64,000 nt of DNA from Dimorphilus gyrociliatus (GCA_904063045.1 CAJFCJ010000015.1:186001-250000), one strand, 5' to 3'. Positions 1 through 64,000 are shown, counted from the first letter of the stretch. Notes: generated from the sequence alone by a model not told the origin. A program made the numbers and translations.

Positions 1-21
1 TTGTAATTAAACTTTACTTAC

Positions 22-116
22 CCTCTATGAGTGCCTTTCGGAATGAACCAAGGGGCTACACCTCCTACCAAAGCCCAAAAAATAGTTACAATTGGCATAA
101 CTACTTCTGCCCCCAT
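22..116 (-). CDS. ATP6V0E: V-type proton ATPase subunit e (M9.7), first coding exon; gene continues beyond the window start
   Basis: ATG at 116 reads MGAEVVMPIVTIFWALVGGVAPWFIPKGTHRG and ends at a GTAAGT donor (21). It matches the subunit e motif FW..VG...PWFIPKGP.RG. Not in the ORF track. Confidence 0.88.
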
Positions 117-303
117 ATTTTGTTTTATTACTGAATATTTCGTTATTCCTTTAACAAAACTGGTAAAGTGTAACCTTCAACTTGATCACATGACCTAACA
201 AAACGTATCCTAGCAACTGGCACCGAAAGTGTGATTGTATACAATTTTTATATTATTTTGTTAAAGCAGCTGGGATTATGTTATTTTAAAGTAATAGAGT
301 AAA
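117..303. promoter_or_regulatory. Bidirectional promoter ATP6V0E/CFAP43 with an M-box/CLEAR-like E-box and an RFX X-box
   Basis: TCACATGAC at 186-194 (reverse complement GTCATGTGA) and GTATCCTAGCAAC at 205-217, between two divergent ATGs separated by 187 bp. Confidence 0.6.
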
Positions 304-3300
304 ATGGATAGTATAGGAACATTTCAAATTCGGTAAGTTACAAGTTTTGATGTTAATGATTGAGATATTAATTACTGAAAATGGCTATCAATACAGTTGG
401 AGTCAGGGATACGAAGGTGGTAACATACAGTATATCAATAAGGACACGATTGTTATAAAATGTGGAAATAATTTAAAGTTTATAAGGAATAATTCTGGCG
501 AAACATCTGAGGACATTTACTCTTGTCCAGGAGGTGGAATAGGAACTTTTGCAGTTCACAGCCTCAATAAAGTTTTTGCTGTTTCGAAATCATCTATTAA
601 ACCATCAATTCTGATAGTGAATTATCCAGATTTGCAACAAAAGCATGAATTAAAAAATGGAGCCGCCTTAGAGTATCAATGCATGCAATTCTCATCCTCC
701 AGTTTCCTTGTATCAATTTCTGGAGTACCCGACTTTCAAATGGTTCTTTGGTAATTGAATTAATTTTATATATTATCTCTAAAATATTCACTTTAATTAT
801 AATCTATGTTCTTTAAAGGAATTATCAAAAAAGTGAAAAACTATCATCCGTCGACTTTGGAACATCTAGACCAACTAATTTATCGTTTGATCCTACAAAT
901 TGGAGACGAATGGTTACAACAACTGAAAAGAATATTAAAATGTGGACTGTTGAGCAATGTGATTCTGTTTATAGGATATTCGAAAGGTATTGAATTTACA
1001 TATCTTCATGTATTAAAACTAATACGCTCTCCTTATATAATTTTCTTTTACATAGAAAATATATGCTTCCTGGAGTTGATGGCTCTCTCCCTCAAGAACA
1101 TACTGATATATCAAAACAGATATCTAGACCAGACACATCCGCTAGTTATGCGGCTTATAACCCAGTTATACAAATGACAAGACGTACTTTAGCAGGCTTA
1201 ATTGATGATGAAGATGACGACGATTTTGAGTTATACATGGACGAGGTTGGAAGGGTTTTACCTATTTCACACGTTTGGACTCCTAAAGGAGATATTCTGA
1301 TTGGGTGTGAAGGAGGTCAATTATTAGAAATTAATACAGAAGATGAAAGCTTAAGATTTCTCTATTACCCGGATTATTATAGAGAGTTTGATGATGAAGT
1401 AGAAGATCCAGAAATTGTTGCAATTCAAAAAGAAACATCACAGTCTTCGGAAAATATTGAAAGAGAGCAAACGAAAGTAACAATAGCTGAAGGATCAGAT
1501 CCTATGGGTCTAAGGGACTCGTTCAAGTCTCTAATTCTTCATAAAAACGGTTTATTCGCCGGCGGTAAAGATGGTGTACTGCGACAATTTGAATATGAAA
1601 AGAGATTCAAACTCCTTAAATCTCAACCGGTCGGAAAAAGCATTAGCAGCTTGTCATTTAATACGAAATATGATAAACTAATAGTTGGAAGTGATGAAGG
1701 ATATATAGGATTATATCAGTTCAGTTCGGACCTAAATATTAGCGAAAGGTCAGAGACTATAATAGACCTTTCGTATGGACAATTTGTAGCTGTTGACGTT
1801 CTGTACGATAACGAAACAAACACGGATATTTGTATTGTAAGTTCCATAACCATCTAATAATCACTCTCTAATCAATTCTCCTATTCTATCAGACTGCAAG
1901 AGAAAATGGCGATATACAATCGTGGGATAGTCTGTCTTCATCTCTGTTATGCACGCTTAGTTTGGGCTTGCATATATCAGTTGTATCATCTAGTCCTCTA
2001 TCATCCTTTGCAGCTGTTGGAACAACTTCCGGTCATGTTTATTTTATAGATGCTACAAATCCCAAGTCGTTAAGAGTTGTTCATTGTACAAGATTACATG
2101 ATGGAGGAATAAGACAATTGACGTTGGTTATCCTATTAACATGTTATGCTCTTTCATCATTAATTTCATAAAATTTATTCATAGGTTTGATAATACTGGA
2201 GATTTATTACTTTCCGGATCAGATGACGGATTTGTTTATGTTGTTAATGCAAGACCATCAAAATATTTTGAAACTATCGGATTTATAGGTTAACGAAAGG
2301 GAAAAATGACAATTTTAGCATTTCATTCTTATTTTTATTACAGAATATCCTGGTAATGTCGTTGCACTATCGGCGTTGAAACTACAGAACGATAGCATTA
2401 AAGTTGCTGTCACTGTCTCGGATAATTCAACAGGTGGAGCTACGCGTATTTGTCATTTTGTATTACCAAATAACATTCGAAATAGTGAGTATAAGGAAAT
2501 TCTACATAGAGAAAATTATTAACTTGAGGATAATACTTTTAATAAATTAAATAATAGAACCAGAAGAGTATTACCAAGACCTAAGATGCCAATTTGATAG
2601 TAACAAGATCAGCCTTTTGAAATTCAATTTTAATCCTCCTATCTATGGATTAGCTTTAGTAGATCCAAATACAATTTTCGGTATTGATCAAGCGACAAAA
2701 AAACTAATGAAAATGAAATTACCGGATGAACCGCCAAAGAAGGAGAGGAGTAAAGATTCATATTTGCAGGCAGTGGAAACTTATGCCTGTCACGGTACAA
2801 CGGGTGGCAGTTTGAAATTAAGTAGTCACAACAAGTGGCTATTAAGCTGTGCTCCGGATGGCAGAATAATTGTTAGGAGTATTGGGGCTCCAGAAAGAAT
2901 GATTGATCTCCAAGCTCATGACCTTTTCACTGGAGGATCGAAATCTGCTGTGTTTTCCAGTGATGGTCATTATCTATTTAGTACAGGAAGGGATGGAGTT
3001 CTAAATTGTTTTACTTGGAGGTTAGAATTTGAATAAAAAACTATTGGCTTTTATATATGACAAGTTTTTTTATTTTTTTCACAGAGTCATCGAAGGAGGA
3101 GAAGGAAGACTAGAGTCTTCGTCTGAAGAGTTAAAACGTAGACAAGGCTCTTTAGCTGGACAAAGGAATAAGGAAAATTCAATTTTGTCAAATATACCAC
3201 AATACGAAGAAAAATTTTCAAGGACAACTCCCCCTCCTTCAACAGCTGAGCAACTTGCTATTGAAGAGGAAGAGAAACTTAAACAAATTACGGAAGCTAT

Positions 3301-6300
3301 TGAAAAGGATCAAATATTTGAAACTCCAACCCCTAAACCCGCTGCAGATGCTACTTGGCTAGATAGGAAAAAGTTGGAAGCTGTCAGAGTGGAGAATAAA
3401 CAGTTTGAAGATTTAAAGAAAGATCTTCGGTGTGAGATACGAGATATCCGAAGAAAGGTTTAACCTTTTGCTTCTTCAAATATGTTTCGTGACCGCTTTA
3501 TGAGTTTCTTATCTTTTTATAGTTGCAAGGTATGATGAAAGAAAATGAAAATGTTCCTGATATAGAGCAGTTAAACAGACACGAATTCGACCTTGACGTA
3601 GAAGAACAGGAACGCTTACGCTTGGAAGGAGACGCCGAGGTTCTTAAAGTAAGTGCCTAATAGACTTAATCCCCCAGTAGCTGTTAATTGGATTTTACCC
3701 ATTAGATTCGTCGAGAAAAGGAGCTAGAAAATTTAGCTAAAATGTATTTAGCAGATATCATTAAGAAAGAATGTTGGGATGATATGAAAGTAAAAGGTCG
3801 CGGAATTACATCATTCCACCTGCCTTTGGAAGTATATAATTATCCTCTTCGAGAGAGAACGGTTCGTTATCCTTATTAAATGCATTACGAAAATGTAAAT
3901 TTTTTGCCCTTTCTCTTCTCAAAAGGAACAAGAATTAAATGAGCTAAGAATTGTTCAAGAGCAAAGAAGAATTGAAATTGCCGAATATAAGGTTTGTCAT
4001 CACTTTTGTTTTGTTTTGCTTCGCTTTCAATATAGAAAAATCACGAAAATTATCAAATAAACAAACAAACCAAAATCAAATCACTTATTATATAAATAGG
4101 AAAGAAAGCTACACGCTGAACACAAGCAAAGCTTAGCGTCTATAAATCCCGTAAGTATATTCTATTTATGAACTTTAATTAATTAATTAATTAAATAGTT
4201 AATTAAGCTAAATTACCTTTTTTTTTAAAAAAAATTTTTCTTTTTTTTGAAGTTATAAATTTTTGCTTAATCTTTGTTTTTATGCCAAAAAAAAACAATT
4301 AACTATGCTACAGTCGCTTAGTAATATGATGAAAGCCAAGTTTAATTTGTATAATGAAGAAGATGTTGATGTTCAAGTTTGTCGTTTGTTCTTTAACTAA
4401 CTAATATTAATGTTGTAGGTCTAAATCTTTTTATCTTAATGTTAATGATAGCACTCTATCTCTCACAATGACATTAGTTTTCCTATTAAAAATTGCAATG
4501 TTTCTGCTATATTTTTTTTTTGGAACCAAACTCCTTAACCAAACAATTATTATATCATTTTTTGTTTCTTTTCCCTTTTTTTTTTAAAAAAAAACTCTAT
4601 TGAAGAATTTTTTTTCATTATTTATTTGGTATTTGGATACATATTTTTATTGAGATTGTATCTATACACTATTTTCAGTATTTCTCATCCTATGATATCT
4701 TTAACGAACTTTTATTTATTCTTACTGTTTTATATCCATGTTAGCAACAAGATGAGGAAGGTGGAGAGGACGAGGAGGAAATTGGTGATAAAATGGCTAT
4801 TACAGGTTCCTCCGGAGCCGAATATGGAGGAGCTAGCGAATACTTCTATTCACAATTTGACTTACATAATAGAGAGCAGAAGATGAATCAAATTGTCCTT
4901 CTCAAGGATGCCATCTATCGTATAAAACAGACTTTCAATAAAGAATTTGATGAAATTTATACTAAGAAAGAAACAGAAATCAGTAAAATTAATGAAAAGA
5001 ATAAGAGAATTAAGAAAATATTGAGCGATTTAGATTTACATGAAGAAATCTTTTGTCCCTCATTTGGTCCCATAGAGAAGCCTGAACTGCTTTTGACTGT
5101 TCATGACGACGAAATCAAAGTAGAAAAGTATCTTACACCCGAACAGAGAAAGAAAATGGAGCAGGATAGAAAACTAGAAGAAGAGAGGAGAGCAAGAGAA
5201 AGAGCGGATAATTGGAGAGAAAGAGGTCTTGATCAGATGATGAATGGAGTTCTTGAAATAAGGAAGGAAGACGAATTAAAGAAGGACGTACCAAGACCAG
5301 CTTTCATGGATAAAAAATCCGAAGACGACTGGTCGGATGATGAGAAGAGAATAGCAGAAGAGTATAAGCAAAAAGTTATAGCGCTTAACGAAGAAAGAGA
5401 GAAATTTCGAAAGGTATATCTCAACGAAAATTACTTAATATATACAATATAAAGCAATTAGTATTATAATTCTATTGTTATCATAACATATTAGCAATTA
5501 GATATGGAATTAAAGAAACTACAGGCCGCCACTCTAGAAAATTCTCAGGCGTTTGACGAAACTTTGCAAAATCTCTTTCAGAGAAAAATCAAAACGGAGA
5601 TGGCTGTTTATCAAGAGGAATTAAAAATTCAAAGATTACGCTTATCAATGTTAGTTGAAGAAGAATTAAAGCATAGAGAAAAAGAATTATTAGAATTGCT
5701 CATGATAAAGAAAGCTATGCAAACTGAAACTATCGTAGCTGTACAAGAATCCAAGAAGAATGTTGAGGCATTTAAAGAAACGTTAGAAAATTTAACCGCG
5801 GAATCTCAATTATTAGATAAGGGTTTCAAAAGAGAGTTTAATGATTGTACTGCTCTTCATCTTGACTTGCTATCAAAACTCTTTAGAAGAAGACCAAAGT
5901 AAATGTCTATTCCATTAGTTTTGTATCATTTTCTATTCTAATGTAACAACTTTACTATTTTAAAGAGGTCTAAAGGCTGTAAGAACTTCCGATACACCTA
6001 TTTTCGACGTGAAAAGTGGAAATCCTTATAGTGGTAGGCCTCCTTCAGCTAGAGATACTGATGACATCGAGATCCAAGTTGCCCAGGCTATGATGGAATT
6101 AGATAAAATGTCAAATGCACCAGAAGGTGTGGAGAAGCCCCTTTGGGATAGATTCTGCAGATATAGAAGGTCGAAATATGGCAGTGAACTAATAGTAATG
6201 AACTACTTCGCATAAAATGATTACTTACGTTAAAATACTTATACGCTTTATGTCTATTTTTAGATCAAAAAGAAATCTGAAATCTTAGCCGAAATGAATA

Positions 6301-7468
6301 AATTTTTACAAAAAAGACAAAAAGAAGAGGACGAAACAAGGGAAGAGATCGATAGCATTACTAGTGCTTTAAATACACTTAGAGAGGAACGTATGAGATT
6401 CTCATGTAATCTCGAAGTACAAATAGTCATGAAGCAAGGTCAAGTTGAAGTTGATCCTGGAAATTTTATACATAATTTTAAAGATTCTATATTAGTCCAC
6501 CGTTCAGTTATCGAAGATTTGAATTTCAAAATACAGGTAAGAAAAGACCTGTTATAATTAAATGTTTGAATTTTAAACCTTAATTACATCCTTACTAACA
6601 GACACTTGGAGAAAGTAAAATTTCGAGCATGGTGGAAAGTAAAGATTTTCGTAAAGGGATTGCTCAATTACAATGGTAAGTTAATGAAAAAAGAATATCA
6701 GTATAATCAAATTAACGCTCTTTCATCTTCAATTAGGGAACATAAAAGGATGCTTATGCAGACAGAAGATTTAAAGAATAAAATGAAAGATATTCAAAAC
6801 CTGAAAGTTACAAGAGAAGTTCAAACGGTAAAAAAATACTTTTCATTTCGATGTTTATTTGACCTATTTGTTTTAATTTAAAGTTTCTACACTGTGCTGA
6901 TTACGACGCTAAGAAACAACAAGAAATAGCAATATTGGAGGAGACTATTAATAAGTGTAAGAAGGTAGGTGGCAGTAACCTTTCTTGTTAAATGATAAAT
7001 ATCAATCTTTGGTATAAAATAACCATAAAGGAGCACGAGAGACATTCTGAGGAGAAAAAGAAGATACTTAAGGAATTAAGGAAGGCTGCTATAAATAAAC
7101 GGCAGGAAAATCAAAATATGATTATTGATCTTGAAGAAATGAATGTGGGATTGAATGAAAGGCGTAACATTCACGAAGTAAATGGTATGTAGAGTCATCA
7201 ACATTCCTTTAATATTATTTAAGAAAATTTCAAGTCATACCATTTACAAAAGAGTAAAGGCTTTTCCATTTTTCTCATTGCAATCTTCCTATTCACAGCT
7301 GACAAGACCGTTGCGGCTGGAGCTCAAAAGAGATACAAGGCTATCGTTCAGAGACGAAAATTAGTCGATCTGGCAAAGGCCCAAGCCCAAGAAGTTGCCC
7401 TCCTACGCGCGGAAGTTGAAAGGTTAAGAATGAAAACCTTTCCAGCTCTCGTACAAGTTGAACATTAA
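304..7468 (+). CDS. CFAP43: Cilia- and flagella-associated protein 43 (WDR96), multi-exon
   Basis: Spliced N-terminus MDSIGTFQIR|WSQGYEGGNIQYINKDTIVIKCGNNLKFI, WD40-type exons, a coiled-coil C-terminal half (YFYSQFDLHNREQKMNQIVLL, ERGLDQMMNGVLE) and the family C-terminus LRMKTFPALVQVEH*. Short GT-AG introns join the track ORFs. Confidence 0.95.
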
Positions 7469-8086
7469 AAATTATTATTATTATTATATGTATACTTTTA
7501 TCGTTTTTTCATAAAAACATAAAGAATGTCCGTCCACTTCTTCAAATTTAATTAACAATACATCCTATTCCTATTTAATAAAATTGTCCCTATTTATAAT
7601 TTCATTATAATATATAGGATTTTAATAGAACCTATTAAAAAATATAAATAACTTTAAAGAATGTGCAGAATGTATAAAGATTCCTTTTGTCTATTTAGGT
7701 GTCCTTTTTTTTTTCGCGTAGTTATAGTAAATAGAGTACAAGTTTAAATGATATATAGCATTTCCTATATTATATAGGAAATTTCACTTACAAAAAGCAT
7801 AAAAAGCAATAAAATAATGAATGCAGAATATGAAATATGTTCTTGTCTGAAATTTTATATAGAGTAGTAATACCACTATTGAAGTAATATGAAAACGAAG
7901 CAAAACAGCCAATGAACGTTTAGTATCCGGGCGCATTAGAAGCTTGTCCCATTGTCATTACTCATAGAACTTTTAGTGGGTCTCGTCACTCAACTAAGTT
8001 ATTTCGAACAGGTAAATACTTTAAGCAATTATTATTAACTATTTTTAATTTCTGATGTATAATGTTTATTATAAAATATAGAAATC

Positions 8087-8878
8087 ATGAAGTTTTTAAT
8101 ATTCGCTATTATTCTGACTGTGTCGGTTGAATGTAACAAGGACGAAATAAACAAAATTTTTGAACAAGCACCAAGTAAATTTGAATTAAAAACGTTATAT
8201 AATAAACTAGGTAAATTGTTATTCTTTCAGAGGAATGTAAGGACGGTGCCACTTTGCAGACTGTATCAGCGTGCGTCGGAGATATCCAGACTTTGAAAAA
8301 TTGCTCGGATCAAAAGCCTAGTGAGGCCTTATGCAAGTAAGTTTATAGAGATTTAGCTACTTTTATCCCATAGTAAATATATATTTTCTTATAGACTTGT
8401 TAATAATCTATGGGATTGTATGAGAAACGGCATCAAGCAATCTAAAATTGGTCATTTATGTGCACCAAAGATAAGCGCATTCGCCAAGACGATTGCTACC
8501 GGAGTTCGTGAGTAGTTCAATATTTTGTCATTTAAATTGTTTAGGTATAAATAATTTCTATGCGTTATTCATATTATTACAACATTTATAGAACCTAATT
8601 GTACCTTGGATAACGGTTACAAGAAAGAATGCTCTCAACTAAATATAACATTGGAAGATATCTATGTATGGGTATCGGGAGAATGTATAGATAAGAAAAA
8701 GAATACAACGTGCTACGATGTTACCATGCCTGTTGAAAATCGTCAACCTGTACCTTCATGCGGAGTAAAGGAAACTATGAAAGTAGAAACATGCAACGAC
8801 CCTTCTGGAGCTGGTCGTCTAATTCAATCACTTGAATTAGGCATAATATTGGTTTTCATATTAAAACTACTAATTTAG
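8087..8878 (+). CDS. Orphan secreted Cys-rich protein with a GPI-anchor-like tail, 197 aa, 4 exons (8087-8174, 8231-8336, 8395-8507, 8592-8878)
   Basis: Signal peptide MKFLIFAIILTVSVEC. Three GT-AG introns (56, 58 and 84 nt) keep the frame open. About 12 mature Cys. C-terminus PSGAG followed by hydrophobic LGIILVFILKLLI*. Confidence 0.8.
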
Positions 8879-9076
8879 TTAGTGAAAGATAATCAATTTA
8901 TGAGTTATTACGTATTATTTTGTATTCTTTTCCATTTCAAATAAACAATGCTTATGAATGTTAAAGATTTTTAACATGAAGGCCACTGTTGATTGAATAT
9001 AGTTCGTTAATTTTTTTTATAGTAGCTTTGAAATATATTTTTTAATAAGTGTCTTATATATGAATATTTTTACACT

Positions 9077-11604
9077 TTATGGAACATTTCCTGCACCTGC
9101 AGCCTGCTGCAGTTGCGCCATCTGTTCGGCTGTTAAATTTTTTAATTTCTTGATGCGCTTAAAATTGCCTGATTTATAGTCCATTTGAAAATAGCTTTCA
9201 ACACCCATGAGTTTAGTTATACCATCTGGTTGTTTAACCATTTCAGTTCCCTCCGACAACATTATGTTAATCACTGATTGATTGGAGTCCTTTAATGGAT
9301 TATCTTTAGTGGAGAAAGAGAAATGTTTAAAACACATGATAATTACTTGGAAAAAGAATAAAATTTTATCATATCTACCTCTACAGCCGGCCATAAATCC
9401 AATGATTAAAGCTTTTTCCGCCCTAGAAACTTTATTGGCATTCTTAAACATTTCCTGAGCTTCTTGCATTTGAACTTTTGTCAATGATAAAGGTTTCTTT
9501 TGTTGCGTTTGTTGCTGTTGAGCTTGACCTTGATTTGGCTGGCTAACGCTCTGAATTCTAGCTGTGATGACTTGACCACCAGTATTGATTTTTGTAGTTT
9601 GCAATTGGCTACTGGCTTGTCGAAATTGAACAAACTTTATCTTCTCAGCTGGAAGTGTTGTAGCTGTGGAGGCTGGTATAATTTTAACTGTAGCCGCTTG
9701 AGAGTTTTGCAGGTTTCTTTGAATTTGTTGCTCAAGACTAGTTGCACCTGTAGCTATAGGAGAAAAAAAGAAATTCATATTACAATATGTGTTTGAATTA
9801 GTTACATATAGAATTTCGAAAGAGTAACAAAAGTTTTAAATTCTTTTCTTAAAGTAAGTTGCGTAATGCAGACATAAATTGGAAAATACTTACTAGAAGT
9901 GGTAGGTTTTTGGAGGCCAACAGCATAGGGGGCAGTTTTGTTGGCAGTCACAGGACTTGAAACAGTAACAACTTGCTAAAAGGGAAAAAGTGAATGTAAC
10001 ATTTTTGACAGAAAAGTATATAACTTACAGCAACGGGTGCAGATGGCGTTGCTGGAGACATGAGCCCAGCAGCGTAATCTGGGGTAGCCTGTTTCTCTGC
10101 TTGATCCCTCGATTCTTTTTCTTTTTTAGCCTGTTCGGCGGCTTCTTGCTCTTTATATCAAGACACAATTAATAAAAAAACACAAAGCAGAAAGTTAGCT
10201 ATCTTACCTGCCATACGTCTTCTTCTTTTCGCTTCTTTAGGAGCAAGTGGCATCTCATTCATATCAAGTAACTAAAAAAAAAGATGAAATATAAAATGAA
10301 TTATTTATAATCCTTTTTCTTTTTTTGAGAATTTTGAACATGTAAGCAAAAATTAGTAAAATTATTATTGCCTAAATCTTTCATTTTGTTTTGCAAGATT
10401 CTTAAAGTAAATAACCTTGGTCCCTCCTTCTTTCTTTAAGGTAGGCGCTCTGCCAGCCAGTGGATTGCCAAACCCTCGCCCTGTTAAAGAAGGCGACTTA
10501 AATCCACTACTGAAAGGCTTAGAACTTGGTAGTCCTCTCATAGGTTCTGAAAAATAATTATATATTGAGTTTAAATTTATTTTAATCAAAACTGTAATAA
10601 TAAATTACTTGTATCATCCATTTTCTTTGCATTATTTCGCATTTTAATCGGTAAAGTAATACCGGACGGATTTCGCTTAAGATTATTGGCAGCCTCAATT
10701 GCTTTGGATAAAAAATTACTTTGCAATTAAAACAATAAATTAATACTATATTTTATATGCCCACATTTCTGAAGTAGTTCCGAGCGAAGAGATTCAGACT
10801 TTGGTTTTTTTCGTGTATCAAAGTGTCGGACAAGGGATTGTGGTTGGCAATTAAGAGCCTGCATGGCACTTCGACTCAAATATTCACATTCCAATGGTAA
10901 AGTGACGGATTTTTTTGAATTTGCTGTTTTATATTTATATAGCCATTATATATTCATTCAAGACAAATAGTATAATATGCTAACCAATTTTTTTCAAATC
11001 AGCAAGAATTTCATTAAAAAAATGTGTTGAATCGTCTTGTTCTATGTTGGTGTTGATCATTCCAGACGATGGATAGTTCTTTATTATATCTGCAACCATG
11101 GAAACCCATTGGTCTGTATCATTTCGTCCAGCATCAACAATCATTTCAATTTCCATTCGCATCTAAATAAATAAAAAAATTAGTAAAAACCAAAAAGCAT
11201 GTATGATAGATTCTAATAGTTTTATAAATAAATAAAAGTATTACTATTTTTGAGTTAAGATTAGAGTTATACTTTTTAAATGCAAAATTCATTGCAAAAA
11301 GCATATCACCTGAATTAATTATGATATTTAAGAAGTTTTCGTTTATTATTTAGGAAATTAGAATACACGAAAATAAAGCACTCTGAAAACACTGTACCTC
11401 TTCCAAGTTTCGCCGGCGGAGATGCAAAAATGATAGAAGGAGTTTTACTTTTACGTGAGGCTGTAAAGTGTGAAAACATTGCTGAATATTAATCAATCGT
11501 TCTTGATTTAGCTGAGAGCAGATGGAACTTCCAGACCACAGGTCATCAGTGGAACCGAGTTTATTATGCAGCCAGAGCGAAGCATCACTATCTCTGGACG
11601 CCAT
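9077..11604 (-). CDS. NELFA: Negative elongation factor A, multi-exon
   Basis: N-terminus MASRDSDASLWLHNKLGSTDDLW; RNDTDQWVSMVADI; LKKEGGTK|LLDMNE; C-terminal ALIIGFMAG...YFQMDYKSG. Confidence 0.95.
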
Positions 11605-11989
11605 TTTAACTATTTACTATGGTTCGTATTCTGAACCGACGAAATGGCGAAAATTTTTATTTATGATCAGGTACCACACTTGCGCTTATAAATTGATTTA
11701 AGTTAAGTAAAATAATCAAATAATTATAATATCTGCTATAAGCAGTTTTGGGAGTTATTTTTAAAACCAAAGTCTCGACAAATGAGATTCAAGATGAGAT
11801 TTGGCACGTGACCGGAAGTGGCCAATCAACAAAGGCGTTCGTTAACTTCTCCTGCCAAAATTCGCATTATTTCTTTCAACATAACTCAAATTTGTATTAT
11901 AAAAAAGCTGTTTTACGGAGTAGAAATTGCTTTTGAATTTTACATAAAGGAAGTATTGCAAGAGGATCTTCCTGTCTTTTGCCAAAAAA
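11605..11989. promoter_or_regulatory. Bidirectional promoter NELFA/C2orf42-like
   Basis: CACGTGAC (11805-11812), CCGGAAGT (11812-11819) and CCAAT (11822-11826) packed together between divergent start codons. Confidence 0.6.
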
Positions 11990-11998
11990 ATGTGGAAG

Positions 11999-14900
11999 AT
12001 GTCGTCGGGTAATCAATCGTTAAAGATTGCTTCTTCACAACAAATTGATAAAATAAAGAATCTTCTAACTGGACTTGGTAAACCTACGAAACGAGGTAAA
12101 ATTATTAACATTTTGTGTAACTGGATCCGCTGCAATAACAGCGCAACGGCTAGCAATGCATTGTAAGCTACTTCATTCAAAAACAGTTTTACGTCATGTA
12201 AAGTTTTGGGAATAATCATTTAGCTTGCTTTTAAATGATACTTATGTGATATCTATAAATGCAAACTGTACACGAACATTCAATAACAAAGTTGTACGTA
12301 GGCCAACATAGCCATTTAAAATCGAATGTAGTATCAGGTGTTGGACAGTGAAAAAAAAAACAATTTCATGAATAGCAACGATACTGTAAATATTTTCATG
12401 GGAATAAGTCTTGGTTCATTTTTCACTATGAGAATTCGTACTTTTTGTTTTTGTTAGACTAACAAATTAAAAAAAAAATACAATAAGGTTCAATAGCATA
12501 AACTTGTAAAATTATTTGGAGTAAATGTTTAAATTGGGAGCTATTTTACAAAAAATGGACCAATCAAAGATATTTTGAACAATGTTCTAATTATAGAGAG
12601 AGATAGGTTAAATTTTTTTCAAATATAGTTGTAAGAAGAGAGCGAATATTTTGCTTTTATTTTTTTAATTGCAATAATAAACAAACTCGTGTTGCAACCA
12701 GAAATAATTTTGCAATCCTTGTTTTATCTTTGTAGATTTAGCTTGTATTCTATTTTTATTAATATATTGTAAAATAAAAAAGGAGACTTGTATTTATTTT
12801 CTCTTTCTTTATAGTAAAAACATTGATTAATTTGTTAAAATAACTTTTATTTAGGAATAAGAAAATGCCCAAGTTGTGGGACATTCAATGGGACTCGAGG
12901 AATTTCGTGTAAAAATAAAGCTTGCAATGCTGTATTTAAAGAGAAAAATTTTAAAAAGGAGAGAAGCGCTGACGCTGTTAAGCTGATATCAGGATCAGGA
13001 GCTCAAATATATTCTGTCAGATTAAGAGATAAAGGTCAGGACAGTCGGGGTTTTGTTGAACTACCCATTATCCATGACAACGAGGGTCAAACTTTGAACA
13101 GGGAAGATGTTGCTATAGACGAAAGAGTTATTATGGAGGCTGCAAGATGTTATGTGGAAAATTGTCCAAGATCAATGGGCATTACAAATGGTATATCCTG
13201 CGTTCATATCAATGCTGCAATAAACTGTAAATTATTTGCGGAATCATTAACTTTTAAAAACAACATTTTGGAATCCCTTCCCGCTGACGAAGAAGTTAAA
13301 CGTTTAATATTTAGTATGGCCACTGAATTACCTGGTCCTATTGCACAGAGAGTGACCAAAAATACTATGGTTGTCAAGTGCATGGCAACAGAAAAGCATC
13401 CTTTGGGTATTTTGCATGTCACTTTTCCTGATTTAAATAAGAAAGACTCTAGATATTTGTGTGGCTGTAAAGATAAAAAAGTACCAAACGATGATAAACG
13501 ATGTATACATGTCCTCTCTTGTGTATGTTGTTTTATTAGTGATGAAAAATTGAATTTGGAGTTTGAAAATTGTATCAAACGTAAGTAACTTTCTTCTTTC
13601 TACAAAAAAAAATAGTATTATTCACGTTTACTATTTTCAGATGTGTTATCTAGTCCGGAAGCCTGTATAGTAGTCTATACAAATGAGGTTGAGAAGGAGC
13701 ATCAAGTAACTTTATCAGAAGAGACAATGAATGCAACCGAAATGATTGACGATGTTTCTATCAACGAACAAACAGATGACAGTAAAACATATATGATTAT
13801 CGACGATCAAGTAATTGGAGTGGCGGAAATTAATCAACTAGAAGAAGAACCTGTTGAAAAGAAAATGAAAACGATATCCGTGGAACAAGATCTTATTCAG
13901 CACATCACTAGCTCTGAGAGAGTTGGAGAACTAAGCAGTGGTGAAAAATCAGATGATTCGGACATTAATAGAGTCCTTGTCGAAGAAGATGACGTTGCAG
14001 AATTCCAAAATCCGTCTTTATCTTCTCCAATGTCAAATGTTATACCTGTTCGACCAAAACCGGTTCAGTTGAAAATGCCGCGGAATGCTCCTCCAAGAAC
14101 ATTAACTCTTCAAACATCGAGTTTACATACAGCCTCAGTTCTATATGAACAAAATTTAAGCTATTATGTAAATAAACAAAGTAAGTCAAAATAGAAATGA
14201 CAGCAAAATCACTTTACGGTAGCGCAATCTAGTAGCTTTTTTTGTATTATCCTTGAAAAAATTGTTCTAAATAATTAGAAACGATTGGATATTATGTAGA
14301 AAATATATTTAAAATAATTTTACTTTTAGTTCTTAATTAATCATTATTTTTAATATTTCAACTATATAAATCAGTTAATTTATTATTTATTTCTTTGCAG
14401 TTTTGCCCCCAAATAGTTCAAATCTTCAAGAAGATGACCTACACATTTCTTTTCTTACTTGGCTCAGCGGCGTGACAGAGAGAATAAACAGCACTATGCA
14501 CTATCAATTCTCAGGTAAGCAGTTATGAATAAAGATAACTCTTTGCTACATAATATATATTTTTTCATAAGCCCCATTGTTATAGACAGTCATTGTAAAA
14601 AGATTATTTCAATACCATTGTTAGCACATCAGTCGAGAATTACTTGGAAAATCATTAAGTTTTATCTCGGAAAAACTATTCATTTTTTGAGATTTACTTT
14701 CCTTTTAATAGTCTTATCTTTTTGTAATTGAAGCGTTTCACAGAATACTTTAGTATATATATACAGTATATATATAGTAAATGTGCAATATATATAATGT
14801 ATATTTAGTATCAAAATACGTGTAATTTGTGAATATGTAATCTAATTGAGTTTACGAGAGTTTTTTTCTTAAAAATAGAACTCTAATTGTAGCATTTTAT

Positions 14901-16271
14901 GCAAATTTACTTGGTCTCTATTCTATGTCAGATATTAGCTACTTATTAACAATGATAAAAAAAAGTATGGTTACATCTATGGTTACATGTGTTATATCGC
15001 CGAAGCAAGCTTGTTATCTGCAATTTTAATGGATTGACTAGAATATATACTTAATAGTTACATTATAATGGATGTATAATTCCATAATTGCCTTTCTTTT
15101 GTTAAAAGGTTTCTTGGATGATAATTGAAACAAAATTCCTTTTAGAAGGACTTCTCTTAAAATTTCTGTATTTGAAACCTGCATTCACGTGTTTTCCTTT
15201 CAATTAAATTAGAGCTGGTTACACAAAGAAACTATTTCACACAATATGTATTATATATAAAGTCTTATTATTAGTTTTACTTAGTCAAAAATAGCTTCAA
15301 AATACTTTATCTAATTAGTTAACTTTGTATTTTTTAAATTTTCAGTAAATTAATTACTTCTATCATTCCTTATTGAAATAGGAAAACCGGATCCTATAGT
15401 CGTCCAAGTTCCTCACGTCTTCTTCGAAGCCTTTCAACAAAGAATTTCAATAGGCAAGAAGAAGCGTTTACCAAACACAACGTGTATAGATAGCCGAAAG
15501 GAGTCGCCGCCAATTGGAAACTTTACTCGATTTACTTGGCATTTGCATAATATTCTGCACGTCAAGTGTATATTTGATACACCGCAAGTTAGTAATGTAT
15601 CCTTTAATTCTCTTTTACCCTAATTATTTTCCCTTCTTTCTCTACCGGATACCGAGCTTGTTACTAGATGAAGGAGAACGCATTATGTTTCTCTCGAGAC
15701 CAATTTATCAATTTCCATACATGAAAAACTTGTAGACTCATGTTTATTATTCGAGAGCAGATTTGACTTTAAGCGGAAGAAAATATTACGTCTAGGGAAT
15801 TACAGTTTTTTCATGATTAAATTATAACGGTTATTTAACCATTGCACATAATACTTACTATGCATTCGTAGAATTCGTCTATATTTTTATTTAAAGATCA
15901 ACAGAGTTTTAGAGTTTAAAGGCTTTTTTCTAATTTTCCGCCTCCTTTTGCAGGTATTACTCGACATTTCTCGTTGCTATGTTGAAAAAGATGGCAATTT
16001 CACCTACCTAAACGAATCTCAAAGAAATCTTGAGCAATCTTCGAAGTCTAAGCAAACAAAAACTGTAGAATTAAAAACATACTTGAAAGTTGGATTCACA
16101 GAGGCTGACCAGAAAGACTCTACACCGTTTATAATTGAATGGATGCCCGATCTCTGGCCAAAATGCAAGATAGGTGAAATGAGATTAATCTTTGAATTTG
16201 GTCATATGAGAAATGGTGTGATTGAACGTCCGACCAATAGAAGAAGTACGAAAATTGGGATTAGGAATTGA
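11999..16271 (+). CDS. C2orf42: C2orf42 homolog (uncharacterised zinc-binding protein), multi-exon; an in-frame ATG also exists at 11990
   Basis: Exon 1 [12 protein letters not shown] (ends 12095) splices to [24 protein letters not shown] (from 12855). Further motifs: [31 protein letters not shown]|[31 protein letters not shown] and [13 protein letters not shown]. Confidence 0.9.
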
Positions 16272-17598
16272 AATAATTTTTTATTTTCAAAAATAATTCA
16301 AGAGATTTGACTGAAACTTCAATTAAATAAACTGGTTTTATCATTGTTTGTTTGATGACTTATGTTGATAATAAACTCAAATTAACAGCATATAGAAACA
16401 AAGTATATATTTTATATATACATATGCATATATATTTATTTTGTAGTTTACAGCATAAATGTTCGCATTATTTTAATTTTTTTATATTCTCTTAGCATAT
16501 TCAATTATTAGTTTTAAAATTAATGAAGAAATTATTAATGCCTTTTTCGTTTGATATAGAGTATAAAAAGGTATTACAGATGTTTAAACAATTTTACCCT
16601 CTGAAGCTGTGATTGCAAATGGAGAGAGAGAGAGAGGCAATCTATGAGAGATCTTGTGAAGAAGCTAGTTGATGAAAGGTGATAAAAGAAAAACTGTTTA
16701 TGATATTATGCTAAACTCTATGGTTCGGGGGGATGTTAAATATATAGAAGCTATCATAAGCTAATTATTCTTATATATGGTCCTTATACTATGATATATA
16801 TGAGAGATTTCATCATGCTAAATTAGAGGAAATTGTCATTTATTTAAATGATGAAAAATATCTCTTTTGATTAATAGGGAATTATTTAAAGTTCTTTAAT
16901 CTTAGCTTTTGGTAAGAATTATTGTGGTATACTTATCAGTCTAAATATTGTATGGCATTTACACTAGTTGGAACAGTAAAGGAGGAAAGAAGGCTAAAAA
17001 AGGGGTGATAGTAGGGGTTGCAGAGTCTGACGTTAATTGAGTTGGCTTCTTTCATGTTTGCTTCTTTCATTTAATGAAACAACTACAATAGTTTGTTTTA
17101 GGACCTATTGCAACTTTCAAAGTACTCGCGCTCTTTACTCCTAAACGACATCTAACTAAACAGATAATTATATTGCCTTAGCTAGTGCCGTTAATGGGAA
17201 ATATTACGCATACTCCTACGCAGTAAAAATAGAATATTGTCGGTAATTTAATATAAAGAAAAGGGTCTACTTATGTTGTTTTTTAATACACACTGCAATT
17301 ATTTCTATTGTAACCGAATATTCATATTGACATCTAATTTGCATAATTCATTGATTAAGGCGACTAATCATTAATCATTAAATGCTTTGATTGAATTTAC
17401 TTATTTGCTAACATTTTTTCTTTTACATCTTTTATTTATTTTATCTTCCACGACATTTCTGTTTCAAGGAAAAGGGTGCTGAGGGATATCTTGAAGACAA
17501 CATCTATCAGAAAAAGGGGTAACATTTGACAAGATTTCTAGAAAATGAAATTTTGAGGAGGAACAAACATCCCTAAAATTTTATTCTTTTATTAAAAG

Positions 17599-20500
17599 TT
17601 AATAATCGTTTCGAAATTTTTGATATTCATTTAGCTTCTTCTCTGCGAATTCCAGAGCCGTTCGCCTAGATGATAGTAAGGATGAGTAATCGAAATTGTT
17701 ACAGTACGTCGAATTGCATTCGAAATGGCAAAAGACCATATTAGGACTAGTTGAATGGCATTGTGATCCATATTCCTTCGAGCAACCTCGCCGTAGGAAA
17801 CTTAAACCTAAAAAAGATGCAAAAAGAAAGAAATATAAATGCCATAATAATAATAATAATAATAACATGAACAATAAGAATAAAAAACTATTGCATCATG
17901 AAAAGACAAACAATCTCTTTATCCATTTTAATTACTTATTCAAAAGTTGAAGGAACCTTTTTTTGAATATTCTAACTTTTAATTACTGACAAAGCTATAT
18001 GACTTCATCTATATGAATTGAGTCTGGTTTAGTTATTTTCTTATCGTATTCCAGAGACAATTACCAGTAAAGGATGGCTAGGGAAAAGGCGAAGAAAAAT
18101 AGAAATATGGATTATATTTAGATATGACTAATGGCTTATAATCATTAAAACTACACAAGTGTATCTTCTTGTTGAAGTCGGTGTTAAATAAAAAAAAATA
18201 TAAAAGAACATTCAGCTTCAATATCACATGACACTGTAATATGTAGTATCTCTGCTCACAAAGCATTCTGCTCTCGTACATGTCTTGTTATACTTTGCTT
18301 TTATATTAAATCTAAACACAAATTCTTGATTCTTTATCTCACAAATCTATCAGATATAGCGAATACATTAATCCAGATTAAATTTCTTTCGAGTCTTTGG
18401 ATCTTGTTTTGCCGTTCTCTCCCTGGTTCTCTTTTTTCTCTAACATACTATTTTCTTATTTACATTTCATCTATGATTTCGTTATATTTTTAGAAATTCT
18501 ATTTTAACTAAATAAAACATTCCATTCGTCTTTTCATCCAAGTTTATTTAATTATTTGACTTTCATTAACCAAGTAGACTATTACTCTATCAAGAAATTT
18601 ACTCACGTTACAATAAAAATATGCCTTTACTCGGCAAAGGAATATCAGACTTACAAAAAGAGAAATTCAGGAAGAGAAAAGAAAGAAAAAGTTACAGTTA
18701 CTTTTATTATCGAAATTGAAAGTTAGAAGATCTTCCTAGTATTAAACTCAACTATCTTCTTTTCTTTATTATTAGTTAAAATGTTATTGAACGTTTTTTA
18801 ACTATTAAATATGATGATAAAGATTTCAAAAGATAGATTTTTACTTCATTTCTATCTTTTACCTATAAGAAGTAATTTTCGTACGAAATACCTTAACGTT
18901 AATTGTTAGATTCCGTGTGTAATTGTTGTAATAAGAAAAAAGATTCTTTTTTATCTAATTCCTCAACACTACATTGTCATTATAAGATGTATAACATTCA
19001 TGTCACGAACAAAATAATCCCAATTAAGAAGTTCAATATCCAATTTATTTTCATTTATCATCACCTTCAACATAATTGTTTAATTAATTAATTATTCAAT
19101 TACCTATTATATAAATAGAGTCAAATAATAGATTTGTATTAATTTGATGTGCTTTCATTATGTAATGCTTTATTGCTTTGAGTGATTTCAAAAAAAACGA
19201 AATTATATGCGTTACATAATTATTAACCGAATGATATTTGTCATGAAAAGAAAAAAAGAGGAAGATCAATATTTTAGTATTTTCTTCCTATTATTTCTCT
19301 TTTTTTAAATGATATAAGTAATATTAATACTCTAATTATTAGACTATTGACTATTTAAAATATAGAATTACATGTAAAATCGTCCATTATAATTTAATTG
19401 ATATATCTTTGAAAATATATTAAGTTGTATAAGTGCGCTATATTTTTACATTTTATGATTCTTAATGAGTTCATTTCTATCATTTGCGTTCTCTATAAAA
19501 GATGAGAAAAAAGAGTAGCTCATACACAAAAGTTTCCAATGTTAGATAGGTAGAAACAGAAAGAAAGAGAGAGACAGAGACTGACGAACAGACAGATAGA
19601 ATATAAAAAGAGAGATACACACACAGAAAGAGAGAATTATATGAAAGAACGAGTAAAAACAGTACTACGATAAGTACATATCCCCCCTTTTTTTCTGCAT
19701 AATAATGATACTCCTACTCTTTTTTTTCCCCTTCTTTTGTCCCAATGCTTTTTAAGTTTAAGGATAAAATTTTATATATTCTATAAATAGACTCATTTTC
19801 TTTTTACATATCATATCTCTGTGCATTATTTATCATGTATATTCATTTCTTTTCACGTTCACTTACTCTCTTGCTCATTCACCCGTTCATTCATTCAACC
19901 ATTCATTTCATCTTCTATGTGTTCACACGTTTTCTTTATTCATTCCCATTTGGACTATTTATATATATTGAGATATATATATATATATATATTTATGAGA
20001 GTTTTAAATTATCTATGCTCGATTAATTAGTTCTCACTGTATAAGCCTAAAAAATTTCGTGTTTTCATCAGAGTCTAATCATTATTTCTATAATTTAAAC
20101 GAGAAATTAGTATCTTTTTTTAGGTATTGTGAAATGGAGGAAGAAAGTGGTTGTTATAAGTTTCTTCTGTACACTACCATCAAAATTATATTAACGCCTG
20201 TTCTAATCACATGACTCTTCTCTTTTTCATCTAGAATAAAAGACTGACACTTCTTAATGTTTGTCTTCAACAGTCAACAGTCTGTAGATTAATTGCTAGG
20301 TTGTTAGCACCTTTTTTCTATCTTAGAAGGGACTTTTTTTGGAAAGATAATGAAAACGGAAGAAGAGTAAAGAAGAGAGGAAGAGGAAGAAAAATAATCA
20401 AGTGCCTAGAGATTTGTGTAAAACATTCCGTGGAAACTTTTCACGATCTCAAATGATATATTTCAAAAGAGTCATTTGTTCAAATAAATTAAATTAGCTA

Positions 20501-20622
20501 ATAAAAAAACAAGAATTATTAGGAACGTTAAATTCATTTCTTTTCAAAAACAGACATGTTCCTGGAGGTTAAAGATTCAATAAAATTCTCAATGGAGAGT
20601 GCATGCTATTAAAATATATAGA

Positions 20623-20653
<31 letters not shown>

Positions 20654-21814
20654 TCTTGGTATAAAAAAAAACCTATTACAAAGTTATCAGATAAAAGATG
20701 TCTCCTTTTACTATTTTATAAAGAGAATTTTCTCTTCTATAAAAGTGCCAGACGGACGTATATTTCTTTAAAATATTAATCGACAAAGGGAGCATCTAGT
20801 TTAAAAACTAATTTCCTCTTTATATCTTTCATCTGTCAAAAATAGGAAGAGAAATTTTCCCTAACCTAACTGACCATGTTATTTTAAATTTCTTCGTCCT
20901 TTTTTTGCCACTCTCACTCTCTCTCTGTCTCTCTATTTTAGCATCACTCAAGAGCTCTCTTCCTCGCAGCAAATTACCTTTAGTATTTTAATTTAGTTTA
21001 ATGATTTGTAAACGCAGTGATAAGCTATTAAGTGAAAATCATTTAAAGTATCTGAAGGTAAGAGATGGAACGAAGAGACATTAAATCTCAATTTGTATAT
21101 CAACTGTTGGCAGTTTAATTAACATGGAGAAGAAAAAAAATTGTCCAGTAATTTTTAAAAGGATGAACAAGGATGAAGAAGTAAAAAAAAAGCTAGAAGA
21201 AAGAAGAAATCTTTCTTCTCTTGAATAAAGATATAGAGAGATGAGTTTGATCTTTTTTAGACGTAACCCATGACTGCCTCCTTTGATGAGAAAAATTTTC
21301 GTTATTGGTATAAAGCTAATTGTTCATATTAAAGAATAGTTTCAGGTAGAATGCAAAATCCAATTACAAGTTTTAGACTATTTTTAGAAACTTGATAGAT
21401 CTGCTTCAAATGAAGGACACACACAGTGAGAGAGAGAGAGAGAGATAAGAGATTTAACACTGCTATATAAAAAAAACAGTGTGCTAGTGGTCATTTTAGC
21501 TTTTTTTTTTCAATTCCTTATTTACAAAGAATATGCTCTTAAGAGGAAAATGTACCTGTATCCTTAAGAAACCCGATAAATGTTGTACATGCTGATTTAC
21601 AAACTTTGATTCTTGCTGCCCCTCTTACGCATCCTTCGGTATCCTCGCAGTGGAAACACCAGATAGCGTCAACTGTTGAAATTATAGGCCTATTCATTTG
21701 ATAAGGAATTCCTCTTTGCTAAAAAAAAATTAAATTAATATCCGAATAAAAACCTTTGTCCGTGCAACATCCGACAATTGTCAGAAAGCAGGTGAAGAGA
21801 ACATGAATTCTCAT
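17599..21814 (-). CDS. Secreted Ly6/uPAR (three-finger, LU-domain) protein, 128 aa, 3 exons (21814-21754, 21672-21556, 17807-17599)
   Basis: Signal peptide MRIHVLFTCFLTIVGC, then IWCFHC...C...C...C|...RRGC...C...C...C...YCN with 10 Cys. Both introns are phase 1, and the exon lengths (61+117+209) sum to 129 codons. Confidence 0.85.
19970..19990. repeat. (TA)n microsatellite
   Basis: Direct read; lies inside the long Ly6 intron. Confidence 0.85.
20625..20652. repeat. (TA)n microsatellite
   Basis: Direct read of an AT dinucleotide run. Confidence 0.9.
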
Positions 21815-23935
21815 AGCGCTTTAAGCGTCGAATGTGGAGCGTCGTAGGCGGCGTTTTTGTGACGTCGATCTCTAGCAGTATCAAACTCATAAAAACTGCA
21901 ATGAATTACAAAAACGTCAATACAAATATATTAAAAATATAGTCTTTATAAACGAATGAATATAAATATTATCAAGTAAGGTAGAAGTAGGAAACTTGAT
22001 GAAGTCTGAAGAGAGGCTGAACATCACAGAACACAAATAGAACTAATGACTAGGACGGTTTTCTAGAATGCAAAAAATTATCTTTTCGTAAATATATCTT
22101 TGATTAGAATAACGAGAATCCTTTATCTATTAACTGCTTAGCTTTTTCCCCAATTTCTAAATCTTCTTTATCAATCACGATTGCTCATTTTTCAGGGAAT
22201 TTCAGATAATCTAAGGATTTTATTTTATAGGTAAAATGCTAAATACAACATTTGTATTTATCTACATAGACTATACAAAACAAATATTTAGAAGTCTTCT
22301 TATCTACCAATAAATTAGAAGAGAATTTCTAGAACCAACAAACAAATCAACAATTATCTACTACTTTTTGTTAGACGAAGAGGAAAGCGTAGGTAGGGCA
22401 GTTATTGTATTCTCCTCTGCTTTTTTAACAATTACCATGGAGTATTTACTTCTTGTTTTCCAATCTTTATTTATCAACTGAACAGTAAGTTAAAGGAATA
22501 ATTAATAAGGGACATCTAAGTATCATTTGCTACTTTCTAATTGACTTTTTATTTAATACTTAAAATAAACAAGCTCAACTTAATCAGGTTCTGAAAGTAT
22601 CATTATCTTTTAAAACGACCAAAATCTAATAAACACGATCACCCGCAAACTTCAATAATACCTGTAATTAAATGTACTAATCCAAAGGATTGATTGAAAC
22701 TCCAATTAGAGTGAAATATGCAACAATATACCAACCAAAAGGATATTAAAACAGTCATACAAATCGTAAACTGCTCTCTTTTCCTTTTTTTCTCTCCATA
22801 AGTCTCCTAAAAACAAAGAGTTGTGGAATATCATTTTTTATACATTTCTAACTTTGCCCATGTAATTAAAGAGAAAAAATGTAATATATCATACATATTG
22901 GATATATATACACATACGTCCCATTCGATATTGTGACGTCATCGCATATTGTCGTAAATAAGGATGAAGATTTCTTCTTATACGCTTTGATAATAAGGAA
23001 TTGATGCTTGAAACCGTTTGGATAAGGGAAGGATGTTTTATCTTTATAGGCTTTATAGGGTCATTAGATATTAATTAACGCCCAGTTGGATTACATATAG
23101 GTCAAGACTAAGTACTGCGTTGACCAAGACGAACTTAAAACATCACTAATCAAGCTAGCTGTTTACAAATAAATTCATAAATACCGTCTATATGTCACAA
23201 AAACGTCATCTGGAACTTTGACCTTTGTAAATGAATAGTCAATTACTGTCTAATATGGTAAAACTAAGTTCTTATCATTAAGCCGACTTTCTTATTATTT
23301 TAATGATAAATAAGACACTCTTAAGTATTAATCAGTTCACTCTTCTTCCTCCTTGTCTTTCCTTTTTGTTTTTTCTATAAAGTTCTATAAAATTGGCCAT
23401 TAAGTTCTTAAAAATTGTTATAGATGAAAGATCGGTTCTTATAATTAAAACAATCTATTTATATATTCCACTTGTAAGATGTATTTTTTATTAAGACGCA
23501 CGAGAAACTAAGAATTCTATTAATGTTGAAAAGATGAGCGAAAAGTGCCAAAAGCCATACAAAAATATTACACAAAATGCGCCTAAGACAATTTTTTCTG
23601 TCCCTCGATATTACAAAAGGCCTACTAAAACATATGTTCCATTAATCTCCTAATTACAGAACTTTTTGGCAGCCCTAGCTCATCTTTTCTTGCTATTTTT
23701 AGTTTGATTGAAATTTATTTATCATTACATATTTTGGCTAATTCCTTTTGTTTTTTTCTCTTTACCCGAAGTTACATGTTTTAAATATTTATAATTGTTC
23801 TTGTGAGCCTAATTTACTTCAGTATTCTTTAACCTCTCAATTTTTGACTTCTCACCCTCTAGAGAATCAATAAACTATTGTAGATAAATCTAATCAGTAT
23901 TTATAATATCCTTTAAACTCCGTTCTAACGTGGTT

Positions 23936-24007
23936 GGGGATGTAGCTCAGCGGTAGAGCGTTCGCTTCGCATGTGAAAGGCCCCGGGTTCAATCCCCGGC
24001 ATCTCCA
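23936..24007 (+). tRNA. tRNA-Ala(CGC): tRNA-Ala, anticodon CGC, intronless
   Basis: 72 nt cloverleaf: acceptor GGGGATG/CATCTCC with G3:U70, D-stem GCTC/GAGC, anticodon loop TTCGCAT, T-loop TTCAATC, discriminator A. Confidence 0.97.
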
Positions 24008-24008
24008 G

Positions 24009-24024
24009 TTTTTTTTTTTTTTTT
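24009..24024 (+). terminator. Pol III oligo-T terminator of the tRNA
   Basis: Long T run directly 3' of the tRNA. Confidence 0.8.
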
Positions 24025-24760
24025 AATTTAAAAAATGATAAATACTGTCTAAAAGTCCTAATTTACTTATGTTTCTAAACGACATATAAAACTGGAATAA
24101 ATTTCTTCTTGACGATACTCAATGTCTTGGCGTTTTTTTCGCTTTTTTTAATCCTGCCTAAGAGAAAATGTATTTTCCTTTTGTTAAACAAACCTAAAAA
24201 TATCATATATATATAGATTTCCAAATTCAAAGAAACGAAATAAAAAACAATTCAGCAGTTAGCTTTGTAAGCCAACCTACTACTTCTTTCCTTTTTCCTG
24301 TTGATAATACTTTTCTTATACAACCTTTTGTCGCTTAACATCAATAGGATTATATAAAGTTTTTATCCACGATTAGGATATCTAAGTATAAACGTATCAA
24401 GATACAAGGTCTTTGAATTTCCCGTGTAAACCGATAGCGAAAGATTAAATATAACAATAAAGTTGGCTTGTGTTTTCCTTTGTCCCCCTCCCCCATCTTA
24501 GGTGAACTTTCTTTCAGTAGTCTTCAGCCAGATATTAACCAGCCAGAAGAGAGGGTTGGCTATTATTTGTTTCCCTAAAAATATTCTGTTTAGATTATCT
24601 TTGTTTAAAGAAGATTTTACAAAATATAATGAATAACTATTCATAAAAAACGTAACAGCAAAAAGTTTCATTTTTGTGTAGTCCCCAGATCGGAATATCT
24701 TAATCCGTCAGATGGCACTCGAATAAGAAGCTGTCGTCATCTAAAATTTCTTTTTCCAAT

Positions 24761-25456
24761 TTAATATCCATAGTAATGATTAGCGTAACCTGGTTTCTTC
24801 TCAGTTGTTATTATATTTTTATATTTTCGCTTATATTTTAAACTTCTAACGTATGTGTCCCTTCCAGGAAATGCAGTTACTCCGTCGAAAAACGTGTCAG
24901 TTTCTGGATCGAAGCGTTTATACTCATACATTATGGATAAATTCTTTGGTAGGTCTAGCTGCTTCATATCTTCTAGTGCTGATGTTCTTTTAACTTCTCT
25001 TCCAAAATACTCAACGCAATCCGCAACAGTTTTCATTTCAGTAAGAATTGATGCTGGAACATCATGATCAAATTCTTCGATAAATCTCGATACGAGTTTA
25101 TATTTTATATAAGCATCCTCCAAAGAGACGCTTTTATAGTCGGCTTTTTGGCAAGTTTTTTTCGTTATATCTGCAATCCGTTCCTCGTAATTTGAAGGCG
25201 GCTTATAAGCTCGTTTAGTTGTTAATCCTCCTTTTTCTCTTAAAGTATTTAAACGTTCTTTTATTGTTTGACCGTCATGTCCCGGTATTAATTTTCGTTT
25301 TGTTGCATCGAAATCATCTAACATTTTTTCAGCATCTTCTTTAGTTGTTTTTGACTTTCCAAATAATTTTCTAGTACAAATTATGTTTAAACATATTGTA
25401 TTTTGTGTAGGATATGCATATTTAAAAAAAGCACGACTGCACAAGGCGGCTGCCAT
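24761..25456 (-). CDS. MRPL50: Mitochondrial ribosomal protein L50, intronless
   Basis: True ATG at 25456 (MAAALCSRAFF...). Protostome mRpL50 motifs YKPPSNYEERI, LPKNLSI and RFDPETDTFFDGVTAFPG...LKYKRKY. GCGGAAGT (ETS-type) lies just upstream of the ATG. Confidence 0.85.
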   Translation of the reverse strand: MAAALCSRAFFKYAYPTQNTICLNIICTRKLFGKSKTTKEDAEKMLDDFDATKRKLIPGHDGQTIKERLNTLREKGGLTTKRAYKPPSNYEERIADITKKTCQKADYKSVSLEDAYIKYKLVSRFIEEFDHDVPASILTEMKTVADCVEYFGREVKRTSALEDMKQLDLPKNLSIMYEYKRFDPETDTFFDGVTAFPGRDTYVRSLKYKRKYKNIITTEKKPGYANHYYGY

Positions 25457-26634
25457 TTTAAAGCGGAAGTAGTATAATGTTATTGCGTTCGTACAAAAAA
25501 AATATTTTGCTACACAAAAGAACAATTGCAATTTGACTTTTTTATTCGTCTTACAAATACACTTGGTAATAAATTATGTATTACGAGAAGGCGCAGTTCA
25601 AAATGGTTCTTTCCTGGATCGTGTGATATTTCTCTGATCAAAGGCTAATATAAGCATTTCCATTGTGCAGAATATAAGAACAATAACGGTAAGTTCTAAA
25701 TATTAGTGTAAATCGATTCTATGCATGTCTAATAAAATTTTTCCCTTAATGCCTAACATTTCTGCGATAGAATCATGCCTTGACTTTTAGCCGATTGTAA
25801 TTTCCTTGAAGCGATGACGTGTTTTAAAATTTTTTTTTACGTTCTGCAGCAAACAACTGATATATTTGAATTAAACATCAGATTTAATACTTCGATCCGT
25901 ATAAGGAAAAGGCATTTTTGTAGAATTTCCTAGGCCTATTTAATGCTAAGCTTTCCAGATGGCGCTGTTATTCGCTCTGATCTAAATTAAATTTTGATTA
26001 CTATACTTTTCTTGCTAAGAAAAGAAGTCCATTTAAATAATTTTGTAATAAAACGCTAAATACCTTTAATCTATTTAAATAGAATACCATTAAAAATTAT
26101 AGCTATGATTAAAGCGTTCATCTTATTATATTCATTCCCTTCTTGTTTTGATAGAATCACTTACGTTATAAATTCTATTTAGAGAATTTTATTTGATCAA
26201 AGTTCACCTTATAAAAAGAATATTGTTACTTTATTAAGACAGAGTTTACATGTTTGTTTTGTAAATACGATTCAATTTTATAAAACGATAGCATATATAT
26301 ATATATATATAATTTATATTAGTATATTAATATATATACTGTATATAGAATAACGTATGTGATGCTTCCATATGTGACAGGACGATAAATAATGATACCC
26401 TTAGCTTTTTAATCAACATAATATAGATCTCTTATACTTTTTCGTTACTGATTTTATTCATTAGCTTCTTGAATTATTTATAGTAAAAATAATAAAGATT
26501 TCCTCCCAAACATTTATTATCTTACCATCATCCTCCCTATGCTTTTATTAATTTTATTATTATTACCTAATTGTTCACTTATTCTCTCTTTCTCTCTCTT
26601 GCTTTACAGTTAAAAACGAATATCAATTTAAATT

Positions 26635-29600
26635 ATGGCAGATAATATTGTGTCATCAGTTTTGAATGGTGTATCATATTTCTTCGATGCGTTAACATAC
26701 ATTCCATACAAAATTAGTAGTGGTTCACAAGTTTCCGAACGCTTACGACGCTCTGAGGAAATTCGGGTGAGTAAATAAAACTTATTTACTTAACAAGATA
26801 AGCCTATTTATTACTACTTATTATTAATTTATATGTCATTAATAAACCAATTAATTTACATATATTAGCTAAAATACTATAATTTATTGCACATTATACA
26901 TTTTTATTGTTATATATTGTATTTTATTTGCTTAATAGGCTAAGCAATTAGATCCTAGTGAACCTCTTTCTCCTTGGCGTCATATAAACAACTTGGACAG
27001 CTTATGCGAATCTCCTTTTCCTGATTGCTATACAATTTGTGATTTATTCAATCGGTCTCTTAAACTTAACACGAATAGACCATGCTTTGGTACAAGACCA
27101 GTTTTGTCTCTAAGCGAAGAAAAGCAACCTGATGGAAAAGTCTTTCAGAAGATGATTTTAGGCGATTATGAATGGCAAACCTATCAGGAAGTCGATGTCA
27201 GAATTGATAATGTTGGGAGGGGATTAACAAAACTGAATCAGCAGCCCAAATCTAGGATTTTAATATTCGCGGAGACTAGAGCCGACTGGGCAGTTTGTAT
27301 GCACGCCTGTTTTAGGTATAATTTTCCTATTGTTACGTTATACGCTACTCTGGGAGAAGAAGCTATAATTCATGGAATAACTGAAAGTGAAGTTACTCAT
27401 GTTATCACATCTGCTGAATTATTGCCAAAATTTAAGGTAAGTTCTATCTGTTTCTATCTATTTTTAATTCTCAATTTATTTTCGTTCTTTTCCATTCTCC
27501 TTTCTCCCCTCTACTCAACAATCTAGTCATTAATGTCCAGGATACCAAAAGTCACCAATATTATTTATATGGACGGTAATAAGCCACTTAAGGGTTTTAC
27601 ATTACCTGGTAACGTAAAAATTACACCATTAAGTGAAGTTGAAAGTATTGGCTCTTCACCTATTCAAAATTTCAACAAAAGCGAACCAAAACCCCACGAT
27701 ATTGCTGTAATTATGTATACAAGCGGCTCTACTGGTGTACCGAAAGGAGTTTTGATATCACACTATAATATATTATGCGCAGTTGCTGGACTATCTGAAA
27801 GAATTTTCCACCTTGGGTATGTTTTTCTTATTATGATATTCTATGCATTTTCTACTACACAGATCATTACATTTATCAATTTCTTTTATCAATTGAAAAA
27901 TTAGATTAAGTTGAAAGTTTTCCAAAGAATTAATTCATTAGTTTTCTTTCTTTTATTTTCAACATTCTTCTCATTGGAGATAATCCAAAGGAAAAAATGT
28001 ATAAATATAAAAGCTAAAATTAAAGAAAGAAACCTTCTACTTTTCAAAACAAAAACAAAATAAAATAAAAATAATGACAAACGATAAAAAGAAATTTTTC
28101 ATTCAATTATTTGTTTAAGCGAGGAGCTAAAGAATAATAGAAGGGTTAAAAGGTGAGGTTGCTTCAAAGCCCAATTTCATTAAATTCACTTGTATATTAT
28201 AGGCCGATGCTTCATTGTGTATAAATACCTGTTGCATCATGTTAAAGTATAAGTAGGCTAAATTGGAAAGACTGAGAAGTAATTGATACCATGTTTATCA
28301 AAAATTGGTGGAAATGGGTTGAAAAACAAACAATCAATTATATAGTGACAAAAGGAAAAAGGAGCCATCCCAATATTACTACCTCTTTGGCTAAATTGTT
28401 TTCTTTCGGGTCTTGTTAGAATACAAAGTATAGAAAAAAAATTCATTAGATTTCCGCTGTCTTTTTCTCTCTCTCTTTCTCTTCGTCTCGTTCTCGGTCT
28501 CTCTATGTCTATCATTCTGTCAAGCAAAGCTGTTCGTATGCTCGCATGTGAAAGAAATAAAGTTGCTATTGACAAGAAGAAAAAAACCAAATACTAGAAA
28601 AAACCCTCTTTTAAGCTTAAAGAATGCGTTTTCGCTTATCCAAACTTGGCCAGAATAACATAAATATATTGATTATCATATTTGTATAATCTCTTATTAC
28701 AAAACGTCTATTTTAATTGAAAACAGTGAAGAAGACGTCTACATTGCCTATCTTCCTCTTGCTCATATTTTGGAACTAACCTGTGAAATATCACTGATTG
28801 CTTATGGAGCATCTCTGGGTTTTGGATCACCATTAACCTTGACTGACAAGTCACCTAAAATAAAATCGGGTTCAAAAGGTGATTTGGCAGCACTTCGCCC
28901 AACATTGATGGCTGGTGTACCCCTTGTGCTAGACCGCCTGTTTAAGTTGGTTTGGGAAAATGTAAATGGCGGTGGTTTCGCTAAAAGGGTTCTATTCAAG
29001 TTTCTCCTCTCATACAAGAGGCGCCATTATAGCAGCGGTTCAAAGACTCCGCTTTGCGACGCTCTAATATTTAAAAAATTGAATTCTATATTGGGTGGTC
29101 GTCTAAGAATGATTGCTTCTGGAGGAGCTCCTCTTTCAGCGGAAACCCAAAATTTCATAACTCTTGCCTTCTGCTTTCCTTTGGGTCAAGGATACGGTTT
29201 AACTGAAACTTGCGGAGCAGCTAGTCTCTGTGAACTATCTAGAGATTTATCTGCCGGCCATGTGGGTCCAGCACTTAGGAGCTGTGAATTACGATTAAGA
29301 GATTGGACGGAAGGTGGTTACACAGTTCTAGACAAACCTTTTCCTCGAGGAGAAGTGCTAGTCGGAGGAGGAAATGTTGCTCTCGGCTATTTTAAGAATG
29401 AGGAAAAAACCGCTGAAGATTTCATTACCCTAAACGGCATTAGATACTTTTGTACAGGAGATATTGGCGAAATTGATGGTCACGGAAGATTAAGAATTAT
29501 AGATAGGAAGAAAGATCTTGTTAAATTGCAAGCCGGAGAATATATCTCTTTGGGAAAGGTAGAAACCTTGCTTAAGTTATCGCCTGTTATTGATAACATA

Positions 29601-30075
29601 TGCGTATACGCTGACTCTTATAAAGATTTTGCTGGTAATTCTTTACTTAATCCCCTAACTGTAAAGTCTTGCGACTAATTATTCTTTATTATTTCCTAGT
29701 TGCTCTTATCGTACCAAATCATAAAGCCTTGGAGAATTTGGGTCAAAAATTGAATAAAACATTCAATAATTATACTGATCTAATCAATGACGATGACGTT
29801 TTGAAAAGCGTCAGGGATGAAATTGGAAAACAAGCTAAATCTTGTAAGTAGATTGTTTATCATCCGTTTTTAGACGCCTTTAAATAAACTAATCATCTGT
29901 TTTTGTCTTTTTCAAATTAGCCAAGCTATTACGTACGGAAACTCCTCAGCGGATTACCTTAGTCAAAGAAGTTTGGTTACCAGAAACTGGATTGGTTACG
30001 GCAGCAATGAAGTTAAAGAGAAGAGAAATAGAAAAATTCTATAGTGCCGATTTAGAAAGGATGTATAACGAATAG
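26635..30075 (+). CDS. ACSL3/4: Long-chain fatty-acyl-CoA ligase of the ACSL3/4 family, multi-exon
   Basis: AMP-binding YTSGSTGVPKGVLISH, GQGYGLTET, TGDIGE...LRIIDRKKDLVKLQAGEYISLGKVE and C-terminal WLPETGLVTAAMKLKR...MYNE*. The ATG exon is preceded by a splice acceptor, implying a 5' UTR intron. Confidence 0.93.
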
Positions 30076-30711
30076 GTCACTTTTTCCTCATCACAACTAG
30101 TCTTCTTAGAATATAGTCAATTACTAGAAACTTTTTAATCGCAAAAAAACAAAGCTCTTATCTATCTCAATAAATTAGTCTCTTCTTTTCTTTTTATATA
30201 TCTATACAGTATATGTTTGTTATAAATGTTAATGAAGTATCACAGAATTTTCCTTTCCCTTTTTAATTTTTTTTTTTAAAAAAAAAGGAAGGCAAATAAA
30301 AATTCAACTATTTTTTTTCTGTTTTATTACCTTTGTGTTTTCTTTTGCCTTTTTTTTTAAAAAAAAAAATACTATAATTATTATTACAAATGAAACTTTA
30401 TATAAGCATTCTTATTTTAATAAAACTTGTGAATAAAATATAATGATTCATTAACTATTTATTATAATTAAATTTAACCATATAATGATAATTAGACACC
30501 AAAGAGAAAATAAATTTGTATTACAAAACAAATACGAAAACAAAAAAAATAATAAGTAATACTAATAAGTTACATTTGTACACCAATTCTTGTAATAAGG
30601 TGGTATTACAATATTAAATATACAGTATATTTAAAGATTGTACTTGTATGTTTTATTTTTAAAACACATGTATTGTACATGAAAAGCAAATGTATATAAA
30701 TCAGTATGCTT

Positions 30712-33700
30712 TTAAGACAAATAGAACGAAAATTGACCTTCATTTATAGCCACCGTTACTTTTTCGCGCATAATATCAATAGTTGAATAGTTAGGTAATT
30801 TTAGGTAATTAGCACACGTCATAACAGAGGGAAGATACTTATCGGGGCTTTCGTAAACGACCTTCTCCACAAATGTGAGCGGTGGAGAAAGTGATCTGAA
30901 ACCTCCGAATGGTAATCTTGGACTACCTGTTACGAACTGAAGGAAAGCTCTTTGTTGTACAAGATCAAAAGTTGTCAAAATTTCTATAAGATTTTGAACA
31001 GCTGGTGAATTATGTGTATAACCATGGTCCGCTTTGGTGCATTCATTCAACATCTTAGAACTCCAGGGAGCGTATTGATCACCGCAAAACAGAGATTCTA
31101 ATTCATTCGGATAAAATAATCTTAAATTTGACACTGGTAATATTATGTTTAAATTGTGCCTTAATGCATTCATTTGTCTACTGACTCCTCTTCTCAGCGT
31201 CCAATCAACAACGAGGTTCAAATATTCAGATATGTTTGAAGAATCTAATATTATATGTTGACCATTGGGCTTGAGTTCAATATTCTCATAACCTGGGAGT
31301 GTAAAATCAACTTCCAATTTCCGGAGGTCTTTTGGATCCATATTTTTTAATTTTGAACAACTATCAGCTAAATCAGGATCGAGATATTTTAAATCTTCAA
31401 AAGTCAACTCATTCTCCATTCCCAATAGCCATTTATAAAATACAGAGGAGAATGGCAAATCTATTATTTTATGGTCGGCCAAAGATTTACCAAGAAACTT
31501 TCCGATAAATTCGAAGAGATCATCAGGTTCGTCATCCTCTCCTATAGGAGATGGAAATAGGCTTTGACTAGGCCGCCAAATAGATTCAATCTTCCGTAAA
31601 TCATTACTAACTAAAGAGAAAAACTCAAGAGTAGGACCAAGCCCAGTTCCCACCTCTTCCTGGAATTCGATGTCCAGTGAAATGGAAGAATTGGAATTTT
31701 CAATGATGATCTTTTTCGCTTCGTCTAAAATTCTGTTACGATCAACAATTTGCTTGACCTTAGAGGAACGCTGAGATTTCGTTTCAAAAGATAACAAATA
31801 GAACAAAGATTTTCGGAGATCAAAGGGTAAAACAAAGGGGAACGACGATGAAATCTTTAATAGCCATGACGGCAGTTGTTCACTATCTGACAAAACATAA
31901 CGAACTGAGGAAGTTAATTTGGAAGAGAGGAACAAATAATTCGGAACAATTCCTGTTTTGCAGACGTGTGTCCATATAGAGTAAAGAACAATAGGTATCT
32001 TGTCAGCTTTCACAATTACGTCTATAGACTTTCTATAGCGGATCTAATTAAGTAAAAAAAATAAACAGAGTTTTAGAAACATTAACGTGCAATTAGTTAA
32101 AAATAATTTCTAAGAAGCGCCCCCTAGCCAGACGAAATTGTTTGATATTTTATTCAAAAGGTTCTAATTAACTTTTCGGAGTTGAATCGTAGGAAAACGG
32201 ACTTGGATTTTTTCAGAATGTCCAATAGATAATATAAATATTATTAATTATTCAAATAAAATCATCTAACAATAAGGTTAAAACTATTCTGTCTCTTTTT
32301 TTATATTTAACAGCACACATCTTAATTTCTCCTATTAATTCCCTCTCATTTACTATTTTACTCAATTTATTTATTTATTTATCTATCTATCTATCTGTCT
32401 GTCTGTTTGTCTGTTTGTCTGTCTATGTTCTTCATTTAGAAAAAAACTGATCCAATTAAAAAGTGCACTATTCTCGTTATAGAAAATTCTTTTTATAAGG
32501 TAATTATATTATATTTTTAGTAAAGTTACCTGGTGAGTCTTTGTGAAGATTTCGTCCTGGGGTAGAGCATCAAATAATGTTAAATGAGTTGGAAGGACAC
32601 GATCATCGTGTAAGAATTCGATAGTCGGTCGTTCGAATAAGGCAATAGGCTTGGCAGTTACATGATTCGAAGTATTCCTGAAGATAAACCTTTCCAAAGA
32701 ACGAGCAGTCGCTGAACACTCAACAGTCACTTTTCCTTTAAAAGATTCTGTATCTTTATCGATAGGAATCAACTCAATTCTTATGTTCTGACGTGAAAGA
32801 GATCGAATTTCATCAGACTTTGAACGTTCTATGACCAATTTACGATAAAAGCATTCATTGAGACTAGAAATTAAAGAGGAGAGTTTGTCAAAATTAAAGA
32901 TTCTTAAGAAAATCGATAACCCGTTATCAGTAGTTGGTGAACAAAAGAAATCTGCCAATTTTTCGATAAGATCACTTTTTTCTATCTCAAACGGTGTAGC
33001 ATCGTTCTTGTGTATCATATCTGAAATCTCTTCTAAATTCCACCTTTCCACCGCTCTGCATAGATTATTTAAAACGAGATTTTGAGGGGGATTATAAAAG
33101 AATCCTGTAACAATCGAATTAGTTTGCTTAGCAATCCAATCGTTCATTTTTGAGTCTTGATCCTCTATATCCATTTCCACTGGTTCTTCTCTAGGCGTTT
33201 TATTCTTGTGCCAACGGCTAGGGTAGAGTGTTGACAGAAACTTTTTCTTCTTTTCATTAATTGGAACCTTTGGTTTATTATTTGGCTTTGGATGTCTAAT
33301 AGGGGTTCGCCGTAAACTTGATAAGCAAAATAGAACTCCTTCCCTAACAAGTTCTTCTTTGAAATCGGTTGCTGCTTTATCAAGCAGACATTGGCAAATC
33401 TATAAATTGCATATTACTTTATTTTGATAAATCTTTCAACAATAACATTTGTTTTTGTATACAGTATACTATATATATATACAGTATATATAGAAAGAGA
33501 CCGAACGAAACTTACCTGAATAGCTTCTATATTGCATTTAACTGATTTTCTTGCCAACATGATTGACAACCGTCTACATATTCCAGTACCTTTGACAACT
33601 TCGGATAATAATTGTGCCGAAGCGTAAAAGACCATTTTAAGCATCAGCTCGGAGCATTTCTCCTCTAGTCTTCTACAGAAAGTCGTAACAGATAAAAGAT

Positions 33701-36072
33701 AAATGCAGGGAAATAATGTCCTTATAAAATCAGAGTATAGACTGTCATTTTCATATATTAAATCAGCTTTAAATCTCTTTGCTGTCGATTCCTCTTCCTT
33801 GTTGCGTTTTGGACTAACTGAAGAATTTCTTATAGGTCTTTTTGTACCGCTTTCGTCATTTGTTTGGATTTTCCTGACTAGGTCGATTGTATATGATTTG
33901 CCATAGATCGTGACTGTTAAAACTTCTTCGCCAACTCCGCTTCCGGCGTTAATACAGTCGTTCTCTTTTTTTGAATAGGGTCTCCAGCTTCCATCGTCAT
34001 CTTGCCAATGCCACGACCAAAAGTTAGCATCAGAAGAAAGACATTCGTTTATAGCGAATAAGCCTTGTCGAGGAACTTCCGGTAAAAGTTTGTCAATAAG
34101 TGACAACACGAGAAGAATTTGCTGGGGCGATCTTTGGCGGTTCTTGGAGGTTAATTGTTGCTTTATGGTTTTATGTATGTCATGACGTAGGAGTTTTACT
34201 GCCAATTGTGTGCTGATTGAGGTTAAAATCGAGAAGGTTTTAAAAACGTCCTCGAAGACCATTTGAGATTCGTTCGTTAATGCCAATTGAAAATTCAATA
34301 GGAAACTGTCCGTCGCAATTTCGTTTAACAATTTTTCGTCATTTTTGACGTTCTGGACTAGATGGGTAAAACATTCCACAGAATATTCAACGCATTTAGG
34401 ATCGTGTTCCGGGTTTAACCTAAACAAATTTAGTGCGGGAAGGGCACAGAGCGGTGAGAGGGGGAAAGAAAAAAAACAGAAATGTATTACAGGCCTAAAT
34501 CATTAATAATATCCCTCGCCCGTTCCCTATTTTGTTTTGTTTAAAATATTCTCTCACCTGGCTGAGAGTAATGGTAGAGATGAGCTTACTGTATTCCATT
34601 GAGCTGAGTAAACATTAGAGCAACAATTGGAGACGATCTTCATGATCCTTCTCTGAGTGTGCAGGGGGAAGAAGTCAATGTAATTTAAGACATCTATAGT
34701 ACCGTAATCGACCAACTTTCGACCATATTTCACAGATAGATCGTCTAGGGTTTTGATTATCTGTTCGGCAACGTCAGCGCAATTAACTGTATAAAGCTTT
34801 TCCAGTAGCATAGGAACAGCTTCGACCACACTAGACGAAGAAGAAGGTAATGCCTCTAGACTATACGAAAGGATTCGGCAAGCATGATTAATTATTTCGA
34901 AGTTGGTTTGATTGGATTTTAAAAACTCGATAAGTCGGACTATGATCTTTCGGACGGTGATGGTCGATAGGTTCTCTTCGTTCCCCATAGCTATCATCTG
35001 TACAAAAAAAAATGAGTCATCGATTTTTTTTCTCTTTCTCTTCCCTACTTCTACTGCGTTACACAACAAGGGCGTAATATAGTATTTTAACTATAATACG
35101 ATTTTTTTCACCCGTGATCTTTGTAATACCTATAGTTTCTATTTATAAATTATGTTGCACAAGTGAATACAATATAAACAAAAAAAAAATAACAACACAA
35201 TTTCATGTTTAGGCAAAAAAAAAAATAGATAAAATACAAAGTAGGACTGAGAATATATATATTTTCAAAAAAATATAGGCCTACTGAAGGTCAATAAGAA
35301 CAGAACAAAGAGAGAAGAAAGATATATCAGTTAGACCTTTACCAAGAAACATGCTTACTGCCTCTTCTACTTTGCAGGTGCAGTTAACATAAGACAGGAA
35401 AACTTATTATTGAAATAAATAACAGCTTGTAAAAATGCACGAAATATACAATATATCGCTTAAAAAGAAAAAAAAACCGTCAGCTGATAGAGAAATTATT
35501 GAACATCTAAATATCCAAGTATTTTTTTAAATGCCGTGTTTTTTAACTAAAAAATCTAGTGTTTTACTGTTAGATTTCAAGTTTTAAAAACAAAATAGAA
35601 CACTTAGAAAAAAAAGGTTTTTATTGATAACAGAAAACGATACATCTCTCCCGGACTAAGCTAGATAAAGACTTGTTTATTTATTCTAACAAAGACGTGG
35701 AATACTATTTTATATAAGAATCTAACGCACTTTATTCCTTTCTTTTGTAAATTACATTTTATAGGTAAAATAGCGAATGGAAAATTTTTTTCTCCAATAT
35801 GCTGATGATATAAAAATAAGGGCATGTAAAAACATGATGGTCTTCGCTTTACTCATTAGTGATTATTACGCAACACCTCGTCAGTCATTAGATTACTAAT
35901 CAATTACATATATTATACACGTGCAAAATAAGGAATTAGCTCTAAAATATTATAGATTTCGCAATACCTGACATATTTGCATTAAGCTGCACATTTGTTT
36001 ACTCTCGTCTTCTTCTGATAATTCAGACAACAAAGAGTCCAAATCGCTCTCCTCTAGACGGGAGCACGCCAT
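30712..36072 (-). CDS. TRIP12: TRIP12/Ufd4-family HECT E3 ligase (ARM + WWE + HECT), 1216 aa, 5 exons (36072-35968, 34997-34558, 34419-33516, 33399-32530, 32043-30712)
   Basis: ARM start MQICQ|MIAMGNEENL...NHACRILSYSLEALP; WWE WHWQDDDGSWRPY...YTIDL; HECT EVGTGLGPTLEFF, FLQFVTGSPRLP, LPSVMTCANYLKLP with the catalytic Cys, and terminal SFYLS*. Confidence 0.85.
32379..32425. repeat. Compound (CTAT)n/(CTGT)n tetranucleotide repeat in a TRIP12-like intron
   Basis: Direct read. Confidence 0.75.
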
Positions 36073-36208
36073 TTTGAAAAATTTCTTAACGAATCAGGTA
36101 GTAAAATCAATCTTCTAATTTTTTCCAGTCTTTTAAAACCGTGTCGATTGTCGCACAAAGAAATATTGAGTTCTACGTCGACCAACTGTTAGAAAGAAAA
36201 CAATAGCC

Positions 36209-36280
36209 TGCGCATGCGTATTAGCAATTCCACGTGATTAGAATTCAGTCATGTGATTTATTTTGTTACCAAATATGGCG
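36209..36280. promoter_or_regulatory. Motif cluster upstream of TRIP12-like: NRF1-type, E-box, M-box and YY1-type sites
   Basis: TGCGCATGCGTA (36209-36220), CACGTG (36231-36236), AGTCATGTGA (36247-36256) and ATGGCG near 36274. Confidence 0.5.
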
Positions 36281-37749
36281 ATTGTAAACAAGCGAAAATT
36301 TTTATTCTGCTGTTGACATTTTTGTTAAATCTTATGTAGAATAAATTTTCGAAATATATTACAAGTATAACACGATTAATCACTTAAATTCTCCACAAAT
36401 TCAGTCCATTAATGCCCTCTGGTATTAAACATTAATAGAATATATTTTCCGCCGAAAGCAAGATACATTGTTGCATTTGATCAACGTCCCTTATCTTTTA
36501 CCTTGAACTACGGTCCATCATTTAAAACTAGAATATACATGCGTATTTAACTCCTATATATTAAAAAATTTCAACTACTAACACACTTGTTAAGTATATT
36601 TTTCCAAGAAAAGATATTTTGACCCTTCCGCGAACGTTTATATCTACTTTGTACTTTTAGGAAGGGGTTGTTTACCGATATGTCAGTTACTACGCAATGT
36701 TTTTTTTCATGTGCGCTCATACTACCATAAGTGTACATGAACGTTTAAGCCTACTATTGTATAGGACCCAAATATGGAAACTATAATCGTTTGACCTCAG
36801 TGGCTGACTGCCAAATCAATTGCGAAATAAACGCATAGGGTAATTCTTTTCATATGGGCAATGTGGACATAATCGTTAAATCGATAATTAAAAAAATAGA
36901 CGCTAGATTATATTAATAAGTAGTAATACACAGAATAACAAATAATAATTGATATTATATATAAAAAAGCCTTTAAATAGCATTTTTATGTGAAAAATGG
37001 GGGGAGAAATTCTTTTTAAGTAAAATTTGAGAATTTTTTCAGATTTAACAAACATGAAACAATGATAATAGCTTTTTTGAAAAACACACATAATTATATA
37101 CAGAATTTGAAAGAAAATCGATTGAATGGGTCATTTTTAAAGCTAGGGCATTCTAAACTGAACTGCAACATCTGCCATATTTTTATTTGAAGTCCCCTAT
37201 AAAAATTAGCATGAGTCCACATGTTTACGATTCAAATGCCTATCGTAATAATAAAATATAGGACTATTGAGTATATATTGGACTAAGATACTTATTGTAA
37301 AGGTTAATTGGGGAAGTATATTTCTCACTAAACAAAAAAGAGTTACTGTAATATCTCTATTGTCTTGTGTTCTTTACTTAATTTGTTCTCTATTCAAAAG
37401 AACGTTCTTCCATATTGAAAGAATGAGAAGGTTGAAAAGAAAGTTTTAATAAATTCAAAAAACAGCAAAATCAATTGATTTGTTCTAAAATTATTGCAAC
37501 ATGCAATTCATCTTTTAAAAAATAATAGAAATAATAGCTTTAATAAAATTGGTTAGCGAAACTAGACGCTGAAATAATAGCGCCAAAAAATAACACCGAG
37601 TTCTATTATTTAACGACATAATAGACGGGTTCCCATTCCCCACCTATAACATTATCCAATCATAATCGAGAGAATACGTACCGGTTGTTTCAAATTTGAA
37701 CGGTCGGGCGCCATTTTAGTAGTATTCGATTCATTTTGGTCCTTGTGAC

Positions 37750-40700
37750 ATGGAATTTGACATAGTAAATTCCGTGGAGGATGCATATAATCCGAATAAT
37801 AATTTATACATACGTGTGCTGCACAAGCGAATCGAACAAGCTAACTTGCCTGTTGACAGTCAAAGATTTAGGAAAACCGCCGAAGAAGATATCGAAGGCT
37901 TCTTGAATTCGATTCATGTGCCTTTTTTTGTGTTGAAAAACTGGAAAGAGACAATTAATGTCAATGTCGTTAAAAACTGTTTCAAAGGACTAGTCTCTTT
38001 TCTCAATTTGTTTAGCAACGAACTGAAAGAACATAGTAGAAACGGGTCAAGACTAGGTGATAACGAAGAACAATTAAAACTCCAGAGAAGTGCCTTTAAA
38101 ATGGCTGTTTACTTACTTTGTGAATTTGGTGTAAGGTTAGAGAAAATGAGTATGAAAGCTGAAAAAGAGGCAACAGCAATGCAAACGGGACGAAAGAAAA
38201 GAAAACAGTCATTAGGTATTATATTTATCGTGATATTGTATTGTTAAGAATTTCAAAATTCTTTAGCGCGCTTTCTGACAATGTCATTTCGCTTATACTT
38301 TTCAGCAGACACAGACCCCTTAGCTGGTCACTGGAAGGTGGAAAAAAAAGAAAGTATTGTAGCAGTCCTAAGGCTTTTCAAACAAGATGTGGACTCTCTT
38401 TGGAATCCTCCAGGAGCTTCGAGAGACGTACTGAATTGTGTTCTCACTTATGCGTATCTTCTATTAGACAGTCCAATGATTTTGTATGATAATTTACTGT
38501 TGGAACAAATATTAACCATATTAGCCATTTTCATCAAAAGGTATAGCCATGAACATGCCTTCTGTCAGCAAATCTTAAACAAAATGCTTAATGTCGGTAT
38601 GGAGGAGAACGATATTAAATCACTTGGAAGGGGTGTGGCAGGAATAATTGAAAAGAATAGATTTAAACCCCTACTAAAATCATTCCTTCTTCAGTTTGCA
38701 TCTCCTGAAAATGATAATGATAGATCTGCAAAAGGGCTGGCTTTTCTTCTGTCTGCTTTTGGAGAAAAACTATTCTATTATATGCCTGAACTATCTGACG
38801 AATTATTCAACATTTTAGAAATAGATAACCATTTGTTAAGGTCAGCAGCCCTATCTGTTATTGGAGATACTTTAATTGGAGTTTTTAATCATGAGAATCG
38901 TCGAAAACTTGAATTGGGCAACGTTGCTGAAGAAGAAAGTAAAATATTGGATTTTTTCTTGAAGCAGCCTGATCCGTTAAAAGTCTATCTTGATAATCAA
39001 GACGACTTCTCTACTGCTCTTTTCGAACATATCCATGACTTACACAGTGCTGTAAGAGCAAGGGTTTTAGGCATTTGGGAAGTGATCTACGAAAAAAATA
39101 GCGTCAGTGTCGACTTTATAGTGAAACTCGTCGAACGAGTAGCTCTCAGATTATATGATAAAGCAGCATATGTCAGAAAGTCTGCCTTTAATTTTCTTTG
39201 CAGTGTTATTAGGGATCATCCATTTTCTGATGATATTCTAAAGCGTCCTCAAAGCGAGATTTTACAAGAATCTGAGCAGAAGAGAATAGAAGTGGAAGAG
39301 AAACTTAAAAGTTTTCAGGAAAATGAAAGTGAAGCTGAAGTGGACAATGATGTGGCTCAAAAGAAAAAAAATTTGAATGAGGCTTTGCATTTTATTGATT
39401 CTGAAATTAAATTTGTTAAGGCTATAACTCAAGTCTTCCCAAAGGCCCTTTCACAGCTGAAAGCGAAACAGTCAACGGATCGAAGTGTTGCTATCAAATT
39501 TTTTGCTCTGTGTAATTCTCTAGGTGTAATTGAAGCAGAGAACGGAGTTAAAGAAATTTTACCTTTGATTTGGAGTGAGGAAGAAACGGTTAGGAAGGTG
39601 GTTATCGATGCGTTCAAAGGTCTTTTTTGGGGAGAAGACGATTGTCCTGATAATCGAAAACAATCTATTGACTTTGTTGCTAAAGTTAGTAAATTAGTAG
39701 AAAATGCGTCTTACGAAGAATTTGATGCTATATCTGATATTATCGGTAAGATGAATATAGAAAGTAAACTTCTATGTTTTTGCTTTAACTTATTCACTTT
39801 CAGGCTGTGTAAATCTATCACCTGCCATTATGAATTCTATAAGACAAATTTTGTGGGAAAGATTTACAAGAAAACTACAACCAACTAGTGAAGAGGAAAG
39901 CAGATGCGCTTTGCAATTGTTAACGATGATTGCTAAATGTGAAAGAGCAATATTTACAGATAACAACGTAGATGTTCTAATTACAGAAGGTTAGTTACAT
40001 TATAATCTTCATATTTTTTTTATTAACATTATTAACATTTTTTCAGGAATAGAAAAACGTGGAAGAGGAGACTTTACATTAGCTAAGCTAACGTTTGATT
40101 GTCTTCTCCAAATGATTCCTCCTGGGGTTGAGGGTCGGTCTAAGAAAGATCAAGCAATCACATCTAAGAATAAAGGAAAGATATCCAAAGCAAAATTATC
40201 TCAGGAAAAGCGCAGATACAGTAATGAGGATCCATTAATAAGGAGCATATGCAATTTAATAGTAGATGGATTTACCGATAAAAGCCAAAAAAAGTTCTCT
40301 TACATTTATATGGTTGAATCGGCGTTGAAATTCTTGATGGAATTTGCTGACAATTGCATTATAATATACGACACAATACTTCAACAGCTTATGGAGCTAT
40401 TAAAAAAGAACATATCAACTGAAGCCGCACCTGGGTCTGAACAAGAAATGGAGCTAGACGATTTGTTAAGCGACGATAATGAAAGGTGTTCTTTCCTGCC
40501 AGTGTATTTGGTCACGAGGTTTATTTTTATTATTGGTCACATGGGTCTTCAATGTTATGTTTATTTGAAAACTGATGTTCTTGTAGAACTTCAAAACCGT
40601 AAGAAAAATAAGAAATTGTCAATTAGTCCAAATTTTACTCCTCAAGTTAATGCGGGAGGTCTTTCTTTTCTCGACTCTATGAATGATAGTCAGAATTTAG

Positions 40701-41791
40701 AAACTGAAGACGAAACTGAACGTATTGATAGGGTTTGCGATGAGGAGCTGGTTACTAGCAACCTGCTGGGAAAATTCAGCCAGTTTATTATCGATATCTG
40801 CAGGGATTCTTTACGGAGAGATGTCAAAAGCAAAGATTTACAAGTAGCTGCTGCTGGCGCACTTTGTAAATATATGATAGTATCAAAGAGATATTGCGAA
40901 GATAATTTACAGTTGGTTTTCTCGTTAATTAGAAATTCGCCTCTGGCTGATGTTAGATTAATATGCATTGTATCTGTTGGAGATATGATGTTTAATCACA
41001 TCTCAGAAGTGAATGAATGGAATGCTAAGCTATATGATCAATTGAGTGACAAAGATCCACGCATAAGAAAGGCTACTTTAGCCGTATTATGCCGTTGCTT
41101 CGAGTATGGTATCATAAAAATAAAAGGCAACCATTTGGGACAGGTCGCGCTTTGTTTGGTTGATAAGGAGAGAAGAATAGTTGACGAAGCAAGAAATTTG
41201 TTTAAAATCTATGCGAAACGACAAGAGATTATTTATAATGCTATTCAGAACGTTGTCACTTACCTTGTCAGTTCTACTAGTGAATCCCGATGCGATGAGG
41301 ACGATTTCAAGAAGATAATCGACTACTTAATACAATTTCTGACTAAAGTTAGCGAACACGAGAGTTTTGGTGAGAAGTTATGCGCTAAAATGAAAACGGC
41401 TGTAGACGAAAGGCAATGGCGTCAACTGGCCTATTGCTTCACTAAAATAATGCCTACCCCTAAAGTTGTCAATACGCTAAATAGAAAAATTGCTGACATT
41501 GCCGACAAACTTTCCGAGCCATTTGTTCGTGAGTCACTTAGAAGTTTGATTTCAACTGCCAAAAAGATGAACAAGGGCAACGAACCTGAAATAGCTGAAT
41601 TAGAAGATAAAATTCGTCGCGTATTAACTGGAGAGACGTTTAATGCAGACCTAGAAGATGAATCTCCGATGAAACCTAGGAAAACTCCTGACAAACGACT
41701 AGTTGGTAGAGGCCGAGGAAAGGGAAGAAAACCTCTTGCGAAAAAATCTCAATCTAACTGGGCTTATGAGATGAGTAGTGAGAGTGATTAG
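37750..41791 (+). CDS. NCAPD2: Condensin I HEAT subunit CAP-D2 (Cnd1/Ycs4), divergent, 1278 aa, 4 exons (37750-38215, 38306-39745, 39804-39989, 40047-41791)
   Basis: SAFKMAVYLL, IHDLHSAVRARVL, RLYDKAAYVRKSA, AAAGALCKYMIVS..YCEDNLQL, VRLICIVSVGDM, LYDQLSDKDPRIRK and IKIKG (KG loop). All exon phases are consistent. Confidence 0.85.
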
Positions 41792-42936
41792 TTGTTAACA
41801 ATCGGTTTTGTACATAGACTTTATAAAAAAAACATGTGTATATTTTTTATATCTCATGAGTTGAAAAATACATTATATATTACAAACTTGTTTCTTAAAA
41901 GATTTCTTTATTAATATCTTATGAATATTAGAAGCGAGACTTTTACGTATCTGATTAAGCTAAGAATACATATTGGCTATTTTTCATAAATTATAGTCTG
42001 TTGACTTTTTGAAGAATAATGGAAAAAGAGACGCCATCTCTCCTAGAATCCATCACTGTAAACAAAGTCGTCGTTGTTTGTATATACTGTACATTTAATA
42101 ATTTGAGCACGATATAAGGCTTTAGACTTTTCCTATCGTTTTTGCTATTTAGACTCTGATAAATGTCAATGATTGAAGGGAGTTTTTGTTAATATGCTTA
42201 ACATAATGAATAGGATATTTATCTTTGTTCTAATATTTCTAATATATCCCAGCCGGTTTTGCCAGTTTGCCAGTAAATTAAAAAATTGTACCCTTAATAC
42301 TTGGATGTTGGCAAAAAAAAGGATTTTTTCAAATTTTTCCAAACGTCAACCCATCACAAATAAAACGCATTCGTCATTCGTCTTGCTTATGCGCTTCCCA
42401 AGAGACCAATTGACTTAACCTCATTAAAGTTTCTAATAGATATTTTTCATTTAATCTTGTTAATTCTTTAAAAACAAAATGGATGCTACTAAGAGTAATA
42501 AATGAATGATAATGTTCACTGTTGTTGAACTAAAATTGAAAAGATATTGTATGAAATATTTATGATACTAATAAATAAATAACGTTAATATCTTTCGTTT
42601 TTTTATTAAATATTTCTTCAATAGTTTCTTTAAAGGAATAAATAAATAAACTTTTACTAATTAAATAAATTTCATTGTTTTGAACAAGAAACAATTTATT
42701 AAAAAATATTATTCATTTTGCAGGAAATTCTCAGCCTCAATTCATCATTTTCATTTTTTATATATAGATTAAAACACAACAATCTCTAAATTTCAATTAT
42801 GAAAGAAGTTTTTTGCATAGCCTAAATTTCGGATTCTTCCAATAATATACCTAATTTCCTATCGGTTCTGGAAAAGAAGAAGAGAGTGAATAAAAATATC
42901 TATACTTGATAAACTAATAGCAAAAGGTAATGCTAC

Positions 42937-44812
42937 TTACGATGACAGTTTTATACTTTTCATAATACGAAATGCTAGATTAGCAAGTTTGTGCTTGTGA
43001 AGGCACGATATAAAAGATTCTATTTGGTGACATCGCCTAAGTAGGATTTGAAGAAGAACATCAGCCTTCTCTTTCGGTTTTTGCTTTAGCTAGATAAAAA
43101 CAAAATGGAATAAAAAGATCAGAGAGAGGACTCTATAAACTATTGTGAAATAATTACCTGAATCTCTTCTTTATGATATACGTTTAAGACATGTAAGAGA
43201 ATCAAATCCTGAATTAATTCTTGACTAGGATTAAGTAAACAAGTAATCTCGTAAAAAACTTTACGTAGTCCGGATCTTTTCTCGTATAAATTCTGAATAT
43301 AACTTTCAGTTCTGAATTGGATAGTGAAAAGTGCAAACATAGAAGGGAACATAAAGAGAATGTACGGATTACAAATGAAATATTCAATGCATACTCGACA
43401 CTTTCTTCTTTACTTTCACAATGATTATTCAGCAGAATAGTTGAAATATGATGTTGATAATCGACGTTAAAACAATCAATAAATCCACTCAAATCACTAC
43501 TTTCTTTTTTCATTATTTTATACAATTCAATTGCTCGATAGAAAAGCTAATTGGAATGAATAAATTATGTAAATATATTAATAGGCCTATAATTGTATAT
43601 ATCGAATGAAATAGAGTGTAATATAGGTTAATATAGCAAAGTTTCTATTCTTACTTACCCCTCTAGTAAGTATATATTCAACATCTTCTCTAGATACGAG
43701 TCCTTTATGTAAAATGTTATTTAAAAGGAATCTATTAACGTCCAGATGGTAGAATAGATTTTTTGAGTTTTTTATTATAGTTCTCTTATTCTTAATAACA
43801 AGTAATTCATAATTTTCCGGAAGATAGAAATTTGTCGCTGAACTGGAAACAGAAAAATTGATTTACTATATTTGATATTTTATAGTTAATAAGCCCTACT
43901 TGAAAGTATCGTTCTGAACCTGAGATAAAGACTGGGCAAATGATTCATTTTCCACTTTTATACATCTAATAAATTCTTCCAGCTTATGGCATCGTCGTAG
44001 TAGAATTGCATAAAGGCTGTCAACTTTGGATTTGTATAATTGATTGTCTTGAATCTGGGTTAAATTAATGAAGAATTAATGTCTAAAATTATTAATTTTA
44101 TTCTAATAAGAACTTTTATAGTTTTGTAATGATCCCTGTTAATAACGTTAGCTATCATTAAACAGTTGAGAAACTTTTCAGTCACCTTGACCTGTGAAAG
44201 AAAAGCAGTTTGCGTCTTCTGTAGAGCGTTACGATTGTGTTCTACATAGGTGAAATCTTCGTGATTAACTCTAAAAGGGAAAATAAAAGAAAAAAGACGC
44301 AGATAAGAAATAAACAATGCAATTAAAATATAAATAAACACCTTCTTGTTCTTGGTGTAGATATAGAGATGATATATTGTACAATATGTCCTTGTTCATC
44401 GTCTTTCAAACAGTGCATAAATTCGTTCAATCGTTCAGGGACAGTGAGAATAATTTGAACAAGACTATTAGCTCGATCGAACAACGACTAAAATATGAAA
44501 TAAAGAACGTCTAGATATATTGATTATCGTCTTACAATACAATTAGTAAAGTGTTTTTACTATATGTACAATATATAATAGATATAAAGTATTCATTGAA
44601 CTATAAATACAAACTTTTTCCTTATTGATTAGATAACGGGCTTGCACACTATTCAATACTGATTCGGATACTAGACTATTAACAAGTTTTCCATTTACGT
44701 CCAAATACTTTGACATGAATAAAGCAGCCCTTTGTAGAGCTTCCTTACGGATACTCTTCTCAAATTCAGACACATCACTCTCACAAGTCTTTCGCCTAAT
44801 TAATCCAAGCAT
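42937..44812 (-). CDS. Protein with four tandem CARD-like death-fold domains, at least 432 aa, 8 exons (44812-44615, 44487-44342, 44270-44114, 44054-43900, 43842-43659, 43546-43395, 43311-43158, 43089-42937); the 5' end may extend further
   Basis: Hand-spliced open frame containing four ~85-aa repeats with the CARD helix pattern, e.g. LIQDLILLHVLNVYHKEEIQ|LKQKPKEKADVLLQILLRRCHQIESFISCL. Intron phases alternate 0,2,0,2,0,2,0. Confidence 0.8.
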
Positions 44813-46609
44813 ATTCGAATTAAAACATTGATTTTTTATCTTGTTTTTTTTTTATTAAAACAAAAAGAAACGAAAATAGAAAAAATGACAAAAATCTACA
44901 AACTAGGCTGAAAAGTAAGAAAAAAGATATATTTTATCTAAAGAATAAAGAGGAAATATTCCCTATATTTTTTAAAATTATTTAAAAAAACAAACAAACA
45001 AACAAAGGGAAAAAAAATCAAAAAACTATTCAAGTATTGTTTGTTGTCATTGTTGTTTTTGCTCTCTTTGTTCTTTATATGTACAGTATAAAAATTAACG
45101 TACTTGAATATTATCTTTCTACTATAAAAGGATTGTAAAAATTCCAAAATCTTATCGGTTTTTTGTGTGTGCTAATTCAATGAATGAATATGCATATACT
45201 GTATTATATATATATATATAGTATAGTTATGCAAATAATAAATATCAATCATCAATCGTTTTCTTTTACTATTTAACAAAATGCAGGTTTTTATTTTCTT
45301 ATCCTATATACTTCTGCAATATAGGCCTTAAATAACACTTATGTAGTTTTTTTTTCTTTCTATTATTATCAAGCTTTTTGATAAATAATAATAAATTATG
45401 CACTTAAACTATTATTGTTTTTATCTTTAATAGAACGACGCACGATTAAAATATTTCTCCTTTCTTTCTTTCTCTCATTTTTTTTTTAAAAAAAAAGTTA
45501 AGAAGAAATTTAGCATATTTTTTTCTTTTTGAAACTATTCAACAAAATTTTAGTGTTGAAAACGATTTTTTTTCTATATAGGCCTACCGAGTACTTTTCC
45601 ATTACTTCATCTATCTATCTATCTGTACCTCTTCGTTTTGGCTACATACTGAAGATTTAGAGGTGAAGGTCGTCTTATACAGTTTTCAAAATACACTTAA
45701 AAAATGCCCATTTTCAATCACTAAGTAATGGTTATGCATATAGAAAAACAATTAATTAGTAGATATAAACTTAAATTATATAATTATGTATATTAATTAA
45801 TATACAAACTTTTGAGCAGTTCCACATTTATTAAAGCAATTCCATGAGCAAACACAACCAAAAGGCATATCAAAACTAAGAAAAATAGCACTAAATATCC
45901 AATTTTTTCTTTACGAGCATCGACGATATAATCATATTTAATTAATCAACGTCTATATTCGGTTGAACCCAAAATATCACAAACTACTAGAAGAAAATTT
46001 AGTAGAAGTTGATCAGCTTGGTTTTGTTCTAAATATGCTGCATGTTTTGTAGAGTATCGATCGATTGGCCCTGTTGGACGGTGTCGAAGTACAATAGGCA
46101 CTAAAAGTGTAATCTCTGCCTAGCTTCACTTGTCCTTAAAATCAATTGTATTATTAAACTTTTGTTTTATATTATTTTATTAAAAATATTTGTAGAGTAG
46201 TATATATTTTCTCTTTATTCTCCTCTCTACCTCTCTCTCTCTCTCTCTCTCTCTTCCTGTATCTTTGATACATACAAAAGAGGTATTTAAAAAAAAAACA
46301 ATAAATAATTTTCTCTTCTCTTTTTATTATTATTTTCTTATATTTCTATGCAAAAAATAAACATCTTTTTTATGACTTTTTTCACTCTTCTTTCTTTTTT
46401 ATCTTCTAACTTTTAAATAAATAAACTAAAATGTTTCTTCTCTCTTTTCTTCCTTTCTTCTTCTCTTCCTCTTCCTCCTCCTCCTCCTTTATACACTTCT
46501 CTCTCACTTCCTTTAAGCTCTTTAAGCATCTCTGAAATTGTTAAAAATAGAAAAAACTAAATATTCATAAACTTTATCAGATGTTTCTTAATTTTTTATT
46601 GATTCCTAC

Positions 46610-49600
46610 TTACGATACTTCTAGATGACCATCTTGTACCAATTGTTGGACTTTTTCCCAATCTGGAATTCTTGATGGCGGCCTATGATCATCCTTACCA
46701 CCCCAAGTATGACTTTTCTTTAATATAGCAGGTCTTCTTCTTACGTTATCGTTTATATCCCTATGACTTTTACCTAGTATTGGCGAATTTACACCATCCG
46801 TCTTTGATCTACAGTCCATATGTGGGAAGAGATCGTTACTCGAGTAATCTCTCATACAATAAGTTAATTCGTCGTTTTTATCCTTTTTACCATCCCACAT
46901 TTCTCTGTACGTTTGTTTGGTCCTTTGTATCTCTTCGAACCAAGGATCTTGGGTTTGGAAAACGTATATAGCTGTTATAATGTTCATCTCATTTTTATAA
47001 GCTATCACAAATTCGTTATTTTCGTTCTGTTGAATGTGTATAGCGTCTAATCTCATAGGAGGTTTGTATATTTTCAAATTGACTCTATCCTCAAACTTTC
47101 TTCCTTTTCTACATATGATTATAAAGTCAGTAAAAAGGCAAAGGATCACGTCGTGATGCCTGCTGGACTCTTTCATACGCACGACACCTTCGCGTATGAA
47201 TCTTCTTAGCCAATCTTCAGGGCAACCGGCCATAGAGGACGTAAAAGAAATCTTAAGGCTTTTCTTTAAATTTTCACTTAAATTTGGTATTTGATCAATA
47301 AAGTCGTAGCCGTCTATTCTGTTTTCGAACTCGCTAAGAATCTCTAATCTCTCTCTCATTCGAAGTTCCTCTTCAACTCCCTTTAAAAAGTTTTTAATTC
47401 TTTCTAGACATGCTTTGAGACTCTCGCTTTCTTTAGTAGACTTGAGAAGACGTTCTAAAAAGAGGGTATGCCTCGTTAAGTGATGCATAGGAGCAGTTAG
47501 GTAGGAAGATAGTTCGTGCTTCCCAAGACCCCAAAGAATTTCGTTAACCCAAGTATAGAACTTGCTAAAATCCGAATTATTCCTTATGGCATTTTTAATA
47601 TAATCTTTTAACTTATCAACAGTCATATGATAAACATGTTCCTCTTGAAATAAATCACTTATTTCATCTCCCAAAGCACTCATCTTTTTAATATTATACA
47701 AGTTTTTAAAATTGTCTACCTGCATTAAATTTCCCTCTTTAATACTCTCGATAAAAGGCAATATTACGTTGTTCCACCTACTACAACATTGAAAGTACAT
47801 TTCTTTGAGGTTCGATACAATTAATTTCATATCCAAATCGGTAAAGAAACCTCTTTGAATTAGATCATAAAAAGGTGAAACGTAGACATCAACAAGCATC
47901 TTTAATTTCTTTAGATAAGACGACTCAAAATGTATAGTTTCCCATATTATATTTTGCTTCTTTTTCTCATTATCGCTTAATTTCTTATGATCAATATAAA
48001 CTGTCCAAGATTCGGGTAGTTCCAAACTATTTAATTCGCATTCCGTAGCACTAACGTACAAGTGAGATGGTAAAGGCGGCAAATGTGCTCTATACGATTC
48101 AAGAATATCTTGAATTTGACAATTATCCTCTAGATTGACTGTTAAAAGGAATAAATAAAAAAACGAATGATTGTTATTAATTAATAATTAATATCTCATT
48201 TACTCAATTAGTATATAAAATTAATGCAAATAATGTATTTATATGGAGGACGGATAAGAGGAAAAGAGGAGGGGAATAAATAGGACACAGATAAGATAAG
48301 GGAATAGGGTATCAAATTGAAGAGTTATATAATATAAAAGTATAAATAAGAGGTATTAAAGAATTTCTTTATATAAAAGTCCATCTCTTCATAATTTGCT
48401 AGTATATACGAATATTAATCATCTCTTTATTGGGTTTACACTTACTCTTGCCATCTTTCAAAGCCTTTTGAAATCCTTTGCAAATAGAAGTGAAGATAGA
48501 AAAGGGGGAAAAACGGAGAAGAAAAGACAATTATTAATCATTTAATAGATAATAAATAAGTAGATAAAAAAAAAACAAAATAGAAAAACATAAAGAATTT
48601 AACTTTAAAAGAATGCAAATAATTATACCTTTTTTGTGTTTGAATGGTAATTTTATGGTTTAGATTGGTGTAGTTTTGTTTTTTAAAAAAAAAAATAATA
48701 AAAAAACTAGACTTACCAGTTGCAATAACAGTAAGATTTGCTAGATGGCGAACCGGACTATCTAGACTTAGAGGACTGTTAGAGTTTTCAATACGAACTT
48801 CAACTTTTGAAAAGTCAATACTAGCAATTCCCGGTTTCTTTGATACTTCGAACAAAGCATCTCGAAGAGTTTTTTTTGGTTTTATATCTATCAAGAAGAA
48901 TCGCGGCTCTTCGTAAAAGTCAATCCTTATTGTAAAAGTTCCCTGTAATGGAAAAAGCTGTTAACCCTCTTTTCTTTTGTGTACCTTCTAAGCATTACGT
49001 AATCAGTATTGAATATGTACATGCATATATCAATAGAGTAATAGATGGATGGCTAGATAGATAGATAGATAGACAGATAAATAGATAAATAGATAAAAGG
49101 AAGAGTAAGGATAAAACAAGAATTTTTCCTTATCTTCTAAACCCATTTTGATAATCAAATAAAAAGATAAAAGGAATAACCTTACAATAAAATCAGAGTT
49201 ATCTAAAAAAATATTATTTCTCTCCACTTTAAATAAAGACATTTCAATAAAAATCCCATTTCTGTCATTAATGAAAATAAATATACTGTAACATTGTAAA
49301 AAAAAAATAAATATTGAGTGATAGGCCTACTATTGAAGGCTTTTGTGACTCCATTCTGTTTAATGTGTATTTATGTGTGCTGTGTGCGGGTGTGTATATA
49401 CTAATATAAAAGTGTATATATATATTATTAGTATACATGAATGTATTTACGTTTATGTAAACGTATAAAGACCCAAATATATATAGTGAAGGGGCAGATA
49501 CGTATAAAGAACTGGGAAGAATAAAGGGGAGGGGGTAGTAGTAATAGTAATGTTATTATTCATGATAGATTGTTATTATTATTAATTGCAAAAATGATTT

Positions 49601-50202
49601 AGCCCCTAAAATGTCACAAAAGCTTCCTTTGAAATAAAGTTTAGCAATCGTTAGATGACTAAGCAGCTTATTTTAGTATTTAAAAAGGAAATTAAAACTA
49701 TCCGAATCGATTAAAAATGAAATGGTAAAAAGTATAACCTTTAGTTGGTCAAGATTCGAAGACCATTTTCTAACTTTATGCCTAATCGGTTTGAAAATTA
49801 GACCGAAATCGACGCTGTCAAGACCATCAGCCACCACAATCTAAGCAAAACATTCAAGAAGACATTCAAAACATGCAACGTAAGCAAAAAAAATAGATAA
49901 ATACATAAGTAGAACTGTTTCTTTCCTCTTTTTTTATATATATCTTTATATAATTTACTCACGTTTCTACCATCTTCTGGTGAAAGATAATTCCTCGTTA
50001 CACAATCGGAATGCGAACGATTGACATTAGTCAATTTCAAGTGATAATGCTGTTTCTTATCTTCGTTATTATGATGTCTCGAGAAGCAAGAAGAGCAAAA
50101 ATAGGGTGAATTTCCACATTCAATATTTCGGCAGATAGTAATAGCCTTTTGGCTGCAATGACTGCAGGTTTTCATTTCTGTTGTTGCTAATAAATGCGAC
50201 AT
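46610..50202 (-). CDS. PLEKHG5: PLEKHG5/6/7-like RhoGEF: N-terminal Cys/His Zn-finger-like exon, Ras-binding-like domain, DH-PH; exact C-terminal exon uncertain
   Basis: Exon ending at 50202 (ATG) encodes CSHC..C..C..C..C..HH..H. The next exon has KTLRDAL...PLSLDSP. The large exon has LELPESW...QNIIWE..H.ESSY, RIDGYD, EG..RMKE, LCLFTDF and YKPPMRLD, all matching the PLEKHG5 family. Confidence 0.8.
49055..49092. repeat. (ATAG)n-rich tetranucleotide repeat
   Basis: Direct read; it generates the spurious track ORF 49030-49242. Confidence 0.7.
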
Positions 50203-50708
50203 TGTTTTTTTTTTTTGTTTGTTTTTTGGGTTTTTTAATGGTTTTTTATTATCCAACCTAATAAAAAAAACAAATAAAAAGATATATTAATGTTATATCC
50301 TACCGATATTAAGAGGAATTGGAAAGTAAAAAGTCATGTTTTCTCGTTCGTTGTGTTCTCTTCCAGAAAATATACAGTATAAGTATTTATATCTTAACTG
50401 CTTGCATTCAGATCCTTTAATGCATAGCCAGTATATTTATATATTATTTTTTTCTCGAAACTATATAGTACCATAGATAAACTTCATGTATATTTATGTG
50501 TATGTGTAAGTTATTCACTATTTTTAGAGGTAATCAACAAGATTGGCCTCCGAATAATTCACGCCTATCATTACATGCAGTATTGGTGAATCACGTGATT
50601 GATTACACATTAAATTATACAAAAAGAACTTACCAATTTTAAGTAAATTGTAGCCTTTAGGAAAGAAATCTCTATCCTATGCTTCCTTTACCCTTTTCTC
50701 TCTTTCTT

Positions 50709-50723
50709 GCTCTCTCTCTCACA

Positions 50724-50774
<51 letters not shown>

Positions 50775-50798
50775 CGCTCGCTCTCTCTCTCTCTCTCT
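50709..50798. repeat. (CT)n/(GA)n microsatellite with a (CGCT)3 interruption, near the putative 5' end of the PLEKHG5-like gene
   Basis: Direct read. A minus-strand GTAAGT donor near 50632 suggests a non-coding first exon nearby. Confidence 0.9.
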
Positions 50799-51844
50799 CG
50801 TTCTCTCCCTGTTTCCTACTCTAAACCACTCTCCTATTCAATACGAATTTGTATTGAATATAGCATTGTACTCTAATTGTTCAAATCTTTCAAAATAGCT
50901 AAATGTTAAATTCTTGAAAGCTGCTTTTCTTCTCGTCTTTTCTAATTTATCCCCTCTCTCTCTCGTTATCACTGCGTGTAACGAATTGTTGAAATTAAAT
51001 AGCTCATTGTTCTTCTTTGACCTTAACAAAAAAAATATAAAAAAACACAGAAAGAATAGGCAAGGCAGCCAAATTTTTTCTTTAATTTGGTATTTTATCT
51101 TTGCAAAAGATTTCTTATGATTTTCATTACTATCTTTATTACTTTTTATTAATATTCATATTACTCTTGCATAAATTATCATAATTTATGCAAAGATATT
51201 TTAGTTCAAATTATCAATTTAAAAATGAAGTATTGGTAAAGAGAATCTTGTTTTTTGATAATTATGAAAGAATTTCTGATTATTCATTAACATAAGAACA
51301 TAAAGTATAACCAAAATAATTGACCTATTTACGCAGACTATACTTGTTTTATATCTCATCAGATACTTTTCATTACGAAATAAAAAAAAAGAGAAAATTT
51401 TCCACTTTTAATAACTTTGATAAAGAAATTAATCCCTCCAGTTTTTGTCTCGTCATGGTTAAATGAGTTTTTATTAGGCCTATCCAATTCATAAAACAAT
51501 CTAAGTATAGAGAAAAGAAGAAAAAAAGACCTTTACATCTCCTAGTTGATTTAAAGAGATAATATTTAAATCTTTTTTTAATTTTATTAATTATTAATAT
51601 TCATGAGTTTATTTGAATAAATTAAGTAAAAATAGAAAGTTTATGGTTGTTGTGTGTATTATTAGGATTTTTATAGTTAAAAAACAATACATTGAATTAA
51701 ATACGTCATTTCGTATGATTGTTTTATTAAATGTTAAATAATCAAAAAGGGAGTAAACAATGCGGACGACTGTCTCTTCGATGGTTTATAGAGGTGGGTG
51801 ATGATGATGATTATAATAGTATTTTACTTGATGATTTGAATAGA

Positions 51845-54800
51845 TTAGAGCATTCCGGGTCTCGCATACATTGGTAGATGGTAATGGTTATACGTTAAAA
51901 ATGATAATAGACGTGTATCGACTGCTTTCTTGGTCCCATTTTTATCCATTTCATTTAATAGAGATCTCCTCTGTTTTGGTCCTAGTGCATCCTCCTCTTC
52001 GCTTATCAACATACGTACTCTTTCCTCTACAGATTCAATATCTATTTTTGGTCTATTCGATAATAATTCCCTAATTTCGTCTCTTAGGTCTGTAAATCTA
52101 TCATGGTATATTGAAACTGCCCAAGTTTCTTTGAAATATTCATATAAATCTGGTATTAATTTTTCATCAAATCTCGAAACCAAATTGTTCAAAAGACGTT
52201 CGTGTAAACCGTACAAACAACTCAACATTGTTGTGGAAAGTGGAGATTTTGATAGACACGTAATTGTTTCAATCGTACCGTATTGATTGATATGCAAACT
52301 ACAATAGTTTTCCGTCAATTCACCAGTCGTCAAGACTCTTCCCTGAAATATAAAATAAATTCATTAATCCAATAGATTATATTTAATAAACACAGTATTA
52401 TTAGTTTATCTCTTACGTAATTCTTTTGAGATTGCGCAACTTCTATTGGACATTCAATACCAGGTTTTCTCATTCTTAAATAATACACATATCCGGGGAA
52501 GATAGCACTCTCCATTCTTGGTTGTTTATACATTGGAACAAGCTTTAAGACATCTTGGGCTGGTTCGCTATCAGGATCCAATGTGGGGTCAAAAAGCGTA
52601 AGGAAAGAGTGAGCCAGTTGAGTACCAACTTCCTTTGAGTTAAATTCAGCGTGCGTTAAATCGTCAGCTTGGAATGCTCTTTGGTATTTTGTCACGGGAC
52701 CGGCAGCTCTAATGGTACAGTCGTTTGTGTGAAATTCTCCGTCAATTACCAAACGGCCATCGTATACAAGGCAAGCATCGTTTAATGAACGGAAAGCTTC
52801 GTAGTCCACATCTTTTCGATGGAATGAAAAGAATACACCAGCTTCCAATTCAAGTGGCTTTCTATTGGAAGTAAAAGACACTTTTTGAATTTCTTCTATT
52901 TCATCAACTGTATCGTTCCAAAGTGCAAGTATATAATCTCTATGAACAGTCACCCCTTGAGCGGATAAATTGAAAAATACTGCATTTTCGACCTGTGGAT
53001 TATTAAAGCACATGGAAGAGGTTCCGTCCTTCGGAGGAATTACAAGATGTATACGATTTCCATCTACACCTAATTCCATCATCGACCTAATACAGGTAAG
53101 AGAATCAAGAGAATATCCGTAAATGACAGCATTGCTTCGGGTACCAACAAAGAAATTATCTAGCCAATAGAGAGCAACGGCAGATTCGTAATAATCGTTG
53201 ACTGTGAAAAGATTTCTTGGAATTATTCCATCCCATCTTCTATCTTTATCAAACTGAGCTTCCTCGCTTGTTGCCAAACTCTCAACATGAGCTCCATTTG
53301 GCGCTGGAACCTGATACTGGGTTCCAGTTCCAACAACCATATGATCATAAGGAACAGCGAATTGTCCGTTTACCCAAACTAACTTCTTCCTTCTATCAAT
53401 TTTCGTCATTTTACCATAGACAATGTTACACCAACTTCTCAAAGACATTCTGCAGTGATCATCCGTACTATAACAACCAGAAGATGAAAGGAAACTATCC
53501 CTTAGCTGCTCTGATGAAAGTTCGCCGGGTAATCCATGAGGGCTTATTACGGTTATGTTATTAAATTTCAAATGAGGGCAGAATAGGAGAGTTTCCAAGA
53601 ATGATATTGAAGTATCAGAAGCGCCAATAACAACGATTCTAGCGTTTATTGTAACTTTTGGTTCAAGCATCAATTTACGATTTAAATGTAAAAGACCAAA
53701 AGGTTCTTTGGCCTCTAAAATTCTTTCAGAAGGCGCATTCTTACCCAAAATGTCCAAATTGTATTCTATCTGCCTCCTACCACGAACAGGCACAAAATCA
53801 GACATTATTCCAACAAGGGAGAACGAATTGAGCTTCTCCTCATCGCAAAATGGAGGATAAATGTAGTAATAGCTACTTGTTACGTTAAATAGTCTCATTA
53901 CCTGGAATTTAAAGAGGATTATCTTAGGATTAGTAATTGTTTTTCTTTATATATCTAACCTCTTTTAAGATATGCTTGGATAAATGTTTAAAAGCTGGAT
54001 TACATGCAAAATGATGAATTCGAACATGCTCTCTCCTAGCGTGTTGGTTGAAGTAGATAAAATCTTCAATATTATAATGAGATCGAATATATTCGATATT
54101 CTCCTCATTCCTTATTATAGCTAAAGCTATAACTGAATCGTTAATTGTAGCGATGTATGCTCCTAATTTAGTTCCATCGGCATCTCTATGAGCATCAACG
54201 TATTGTTTAACATCTTTCATCATAGAATTTTGTAAAGCCAAATTGTCTACCAATTTCTGAATTTTCGGTATATCAGTAGCTATGCAATGGCTGACTTTAA
54301 GATTGCTAAAACAAAATTAACTAGTTAATAACAATAGTAATAATAAGGATAATGGAATAGATTAATAGATAATCTTACTTTAGTAATCCCGATCTACTAA
54401 ATATATAAAGTTCTTGAGGAAGTATACTGCCCGATCTTGGAATAGCTCTCTGTAGAAGAAAACAGGAAAACACTATATAAAATACCAAAAATAAATGGAA
54501 TAATAATAGCAAAATTAGTTTAAAATATCCATAAATCAATTATTATAGTGATCTTGATCCAAAAAAACATACAAAGAAACATAGAAGAATTATCTAGTTA
54601 AGAAATTTTCCAGTAAAACTTTTTTTTTTAAAAAAAAAATTTAATGATAAGAATGCAAAAAAAAAAAAAGTAACCAGAAAATTTCTACTGCAAATAAGTG
54701 AATAATGAAAAAAAAACTGGTAATTCTTTTTCTTATTCCTTTTTAAGACAACGTATTTCACAATAAGAAAATAATAACATAACATGCCCCAATTTTTACT

Positions 54801-56789
54801 AATATTAAAATAAACACCATTAAGCATCTCCGTAATTAATAAATACAGTATTTATATGAAAATATAGGTTTTTTTTGCTGTTTTTGTTTTTTTTTAATTG
54901 TTTACTAATAGAAAAACATTATTTAGAGATTTTAGCATGCAAAAATGAATAGAAAACCTTCCAAGCTCCTTCAATACTACCAAGAAGTCTTTTGTTAAAA
55001 ATGGCGAAAGTAGGCACAAGACGCTGTTTAGTTGTTTGTAGATGAAGGATATGATTTTATGTTAATTTTTTTGATTTAATTTTGTTAATACAAGTAATTA
55101 GTATTCATAACGATTTGTTTCATTAGTAATAGAATTAGAATTTGTTAATATTTAAATGAGGAATATGCTTATTAATTAACATTTAAACTTACCGAACAGA
55201 GCTGTAACATCGGAAATTCTGGTACCATATGAGGTACCGTTATTATGCAGAATTCCTTATTTGGATAGAATTCGAATACTTTGTACATGAAATCACCAGA
55301 TCTCATTTCGTATCTTTCATCTATGCAGAATAGTTGAATGCAGACGGCTAAATTTTCTCCGTAGTACGTTGGAAGAAATCTCTTCCTTAGGTTAGCTTCG
55401 AGTGATGCTGGTTTAGGTGTTTTTGGAACGTGAACTGGTTCCGCCTTTGGAGGATAATAAAATTTCAAACTTTTTTGTTCAATTCCACTGTTGTGTATAT
55501 ATCTCTTTCTTACCTTAATTGATTGACGATCGCTAGCCTCAGACCTAGCGGATTCTAGATCATTTTGAACTTCTTCTTCTTCTCCAAAAAGATCATCGGT
55601 GGTTTTTCTTCGTATTTTAATTTCTTCATCCGTTACTTCGTCCTTTTTACCAAAAACTTTAGAATTCTTTGAACTAGTGGTAGACAATCTTCTAATTTCC
55701 TCTGGTTCTGGTTCCGGTTGGGGAGTTGCTGTCTTTTCTGCTGTTTCTTCAAGAATGTCTTTGTCTGTACGTTTACAAAATCCGTAATATGGTCCTAATT
55801 CGAAACATTCGTTCAGAAGTTTTACATTTACATCCTCGCTAACGCTTAAAAATCCAACGGCTGTTCCTTCAACTTCGGCAACAAGACATTTCATCTTATC
55901 ATCTTGGGCTTCTATAAGTTCGGCTAGGAAAAAATCACCGTAAGTGTGCTTTAAGACTTCCGTTTGCCGGTTAAAAATTGGAGTTAGATCATCGTGATCC
56001 TCCACCCTAGCTTTGCGAATATGTAACACTGGCACATGTTGATGACGATAACAAATAAAGAGTGCACAATTATCTGGACCTTTGTTAAGACCGTCTCTTA
56101 ATTTAACTTCTTCGAAAATCTCAGATAGAGAAGCATCTGGAAATACTCCGATAGGAACACACAAAAGACAATAATGAATGGATGGAACAGCATTAAACAT
56201 TGTTCTGATAATTTCCTCAGCACAACCATGAGAATAGTCTCCTTTTGAGACGAAAAAATGTAAATAAACCGTATTTAGAGCGGTGCATTTTTCTAATTCA
56301 TAGTATTTCCATAACCAAGATTCCCAACCATTTACAGTAACTTCCTCTAAATTTGGGTAATCATAAAAACTGGCATGTCCTAAAACCTCTTCTTTATCAT
56401 TGCATAAAGTTACTGCTAGGGATGCTTTCTCTCTGAAATTAATAGGGAATATATCAATTTAACAACAATCTATCACATTGTTTACTTTTGATAAACCTAT
56501 AGTTACAGAGAATCTTTATTGTAATTTTTCCTACAAATTCAATATTATAGATAGTCAAGGAGTAATAATTAGGTGAAAATATAGTATCATTTACATAAAC
56601 TCACATTAAATTCACAACATTTACTCTGCCAAACAACGATTCTGTGTTTGGTTGAACCAATTTTAAGATTGCAGGAGCGTCAAGAGACTCTGTTCTTCTA
56701 GCGTTTATAATTTCCGGCATATCACACGATTTTGGCCGCTTCGAAGGCGATCGTGGCATTGGTGATGTATTTGTGTTTTGTCTTTCCAT
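51845..56789 (-). CDS. CFAP61: Cilia- and flagella-associated protein 61 (C20orf26), multi-exon
   Basis: ARRTESLDAPAI, LHIRKARVEDHDDL.PIF, YGDFFLAELIEAQD, AVCIQLFCIDERYEMRS, Rossmann-like NARIVVIGASDT and C-terminal YNHYHLPMYARPGML*. Confidence 0.95.
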
Positions 56790-56830
56790 CTTTTCTATTT
56801 TTATAATTAAAATTCTAAAAGGCGGCAGCG

Positions 56831-56845
56831 GTTACCCTTAGCAAC
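56831..56845. promoter_or_regulatory. RFX X-box upstream of CFAP61
   Basis: GTTACCCTTAGCAAC, starting 42 bp upstream of the CFAP61 ATG. Confidence 0.65.
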
Positions 56846-57140
56846 TTCCTACCATAGTGGGAAACGCGTTACATTCCTCTTATAAACAATGCTTTTTAGA
56901 CCGACACAGGGAACCTTACTACGTAAGACTACCAGTTGTTTTTTTTTTATAGTTCAAAATACTTTTCAGTTACATTTGAAAAGTAAAAAAAGCAATTATT
57001 TTCAAGTGCAAAGTTTACAAGTTCTTTAATTGTAAAGAAATTAAACTGAATTGCTGAAATTTGTGTATTTCTCTTCTTTCCACTTTATTTACAATGAAAT
57101 TTTTATTCATAAAAAAAATACCATTTCCTTTATTTCGATA

Positions 57141-59265
57141 TTAGTCATGCAAAGTTAAAAGCTGGAATTTATTACTGCTTAATAAATCTGTAGAAATATG
57201 GCAATCGTTATCTTGTTTTTCGGTGTTTTCGGAACTTGCCTCACTTTCCTCTTCTTCCAAGCTTTTATTCTCGTTCGTTTGTCCTTTACTTCTTTTTTTA
57301 GATTTTTTCTTATTTTTAGATGAATAGTCTATTAATTCAACTCCGGATGATAGAATAATTGTTTTCAAGTAGTGAAATTTCTGATATAGTTGAGAGTCGA
57401 CAATGAGAAGGTGTTCTATAGCTGATATTGGACCGGCACGTCTAGTTAAATCCAAGAATAGATTATATAAAAATGTACCCGAAAGAAACTTTGAAGGTTC
57501 TATGAATTGAATTGGTCTGTCTAACAAATCGTTTAACCATGATGAGACGAAATAAACACTTTGTAACTGAGCAAATGAATGAACAATTTCTGCATGAAAA
57601 GTATTAGCTGCGGAAAATTTTGGAGTTTCCTCATATTTCTTCAGTCTTTCGTAAGAAATATTATATGTTTCTAAATCAAATGAAATATAGTAATATCTGA
57701 TAAGACAAACAAGCACAGTGTAAACATGTAGCTCCGTTACTTTTGGGTTACTATTTCTAATCCAATATATAATAGCATATAAGACAGCCAGTAAATTAAC
57801 GTCTACCATTGACTCATCAAATTTACTAGTTAATATATTCAAAAAGATTTCCTTTCTTTCTCCAATTGACATTTTGTCAATTTTTTCAAGATTAGCATAG
57901 TTAACATCTTCTTTTTCAATAAAATATTTTTTTTGATTTTTTCCCGCTCTATTATATTCTTCAATACAATAATCTTTCTTTTTCTTTCTCTTCTCAGAAT
58001 CTTCAAGTTGTAACAGTATACTATATACAATTTTCCTCAGTTCAAAAGAAACATTATGGGCACTCTCTTCATTAAAATTTTCAATTTGAATAGGTAGAAA
58101 GATTCGATGAGAAATAAGAGCATTTACAACATTTACATCACAACTGTTACCCATTAAACGGTCTATAAGCCAATCTGTTATATATGTAAAATACATTGTT
58201 AATATATCTATTTTATTTAAATCATGAGAAAGAAAATATATGAATTCAAATACCTGGTATTTTCGTTCCTAAGTATGAATTTACCTCGCAACAATTACAG
58301 AATTGCTTTAAATCTTCCTGAAGATTTAATGTTGTACTACAATTAACTGTTGTATCTGTATAACGATCAATACATTTACGTAACTTCTCTCGAAGAACAT
58401 CTTTATCAGCCCTAAAAGGTTCCAAAATTCTTTTAAAAGCTTCATCGAAATTACCTATTTCATTTAGCCATGTAAATATTCCAATAGTTTTACCGTGTAG
58501 CCTTTTATTAAAGGGAACATCATTATTTCTAGGAAGTCTATATGTTCTAAATATTGTCTCCAAGTCACTATAAGTTATATAGTCATTTTCATGCATTGTT
58601 CCACCAAGAGCTAATAGCTTAGCGTCTAAGTTCGGGAAGAATTTAATTAAGCTATCACTTTCGTACATACAGGCAGATAAATATTTATAGCTATTCTTTT
58701 GCTTAGATACATTTATATCTAAATAATCGAGAATAAGAAAACCTTTTTTCAACTTGTAAACATAAAAATCGCTATCATTTGATAATACTGGACAATCAAG
58801 AAAGTTCGCCAATTTAGCAATATCGTCGTCCGCTTCAAATCTACTAGCTAAATTAAGAATACCATTTCTTTTAAGACTTTCTTTGAATTCTTGAACCATA
58901 AGTAGAGGAATTGCTTCTTGGAAAGGCTCTTTTCCTTTGCTGAAAGTTCTAGCACAGCAAATCTTTAGTTTTTCTTCGTGACGCCTTACACACGTTCTTA
59001 ATTTAGAATCGTCATTGTTATAACATCCATCCATTAGAATTATAGGTGTAACTTTACACTCTTTTAGGGCAGCAAAAAACATTTCGATAGCCTCTTTATA
59101 GTCACAATAATCTCCTCCATATTTAGTACTAACGCCATAGCGCCGATATATAAAGTACATTAGATTATTTCCATCAATTATTATTGTAGTATCATGCAGA
59201 TGAACTTGTTTTAAAAACAAATCACTATTATTATCAATGAAAAAAGTAAAACCTTTAATTCCCAT
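57141..59265 (-). CDS. ASTE1: Asteroid homolog 1 (XPG/FEN1-like PIN nuclease), 2 exons
   Basis: True ATG at 59265: MGIKGF...IIIDGNNL..YGGDY..MDG..FEADDDIA..VLSNDSDFYV. Exon 2 has LPIQIEN...ELRKIVYSIL and FLSGTFLYN. Confidence 0.9.
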
Positions 59266-59772
59266 TTTATCGCTCAAACTTATATCTATCTTTTGGTTGG
59301 TTAGAATTTAAGAAATTAAGAAATTCATTTAGATTCCACGTCGTAAATTAATAAAATTCTTTTTATTGTTTTCTCCGAGTTTACTGTAAAAACAATGGAG
59401 GGAAAGTGTGTCTTAGTTAACAAAACTTGAAATTCATCAGCACGAGTTAAATGTTCTGAAAAAAAGATAAACTGGTATACTTCCGGTTCGATCAGTTGTA
59501 AGAAGTTCTTTCGTCAACAAAATAAGAAAGCTAGTTCTTAAATAATAGTAGTCGTTTGCTTAAGTTCTTTCATTTTTGGTAGATAACTAACGAGAAATTT
59601 TTTTATATTATACTCATTTAGTATTCAGCTATAATGGAATATCGCTCAAGATGTAAAAAATTTAAGTAGATGAGTTTATTTTTGAACAAAAACTGTCTAA
59701 TTAATAGAGGAACAAAAATTTTGTTTGTACAGGTCAAGATGAATTCGGAGATTGAGTAATAAAATGTCATAA

Positions 59773-60595
59773 TTATTCTTGACTCTGTTTATGACTTTTA
59801 TCCAAAGCTCTCTCCTTCAATTTACTAAAATTTTCTGGTATTTTAAAGAGTTCTTCCTATAAAGTAAAATATAAATATATATACAACTTTTTAACGAGTT
59901 TTTCAATAATTATAGACTTATACTTTTGAAACTTTCATCACTATTCCTTCAGGCAATTGTCTTTGAATATATTCTAGAAGAGTGTCAGCAGTTGAACCGG
60001 TTATATGTTTAAACTATAAATAAGACAATTAATCACTTATAGATAATAAGTAATTTTAAGAAATATATAATTAGCCTAATAAAACAAACCTCAAAGTTCT
60101 TGAAAAAAGTTCTAGTTTCATATTGAGCTCGGTGTTTTTTGTGAACATGGGCAGATTTTAAAACCGTCCACCTTTCAAACACTTTTGGAGGCGATTCTCT
60201 AAATTAATGAAAGTTATATTAATATCTAAAGTCTAAAGGTTATCACCCCGATTACTAATAATCAGTAGAAATAAACAACTTACACAGATACTAGATTCAA
60301 ATTTAATTCTTCCGCTGTTAATCTTATAAATTTTTCGTAACTTTCTAACACTGCTGGCTCATTTCCTTTGCATTCTACTAATAACCGCTGATACAATGCA
60401 TCCAATTCGTCCGAGTCTTCAACGACTTCCTCAGTTTTTGAAATTTGCGTATTTGTAGCAAAAAACGAACTAGTCTGAAAGATTTTCAATTAAAATTTAC
60501 AATTGATAGAAGGATTTAAGTGATAAAACAACCTGTCGTTTAAGAATATTTGATAATCGAAGAAGAAATGTGGGTTTGCTTATGGACGCCGCCAT
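59773..60595 (-). CDS. MRPS10: Mitochondrial ribosomal protein S10, multi-exon
   Basis: [48 protein letters not shown] and [21 protein letters not shown]. Confidence 0.92.
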
Positions 60596-60720
60596 CTTTA
60601 ATTTTCGTATTTTCTAGAAAGAGTCGTAACAAAATATCAATTTAGTTTATCTTCTTCTTGAAACTACTTTATAATTTTTTATTATTAAATACTATAATTT
60701 TTACTATGTACGAAGAAAGA

Positions 60721-60734
60721 GTTGCCATAGCGAC
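60721..60734. promoter_or_regulatory. RFX X-box in the MRPS10/DNAL1 bidirectional promoter
   Basis: GTTGCCATAGCGAC, a near-consensus X-box ending 35 bp before the DNAL1 ATG. Confidence 0.75.
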
Positions 60735-60768
60735 TATAGAGTTTGGTAAATATCTAGCTTGAGGAGAA

Positions 60769-61852
60769 ATGGCTGCGGTAAAGTTCTAAAATTCTCTTTT
60801 TTGTATTTGTATAGCTAAGATCTCTTAAGATATATTATTGACTTTGAATTTGCTTTAACGTATAACATATTGCTTGACTGCATTAAAGTTTCTTTTTCCC
60901 CAATTAAGGGTAAATCATCATCGATAAGAGACGCTTTGAATGCTTGGGTAAGTTAAAGGATACATTAAAGGATGTTAAGAAGAAATGTTAAAGTTCATTG
61001 AACAATTATTTCAACATTAGGAAAAAAATCATGACTTCAAAAAAGCATCGGAAGCCGAAGAAATCGGGTTAATAGGACAAATCCCACCAATCGAAAGGAT
61101 GGATGCTTCTCTCTCTACTTTAACAAATTGCGTGTAAGTACAAAAAGATTTTCTAGAATATTAAAATGATTTTTAAAGCTAATTAAAGCTTATTAAACAA
61201 TATTCAAATTTTCCAGAAAGCTATCCCTATCAACAAATAGCATTGAAAAAATTGCAAACTTAAACGGATTAAGTAAATAGATATAAAATTACTCAATTAC
61301 TTAAAAACCATAATTAATAATCGTTATTTTAATTAATTTCTAGAACATCTAAAAATTCTCTCGCTTGCAAGAAACAACATAAAAAATTTAACTGGATTGG
61401 TTAGTTATTAAATTATAATGATAGATGAAAGAGCTAAATCATAAATATCATTTCAATATAGGAAGCTGTTGGAGATACTCTGGAGCAATTGTGGATATCA
61501 TACAACCTTATTGAAAAATTAAAAGGTGTCAACGTTCTGAAGAAGTTGAAAGTTTTGTACCTGTCCAATAACTCTGTAAAAGACTGGAATGAATTTGGAA
61601 AACTGGTATATATATATATATATACATAAATATTTATAAATATGCATTTATATATATATATATATATTTGTATTTGTATTTTCTTATTAGACCGATCTGC
61701 AAAACCTTCAAGAGCTGTTGATGGTTAATAACCCTTTGGAAGAGAAACACTCAGCAGAGGGTGATTGGAGAGACCTTGTTGCAAACAAATTACCAAGATT
61801 GAAAAAATTAGATGGTGTACCGGTAATTAGACCAGATGAACCAGAAGATTAG
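60769..61852 (+). CDS. DNAL1: Dynein axonemal light chain 1 (LRR), multi-exon, missed by the ORF track
   Basis: MAA|[13 protein letters not shown]|[67 protein letters not shown] and [10 protein letters not shown]...[10 protein letters not shown]. Confidence 0.95.
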
Positions 61853-61975
61853 ACACATTTCTAAAATACCCTTAAAGTTGTATGTATTCTATAAAATAAA
61901 TTAAAAAATATTCCTTTTTTAAATAAAATAATGAACTATGACGGTAATAATTTTCACTTTTATCGTTTTCTTCTT

Positions 61976-63235
61976 TCAATCATCCTCAGTAATTGATAAA
62001 GCTTTAATATCTTGTAAGTTCTGCTCAATTTGTTGTAAATAGGTTTTCGATGTCTTGGAATTATTGTTGGTATTGAAACAGCTGGCAACTTCCTTATACT
62101 TGTCTTTGGCTAGTTGAGAATAGTCCGCCTGATATTTTATATATGGAAATAAACAACATTTAATAAATTCGATCCTTAAGTCATAAAAGAGAGGCAATTC
62201 TGTCAATAGCTTGTTATTCTCTTCTTCATACTCTTTCTTAGCTTTATCCAAAAGTTTCTCATTCTTTATTTATAATAAAATTATATATACAGTATTATTA
62301 CTGATACGTTCAGTATATATCAACTCGTAACTTACGTTTCTAAGTTTGACCAAATTACTCCCTGTTCTCTCTCTTTGCTGATACTTTTGTACTTTATTAA
62401 AGTGTTTAGTATATTCCTGCAAAGAAAATTACGAAAATGATTCAGTTTTAAGAATAAATGAACAGAAATAGGCAATAATAATTAAAAAAAACGCTCACGG
62501 ATAGTAATTGGTTCCTTTTCTGTACTGAGCTGATGGCGAAAGGAATCATTGCGCTGAATCTAAAGAATATGAATAATATAAAGGAAAATTCATATTTAAT
62601 AATAAAAAGTAACTTTTTCAAAGGGTCCATTAAATCCCTATTCAGATGATTAGTCTGTTCAGGAGCTGTCAAAAAAGATACTTGATATTGCCAAGTTTCA
62701 AAGAGACTTTTTAACTCTTCTATATCTTTACTGTTATTTGTTAACTCTTTTAACATCCTTATTTCTAGTTTTGCTTGTTCTAAAATAAATAGTATTGATT
62801 TATAATCTAGTTAAAAAAACGAGTAGAGCTAATAACAACCGTTAGCCTGTTCATCTGTTATCTTCATATCCTTACATAGTTTATGACAAGATTCTTGTAA
62901 GCTTTAGTTTCAGGAAGAAAAAGTTGATCAATCAATAGTGTTGGTAGAGAAAAACCAATTCAGTGAAGTTTAAAAATATTACCTTTCAAGCCGACGTACT
63001 AGCTTGCCAAAATCGTTTTCCTCCTACAAAGAAAAACGTACTGTTAAAGCTGTCATCCTTATCAGTACCAATATAGATATTAGATATACTGTTACCGTCT
63101 TAGTTATAGCATTACTTCTAGGTATCGTAATATGCTTATGGAAGATATTCCTGTTTTATTTAGATCACTTATATTAAATATTCCAGTAAACAGGAGTTTT
63201 AAACTAATTCTAACGTAAAATTTTTACCAATTCAT
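61976..63235 (-). CDS. BIN3: Bridging integrator 3 (N-BAR), multi-exon
   Basis: MNWNIF...ITKT|EENDFGKL, LMDPLKK and KKEYEEENNKLLTELPLFYDLR, with the family C-terminus IKALSITEDD*. Confidence 0.88.
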
Positions 63236-63592
63236 AACAAATCGTTGATTGTTTGGATTCTTAAGATAACGTATTTACGTCAAATAAACTATTTAAATAG
63301 TAGATATGTCTGCTAGGAAATCGATCAGGTAGTCTGACTAATTTTGGGCGGTAACTTTGAAAATCGTAGGCAAGTTGCTCTTTGAAGTCTCGTTTGAAAT
63401 ATACAAGAATTAGGCTAATAAAATTTAATGACATTTTTTTTTACAAATTGGTAATAAAAGTAGGAAAGAGCGGTGTTTGCTATAGCATATCAACTATAGG
63501 CTGAAGAAATTAAACAGAAATTTTTCTCTTAAGTAGTCTACATAAGTTATACACATAATGTTTTATTTCAAGGACATTCGAAGTTAGAAAAG

Positions 63593-64000
63593 TTAGTCAT
63601 CGTCTGAGAAACTGAGATCAAGTTCTTCGGGATTTTTATCGGGATCGTCATTCGTATTTGTCTCGGTTGACTGCTTGAAAACTCTTTTCCTTCCTTTTAT
63701 TTCTGATATTGGATCCCTTATTCCTACCATATCGCAGAATAGGTCCGTTTGTGGGTTATAATATACTGTGGGATAATTGCTTTGATAAAAGTTTCCGTTA
63801 GGATTTTCGCAAGGTGGAGCTGTCATTTCAAAGTTTTCTGGTATAAAAAAGTTTCCACCAAAGTCATCTTCCACTGCTCTTTTCTGCGCCTCAGTTGCTT
63901 CGAAATCAGAGGCTTCATCTGAATTCCTTCCAGGCATGTAATTTACAGATCTTTGAATGCTTAATAAATGGTCAGTGTTCCGTAATATTGTTATCCATTC
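63593..64000 (-). CDS. DBR1: Lariat debranching enzyme, C-terminal part (gene starts beyond the window)
   Basis: EWITILRNTDHLL...YMPG...IPENFEMTAP...NPQTDLFCDMVGI...NPEELDL is the DBR1 C-terminal domain pattern. Confidence 0.85.
   Translation of the reverse strand, partial: EWITILRNTDHLLSIQRSVNYMPGRNSDEASDFEATEAQKRAVEDDFGGNFFIPENFEMTAPPCENPNGNFYQSNYPTVYYNPQTDLFCDMVGIRDPISEIKGRKRVFKQSTETNTNDDPDKNPEELDLSFSDDD

Follow-up and report, generated by a model that had tools for sequence, protein, structure and literature searches.

The window analysed here, a stretch of 64,000 nucleotides of Dimorphilus gyrociliatus DNA (GCA_904063045.1 CAJFCJ010000015.1:186001-250000), contains on its minus strand a gene whose predicted product would consist of only four diverged CARD-type domains, arranged in the order A-B-A'-B'. 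We read it as a real, stand-alone gene for a multivalent CARD scaffold or adaptor and give this reading, role included, a probability of roughly 0.4. The domain identity and the gene structure, taken together, are highly probable from the sequence.

Gene structure

The CARD gene runs on the minus strand from 44812 to 42937 as eight exons without stops, bounded by GT-AG introns, as determined by direct reading and by scripted exon reconstruction. The GC content of the window is 31% and the expected spacing of stops is ∼13 codons, so that eight successive open exons of 48–66 codons with matching splice phases are not due to chance. Exon 1 (44615-44812) opens with an ATG at 44812, the same start base as in the annotated gene of GCA_904063045.1, and encodes a 22-residue leader followed by the N-terminal half of repeat 1 (R1, type A) in an open frame that ends at the donor AAA|GTTTGT. 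The C-terminal half of this repeat is encoded by exon 2 (44342-44487). Repeat 2 (R2, type B) is formed by exon 3 (44114-44270, N-terminal half) and exon 4 (43900-44054, C-terminal half). Repeat 3 (R3, type A') begins with exon 5 (43659-43842), which is open and ends at the donor GGG|GTAAGT, and is completed by exon 6 (43395-43546), the 3' end of which is uncertain. Repeat 4 (R4, type B') comprises exon 7 (43158-43311), with an uncertain 5' end, and exon 8 (42941-43089), which ends either at a donor (42941) or, if unspliced, at a TAA (42939-42937). The original prediction of eight exons that pair into four two-exon repeats is thus borne out by direct reading, by the open frames and by the GT and AG bounds.

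Introns in the model are 57–127 nt long. Each repeat is divided near its middle by a phase-0 intron: intron 1 (44614-44488) in repeat 1, intron 3 (44113-44055) in repeat 2, intron 5 (43658-43547) in repeat 3 and intron 7 (43157-43090) in repeat 4. Phase-2 introns separate repeats 1 and 2 (intron 2, 44341-44271) and repeats 2 and 3 (intron 4, 43899-43843). The same alternation had been proposed for the whole gene and holds for these six introns; the phase of intron 6 is ambiguous, several GT-AG pairs leaving the frame open. A phase-2 choice (43394-43312, 83 nt) agrees with the module pattern and with the intron originally proposed, and an alternative phase-0 choice spans 43372-43293; a further candidate pair lies at 43419-43259. 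Upstream of the gene there is a low-complexity stretch at 44963-44998.

The 3' end and the public gene model

The TAA at 42939-42937, which had been taken as the end of the coding sequence, overlaps a consensus splice donor (TC|GTAAGT). This donor, at 42941, sits 20.7 residues past the conserved Cys of repeat 4, and the identical spacing is found at the module boundary after repeat 2. A strong acceptor, TTCTTCTTTTCCAG, is located 73 nt past the donor and would close a phase-2 intron 8 (42940-42868) in front of a probable ninth exon (42822-42867, minus strand), which encodes a 14-residue acidic tail and a TAG stop (42824-42822). The annotated gene of GCA_904063045.1 on CAJFCJ010000015.1 ends exactly at window position 42822, beyond the originally predicted end, and its DNA, at 228822-230812 of that record, is identical to 44812-42822. 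We judge exon 9 to be real on account of the donor lying over the TAA, the R2-like spacing from the Cys and the annotated end at 42822; the coding sequence is thus likely to span 44812 to 42822 with exon 9 included.

With exon 9 the predicted product has 446 residues and is 26 residues longer than the annotated product, which has 420 residues and no Pfam family on record. Six alternative splice choices yield exactly 420 residues, each by removing 26 residues from one repeat; examples are a donor at 44192 within exon 3 and a 78-nt intron within exon 1. Given the annotated length, the real mRNA may lack part of one domain. The annotation pipeline used for D. gyrociliatus drew on AUGUSTUS, protein alignments and PASA transcripts (PMC7854359), and owing to this mixture the 420-residue form may be either a real isoform or a choice made in prediction. 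The description of the protein as undescribed needs qualification, since the gene is already public as an uncharacterised D. gyrociliatus model; what the public record does not hold is its CARD content, as no Pfam family is entered there.

Genomic neighbourhood

The CARD gene stands alone, with separate genes on either side. Upstream and on the same strand is a RhoGEF gene (46610-48082, minus), the open reading frame of which (46613-48082) is 100% identical to DgyrCDS10239 of Dimorphilus gyrociliatus. A paralogue of DgyrCDS10239 on a different contig, DgyrCDS9692, is 73% identical to it, and a Logan contig of 2.9 kb, probably from a related species, encodes a relative with 58% identity. Downstream lies a convergent gene for condensin subunit 1 (37750-41791, plus), which has two long exons that encode its Cnd1_N and Cnd1 domains, and ∼1 kb separates its stop codon from that of the CARD gene. 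No helicase or NACHT domain was found within the CARD gene or between it and these neighbours, and a tblastn search gave no paralogue of the CARD gene elsewhere in the 64-kb window. Farther upstream, at ∼51845-59277 on the minus strand, a single annotated gene of at least 1946 residues has Asteroid/XPG_I_2 domains as well as the N-terminal and dimerisation domains of CFAP61; either a nuclease-like gene and a ciliary gene have truly fused here, or the predictor has joined two neighbouring genes.

Identity of the domains

Pfam was queried with the individual exons and with four single-domain cores of 83–86 residues each. The CARD family (PF00619) has a profile of 85 positions and a gathering score of 23.9, and E-values are quoted for the full library of 24,736 models. 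With 25.1 bits, the core of repeat 2 (exons 3 and 4) exceeds the gathering score (E = 1.8e-5, positions 1-82 of 85), and by Pfam's own standard repeat 2 is a bona fide CARD. Exon 3 by itself, the sole exon to match any family, reaches 21.7 bits (E = 2e-4, positions 1-40 of 85). The cores of repeat 1 (16.8 bits, E = 0.0068, positions 3-81) and repeat 4 (17.0 bits, E = 0.0063, positions 18-72) both fall below 23.9; PF00619 is the top match for repeat 4 and is second to an equally weak unrelated match for repeat 1. These E-values cover the whole library; if CARD is taken as the one hypothesis made beforehand, both matches gain greatly in significance, and repeats 1 and 4 are probable CARDs. The core of repeat 3 matches no Pfam family up to E = 10 and is tied to CARD solely through internal homology; it is a strongly diverged copy that is recognised only via its homology to repeat 1. 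The original assignment of four CARDs, for which a Pfam check of each repeat had been proposed, therefore holds above the threshold for repeat 2, at a sub-threshold level for repeats 1 and 4, and without a Pfam match for repeat 3.

No DED, death-domain or pyrin model matched any repeat core in Pfam, and the exon-by-exon search gave no Pfam domain other than CARD. In agreement with the original prediction, no caspase, NACHT, helicase or kinase domain was found by Pfam in the exons and repeat cores. Against the PDB, a profile of the N-half exons gave eight weak matches, among them the cIAP1 CARD twice (2l9m, E = 0.18; 3t6p, E = 2) and the CARD of the CED-3 prodomain (E = 0.22), the cIAP1 and CED-3 matches all falling on the expected end of the domain. 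The PDB gave no match for the C-half profile, for exon 3 on its own or for the core of repeat 2 (phmmer, E up to 10 for the last).

AlphaFold2 was run on single sequences for repeat 3 and for repeat 2, the latter as a Pfam-positive control. Three long helices were predicted for repeat 3 (best pLDDT 76.5, the other four models at ∼46–51) and two for repeat 2 (best pLDDT 75.3, the others at 43–49), with just one of the five models above a pLDDT of 52 in each run. As the control also gave no six-helix bundle, single-sequence AlphaFold2 says nothing on the fold of the repeats.

Homology among the repeats and duplication history

For comparison with one another, the repeats were cut from the model at the phase-2 introns, giving four modules of 101–115 residues each. 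Smith–Waterman z scores against shuffled sequences are 11.9 for R2-R4, 10.5 for R1-R3, 7.9 for R1-R2, 5.7 for R1-R4, 2.8 for R2-R3 and 0.5 for R3-R4. When each repeat was scored with a hidden Markov model built from the other three, R1, R2, R3 and R4 obtained 41.9, 47.1, 21.3 and 30.5 bits, respectively, compared with 9.2–11.5 bits for the best of 500 shuffles (at most 9.2 bits for shuffles of R3). By these alignment scores all four modules are clearly homologous to one another. The pairwise identity among them is 17–27%, from which the duplications are taken to be old.

A maximum-likelihood tree of the four repeats separates R2 and R4 from R1 and R3 with a bootstrap value of 86. The geometry of the modules agrees with this grouping. 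The phase-0 intron and the conserved Cys of the F..C motif are 26 and 25 residues apart in R1 and R3, and 31 and 29 residues apart in R2 and R4; from the Cys to the next phase-2 intron there are 22.7 and 25.7 residues in R1 and R3, and 20.7 residues in both R2 and R4. The tree and the geometry together give the repeat order A-B-A'-B', and on this reading of the alignments the A-B pair itself has been duplicated, in two rounds of intragenic duplication. A single CARD module would have given rise to a tandem pair, and the pair, as a unit of four exons, would then have undergone a second, ancient duplication. With a phase-2 intron on either side of each module, duplications of one or more complete modules preserve the reading frame. 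Serial duplication of a single two-exon module was considered and rejected on the R2+R4 versus R1+R3 tree. The earlier proposal of tandem duplication of a two-exon module is accordingly retained as regards the homology of the modules and revised as regards the route, which passed through duplication of the A-B pair.

Search for relatives

When exon 1 was searched with phmmer in a set of 1.84 billion representative proteins, there were zero matches. This blank is unexplained, as the annotated D. gyrociliatus gene shares the ATG of exon 1 and the proteome is present in a sister collection. The C-half exon profile likewise had zero protein matches, and a protein search with the core of repeat 2 gave no candidate relative. 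The length window of the word-indexed search leaves out full-length relatives of a single domain, and the blank protein searches are therefore weak evidence. Exon 1 had no usable match in the ESM Atlas, and two exon DNA patterns had zero matches in metagenome contigs. Among sequencing runs, a metatranscriptome labelled 'coral metagenome' contains ∼9% of the sampled words from window positions 42800-44900, and the sample may contain D. gyrociliatus or a close relative; one further run shares 55% of the sampled words of the CARD gene stretch. A limited text search of the literature found nothing relevant on proteins with at least three CARDs, a blank that does not argue for their absence. Shuffling of death-fold architectures is a known trait of invertebrate genomes (PMC2575513).

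These blanks, together with the three of four repeats that score below the Pfam threshold and the annotated product without a Pfam family, are what would be expected if the repeats had lost CARD–CARD function and the product, built of helical repeats, served some unrelated purpose, or if the gene were decaying or mis-modelled. We regard this as improbable. All nine exons are open and have consensus splice sites in AT-rich DNA, and the pattern of hydrophobic residues and the F..C motif has been kept at 17–27% identity, which argues for long-term purifying selection.

Proposed function

CARDs work through homotypic contacts and helical assemblies. In the predicted protein, a short leader precedes each domain, the domain cores are joined by linkers of ∼17–22 residues and an effector domain is absent. 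We propose that the protein would act as a multivalent CARD–CARD scaffold. The two old domain types would probably bind different CARD partners, and, with each type present in duplicate, a pair of partner molecules would be brought into proximity. Annelids, D. gyrociliatus included, possess the CARD caspases caspase-2 and caspase-Y as well as CRADD, while APAF-1 was not detected (PMC11463336). Caspase-2, caspase-Y and CRADD are examples of such partners, and the outcome would be that proximity-driven caspase assembly is seeded or, alternatively, blocked.

The functional analogy that we favour for the A and B types is ASC, an effector-less adaptor with two death-fold domains of different specificity that bridges sensors and caspases. 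ASC differs in that it combines a PYD and a CARD, two subfamilies with one copy each, whereas the present protein has two copies of each type and only CARD-like domains. In RIG-I/MDA5 and NOD2, two adjacent and diverged CARDs act as one unit, as the A-B pair might do here twice over; those proteins, however, have two CARDs and an attached helicase or NACHT sensor, whereas the CARD gene has four and no sensor attached. The Pfam results for the repeat cores include no match to the RIG-I-type CARD model. A further likeness is to short c-FLIP, the vFLIP MC159 and the caspase-8 prodomain, in which covalently linked death folds co-assemble with partner filaments and promote or terminate them. These belong to the DED subfamily and have two domains, whereas the present protein has four CARD-like domains and no DED match.

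The absence of an effector domain is equally what would be seen in a decoy or capping inhibitor, which would occupy the CARD surfaces of caspases or adaptors and so end or prevent assembly. The CARD-only proteins ICEBERG/CARD18, CARD16, CARD17 and the iridovirus vCARD resemble the product in this respect, all being expected to act purely by CARD–CARD contacts, and the tandem-DED FLIPs offer a comparable case. Such CARD-only proteins consist of a single CARD of ∼90–100 residues, and those of mammals arose by recent copying of the caspase-1 prodomain. Their one CARD is close to a caspase prodomain, whereas the product described here would contain four CARD-like domains of 17–27% mutual identity; two anciently diverged types, each in two copies, suit a connector better than a mimic of one partner. 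Described death-fold-only proteins are, on the other hand, mostly regulators or inhibitors (PMC3775265, PMC7555848; for the tandem DEDs of vFLIP, PMC11874512), and tandem DEDs can both build and terminate filaments (PMC11874512). Weighing these points, we hold the inhibitor to be only a little less probable than a bridging or nucleating adaptor, which we slightly prefer. What favours the connector in our analysis is that the two types have stayed distinct ever since an ancient duplication, with each present twice, and that proximity-activated caspases need such pairing.

A special case, which follows the original proposal of a pre-assembled tetramer that could nucleate or cap filaments, is that the four CARDs form a pre-assembled seed of one helical turn, which would be constitutive and regulated only by expression or masking. 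One turn of a CARD assembly contains about four subunits, and RIG-I uses its tandem CARDs to build a platform of four units, a tetramer that templates MAVS (PMC11874512); linkers of ∼17–22 residues would in principle be long enough to join neighbours in a turn. A constitutive seed would nevertheless be hazardous unless some element controlled it, and no such element can be seen; from the A-B-A'-B' history one would expect two tandem pairs and not four equivalent subunits. Because the history predicts pairs, we rate the seed lower, as distinctly improbable. There is a similarly slender chance that, in animals with CARD caspases but reportedly no APAF-1, the two tandem-CARD pairs constitute a self-contained platform, either a ready-made helical turn or a built-in dimeriser for caspase-2 or caspase-Y. 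Covalent linkage would then replace oligomerisation by an NTPase sensor, with control exerted through expression or masking. The multivalent adaptor with two kinds of binding site remains our preferred reading.

Biological implications

An architecture of four CARDs and nothing else is unusual but not unprecedented in kind, and a role in caspase or immune signalling is a guess. CARD signalling depends on the number and the geometry of the CARDs that are brought together, and a natural chain of four covalently linked CARDs belonging to two types would offer an uncomplicated system in which to study how death-fold filaments are seeded, bridged and capped. The gene also provides a clean example of in-frame domain amplification by means of symmetric phase-2 introns. 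Annelids, molluscs and brachiopods have been reported to be without APAF-1, and the CARD gene could show how CARD caspases are activated in these animals.
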